Shown here: positions 1 through 18,646 of the stretch, in pieces
Numbering within the stretch: position 1 is the stretch's first letter
Layout: each line of letters begins with the position of its first letter
Assembly (NCBI GenBank): GCA_033551855.1
Contig: JAWSUI010000065.1
Location: 1-18,646 of the forward strand
Direction of reading: 5' to 3'
DNA from: Deferrisomatales bacterium
Lineage (GTDB): Bacteria > Desulfobacterota > Deferrisomatia > Deferrisomatales > JACRMM01
Length of the DNA: 18,646 nucleotides
The notes under the pieces: generated by a model
Told to the model about the DNA's origin: nothing
Databases searched by the model: none
The model's input: the letters and a program-made list of their open reading frames with translations, nothing else
Position numbers and translations under genes: made by a program

Positions 1-1
1 C

Positions 2-685
2 CTCCGGGTGGTGGAGGAGGCAGCAGGCTCCCGTGGAGCCAGGGTGCTCCTCCGGGGGCGGGACTTTCGGGTCACCGGGCGGGCGGGGGAATTGGAGTAC
101 CGGGGGCTTCGCTGGCACCTGCGGGGGCTACGCCTGGGCCTCCTCGGGGGGTTCCAGCAGGCCAACCTGGCCTTGGCTCTGGCGGCTCTCGAGGTGCTGG
201 AGGAGGCCGGGTGGCGCCTCCCGGAGGAGTCCGTTCGCCGGGCCGTGTCGGAGGCCCGCTGGCCCGGGCGCCTAGAGGTCCTGGGCACCGGGCCGCGGGT
301 GGTCCTGGACGGGGCCCACAACCCCCACGCCTCCCGGGTGCTGGCCCGCAGCCTGCGCGAAGACCTGGCCTACGAGCGGCTCTGGCTGGTTCTGGGGATC
401 CTCGGCGACAAGGACGCCCGGGGCATCCTTGGGGACCTGGAGCCCCTGGCGGATGAGCTCGTGCTCACCCGGTCCTCCTCCGCCCGTGCCCGGGAGCCCC
501 GGGAAATCGAGCGTCTGGCGGTGGAGGTCCGAAACCGTTCGCTCCACGCCCTGCCGACGGTTCCCGCCGCCCTGGACTGGGTGCTGGGGCGCGCCCAGAC
601 CGACGACCTGGTCTGCGTCACGGGCTCCCTCACCACGGTGGGTGACGCCCGGGCCCATCTGCGGGCCCTCGGCTGGGTGCGGTGA
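2..685 (+). CDS. folC: Bifunctional folylpolyglutamate synthase/dihydrofolate synthase, C-terminal part (5'-truncated by window)
   Basis: Motifs GGFQQANLALA, WPGRLE, VVLDGAHNP, ILGDKD and VCVTGSL are typical of the FolC C-terminal Mur-ligase domain. The frame is open to the window start and the stop overlaps the next GTG (GTGA 682-685). Confidence 0.93.
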   Translation, partial: LRVVEEAAGSRGARVLLRGRDFRVTGRAGELEYRGLRWHLRGLRLGLLGGFQQANLALALAALEVLEEAGWRLPEESVRRAVSEARWPGRLEVLGTGPRVVLDGAHNPHASRVLARSLREDLAYERLWLVLGILGDKDARGILGDLEPLADELVLTRSSSARAREPREIERLAVEVRNRSLHALPTVPAALDWVLGRAQTDDLVCVTGSLTTVGDARAHLRALGWVR

Positions 686-2673
686 GGGCCGGAGCACCCC
701 TGCTCGCCGCCCTGGTCCTGGCGGGAAGCGCCGCCGCCCAGGAGCGGATCTCCCTGCTGCGGCCGAACGGGGGGGCGGTGGAGATCCGGGCCGAGACCCT
801 CTCGGTCCGGGAGCAGGGCGCCCGCCTGGAGGCGGCGGGCCAAGTGGCGGTCCGCTGGGAGGGGTACCGCCTCACCGCGGACCGGGTGACCTACGATCGG
901 GAGGGGAGCCGGGCCGAGGCCGAGGGGGACGTGACCCTGGAGGACCCCGAGGGGAACCTGCTGAGGGGTCAGCGACTGTCCTTGAACCTGGAGACCCAGG
1001 AAGGGGAGGTGGAGGACGCAACCCTCTGGATCCCCCAGGAGGGGTACCGGGTCTGGGGTCAGCGGTTCCGCAAGACCGGGCCCGTGTCCTACCAGGTGGA
1101 GCGGGGGGGGTTCACCGCCTGTGACGGAACCTGGCCGAGTTGGCGGGTAGAGGCCCGGCAGCTGGAGGTCGAGCTGGAGGGGTATCTGGTGGGGCGGGGT
1201 GCCGCGTTCTGGGTGGAGGGGGCCCCCGTGGTCTACACCCCCTACGTGGTCTTCCCCGTGAAGCGGGAGCGGCAGTCGGGTTTTCTCATCCCCAGGGTCG
1301 GCTTCAGCGACCGGGACGGGCTCCTCTGGGCCCTTCCGTATTACTGGGCCTTCGCGGACAACGCCGATGCCACCCTGCGGCTCGAGCACCGCAGCCGCCG
1401 GGGCTGGGCCCAGGGGGCGGAGCTCCGCTACATCTGGGCCGAGGGACACGAGGGGACGGTGGAGGCCACCTTTCTCCGAGACCGAAGGGAGAAGACCGAT
1501 CGATACACCGTCAAGGCCGAGCATCGCAGCCGCTTCTCCGAAGCGGCCCGGGCTCGGCTCAAGATCGACTACCAGGGGGACCGCCGCTATCTGCAGGACG
1601 TGGGGGACACGCTGGACGAGCGGGGGGTGGCCCGCCTCGAGAGCTTCCTGTTGGCCAGCGCCGATTCGGAGCGGGGCACCGCCTTCGGGTTCGCAAGGTA
1701 CCTCCAGTCCCTGGAGACCACCCAGGGGGACGTGCTCCAGACGTTGCCGTCCGTGGGGTTTCTCGGCAGGGAAACCCCCCTCGTGGGACCGATCGTGTGG
1801 GACCCCACGGTCCGGGCCACCCGGTTCTGGCGGCCCGAGGGGGAGCGGGGGGAGCGCTTGGAGCTCACCCCCGCCCTGGGCGCCGACCTGGGGCTGGGCG
1901 GCATCGGGCTCTCGGCCCGGGCGGGCTACCGCGAGAACCTGTATTACACGGACGACGAGACGGTCTCCCGGGGCGCCGCCACGGCGGAAGCGGGGGCCTC
2001 GGCGACCCTGGTCCGGGGCTACGGGACCTTCCTCCACACCCTCGAGCCCGGAGCGCGGCTGCGCTGGGAGGAGGAGGGCCGGGGTGGCACCCCCCCGACC
2101 TTCGACGAAGCCGACGCCTTCGGTCGCCGTTCCGCCGTGGCCCTCCTGGTACAGTCCCGCCTGCTGCACCGCGGGGATCTCTCCCCGGCCGTCGCTCTCG
2201 ACCTGGAGCGGGAGCTCGACACCATCCGGGGGGAGTGGGGGCCCTGGCGGGGCGAGGCTGCCGCGTGGCTCGGGGACTGGGGGCACCTCCGGGGAGACGG
2301 GGAGCTCGCCCCGGAGGACGAAGATCCCTGGCGCAGGTGGTCCGCAGGGGCCACCGTCTCGGACCGCCGGGGGGACCGGGCCTTCGCGAGCTATCGCTAT
2401 CTCAAGAAGCAAGCCGGCTATGCCGACGGGGGGGTCGAGATCGCCGTGACCCGGGAGCTCGCCCTCCAGTACCGCCATCGTTACAGTGTCCGGGAGAGTC
2501 AAACTCTCGAGGAGGGGTACGGCGTGCACCTGAAGCATCCCTGCTGGGAGCTGCTCGTGACCCTCTCGCGGAACCACCGGCAGGAGGACGGCCGTGACGA
2601 GCGCCGCTATTTCGTCGTGCTGAACCTCAAGGGGCTCGGCAGGCTGGGCACCCTTCGGGGGCTCCTGCCGTGA
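682..2673 (+). CDS. lptD: LPS-assembly outer membrane protein LptD (663 aa)
   Basis: N-terminal signal peptide, OstA-like jellyroll (LTADRVTYD, AEAEGDV), FTACD, PVKRERQSGFLIP, PYYWA and a beta-strand-rich C-terminal half with HPCW near the end. Confidence 0.9.
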   Translation: MRAGAPLLAALVLAGSAAAQERISLLRPNGGAVEIRAETLSVREQGARLEAAGQVAVRWEGYRLTADRVTYDREGSRAEAEGDVTLEDPEGNLLRGQRLSLNLETQEGEVEDATLWIPQEGYRVWGQRFRKTGPVSYQVERGGFTACDGTWPSWRVEARQLEVELEGYLVGRGAAFWVEGAPVVYTPYVVFPVKRERQSGFLIPRVGFSDRDGLLWALPYYWAFADNADATLRLEHRSRRGWAQGAELRYIWAEGHEGTVEATFLRDRREKTDRYTVKAEHRSRFSEAARARLKIDYQGDRRYLQDVGDTLDERGVARLESFLLASADSERGTAFGFARYLQSLETTQGDVLQTLPSVGFLGRETPLVGPIVWDPTVRATRFWRPEGERGERLELTPALGADLGLGGIGLSARAGYRENLYYTDDETVSRGAATAEAGASATLVRGYGTFLHTLEPGARLRWEEEGRGGTPPTFDEADAFGRRSAVALLVQSRLLHRGDLSPAVALDLERELDTIRGEWGPWRGEAAAWLGDWGHLRGDGELAPEDEDPWRRWSAGATVSDRRGDRAFASYRYLKKQAGYADGGVEIAVTRELALQYRHRYSVRESQTLEEGYGVHLKHPCWELLVTLSRNHRQEDGRDERRYFVVLNLKGLGRLGTLRGLLP

Positions 2674-4220
2674 GAACGGGGCTCCTGCTGGGGGTGCTCG
2701 CCCTCGCGTGGGGGGCGGCCCAGCCGGCGGCCGCCGCCCAACGCTACGACGAGGCTCGGCGCGCCTACGAGCAACTCCAGGAGGACGGGCCGACGGCCCG
2801 GACCCCGGGCCCCTGGCGAGCGGCAGCCGATCGTTTTCGCCGCGTCGCGGCCGAGTTGCCCGCCTTTCCCCAGGCCGACCAGGCCCTCTACACCGCCGGC
2901 ATCTGCCTGGAACGAGCCAACGCGGTCTCCGGGGAGGCCCGGGACCTGACCCAGGCCTTGGATACCTACGAGGGCTTGGTGCGGTCCTACCCCGGCTCGC
3001 CCCTGGCGCCGGACGCCCTCCTGCGGGCGGGCCGGGTGCTGGAGCTGCGGGGAGACCCCGAAGGCGCAGGGGCGCGGTATCGGCGCCTCCTCGCCCAGTA
3101 CCCGCACAGCGGTGTGGCCGGCGCAGCCGGGCGCCGCCTGGAGCGCCTGGGGCGCGAGAGCACGGTGCAGGGTGTGCGGTTCTTCACCGGGCCCGACTAC
3201 ACTCGAGTGGTGGTGGACCTCAACGAGCCCGCCGCCTTCGCCGCGCGGAGCCTTCCCGTGGATCCGGCGGCGGACCGCCCCCACCGGGTCTATCTCGACC
3301 TGGCGGCGTCCCGCCTGGCACCCACCTGCGAGGCCGGCTACGCCGTCTCCGACGGCCTCGTCCGGCAGGTGCGCCTGGCCCAGTACGACCCGCGCACGGT
3401 CCGGGTGGTCCTGGACCTGGATGCCCCGCCCCGGTTCCGGGCCTTCCCCCTGGAGGCCCCGGCCCGCATCGTGGTCGATGTCTTCCGGGGTCCCGCCCCC
3501 GGCGACCCTGTGGCCGCCCTGATCCCCCGGCGGCCGCCCCGGGCCCCCCCCCGTAGGCCCCGACTGGTCATCGACCCCGGGCACGGGGGCAAGGACCCGG
3601 GAGCCATCGGCGTCGGAGGGCTCCGGGAGAAGGACGTCACCCTGGGGATCGCCCGGGAGCTGGCCCAGCTGCTGCGGCGGCAGGGCACCTGGGAGGTGAG
3701 GCTGACCCGGGACCGGGACGTGACCCTCTCGTTGGAGGAGCGCACCGCCATCGCCAACGCCTTCGGGGCGGACCTCTTCCTCTCCATCCACGCCAACGCG
3801 AGCCCCAATCCCCATGCGCGGGGGGTGGAAACCTACTACCTCTCCCCGGCCTCCGACCGGGCCTCCCGGCGGCTCGCAGCCCGGGAGAACGCCGCCGGGG
3901 AGGAGGCCGCCGCCGAGATGGAGCACATCCTGGCGGACGTGGTGTTACACTCGAAGGTACGGGACTCCCGGCGGCTGGCGGAGGCCGTCCAGCGCGAGCT
4001 GGTCGCCCACGCCCCGGGCCCCCGTGGCACCGCCAGGGACCTGGGCGTCAAGCGGGGGCCCTTCTACGTCCTGGCCGGGGCCTTCATGCCCGCCGTCCTC
4101 GTGGAGGTGGCCTTCGTCTCCAACCCGGAGGAAGCCCGGTGGCTCCGGGACGAAGGGTTTCGCCGACGCACCGCGGAAGCCCTGGCCCAGGGGGTTTCCG
4201 CCTTCGTCCCGGGGAGCTGA
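2670..4220 (+). CDS. N-acetylmuramoyl-L-alanine amidase (signal peptide, TPR-like repeats, AMIN domains, Amidase_3), AmiC-like
   Basis: Zn-amidase motifs IDPGHGGKDPGA, REKDVTL, FLSIHANA and AVLVEVAFVSN. AMIN-like TRVVVDL and RVVLDL segments, and TPR-like helices (YPGSPLAPDALL). GTGA overlap with lptD. Confidence 0.92.
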   Translation: MRTGLLLGVLALAWGAAQPAAAAQRYDEARRAYEQLQEDGPTARTPGPWRAAADRFRRVAAELPAFPQADQALYTAGICLERANAVSGEARDLTQALDTYEGLVRSYPGSPLAPDALLRAGRVLELRGDPEGAGARYRRLLAQYPHSGVAGAAGRRLERLGRESTVQGVRFFTGPDYTRVVVDLNEPAAFAARSLPVDPAADRPHRVYLDLAASRLAPTCEAGYAVSDGLVRQVRLAQYDPRTVRVVLDLDAPPRFRAFPLEAPARIVVDVFRGPAPGDPVAALIPRRPPRAPPRRPRLVIDPGHGGKDPGAIGVGGLREKDVTLGIARELAQLLRRQGTWEVRLTRDRDVTLSLEERTAIANAFGADLFLSIHANASPNPHARGVETYYLSPASDRASRRLAARENAAGEEAAAEMEHILADVVLHSKVRDSRRLAEAVQRELVAHAPGPRGTARDLGVKRGPFYVLAGAFMPAVLVEVAFVSNPEEARWLRDEGFRRRTAEALAQGVSAFVPGS

Positions 4221-4319
4221 AGGCGGGGGGCTCGACGGTCGGAGCGGCCTGGGACGCGAACGGTGCCGGGGCGCCGCCGGGGGCTTCGGGGCGACGGGAC
4301 GAGAGCGAGGAGGAGAGGG

Positions 4320-7031
4320 ATGGCGATGGCTTCCAGCGAGGAGCTGGTGCGCGGCGCGGCGGGGGCCCCCCGCCCCTGGCCTCCCCTGGCCGAGACCCTG
4401 GGGGAGAGCACCCTCCGGTCCGCGAGGGTGCGCGGCTTCGTGGAGGCCGCCCGGCGCCACGTGCAGGCGGTGCACGAGGCCGGCGCGGGGGGGGTGCAGG
4501 TGGTCGACCTGTGGACGCGCCTCGTGGACCACGCCCTCATGGCCCTGTTCCGGGTCCTCGCGCGGGAGCACGGCTTGGACGGCAGACCCCTGGCCCTGTT
4601 CGCCTTGGGGGGCTACGGCCGGGAGGAGCTCTCGCCCCATTCCGACCTGGACCTGTTGGTGCTGCGGGGGGAGGGGTTGGATCCCGGCCCCTTCGTGGAG
4701 GGGTTCCTCTACCCCCTCTGGGATGCGGGGTTGGACGTCCAGGCGGTGGCGCGCACCCTGCGGGAGAACGTGGAGGTGGCCCGGGCCGACAGCCGCAGCC
4801 GCTCCAGTCTGCTCGAGGGGCGCTACCTCGCCGGGGACCCGGCGCTCGCCGCCGCCTACCAGCGCCAGGTGGTGGAGGGAGAGATCTTCGGTCGCGACGT
4901 GCGGGCCTTCGTCGAGGCCAAGCTCGAAGAGCTGGAAGCCCGGCGCCGGCGGTACGGGAGCACCGTCTACCTGGTGGAGCCCAACGTCAAGGAGGGGGAG
5001 GGGGGGCTCCGGGACATCCACACCGCCCTGTGGATCGCAAAGGTGCGCTACAAGGTCCGCTCGGCGGCGGAGCTCCTCCACAAAGGGGTGGTCCCTCCGG
5101 GGGAGGTCGAGGCCCTCTCCCTCTCCCGAGACTTCCTCCTGCGGGTGCGCACCCACCTCCACTTCCTGGCGGGCCGGAGGGAAGACCGCCTCACCTACGA
5201 GTGGCAGGACGTGATCGCGCCGTTCTTCGGGTACGGGGACGAAGGCGAGATCCCGGGGGTGGAGCGCTTTCTGCAGGCCTTCTACGCCTCGGCCAACGGG
5301 GTGGGGCACTTCACCCGCGTCGTCATCCGCAGGGCGTGCGCGGGGCTCCTGCCCCGGTCCCCCCTCCTGAAGTCCCCGCCCCGGGAGGTGCTGCCGGGGG
5401 TGCGACTCCAGGCCGGCGAGATCCACCTGAGTGCGTCGGCGGTCTCGAAGAGGCCGTTGACCCTGCTGGCAGCCTTCGAGGCCGCCCAGGTCCACGGCGC
5501 CGAGCTCTCCCCCCAGGCCCTGGAGGTGGTCCGGGAGAACCTGCACCTCGTGGACGACCGGTTCCGGCGTGACCCCGATGCGGTGGGGATGTTTCTGAGG
5601 ATCCTGCGGAACCCCCGCCGTGTGGCCACGACCCTGATGCGGATGCACGACGTTCGCTTCCTCGACCGCTTCATCCCGGAGCTCGAGCGGATCTTCGGGC
5701 GGGTGCAGCGGGACCTCTACCACGCCTACCCGGTGGACGTGCACAGCCTGTTCGCCGTCCAGGAGCTCCGCAGGATGGCCCGGGGGGAGTACGGGGAGCC
5801 CTTCCCGACCCTCACCCGGCTGATGGGGGAGGTCCGCCGTCAGGACATCCTCTACCTGGCGGCCCTGCTCCACGACGTGGGGAAGGGGGAGGGCCGGGAC
5901 CACGCCGAGCGCGGGGCCGAGATCGCCCTTGCCGTGGGGGACCGCATGGGGTTCGGTCCGGAGGACCTGGAGTACCTGGTCTTCCTGGTGAGGCATCACC
6001 TGCTCCTGTCCCACGTTTCCCAGGGACGAGACCTCCACGACGCCGACCTGGTCCGAGAGCTCGCCGCCAGGGTCAGGGATGCCGAGGCCCTGAAGATGCT
6101 CTACCTCCTGACCGTGGCGGACATCCGGGCCGTCGGTCCGGGGGCCTGGACCAGTTGGAAGGACATGCTCCTCCGGGAGCTCTACGACAAGGCCCTCGAG
6201 GTCCTGGAGACCGGGGGGGCGGAGCAAGGCCTGGCCCGGGAGCGGAGCCGGGAGGTGGAGGACCGGGTCCGGGAGGCGGGGCGGGGGATCGCCACCCCGG
6301 AGGATGTGGAGGCCTTCCTGGCGGGGGTGGACCACCCCCAGTACCTGCTCTCCCACCCCCTGGAGGCCCTCTTGGGCCACCTGGCCCTGTTCGTCCGCCG
6401 GGGGGAGGACCCGGTCCTGGCCGTCCGGGCGGTCCCGGCCCAGGGCTACACCGAGGTGCTCCTCCTCACCCGGGACCGGCCCGGGTTGTTCGCGTGCATC
6501 GCCGGCCTGCTCGCGGCGCACCGGATCAACGTCCTCTCCGCGGTCCTCAACACCCGTCGGGACGGCTGGGCCCTGGACGCGCTCCACCTCTCCTCGCCCC
6601 TCGGCGGGGTCCTCGAAGACCCGCGCTGCGCCCGCTGGCAGGAGGACCTCCGGGCCGTGCTCCGGGGGGAGGCGAGCTTCGAGGGGGCGGTGGGGGGCAA
6701 GCTGCAGCGGCCCCCGGGGCTCCCCCGGCCACGTCCGCGGCTGCCGCCCCGGGTCGCCCTCGACAACGCCGCCTCCCGCCGCTTCACCGTGGTGGATCTC
6801 AAGGCCGCGGACCGCCTCGGGCTCCTCTACGACGTCTCCCGCACCTTTGCGTCCCAGGGCCTCACCATCCGCCTGGCCAAGATCGCCACCAACATCGAGC
6901 AGGTATCGGACTCGTTCTACGTCGAGCGGGTGGAGGGGGGGAAGCTCCTCGACCCCGAGGCGGCCCGGACCCTGGAGCACGCCCTCCTCGCCGCCCTGGC
7001 CGGGACCGGCTCCTTGAGGGGGGTCCCGTGA
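4320..7031 (+). CDS. glnD: [Protein-PII] uridylyltransferase / uridylyl-removing enzyme (903 aa)
   Basis: Nucleotidyltransferase motif GGYGREELSPHSDLDLL, EPNVKEGEGGLRD, HD domain (YHAYPVDVH...LLHDVGKG) and two ACT domains (DRPGLF, DRLGLLYD). Start placed at ATG 4320, 6 nt after AGGAGG (4308-4313); ATG 4326 is an alternative. Confidence 0.95.
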   Translation: MAMASSEELVRGAAGAPRPWPPLAETLGESTLRSARVRGFVEAARRHVQAVHEAGAGGVQVVDLWTRLVDHALMALFRVLAREHGLDGRPLALFALGGYGREELSPHSDLDLLVLRGEGLDPGPFVEGFLYPLWDAGLDVQAVARTLRENVEVARADSRSRSSLLEGRYLAGDPALAAAYQRQVVEGEIFGRDVRAFVEAKLEELEARRRRYGSTVYLVEPNVKEGEGGLRDIHTALWIAKVRYKVRSAAELLHKGVVPPGEVEALSLSRDFLLRVRTHLHFLAGRREDRLTYEWQDVIAPFFGYGDEGEIPGVERFLQAFYASANGVGHFTRVVIRRACAGLLPRSPLLKSPPREVLPGVRLQAGEIHLSASAVSKRPLTLLAAFEAAQVHGAELSPQALEVVRENLHLVDDRFRRDPDAVGMFLRILRNPRRVATTLMRMHDVRFLDRFIPELERIFGRVQRDLYHAYPVDVHSLFAVQELRRMARGEYGEPFPTLTRLMGEVRRQDILYLAALLHDVGKGEGRDHAERGAEIALAVGDRMGFGPEDLEYLVFLVRHHLLLSHVSQGRDLHDADLVRELAARVRDAEALKMLYLLTVADIRAVGPGAWTSWKDMLLRELYDKALEVLETGGAEQGLARERSREVEDRVREAGRGIATPEDVEAFLAGVDHPQYLLSHPLEALLGHLALFVRRGEDPVLAVRAVPAQGYTEVLLLTRDRPGLFACIAGLLAAHRINVLSAVLNTRRDGWALDALHLSSPLGGVLEDPRCARWQEDLRAVLRGEASFEGAVGGKLQRPPGLPRPRPRLPPRVALDNAASRRFTVVDLKAADRLGLLYDVSRTFASQGLTIRLAKIATNIEQVSDSFYVERVEGGKLLDPEAARTLEHALLAALAGTGSLRGVP

Positions 7032-7897
7032 GGGCCGTTGCGGTCGTGGGGATCGTGCTCCTGGGAGCCGTCGCCTGGGGGGGCTCCGGGGTCACCCTCG
7101 AGGCCGAGTCGACGGCCCCCGGCGAGGTCTTCCCGGTGCGCGTCGCGGGCCTCGGGGGCGCCGGTCCCTACGAGGTGTCCTTCGGGGCGGCGCAGTTCCC
7201 CCTGTGGCCCGCGGAAGGGGGCTGGGAAGGGCTCGCCGCCGTGGACCGGGACGCCGCCCCCGGCGTGTGGGAGCTCCGGCTATTGGGGCCGGACGGGGCT
7301 GAGCGCCCCCTGGCGGCGGCCACCGTGGTCGTGGGCGAACGCGTCTACCCCGAACAGCGGCTCACGGTGCGGGAGTCCATGGTGACCCTCTCCCCGGAGG
7401 ACCAGGCCCGGGCCGCTCGGGAAGCCGCCAGGATCCGCCAGGTCCTGTCCAGCCGCTCCCCGCGGCGCCTGTGGGACGGCCCCGTGCGGATCCCGGTGGA
7501 GGGCCCGGTCTCGAGCCCCTTCGGCGTGCGCCGCTTCTACAACGACCAGCCCCGGGGATACCACTCGGGGATCGACCTGGCCGCTCCCCGGGGCACCCCG
7601 GTGGGGGCGGCGGCGGCCGGCGTGGTGGCGCTGACGGGGGACTTCTTCTACACCGGGGGTTCGGTCTTTCTGGACCACGGCCTGGGGCTTCTCACCGGGT
7701 ACTTCCACCTGGACTCGGTCGAGGTGAACGAGGGGGAGACCGTCCCGGCCGGCGGGCTCCTGGGCCGGGTCGGCTCCACGGGGCGCTCGACGGGCCCGCA
7801 CCTGCATTGGGGCGTGTACCTCTCGGGGGTGCGCGCGGACCCCTTCACCCTCGTGCGGGCAGCGGGGGAGGGCGCAGCCGGGGGCGAAGGGCCTTGA
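7028..7897 (+). CDS. M23 family metallopeptidase (peptidoglycan endopeptidase), exported (289 aa)
   Basis: HSGIDLAA (HxxxD) and GRSTGPHLHW (HxH) motifs plus a hydrophobic N-terminus. GTG start overlaps the glnD stop (GTGA 7028-7031). This is the C-terminal part of ORF 6155..7897. Confidence 0.9.
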   Translation: MRAVAVVGIVLLGAVAWGGSGVTLEAESTAPGEVFPVRVAGLGGAGPYEVSFGAAQFPLWPAEGGWEGLAAVDRDAAPGVWELRLLGPDGAERPLAAATVVVGERVYPEQRLTVRESMVTLSPEDQARAAREAARIRQVLSSRSPRRLWDGPVRIPVEGPVSSPFGVRRFYNDQPRGYHSGIDLAAPRGTPVGAAAAGVVALTGDFFYTGGSVFLDHGLGLLTGYFHLDSVEVNEGETVPAGGLLGRVGSTGRSTGPHLHWGVYLSGVRADPFTLVRAAGEGAAGGEGP

Positions 7898-7922
7898 CGC
7901 TCGGGGGGGCGGGCCCAATAAT
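7894..7922 (+). promoter_or_regulatory. Putative sigma70 promoter for xseB-ispA-dxs-tlyA
   Basis: TTGACG (7894-7899), 17-nt spacer, AATAAT (7917-7922). Each hexamer matches consensus at 5/6, in a very GC-rich background and in one of the few gaps of the gene run. Confidence 0.6.
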
Positions 7923-7981
7923 GCGTGCCTTCCGCTCCGGAGACGCCGGGGGGCCTTCCCCCGGGGAGAGAGATCGCGCAC

Positions 7982-8230
7982 GTGCCCAAGTCACCGCCGC
8001 TTCCGCGTTTTGAGGAGCTCGTCGACCGCCTGGAGGCCCTGGTGAAAACCCTGGAGGGGGAAGGTCTGGACCTCGAGAGCTCCCTTCGCGCCTTCGAAGA
8101 GGGCGTTGCCCTGGCGCGGCAGTGCCACCAGCGCCTGGACGAGGCCGAGCGCCGGGTCGAGGTACTGCGCCGCCGCCCCGACGGGACCGTCGCCGGCGAG
8201 CCCTTCACCCCGGGTCGGGAGGAGCCGTGA
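7982..8230 (+). CDS. xseB: Exodeoxyribonuclease VII small subunit (82 aa)
   Basis: FEELVDRLEALVKTLEGEGLDLESSLRAFEEGVALARQCHQRLDEAERRV is the XseB pattern, in its canonical position before ispA-dxs. The start at GTG 7982 is an estimate. Confidence 0.93.
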   Translation: MPKSPPLPRFEELVDRLEALVKTLEGEGLDLESSLRAFEEGVALARQCHQRLDEAERRVEVLRRRPDGTVAGEPFTPGREEP

Positions 8231-9123
8231 GCTTCGACCTGGCAGCCTTCCTCGACCGGTGCCGGGTGGCGGTGGAGGCCCACCTGGAGCAGGCGCTCCC
8301 CGGCCCCGAGACCTTCCCGCGCCCCCTCTTCGAGGCCATGCGCTACAGTCTTTTCGCGGGGGGCAAGCGGGTCCGCCCCGCCTTCTGCATCGGGGCGGCG
8401 GAGGCCGTCGGGGGTGAAGCCCGGGCGGCCGTTCCCTTCGCCGCCGCCTTGGAGATGATCCACACCTACAGCCTCATCCACGATGACCTTCCGGCCATGG
8501 ACGACGACGACCTGCGCCGGGGGGTGCCCACGAACCACGTGGTCTACGGCGAAGGCGTCGCCATCCTTGCCGGCGACGGGCTCCTCACCGACGCCTTCGC
8601 GGTGCTCGCACACCCCGACGTGGTGCGCGACCACCCCCCGGAGCGCATCGCCCGGGTGGTCTGGGAGGTAGCCAGGGCGGCGGGCAGCCCCGGAATGGTG
8701 GGGGGGCAGGTCCTGGACCTGGTGAGCGAGGGGACCGTCGTCGACCTGCCGGTCCTGGAGTTCCTCCACACCCACAAGACCGGCGCCCTGATCCGGGCCT
8801 CGACGTTGGTGGGGGCGCTGGCCGGAGGAGGCGGCGAGGCCGAGGTCTCCGCGCTCACGCGCTTCGCCGAGCGCATCGGCCTGGCGTTCCAGATCGCCGA
8901 CGACGTGCTGGACGTGGAAGGGGCCACGGAGACCCTCGGCAAGCCCGTCGGGAGCGACCAGGGTCTCGCCAAGGCCACGTACCCGGCGCTCCTGGGCCTC
9001 GCCGAGTCCAAGCGGCGGGCCTGGGAGCTCATGGACGAGGGGCTCGCGTACCTCGAGCCGCTGGGTGCGGCCGCGGAGGCCCTGCGCGCTCTGGGGCGCT
9101 TCGTGGTGGAGCGCCGGCACTGA
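8227..9123 (+). CDS. ispA: Farnesyl diphosphate synthase / geranyltranstransferase (298 aa)
   Basis: GGKRVRP, HTYSLIHDDLPAMDDDDLRRG (FARM with Tyr at -5, short-chain type), GMVGGQ, HKTGAL and FQIADDVLD. GTGA overlap with xseB. Confidence 0.94.
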   Translation: MSFDLAAFLDRCRVAVEAHLEQALPGPETFPRPLFEAMRYSLFAGGKRVRPAFCIGAAEAVGGEARAAVPFAAALEMIHTYSLIHDDLPAMDDDDLRRGVPTNHVVYGEGVAILAGDGLLTDAFAVLAHPDVVRDHPPERIARVVWEVARAAGSPGMVGGQVLDLVSEGTVVDLPVLEFLHTHKTGALIRASTLVGALAGGGGEAEVSALTRFAERIGLAFQIADDVLDVEGATETLGKPVGSDQGLAKATYPALLGLAESKRRAWELMDEGLAYLEPLGAAAEALRALGRFVVERRH

Positions 9124-9125
9124 CC

Positions 9126-11039
9126 ATGACCGAGCCCTATCCCCTGCTGAGCCGGGTCGAGGACCCTGCCGACCTGCCGGGCCTGGAGCGCGAGGAGCTG
9201 GAGCAGCTCGCCCAGGAAGTCCGCAGCTTCATCCTGGAGAAGCTCTCCCCCGTGGGGGGCCACCTGGCCTCCAGCCTGGGGGTGGTGGAGCTCACCATCG
9301 CCCTGCACGCGGTCTTCCGCTCGCCGGAGGATCGGATCATCTGGGACGTGGGTCACCAGTCCTACGCCCACAAGATCCTCACGGGCCGCCGCGACGCCTT
9401 CGGGTCCATCCGCCAGCGAGGGGGACTGTCGGGTTTCCCCAAGCGTACCGAGAGCCCCCACGACGCCTTCGGCACGGGGCACTCCTCCACGTCCATTTCC
9501 GCCGGACTGGGGATGGCCGTGGCCCGGGACCTGGGAGGGGGCACCCGAAAGGTGGTGAGCGTCATCGGCGACGGTGCCCTCACCGCGGGCCTGGCCTTCG
9601 AGGGGCTGAACCACGCCGGCCACCTGGATCGGGACCTGGTCGTCGTGCTCAATGACAACGAGATGAGCATCTCCCCCAACGTGGGCGCCCTCTCGTCGTA
9701 CCTCTCCCGGATTCTCACCGGCGACCTGTACTCCCGCTTCCGCAAGGACGTGACGGACCTCCTTCGCTCCATCCCCAGCTTCGGGGGGCCCATGGCCCGG
9801 CTCCTCAAACGGGTGGAGGAGCACGTGAAGGGATTCCTCTCGCCCGGCATGATCTTCGAGGAGTTGGGCTTCACCTACGTGGGCCCTCTGGACGGGCACA
9901 ACCTGGGGCATCTCGTCACCACCTTCCAGAACGTGCGCAAGTTCTGCAAGCCGGTGCTGGTCCACGTGGTCACCCGGAAGGGCAAGGGCTTCCCGCCGGC
10001 GGAGAAGGAGCCGACCGCCTACCACGGCATCGGGCCCTTCGACCCCTGTGTCGGCCAGTGCGTCGGCCCGGGGGGAGCGCCCGTCCCGAGCTACACCGAG
10101 GTCTTTCGCGACGCCCTGGTTCACCTTGCGGAGAAGGATCCCCGCATCGTGGCCATCACCGCGGCCATGCCCGAGGGCACGGGGCTGGACCTGTTCCGGG
10201 AGCGGTTCCCGGACCGGTTCTTCGACGTGGGCATCGCCGAGCAGCACGCGGTCACATTCGCCGCGGGGCTCGCGACCGAGGGCTACGTGCCCGTCGTGGC
10301 GGTCTACTCCACGTTCTTCCAGAGGGCCTACGACCAAGTGGTCCACGACGTGGCCCTGCAGCGGCTCCCCGTGGTGTTCGCCCTGGATCGGGCGGGGCTC
10401 GTGGGGGCCGACGGCCCCACCCACCACGGGGCCTTCGACCTCTCCTACCTCCGCCACATCCCGGACCTGGCGGTCCTCGCCCCGGCCGACGAGGACGAGC
10501 TCCAGCACGCCCTCGCCACGGCGGTGTCCTTGGGGGCACCCGCGGCGGTGCGCTACCCCAGGGGCTGCGGCCCGGGGGCGCCCCTGGCCCCCGAGCCTCG
10601 CGCCCTGCCCCTGGGGAAGGGCCGGGTGCTCAGCCGGGCGGGGACACCCGGGGGGGTCCTGGTGGCGAGCGTCGGCACGGTCCTGGAGGCTGCCCGGGTC
10701 GGGGTGGAACAGGCTGGGGCCGAGGGCATTCAAGCCAGCCTCTTCGATGCCCGATATGTCAAACCGCTGGACCGGGAAGCGCTGGTGGAGCTGGCACGCG
10801 GCGCCGAGGGGCTGGTCACGGTGGAGGAGAACGCAGTCGCGGGCGGCTTCGGCTCGGCTGTGCTCGAGTGCCTGGCCGAGACCGGCGTCCTCCCTCCCCG
10901 GGTGCGACTCCTCGGCCTTCCGGACCGTTTCGTGGAGCACGGAAGCCAGGGGGAGCTCCGCCGGGACCTGGGCCTCGACGCCGCCGGGGTGGCGCGGGCG
11001 GTGCGGGAAGCGGCAGGCAGGACCCAGGGCGACAGATGA
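9126..11039 (+). CDS. dxs: 1-deoxy-D-xylulose-5-phosphate synthase (637 aa)
   Basis: GGHLASSLGVVELT, WDVGHQSY, GDGALTAGLAFEGLN, DVGIAEQHA, YSTFFQRAYDQ and DRAGLVGADGPTH. Confidence 0.97.
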   Translation: MTEPYPLLSRVEDPADLPGLEREELEQLAQEVRSFILEKLSPVGGHLASSLGVVELTIALHAVFRSPEDRIIWDVGHQSYAHKILTGRRDAFGSIRQRGGLSGFPKRTESPHDAFGTGHSSTSISAGLGMAVARDLGGGTRKVVSVIGDGALTAGLAFEGLNHAGHLDRDLVVVLNDNEMSISPNVGALSSYLSRILTGDLYSRFRKDVTDLLRSIPSFGGPMARLLKRVEEHVKGFLSPGMIFEELGFTYVGPLDGHNLGHLVTTFQNVRKFCKPVLVHVVTRKGKGFPPAEKEPTAYHGIGPFDPCVGQCVGPGGAPVPSYTEVFRDALVHLAEKDPRIVAITAAMPEGTGLDLFRERFPDRFFDVGIAEQHAVTFAAGLATEGYVPVVAVYSTFFQRAYDQVVHDVALQRLPVVFALDRAGLVGADGPTHHGAFDLSYLRHIPDLAVLAPADEDELQHALATAVSLGAPAAVRYPRGCGPGAPLAPEPRALPLGKGRVLSRAGTPGGVLVASVGTVLEAARVGVEQAGAEGIQASLFDARYVKPLDREALVELARGAEGLVTVEENAVAGGFGSAVLECLAETGVLPPRVRLLGLPDRFVEHGSQGELRRDLGLDAAGVARAVREAAGRTQGDR

Positions 11040-11836
11040 AGCCCGTACGCCTGGACCAACTCCTGGTGGAACGGGGGCTCGCCCCGAGCCGGGAGAAGGC
11101 CCGGGCCCTCGTCCTCGCGGGGGCGGTCATCGTGGGGGAGCACCGGGCCGAGAAGGCCGGCGAGCGCGTGGACCCCTCTGCCCCGCTCCGGCTCAAGGGG
11201 GAGGTCAACCCCTACGTGAGCCGGGGGGGCCTCAAGCTTCGGGCGGGACTCCAGGCCTTCGGGATCGACCCAGCGGGCAGGGTGTGCGTGGACGTGGGGG
11301 CGAGCACCGGCGGCTTCACCGACTGTCTGCTCCAGGCGGGCGCCCGCCGGGTCTACGCCGTGGATGTGGGGTACGGGCAGTTGGCCTGGAAGCTGCGGGA
11401 AGACCCTCGGGTGGTGAACCTGGAGCGCTGCAACATCCGGTACCTGGAGGCCGACCGCATCCCCGAGAGGGCCGGGCTCGTGGTCGCGGACGCCTCGTTC
11501 ATCTCCCTGCGGCTCGTGCTCCCGAAGATCCGCGAGCTCCTGGCGCCGGGAGGGGACGTGGTCGCCCTGGTCAAGCCCCAGTTCGAGGTGGGCAGGGGCC
11601 AGGTGGGAAGAGGCGGGGTGGTGCGGGACGCGGCCCTGCGCCGGCGCTCCGTCGATGACGTGCTGGCGGCGGCCCGGGAGCTCGGGTTCCGGGCGGCGGC
11701 GGCTGTGCAGTCGCCGGTGCCGGGAGCCAAGAAGGGCAACGTGGAGTACCTCGTGCACCTGAGAGTGTGTGAAGAAATCGTCGCGAGCACGCCGGAGTGC
11801 AAGGCGCCGGCGAGCGAACGACGACCCGTCGAGTAG
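11036..11836 (+). CDS. tlyA: TlyA family rRNA (cytidine-2'-O)-methyltransferase (266 aa)
   Basis: RLDQLLV S4 domain, YVSRGGLKL, DVGASTGGFTDCLLQ, VDVGYGQL, SFISL, LVKPQFE and GNVEY. ATGA overlap with dxs. The last ~24 residues derive from a probable insertion. Confidence 0.95.
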   Translation: MKPVRLDQLLVERGLAPSREKARALVLAGAVIVGEHRAEKAGERVDPSAPLRLKGEVNPYVSRGGLKLRAGLQAFGIDPAGRVCVDVGASTGGFTDCLLQAGARRVYAVDVGYGQLAWKLREDPRVVNLERCNIRYLEADRIPERAGLVVADASFISLRLVLPKIRELLAPGGDVVALVKPQFEVGRGQVGRGGVVRDAALRRRSVDDVLAAARELGFRAAAAVQSPVPGAKKGNVEYLVHLRVCEEIVASTPECKAPASERRPVE

Positions 11837-11901
11837 ACAGGCGAGGAGTGCACCGGCAACACCGCAACCCCCGGCCGCGCGGCAGATGGGTTCGCGCACC
11901 C
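11763..11901. mobile_element. Probable degenerate MITE-like palindromic insertion (~139 bp) in the tlyA 3' end
   Basis: Imperfect terminal inverted repeats GAGTGTGTGAA (11763-11773) and TTCGCGCACCC (11891-11901) match at 8/11. They are flanked by direct TGA copies (11760-11762, 11902-11904) within duplicated CCTGAG contexts. No transposase. Confidence 0.5.
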
Positions 11902-12011
11902 TGAGGCTCGGGGGGCTCGGATCCGGGGAGAGGGCCTCGGAAACTGCCGGGGCGTGAGGGGGCCGCAGAGCCCGCCCGGCGGGCACGGGGACGCCCCATA
12001 CGATGGGCTCC

Positions 12012-12074
12012 GATCGGGATCGGGATCGAACCCCCTGTCACGGTCGACGCCGCTACCGATTTCGATCCCGATGC
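12012..12074. repeat. Hexamer-based inverted repeat
   Basis: Perfect 12-bp IR ATCGGGATCGAA (12019-12030) / TTCGATCCCGAT (12061-12072). The left arm is GATCGG-GATCGG-GATCGA and the right arm is CGACGC-CGCTAC-CGATTT-CGATCC-CGATGC. Confidence 0.75.
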
Positions 12075-12151
12075 GGCCGCCCGGGAGCGGCCCCGGCGGT
12101 CCGGCCTTCCGGCAGACCGGTCAACAGGCTCTGAGAAAGGGGGCGCGCCCC

Positions 12152-13162
12152 ATGGCCATGTTCAACTACGCGGCCCGCGAGATGACGGCAAAGATCGTGT
12201 ACTACGGGCCGGGTCTCTCGGGCAAGACGAGCAGCATCCAGCACATCCACGGCAGGGTCAGCCCCAAGAGCAAGGGGAAGCTCGTCAGTCTCGCCACCGA
12301 GACCGACCGCACGCTGTTCTTCGATTTCTTTCCGGTGGAGTTCGGCCAGATCGGCGGCTTCAAGGTCAAATTCAATTTCTACACCGTGCCTGGTCAGGTC
12401 TTCTACAACACCACCCGCAAGTTGGTCCTCAAGGGCGCCGACGGGGTCGTCTTCGTGGCGGACTCCCAGCCGGGGATGATGGAGCAGAACCTCGAGAGCC
12501 TCGAAAACCTGCGGTCGAACCTGGAGGCGCACGGCATCGACTGGGAGACGGTGCCCTTCGTCCTCCAGTACAACAAGCGCGACCTGCCCGGGGCGCTTCC
12601 CGTCGAGGAGATGCGGGCCCGGCTCAACCCGAGACGGGTTCTCGAGTTCGAGACCTCCGCCACCACCGGTGTGGGCATCATGGAGGCCATGAAGGCCGTC
12701 TGCAAGCTGGTCCTCGAGGACGTCCAGCAAAAGCAACGCCATGGCGCCGCCCACACCCGGCCCGAGGCGGCGAGGGCGCCCGCCTCCCGTCCGGGCGGCG
12801 AAATCCCGATGCCTGCCGGAACCCCGGAGCGGAGGAGGGAAGGAGTGGCGGAGAAGGCCGCCGCCGTGCGGGTCCCGGGCACCGGGAGCGTGGCGTTCAC
12901 CCTCACCCTGCCGGTGCGCCTCAAGATCCCTGCCGGCCTGGAGGGCACGGACCTCCAGGTCCAATTGCGGGTCCGCAACCGGTCCGGCGGGGAGGTAGCC
13001 CTGGGAGACCTCTCTGCCGAGCTCTCCCGGAAGACCGGGGATGCCGGCCGGTCGGAGCCCCAGCCCGGCCCCCCGCGGGAGCCCGCCCCGGAGCCTCGGC
13101 CCCAGCCCGCCCCGGAGCCCAAGCCCCAGAAGGGGTTCCTCTCGCGTCTCTTCGGCAGGTGA
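12152..13162 (+). CDS. MglA-family small Ras-like GTPase with ~140-aa C-terminal extension (336 aa)
   Basis: KIVYYGPGLSGKT (G1), LATETDRTLFFDF, YTVPGQVFY, LKGADGVVFVADSQ and QYNKRDLP (G4) closely follow Myxococcus MglA. A purine-rich AAAGGGGG lies upstream of ATG 12152. No mglB adjacent. Confidence 0.92.
   Translation: MAMFNYAAREMTAKIVYYGPGLSGKTSSIQHIHGRVSPKSKGKLVSLATETDRTLFFDFFPVEFGQIGGFKVKFNFYTVPGQVFYNTTRKLVLKGADGVVFVADSQPGMMEQNLESLENLRSNLEAHGIDWETVPFVLQYNKRDLPGALPVEEMRARLNPRRVLEFETSATTGVGIMEAMKAVCKLVLEDVQQKQRHGAAHTRPEAARAPASRPGGEIPMPAGTPERRREGVAEKAAAVRVPGTGSVAFTLTLPVRLKIPAGLEGTDLQVQLRVRNRSGGEVALGDLSAELSRKTGDAGRSEPQPGPPREPAPEPRPQPAPEPKPQKGFLSRLFGR
13079..13126 (+). repeat. 24-nt tandem duplication encoding EPAPEPRP/QPAPEPKP
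   Basis: GAGCCCGCCCCGGAGCCTCGGCCC followed by CAGCCCGCCCCGGAGCCCAAGCCC, in the Pro-rich linker of the GTPase. Confidence 0.75.
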
Positions 13163-13295
13163 GGGCGCGGCGGGCCGACGGCCCTTGGAACCGGCACCCA
13201 CGACGGGAGACCCCGGAGGCGCCGCGGGGGGGAGCACCGGGACTCCGGGGAACCTCGACGGCCACGCCGACGGCGGGGTCCCCCGGCGGGCCGGC

Positions 13296-14147
13296 ATGAC
13301 CGGCATCAACCCGGGGGATGCGGGGGCGGGAGGCGGCTCCTCGGGCCGCGCGGCGAGGGGGGTGCCGGACCCCGACCCGGGGCACCGGGTCGAGTTCGTC
13401 AGCGCCGGACCGGGCGACCCCGGGCTCCTCACCCTGGCCGGCGCCGAGGCACTTCAGCGGTGTTCGGCGGTCCTGGCCCCCGGCACCTTTCAGGAGAGCT
13501 TCGCCCCGCTCCTGATCGGCAAGGAGGTGGGAAGCCCCTTCCAGATGCCCCACGCCGAGGTGGTGGCCTGGGTCGAGGAGCGGCTGACCCGGGGCTCCGT
13601 GGCGTTCCTGATCCCCGGGGATTTCAGCTCCTTCTGCCCCTTCCAGTCCTACGTCGCCCACTTCGGCCCCCGGGGCCGAGTGCTCCCCGGGGTAGGAGCC
13701 CATGCCGCCGCCGCCGCCCTCCTGAAACGGGGTTTCGACATTGCCGGCGTGGCCCACGCCACGGTGCTCACCAGTCCCCGCGCCTCCACGGCCTCGGGGG
13801 CAAGGGTTCGCCTGCGCGACTACGCCCGCCCGGGGCATACCCTGATCCTCTACATGAACGATCTGCCCCTGCCGGAGCTCACCACCGAGCTCCGGGCCGG
13901 GTTCGGCACCGACGTGCCGATTGCCCTCCTGGAGCGGCTGTCCCTGCCCGACGAGCGGGTGACCGTGGGCACCCTGGCCTCCCTCCCTTCCCTGGTGGGA
14001 GAGCGGGACCCCTTCGCCCTAGCCCCGAAGCACCGGGAGCCCGCCCTGGCACTGGTGATCGCGGGGGACGCCCTGGCGGCCACCGAGGACCCCTCCTGTT
14101 GGGACCGACGGCACGAGCGGCTCTGGAAACCCCGGGGGGTCCGGTGA
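13296..14147 (+). CDS. Tetrapyrrole (corrin/porphyrin) methylase family SAM-dependent methyltransferase, CbiF/CobM-like but divergent
   Basis: VEFVSAGPGDPGLLTLAG, IPGDFS (normally GDP), VLPGVGA, TLILYM and ERLSLPDERVTVGTL follow the TP_methylase layout. Start uncertain (ATG 13296 or GTG 13362). Confidence 0.75.
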   Translation: MTGINPGDAGAGGGSSGRAARGVPDPDPGHRVEFVSAGPGDPGLLTLAGAEALQRCSAVLAPGTFQESFAPLLIGKEVGSPFQMPHAEVVAWVEERLTRGSVAFLIPGDFSSFCPFQSYVAHFGPRGRVLPGVGAHAAAAALLKRGFDIAGVAHATVLTSPRASTASGARVRLRDYARPGHTLILYMNDLPLPELTTELRAGFGTDVPIALLERLSLPDERVTVGTLASLPSLVGERDPFALAPKHREPALALVIAGDALAATEDPSCWDRRHERLWKPRGVR

Positions 14148-14166
14148 GGGCTCGGCATCCCTGAGC

Positions 14167-14230
14167 GCATCGGGATCGCTCCCGGCACGTCTCTCGAACC
14201 CCGACCTCGACCCCAATCCCGCATTCCGCT
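14167..14230. repeat. Degenerate hexamer repeat tract between convergent genes, related to 12012-12074
   Basis: GCATCGGGATCG (14167-14178) is the exact reverse complement of 12063-12074. It is followed by CGAACC, CGACCT, CGACCC and CAATCC units. Confidence 0.45.
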
Positions 14231-14235
14231 GCGCG

Positions 14236-15459
14236 CTACGGCCGGGGAGGCCCAAGGCGCAGGAACAGGGGCCCCAGGGCGACCCCGGCGCACATGGTCA
14301 GGAACGCCGCACCCCAGGAGGCCGTGGTGGTCCCCCCCCCGGTGGCGTCCAGGACGACCCCGACCACCAGGGGGCCGACGGACGCGGTGGCGAACCCGGC
14401 CAGGGACTGCAGGGCCATGGTGGTGCCCCGCCGGTCCGGCGCCGCGGCGGCCACCGTGCCCATGTGCAGCGCCGAGGAATCGCCCTGCACGAGCAGGTTG
14501 TACCCTACGACCAGGAGCGCCACCGCCGGGTAGGGGAGGCCGGCGGCGAACCCGAGGCCGGCGCCGAACGCGGCCGAGCCCCACATGATGGCGGTGAGCA
14601 CCCGGCGGCGGCCGAACCGCAGGGCGAGCTCCCCGCCGCACACGTTGGCCCCGGTGGCCAGAACCCCGCCGATGGCAGCCACCGTGGCCGGTGCCCAGAC
14701 GGGCTCCGTGGGGTGCAGGGTCGCGGCGAAGGCCAGGAACGCCACGGCCCACGAGCGAAACGCGAAGAGCTCCCAGGTGTGGCTCGCGTAGGCCAGGATG
14801 TGCGCCACCGCCTCCCGGTTGCGCAGGACCGGGCGGAAGTCCAGGAGGGGCGCCGACGGCCCCGAGCTTGGGGGCTGGGGCCGCAGCACGAAGGCGGCAA
14901 GGGCGAGGGCCGCGACGCACCCCAGGCCGGCCGCACCGAAGGCCCAGCGCCACCCGGCCCACGCCCCGATCTCTCCGGCGGCGTAGAAGGACAGGCCCGT
15001 CCCCAGCCCGAAGGCCGCGGTGTAGTAGGCCACGGCCCGGCCCTGGGTCGCGGGCTCCAGGCGGTCCACCAAGGCCTTGAGCCCCGGGATGAAGGTGCCC
15101 GCCAAGCCCAGCCCGCCCAGGGCCCGGAAGAGGAGGGCGGACCAGAACCCCTCCGCCCAGAAGGCGAACCCCGCCGAGGCCAGGGCCCCCGCGGCCGCGC
15201 CCCACAGGTACACCCGCCGGGCGTCCACCCGGTCCGTCAGGCTCGCCAGCACCGGCACCGCCGCGGTGTACCCTGCGAAGTAGACCCCGTTGAGCCAGCC
15301 GGCCTGGGTGTTCGTCAGCCCCCACTCCGCCAGGAAGACCGGGAGAAGGGCGGGGAACGCGAACACCCCCATCATGCTGAGGATCTCCCCCACGCACAGG
15401 GCCCCGACGAGGGCAGCCGATGAGGGGCGGCCTCTGTCCCGAGGGGCTTCACCGGCCAC
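14236..15459 (-). CDS. Major facilitator superfamily transporter (407 aa)
   Basis: About 12 hydrophobic segments, motif A-like SLTDRVDARRV and GELALRFGRRRV, and FRALGGLG. GAAGGGGG lies upstream of the GTG start. Confidence 0.92.
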   Translation of the reverse strand: MAGEAPRDRGRPSSAALVGALCVGEILSMMGVFAFPALLPVFLAEWGLTNTQAGWLNGVYFAGYTAAVPVLASLTDRVDARRVYLWGAAAGALASAGFAFWAEGFWSALLFRALGGLGLAGTFIPGLKALVDRLEPATQGRAVAYYTAAFGLGTGLSFYAAGEIGAWAGWRWAFGAAGLGCVAALALAAFVLRPQPPSSGPSAPLLDFRPVLRNREAVAHILAYASHTWELFAFRSWAVAFLAFAATLHPTEPVWAPATVAAIGGVLATGANVCGGELALRFGRRRVLTAIMWGSAAFGAGLGFAAGLPYPAVALLVVGYNLLVQGDSSALHMGTVAAAAPDRRGTTMALQSLAGFATASVGPLVVGVVLDATGGGTTTASWGAAFLTMCAGVALGPLFLRLGPPRP

Positions 15460-15535
15460 GGCAGGCCCCCTTCACCGCCTCACACCCCACCGGGAGGCGA
15501 AACCCTTCCAAAGGGGTGGAACGGGAGGTCCCGGC

Positions 15536-15552
15536 AGGGTAGCATCTACCCT
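15536..15552. promoter_or_regulatory. Operator-like palindrome in the divergent MFS/fprA intergenic region
   Basis: AGGGTAG-CAT-CTACCCT is a perfect 7-3-7 inverted repeat overlapping a -10-like TAGCAT (15540-15545). Confidence 0.4.
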
Positions 15553-15619
15553 TGGCGGCGCATGGGATGCCGCAGGGGCCTTTGGCCGCGGCGGCGGGCA
15601 GAGCGACGGGAGGAGACGG

Positions 15620-16840
15620 ATGAGAGCGGTCGAGATCAAGCAAGACATCTTCTGGGTAGGGGCCATCGACTGGGCGGTCCGGGACTTCCACGGGTACGTC
15701 ACCCCCCGGGGCACCACCTACAACAACTACCTCCTCCGGGACGACGAGATCACTCTCGTCGATACGGTCAAGTACGACTTCTCCGAGATCACCGTCAAGA
15801 ACATTAGGAGCCTCGTCGACCCGGCGAAGATTCGGCACGTGGTCGTCAACCACATCGAGAACGACCACGTCACGAGCCTCGACAGGATCCTCGAGCTGGC
15901 CCCCGACGCCACGTTGTACCTTACCCAGAAGGGCAAGCGGGGACTGGACCGCTTCTTCGACACCTCCCGCTGGAAGATCCGGCTGGTGAAGACCGGCGAC
16001 ACCCTCACGACGGGGCGCTTCACCCTGACCTTCCTCGAAACCCCCATGCTCCACTGGCCGGACTCCATGATGACGTACGTGCCGGAGGAGAAGCTCCTCT
16101 TCAGCCAGGACGCCTTTGGTCAGCACCTGGCCTCCGCGAGTCGGTTCGACGACGAGTTCGTGTCGAGCGACTCGATGGCGGAGTTGGAGGACTGCGTCCT
16201 GGACTACTACGCCAACATCCTCATGCCCTTCGGTACCCTGATCGAAAAGAAGCTGGAGGAGGTGGGCCGCCTCGGACTCGACATCGACATGATCGCCCCG
16301 GACCACGGGGTCATCTGGAGGGCCCACCCCTCCCGGGTGCTGGAGCTCTACCGCCACATGGCCGGGGGCGGGGCCGACTGCAGCGTCGCCGTCATCTACG
16401 ACACGATGTGGCAGAGCACGGAGCGGATGACCGTGCCGATCTCGGCCGGGATCCGGGACGAAGGGCTCGACGTGCGGGTGATGAAGCTGCGTTCCACGCC
16501 CATGAGTGTTGCAATCAAGGAGTTCTGGAGGTCGCGCGGCACCCTGGTGGGGTCGCCGACCTTGAACAACATCCTCTACCCCACGGTGGCCGAGTTCCTC
16601 ACCCACCTGCGGGGCCTGCGGCCGAAGCACCGCATCGCCGGGGCCTTCGGCAGCTACGGCTGGTCGGGTGGGGCGGTGAGGGAGGCCAACGAGGAGTTCC
16701 GGCGCATGGGGCTCGAGGTCTTCGAGCCGGGCCTCCAGCTCCTGTACAAGCCTTCCCTGGAGGACGAAGAGTCCTGTTACGAGCTCGGGCGCACCTTCGC
16801 CCGCCGGGTGCGGGAATATCACCGGGAGGTCGGGGGTTAG
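15620..16840 (+). CDS. fprA: Class A flavodiiron protein (FprA/ROO family O2/NO reductase, 406 aa)
   Basis: GTTYNNYL, diiron ligands NHIENDH, LHWPD, SQDAFGQH and APDHG, and a flavodoxin domain (YDTMWQST, GSPTLNN, FGSYGWSG). GGAGGAG precedes ATG 15620. No fused rubredoxin. Confidence 0.95.
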   Translation: MRAVEIKQDIFWVGAIDWAVRDFHGYVTPRGTTYNNYLLRDDEITLVDTVKYDFSEITVKNIRSLVDPAKIRHVVVNHIENDHVTSLDRILELAPDATLYLTQKGKRGLDRFFDTSRWKIRLVKTGDTLTTGRFTLTFLETPMLHWPDSMMTYVPEEKLLFSQDAFGQHLASASRFDDEFVSSDSMAELEDCVLDYYANILMPFGTLIEKKLEEVGRLGLDIDMIAPDHGVIWRAHPSRVLELYRHMAGGGADCSVAVIYDTMWQSTERMTVPISAGIRDEGLDVRVMKLRSTPMSVAIKEFWRSRGTLVGSPTLNNILYPTVAEFLTHLRGLRPKHRIAGAFGSYGWSGGAVREANEEFRRMGLEVFEPGLQLLYKPSLEDEESCYELGRTFARRVREYHREVGG

Positions 16841-16909
16841 GAGTCAGGGACTTGGGGTCGGGGGCTGGGGGTCGGGGAACTGGGGGTCGGGCGTCAGGGG
16901 TCAGGGCTC
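16825..16909 (+). repeat. Degenerate G-rich heptamer tandem array (consensus RGGGGTC, ~12 units)
   Basis: GGAGGTC GGGGGTT AGGAGTC AGGGACT TGGGGTC GGGGGCT GGGGGTC GGGGAACT GGGGGTC GGGCGTC AGGGGTC AGGGCTC. The array spans both convergent stop codons. Confidence 0.8.
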
Positions 16910-17155
16910 CGGCGCACCCTCCCCGCGAGAGATCACCACGGTGACGTCGCAGGTCCCGCCGCACCACCCGTGGACCCAGCACTCCGTCTCGCGGATCACC
17001 CCGTCCAGGTAGGGTTCGGTCCCGAAGCCCTCCGGGGCCTCCCAGCGGATCGTGCCGTCGGCCGCCCGGTGGACCCGGCGGCTCGCGAGCTCCACGCGCT
17101 GCCCCCACGGGAAGCGCACCACGATCCGGTACCGCCGCCCCAGGACGACCTCCAC
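16901..17155 (-). CDS. Small hypothetical protein (84 aa) with C-x5-C-x3-C cluster
   Basis: C-terminal part of ORF 16901..18199. From GTG 17155 it reads VEVVLGRRYRIVVRFPWGQRVELAS...ETECWVHGWCGGTCDVTVVIS, with protein-like composition. It starts 17 nt after the LOG stop and fills an otherwise empty gap. Confidence 0.65.
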   Translation of the reverse strand: MEVVLGRRYRIVVRFPWGQRVELASRRVHRAADGTIRWEAPEGFGTEPYLDGVIRETECWVHGWCGGTCDVTVVISRGEGAPEP

Positions 17156-17172
17156 GGCCCCGCCCCCGGAGC

Positions 17173-17853
17173 CTAGCGGTCCCGGGGGCCGTGGCGCCGA
17201 TCCCCCGGCCCGGCCAGAGAGATCTCGGCGTAGTGCTCGGTGATGACCCGCACCACCTCCGCGGGGTCGTCGCACACGTGGAACAGGTCCAGGTCCTCGG
17301 GATCGATGCACCCCTCGACCAGCATCCTGTCCCGGAGCCACCCCGCCAGCCCCGCCCAGTACTCGCTCCCGAGCAGGACGATCGGGAAGCGGCGGATCTT
17401 TCCCGTCTGGACCAGGGTGAGTGCCTCGAAGAGCTCGTCCAGGGTCCCGAAGCCCCCCGGGCAGATCACGTAGGCGAGGCAGTATTTCACGAACATCAGC
17501 TTGCGCACGAAAAAGTACCGGAAAGACAGGCAGATGTCCTGGTAGGGGTTGGGGTACTGCTCCCGGGGCAGGTCGATGTTCAGCCCGACCGAGGTGCCCT
17601 TCCCCCCGTGGCAGCCCTTGTTGGCGGCCTCCATGAGGCCCGGCCCTCCCCCGGTGATGACCGCGAACCCCGCGGAGGAGAGCAGGCGGCCGAGCTCTTC
17701 CGTGGCCCGGTAGTAGGGGGAGTCGGGGGGCAGGCGCGCGCTCCCGAAGACGGTCACCGCCGGGCCGAGCTCGTTGAGGCTCTCGATGCCGTCGATGAGC
17801 TCCGCCTGGATCCGGAAGATCCGCCAGGCTTCCGAGGTCTTCAGGTCTTCCAT
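17173..17853 (-). CDS. LOG family (TIGR00730-like) nucleotide phosphoribohydrolase (226 aa)
   Basis: VTVFGSAR, ITGGGPGLMEAANKG, GLNIDLPREQ, FRYFFVRKLMFVKY and PGGFGTLDELFE. AGGAGG SD upstream. Confidence 0.93.
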   Translation of the reverse strand: MEDLKTSEAWRIFRIQAELIDGIESLNELGPAVTVFGSARLPPDSPYYRATEELGRLLSSAGFAVITGGGPGLMEAANKGCHGGKGTSVGLNIDLPREQYPNPYQDICLSFRYFFVRKLMFVKYCLAYVICPGGFGTLDELFEALTLVQTGKIRRFPIVLLGSEYWAGLAGWLRDRMLVEGCIDPEDLDLFHVCDDPAEVVRVITEHYAEISLAGPGDRRHGPRDR

Positions 17854-17904
17854 CCGCTGTCCTCCTGTCTCGGTGTCCGAAACGGCGCGGGGTCCTCCCC
17901 CGGC

Positions 17905-18645
17905 TCACACCCGGAACGTCACCACCAGGGGCGCGTGGTCCGAGCCAAAGTCCGCCCAGGGGCCGGGCTCCGGGCCGTCCTCGGCGTCCCGGAGGAACTC
18001 GTTGTACGCCCGGGCCCCCTCGAAGTGGGGGAGCAGCGACCGGGAGATGAGCACGTGGTCGAGCATCTCGGGCCGGCCCCGGTAGACCTGGGTGTAACGC
18101 AGCCCGGGAGGGATCGCGAGCTCGCAGGGCAGGAGCTCGAAGGGCGCAAGCCCCGGGCTCCGGCAGGCCCGGGCGTCCCCCCGGAGGATCCGCAGGCACT
18201 CGGACTCCAGGAGGTCGTTGCAGTCGCCGAGCACCGCCACGTGAGGAGCCGGGTCCTGGGCCAGCAGGCGGTCCACCGCCCGCCGCACCTCCAGCGCCTG
18301 GGCGAGACGCTTCGCCTCGCTCAGGAGCCGCGCCTCCCCCACGTCACCCAGGGCCCCCCACGCCTCCCCCTGCACCCGGCGCAACGGGGTGAAAGAGGGG
18401 ATCTTGGACTTCCAGTGCACGACGATCAGGGTCACCGTCAGACCCGGGGCCTCCCACACCACCCGCAGGGCGGGCCGGCTGAAGGGTCCCTTCACGCGGA
18501 GCGCCATCCCGGTCTTGTCGTCCGTGAGGGCGAGGTCGGCGGCAGCCGCCTCCGCCGCGGGGTGCCCCAGGGGGTGGCGGGAGACGACCCCCAACCGCAG
18601 CGGGCTCACCCCCGGGGGGCTCACGGCCCGGTGGGGGTATCCCAG
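17905..18645 (-). CDS. Endonuclease/exonuclease/phosphatase (EEP) family protein, C-terminal part (5'-truncated by window)
   Basis: FSRP, VHWKSK, VLGDCND, MLDHVLIS and GSDHAPL are DNase I-like catalytic motifs. The frame stays open to the window end. Confidence 0.88.
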   Translation of the reverse strand: MGYPHRAVSPPGVSPLRLGVVSRHPLGHPAAEAAAADLALTDDKTGMALRVKGPFSRPALRVVWEAPGLTVTLIVVHWKSKIPSFTPLRRVQGEAWGALGDVGEARLLSEAKRLAQALEVRRAVDRLLAQDPAPHVAVLGDCNDLLESECLRILRGDARACRSPGLAPFELLPCELAIPPGLRYTQVYRGRPEMLDHVLISRSLLPHFEGARAYNEFLRDAEDGPEPGPWADFGSDHAPLVVTFRV

Positions 18646-18646
18646 T

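What the first reader, a model, noticed from the sequence alone, without database searches (positions are those of the whole stretch)
12152..13162. Orphan MglA-type GTPase carrying a MinD-like C-terminal membrane-targeting helix
Seen: an intact MglA G-domain (residues equivalent to catalytic Arg53 in ETDRT and Gln82 in PGQ are retained) with ~140 extra residues. These end in a Pro-rich spacer and terminal KGFLSRLFGR (13130-13159). Established: canonical MglA is ~195 aa, soluble and usually encoded beside its roadblock GAP MglB, and E. coli MinD binds membranes through a terminal amphipathic helix KGFLKRLFGG. Inference: this may be a self-membrane-anchoring Ras-like switch, analogous to lipidated eukaryotic Ras/Arf, whose weak helix would need nucleotide-dependent oligomerisation to bind. 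That would make it a candidate polarity or positioning system distinct from MglAB. I cannot confirm novelty without a search.
Basis: partly seen in the sequence, partly recalled or inferred. Interest (0 to 1): 0.78.

Follow-up and report, generated by a model that had tools for sequence, protein, structure and literature searches.

The report
Membrane-tethered orphan MglA with beta module
This bacterium encodes a second, long copy of the Ras-like polarity switch MglA: after the GTPase come a floppy linker, an uncatalogued beta-strand module and a conserved MinD-like tail, so it likely works tethered to the membrane, perhaps as a cluster, unlike the soluble textbook protein.

Summary
Observation confirmed. 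12152-13162 encodes a 336-aa Group-1 MglA that keeps R53 and Q82. It ends in KGFLSRLFGR, 8 of 10 identical to the E. coli MinD membrane-targeting sequence.

The tail is conserved in 63 of 65 close homologues. It is seen in 19 of 21 genomes of the order (Deferrisomatales by hit names). The gene sits at a fixed dxs-tlyA-[gene]-methylase locus with no neighbouring mglB, yet all 21 genomes encode an MglB-like protein elsewhere and the MglB-contact residues are kept.

It matches no known family. AlphaFold models it confidently but without internal strand pairing, a hint that it folds only with partners. I therefore favour constitutive clustering over nucleotide-driven oligomerisation as the way a weak helix gains avidity. 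This is untested; the complex predictor was unavailable.

The gene lies in a cross-phylum branch of long MglAs lacking an adjacent mglB, which the 2014 survey excluded by length. Nine literature searches found no description. This scan has already noted MglA with a MinD-like tail on other DNA (Zixibacteria, Fibrobacterota). New variant of a known kind.

The parts
12152..13162 (+). Gene for a 336-aa extended Group-1 MglA-type GTPase
   Evidence: homologues start at the same Met, so the upstream GTG at 11954 is not taken as the start
12152..12736 (+). MglA G-domain (res 1-195): P-loop GPGLSGKT, intrinsic Arg53, G3 TVPGQ with Gln82, NKRD; MglB-contact residues F56/F57/F59, K181/K185
12737..12841 (+). 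Ala/Pro-rich linker, predicted disordered (res 196-230); 34-125 aa long in the family
   Evidence: pLDDT <50 at res 206-229; lengths and composition
12842..13015 (+). Conserved beta-strand module (res 231-288), four strand-like segments read from the alignment, no known family; likely an assembly or binding element
13016..13129 (+). Pro/Glu-rich spacer (res 289-326); 0-45 aa long in the family
13130..13159 (+). Terminal basic-amphipathic 10-mer, a MinD-type membrane-targeting candidate
   Evidence: (helix 330-333)
11039..11836 (+). Upstream neighbour, tlyA-like S4/FtsJ methyltransferase; conserved synteny, 22-38 bp from the GTPase gene in five related loci, 315 bp here
13296..14147 (+). Downstream neighbour, tetrapyrrole methylase (PF00590); conserved synteny

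Best explanation
The gene is a lineage-wide second MglA whose intact GTPase domain hangs on a flexible linker from a conserved beta module and a MinD-like tail; the tail likely binds the inner membrane, and the beta module is predicted to cluster several copies so that the weak helices bind together. Shown: sequence anatomy, conservation, fixed locus, no adjacent mglB. Inferred (about 0.8): the tail is a membrane anchor. Inferred (about 0.55): the beta module self-assembles regardless of nucleotide, giving a membrane-bound cluster that displays several G-domains on leashes. Inferred (about 0.65): GTP hydrolysis is stimulated in trans by the MglB encoded elsewhere, as reported for SofG. Inferred (about 0.5): the output is positioning or activation of the type IV pilus motor. 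On this reading the nucleotide state would control effector binding by the G-domain, not membrane attachment.
For: G-domain: R53, T54, F56, F57, D58 and Q82 are invariant in 67 of 67 aligned family members; F59 in 66 of 67; K/R181 in 67 of 67; K/R185 in 66 of 67. PMC6785124 names these as catalytic, Mg-binding or MglB-contact residues (passages). Tail: in 64 tailed proteins the four hydrophobic positions hold only F, L, M or W; R and the last F are invariant; two Lys/Arg usually precede; codons vary synonymously. It is 8/10 identical to the MinD peptide used in tandem as a portable membrane tag. That peptide is reported as too weak in single copy (PMC13537761 and PMC8155659 passages). Beta module: it is conserved while both flanking linkers vary. 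It has pLDDT 73-81 in the full model with no DSSP strand, although DSSP finds the G-domain strands, and pLDDT 81 with pTM 0.47 and no DSSP output when folded alone. Its profile matches the tailed sister group at 90.6% probability against 2.1% for a reversed control. Context: tail seen in 19 of 21 order genomes. MglB-like gene in 0 of 20 tailed loci within 1.5 kb and 0 of 6 wider loci, but in 21 of 21 genomes. PilB over cut-off in 19 of 21 genomes, flagellin in 10 of 21 and not found in this genome.
Against: No binding, localisation or oligomerisation was measured. The tail's hydrophobic moment is only at the 86th percentile, no higher than the last helix of short MglAs. The empty DSSP output for the isolated module may be a program failure, and unpaired strands could equally mean binding to a different protein. 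Nothing in the neighbourhood points to pili or polarity; the neighbours are housekeeping genes. Type IV pili are near-universal in the order, so co-occurrence discriminates little. The family's mostly aromatic, lysine-flanked tail may be strong enough to bind alone, which would make avidity unnecessary. Conservation of the beta2 phenylalanines may reflect the fold or an effector surface rather than MglB binding.
Confidence: 0.45

Rival explanations
1. The tail is a membrane anchor, but the beta module binds a different protein by strand addition (a polar landmark such as bactofilin, a pilus component or an effector). Localisation then needs both lipid and landmark, with no self-assembly.
For: Unpaired, confidently modelled strands fit hetero-binding equally well. 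The orphan SofG is placed by binding a bactofilin (PMC4085708 passage), and this genome encodes one bactofilin. Long orphan MglAs of other phyla end in beta-strand segments without any tail, so the strands have a job apart from the anchor.
Against: No partner gene travels with the locus. The module's profile finds no second carrier in this genome.
Confidence: 0.22
2. One reading: the protein is a MinD-like switch in which GTP-dependent oligomerisation through the G-domain turns membrane binding on and off, possibly standing in for a Min-type positioning system.
For: The tail is nearly the E. coli MinD peptide, reported to need dimerisation. MinE is found in 0 of 21 genomes (control 4 of 14), and no MinD passes the family cut-off in this genome.
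Against: Solved MglA-GTP complexes contain a monomer of MglA bound to an MglB dimer (PMC6785124 passage). Long variable linkers uncouple G-domain and tail. No activator like MinE is linked to the gene.
Confidence: 0.12
3. The terminal 10-mer is a protein-docking helix (for an effector, protease adaptor or GAP), not a lipid anchor.
For: R and F are invariant, stricter than lipid binding alone would need. A similar tail also ends a PBP1B-like protein of this genome whose C-terminus should lie outside the cytoplasm.
Against: The hydrophobic positions exchange freely among F, L, M and W, a basic patch precedes them, and the near-identical MinD peptide works as a portable membrane tag.
Confidence: 0.12
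4. The protein is membrane-tethered but serves envelope or housekeeping control linked to its operon (isoprenoid genes ispA and dxs, amidase, M23 peptidase, LptD), not motility.
For: Synteny is fixed across the order's families, with gaps of 22-38 bp to tlyA in five related loci.
Against: A second copy in G016 has left the locus with its architecture intact (L022/L216). MglA genes are reported to vary widely in neighbourhood (PMC4316618 passage).
Confidence: 0.09

Closest known systems
Group-1 MglA of Myxococcus xanthus and Thermus thermophilus (PDB 6h17, 6izw, 5ymx, 3t12)
   Same: G-domain about 60% identical to M. xanthus MglA; intrinsic Arg53, TVPGQ G3 and MglB-contact residues are kept.
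   Different: 141 extra residues with a linker, a beta module and a terminal amphipathic peptide; no mglB neighbour; lies in a separate branch of the tree.
SofG of M. xanthus (orphan Group-1 MglA, 239 aa)
   Same: Orphan second MglA that coexists with mglBA; reported to use MglB in trans and to position PilB/PilT (passages).
   Different: SofG is 239 aa and is placed by a bactofilin. No membrane tail is described in the passages read.
E. coli MinD membrane-targeting sequence
   Same: 8 of 10 terminal residues are identical; the position at the very C-terminus of a P-loop NTPase is the same.
   Different: Here it follows a Ras-like domain, more than 100 residues away, not a ParA/MinD ATPase. 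A 10-mer match can arise by convergence; a similar tail ends an ExeA-like ATPase of the same genome.
Eukaryotic Ras/Rab with hypervariable linker and C-terminal lipid anchor (recalled)
   Same: G-domain on a flexible leash that ends in a basic and hydrophobic membrane anchor.
   Different: Peptide anchor instead of a lipid, an added beta module, and the MglA-type catalytic machinery. This is an analogy, not membership.

Membership tests
Group-1 MglA | Intrinsic arginine finger next to the G2 threonine | tested here: met
   R53 and T54 in 67 of 67; feature from PMC4316618
Group-1 MglA | G3 motif TVPGQ | tested here: met
Group-1 MglA | Ras-like fold closest to solved MglA | tested here: met
   top 14 Foldseek ranks are MglA, best E 8e-23
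Canonical MglA of the mglBA polarity module | Single domain of 150-240 aa | tested here: not met
   336 aa; size window from PMC4316618
Canonical MglA of the mglBA polarity module | Encoded beside mglB | tested here: not met
   0 of 20 tailed loci within 1.5 kb and 0 of 6 wider loci; positive controls found
Canonical MglA of the mglBA polarity module | GTP hydrolysis stimulated by MglB | not testable with these tools
   contact residues conserved; needs an assay
SofG-type orphan MglA | Orthology to SofG and bactofilin binding | not tested
   no SofG sequence fetched; one bactofilin in the genome
MinD-type membrane-targeting sequence | Terminal short helix with hydrophobic residues on one face and basic flanks | tested here: met
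   the moment is moderate only
MinD-type membrane-targeting sequence | Binds lipid bilayers and can be transplanted | not testable with these tools
   needs GFP fusion and liposome assay
MinD/ParA ATPases | Deviant Walker A ATPase that dimerises on ATP | tested here: not met
   the domain is MglA/Ras-like
Known beta-sandwich or oligomerisation domains (for residues 231-288) | Significant profile or fold match | tested here: inconclusive
   no consistent Pfam hit, no PDB sequence hit, no Foldseek hit, best VIA Z 2.2; only weak summed hits to Ig-like repeats

The most novel reading that the evidence does not exclude
A cross-phylum, undescribed branch of MglA GTPases that gave up the linked MglB and gained a beta-strand assembly module. 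In this order the module also carries a membrane peptide, so the protein builds its own membrane-bound, multivalent GTPase cluster: landmark and switch in one chain, a bacterial parallel to Ras nanoclusters that could pattern the cell with a GAP borrowed in trans, in cells that lack a Min system.
Probability: 0.25. Interest if true: 0.82.

Novelty: new variant of a known kind. Interest (0 to 1): 0.56.

Why it matters
Bacterial Ras-like switches are described as soluble single domains that reach the pole through partner proteins, and the reference survey set aside MglA-like sequences over 240 aa (39 of 488). A conserved MglA that carries its own membrane peptide and a possible assembly module would show that bacteria reached the Ras/Rab design of a leashed, membrane-bound switch without lipidation. 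It gives a small system (GTPase, MglB, liposomes) in which to test whether membrane tethering and clustering are enough for spatial patterning. The split between long MglAs without adjacent mglB (0 of 13) and short ones with it (125 of 125) marks a whole branch as unstudied.

Tried and rejected
- Homo-oligomer prediction of the beta module: the complex predictor was not available, nothing was folded, no verdict.
- Fold and family searches for the module: Pfam on 16 members, no family shared by two; PDB profile, best E 0.11; Foldseek, none; VIA, one row at Z 2.2; ESM Atlas, no usable hit. These blanks do not show a new fold.
- Profile search of 1.84 billion representatives: 15 hits, 8 family members or fragments and 7 long repeat proteins (Calx-beta, Rib, cadherin and similar) scored by summed weak stretches. 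I rejected the latter as homologues. G054's weak hit (E 0.007) is not in an MglA.
- Longer fused forms: 10 hits, all family members (weak evidence).
- Hydrophobic moment as proof: rejected, not discriminating.
- Single origin of the tail: not settled. One clade at SH-aLRT 98, but two places in FastTree and two changes after dropping three long rows (the careful search did not finish).
- Homology of the module to the terminal strands of untailed long MglAs: 18-44% probability for four groups and about 1% for two (one of the four barely above its reversed control). Suggestive only.
- Expression: no RNA holder was listed.
- 315-bp upstream gap: no Rfam match, no promoter or terminator consensus, not a repeated element.
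- Longer N-terminal start at 11954: rejected by the alignment.
- Six metagenome or genome loci were not parsed by my motif and are absent from the long/short count (151 of 157 counted: 138 with at least 700 bp upstream, 13 with less).

Full report
OBSERVATION. The ORF at 12152-13162 (+) gives 336 residues. Residues 1-197 match M. xanthus MglA at E 4.5e-76. The AlphaFold model's best structural matches are all MglA entries, about 60% identical. The intrinsic arginine (R53) and TVPGQ with Q82, which define Group-1 MglA in PMC4316618 (passages), are present. The last ten residues, KGFLSRLFGR at 13130-13159, share 8 of 10 with the E. coli MinD peptide as printed in PMC5471200 (passage).

IS THE TAIL REAL? 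Of the 120 homologues listed (the best of 8,000 scored), 65 stand above a clear score gap. Of these, 63 end in the same kind of peptide; the two exceptions are a record marked partial and one whose end looks frameshifted. In the 64 tailed proteins the four hydrophobic positions hold only F, L, M or W, the arginine and last phenylalanine are invariant, and two basic residues usually precede. Codons differ synonymously between genomes. A strict pattern matches only this gene among 21,553 open frames of the genome. Against over-reading: the hydrophobic moment (0.55) is at the 86th percentile of 3,715 coding-like C-termini and no higher than the terminal helix of short MglAs. A looser pattern also finds an ExeA-like ATPase with a Pro-rich spacer and a PBP1B-like protein (family names read by me from the sequences). 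Such tails are a recurrent bacterial device.

The extension has four parts: a linker rich in Ala and Pro (34-125 aa across 67 proteins), a conserved module at residues 231-288, a spacer (0-45 aa) and the tail. The module reads as four strand-like segments with alternating hydrophobic residues and an invariant proline. In the full-length model it has pLDDT 73-81, yet DSSP assigns no strand there while it does in the G-domain. Folded alone it has pLDDT 81, pTM 0.47 and no DSSP output. Confident but unpaired extended chain is what I would expect of a segment that folds only against other chains. This is inference, and the partner could be itself or another protein. No family, solved sequence or fold matched. 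A profile search of 1.84 billion representatives returned 8 family members or fragments and 7 repeat proteins with weak summed scores. In a 301-genome sample of the phylum the profile rang in 10 of 10 genomes of the order and in 1 of 291 others, a chance hit. The complex predictor was not available, so self-assembly is untested.

DISTRIBUTION AND CONTEXT. Source names of close hits point to Deferrisomatales. Of 21 genomes of the order, 18 hold the full tailed gene, one a fragment with module and tail, one a copy cut by a contig end, and one (81% complete) no match. The locus is fixed: dxs and tlyA upstream in 19 of 19 loci, a tetrapyrrole methylase downstream in 18, and in wider stretches ispA and an M23 peptidase too, with a gap of 22-38 bp to tlyA in five loci. 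An MglB profile finds nothing within 1.5 kb of 20 tailed loci or in 6 wider ones, while it finds MglB beside the short paralogues. So the gene is an orphan by locus. It is not alone in the cell. This genome has an mglB-mglA pair on contig C4 and a degenerate third MglA on C42, and 21 of 21 genomes have a Roadblock gene. The residues that PMC6785124 (passages) places at the MglB interfaces are kept: F56 and F57 in 67 of 67, F59 in 66, a basic residue at 181 in 67 and at 185 in 66. PMC11016934 (one passage) states that MglB is also the GAP of the orphan SofG. PilB passes its cut-off in 19 of 21 genomes, flagellin is found in 10 of 21 and not in this one, and MinE in 0 of 21. No MinD passes its cut-off here.

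WIDER FAMILY. Among loci from outside the order with at least 700 bp upstream, 0 of 13 long MglAs (270 aa or more) have an MglB nearby, against 125 of 125 short ones (kin are not independent, and six loci were not parsed). The long ones, from Acidobacteriota, Nitrospirota, Myxococcota and unnamed metagenome contigs, mostly end in strand-like segments but without the tail. G-domain trees put all long proteins on one side of a branch (SH-aLRT 97; 96 after three long rows were dropped; both quick searches). A small sister set of unknown origin (P0067-P0070, P0073, P0093) has the same module (90.6% against 2.1% for a reversed control), and five of the six have a looser tail. Whether the tail arose once is unresolved: one clade, two places.

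MECHANISM. Most likely the protein is an active GTPase on a leash. The tail inserts in the inner membrane. The E. coli peptide is reported to be too weak as a single copy and to need two (PMC13537761 and PMC8155659, passages). Avidity would come from the adjacent beta module, which I predict clusters several chains whatever the nucleotide, and not from GTP-driven dimerisation of a G-domain that lies more than 100 flexible residues away. MglB acting in trans would switch the G-domains off, and the likeliest output is placement of the type IV pilus motor, as for SofG (PMC4085708 passages). Anatomy, conservation and context are shown; every functional step is inferred.

NOVELTY. PMC4316618 excluded sequences over 240 aa; its Table 1 shows 39 such MglA-clade proteins, 14 of them MglB-coupled (passages; supplements not read). 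Nine full-text searches gave no paper describing an MglA with an amphipathic tail or this module. 'MglA + amphipathic helix + orphan' and 'Deferrisoma + MglA' returned none, and 'MglA + membrane targeting sequence' returned one Rab review (listing only). Subscription journals are largely outside the library. This scan has noted MglA with a disordered tail and MinD-like helix several times in other genomes, among them Zixibacteria and Fibrobacterota. These are unchecked notes; I could not fetch those proteins, so their relation to this family is open. What this locus adds is the orphan status beside intact mglBA pairs, the beta module, and the placement in a branch of long orphan MglAs.

VERDICT. 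Real, conserved across an order, apparently undescribed in print, and built from a known switch and a known anchor plus one uncatalogued module. New variant of a known kind; interest 0.56.

Noticed in passing
G000:C42:4204-4960 (L123): A third MglA-like gene is degenerate: altered P-loop, no arginine finger, G3 reads AAPGQ. It sits before a pcm-like gene, where relatives keep a response regulator-mglB-mglA block (L023-L031); here no mglB is found beside it. It looks like a decaying or repurposed copy.
   Followed up: partly
G000:C4:87081-88042 (L001, L122): mglB-mglA pair with a divergent MglA (TQGDRT switch, long branch in the tree); the only Roadblock gene found in this genome.
   Followed up: partly
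G000:C52:987-2216 (L121:188-1417): ExeA-like AAA ATPase with a Pro-rich spacer and a terminal RRFLRRLFGW: a second P-loop NTPase of this genome with a MinD-like tail.
   Followed up: no
L022 / L216 (G016:C45): A second, divergent copy of the tailed MglA outside the usual locus, with module and tail intact; a ParA-like ORF follows it (read by eye).
   Followed up: partly
window 11837-12151: The gap between tlyA and the GTPase gene is 315 bp against 22-38 bp in five related loci. It holds a perfect 12-bp inverted repeat (12019-12030 / 12061-12072). No Rfam match; not repeated in the genome.
   Followed up: partly
L041, L043, L049, L055, L063, L072, L085, L094-L097, L104, L135, L136, L139, L142, L146: Long MglAs with no MglB found nearby, from several phyla, end in beta-strand segments with no tail; possibly one overlooked family.
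   Followed up: partly
L034: A record titled as a Kiloniellaceae bin carries the same ispA-dxs-tlyA-mglA-methylase block, which suggests a mislabelled bin.
   Followed up: no
order-wide (21 genomes): MinE not found in any of 21 genomes, and no MinD over the cut-off in this genome; how these cells place division is open.
   Followed up: no
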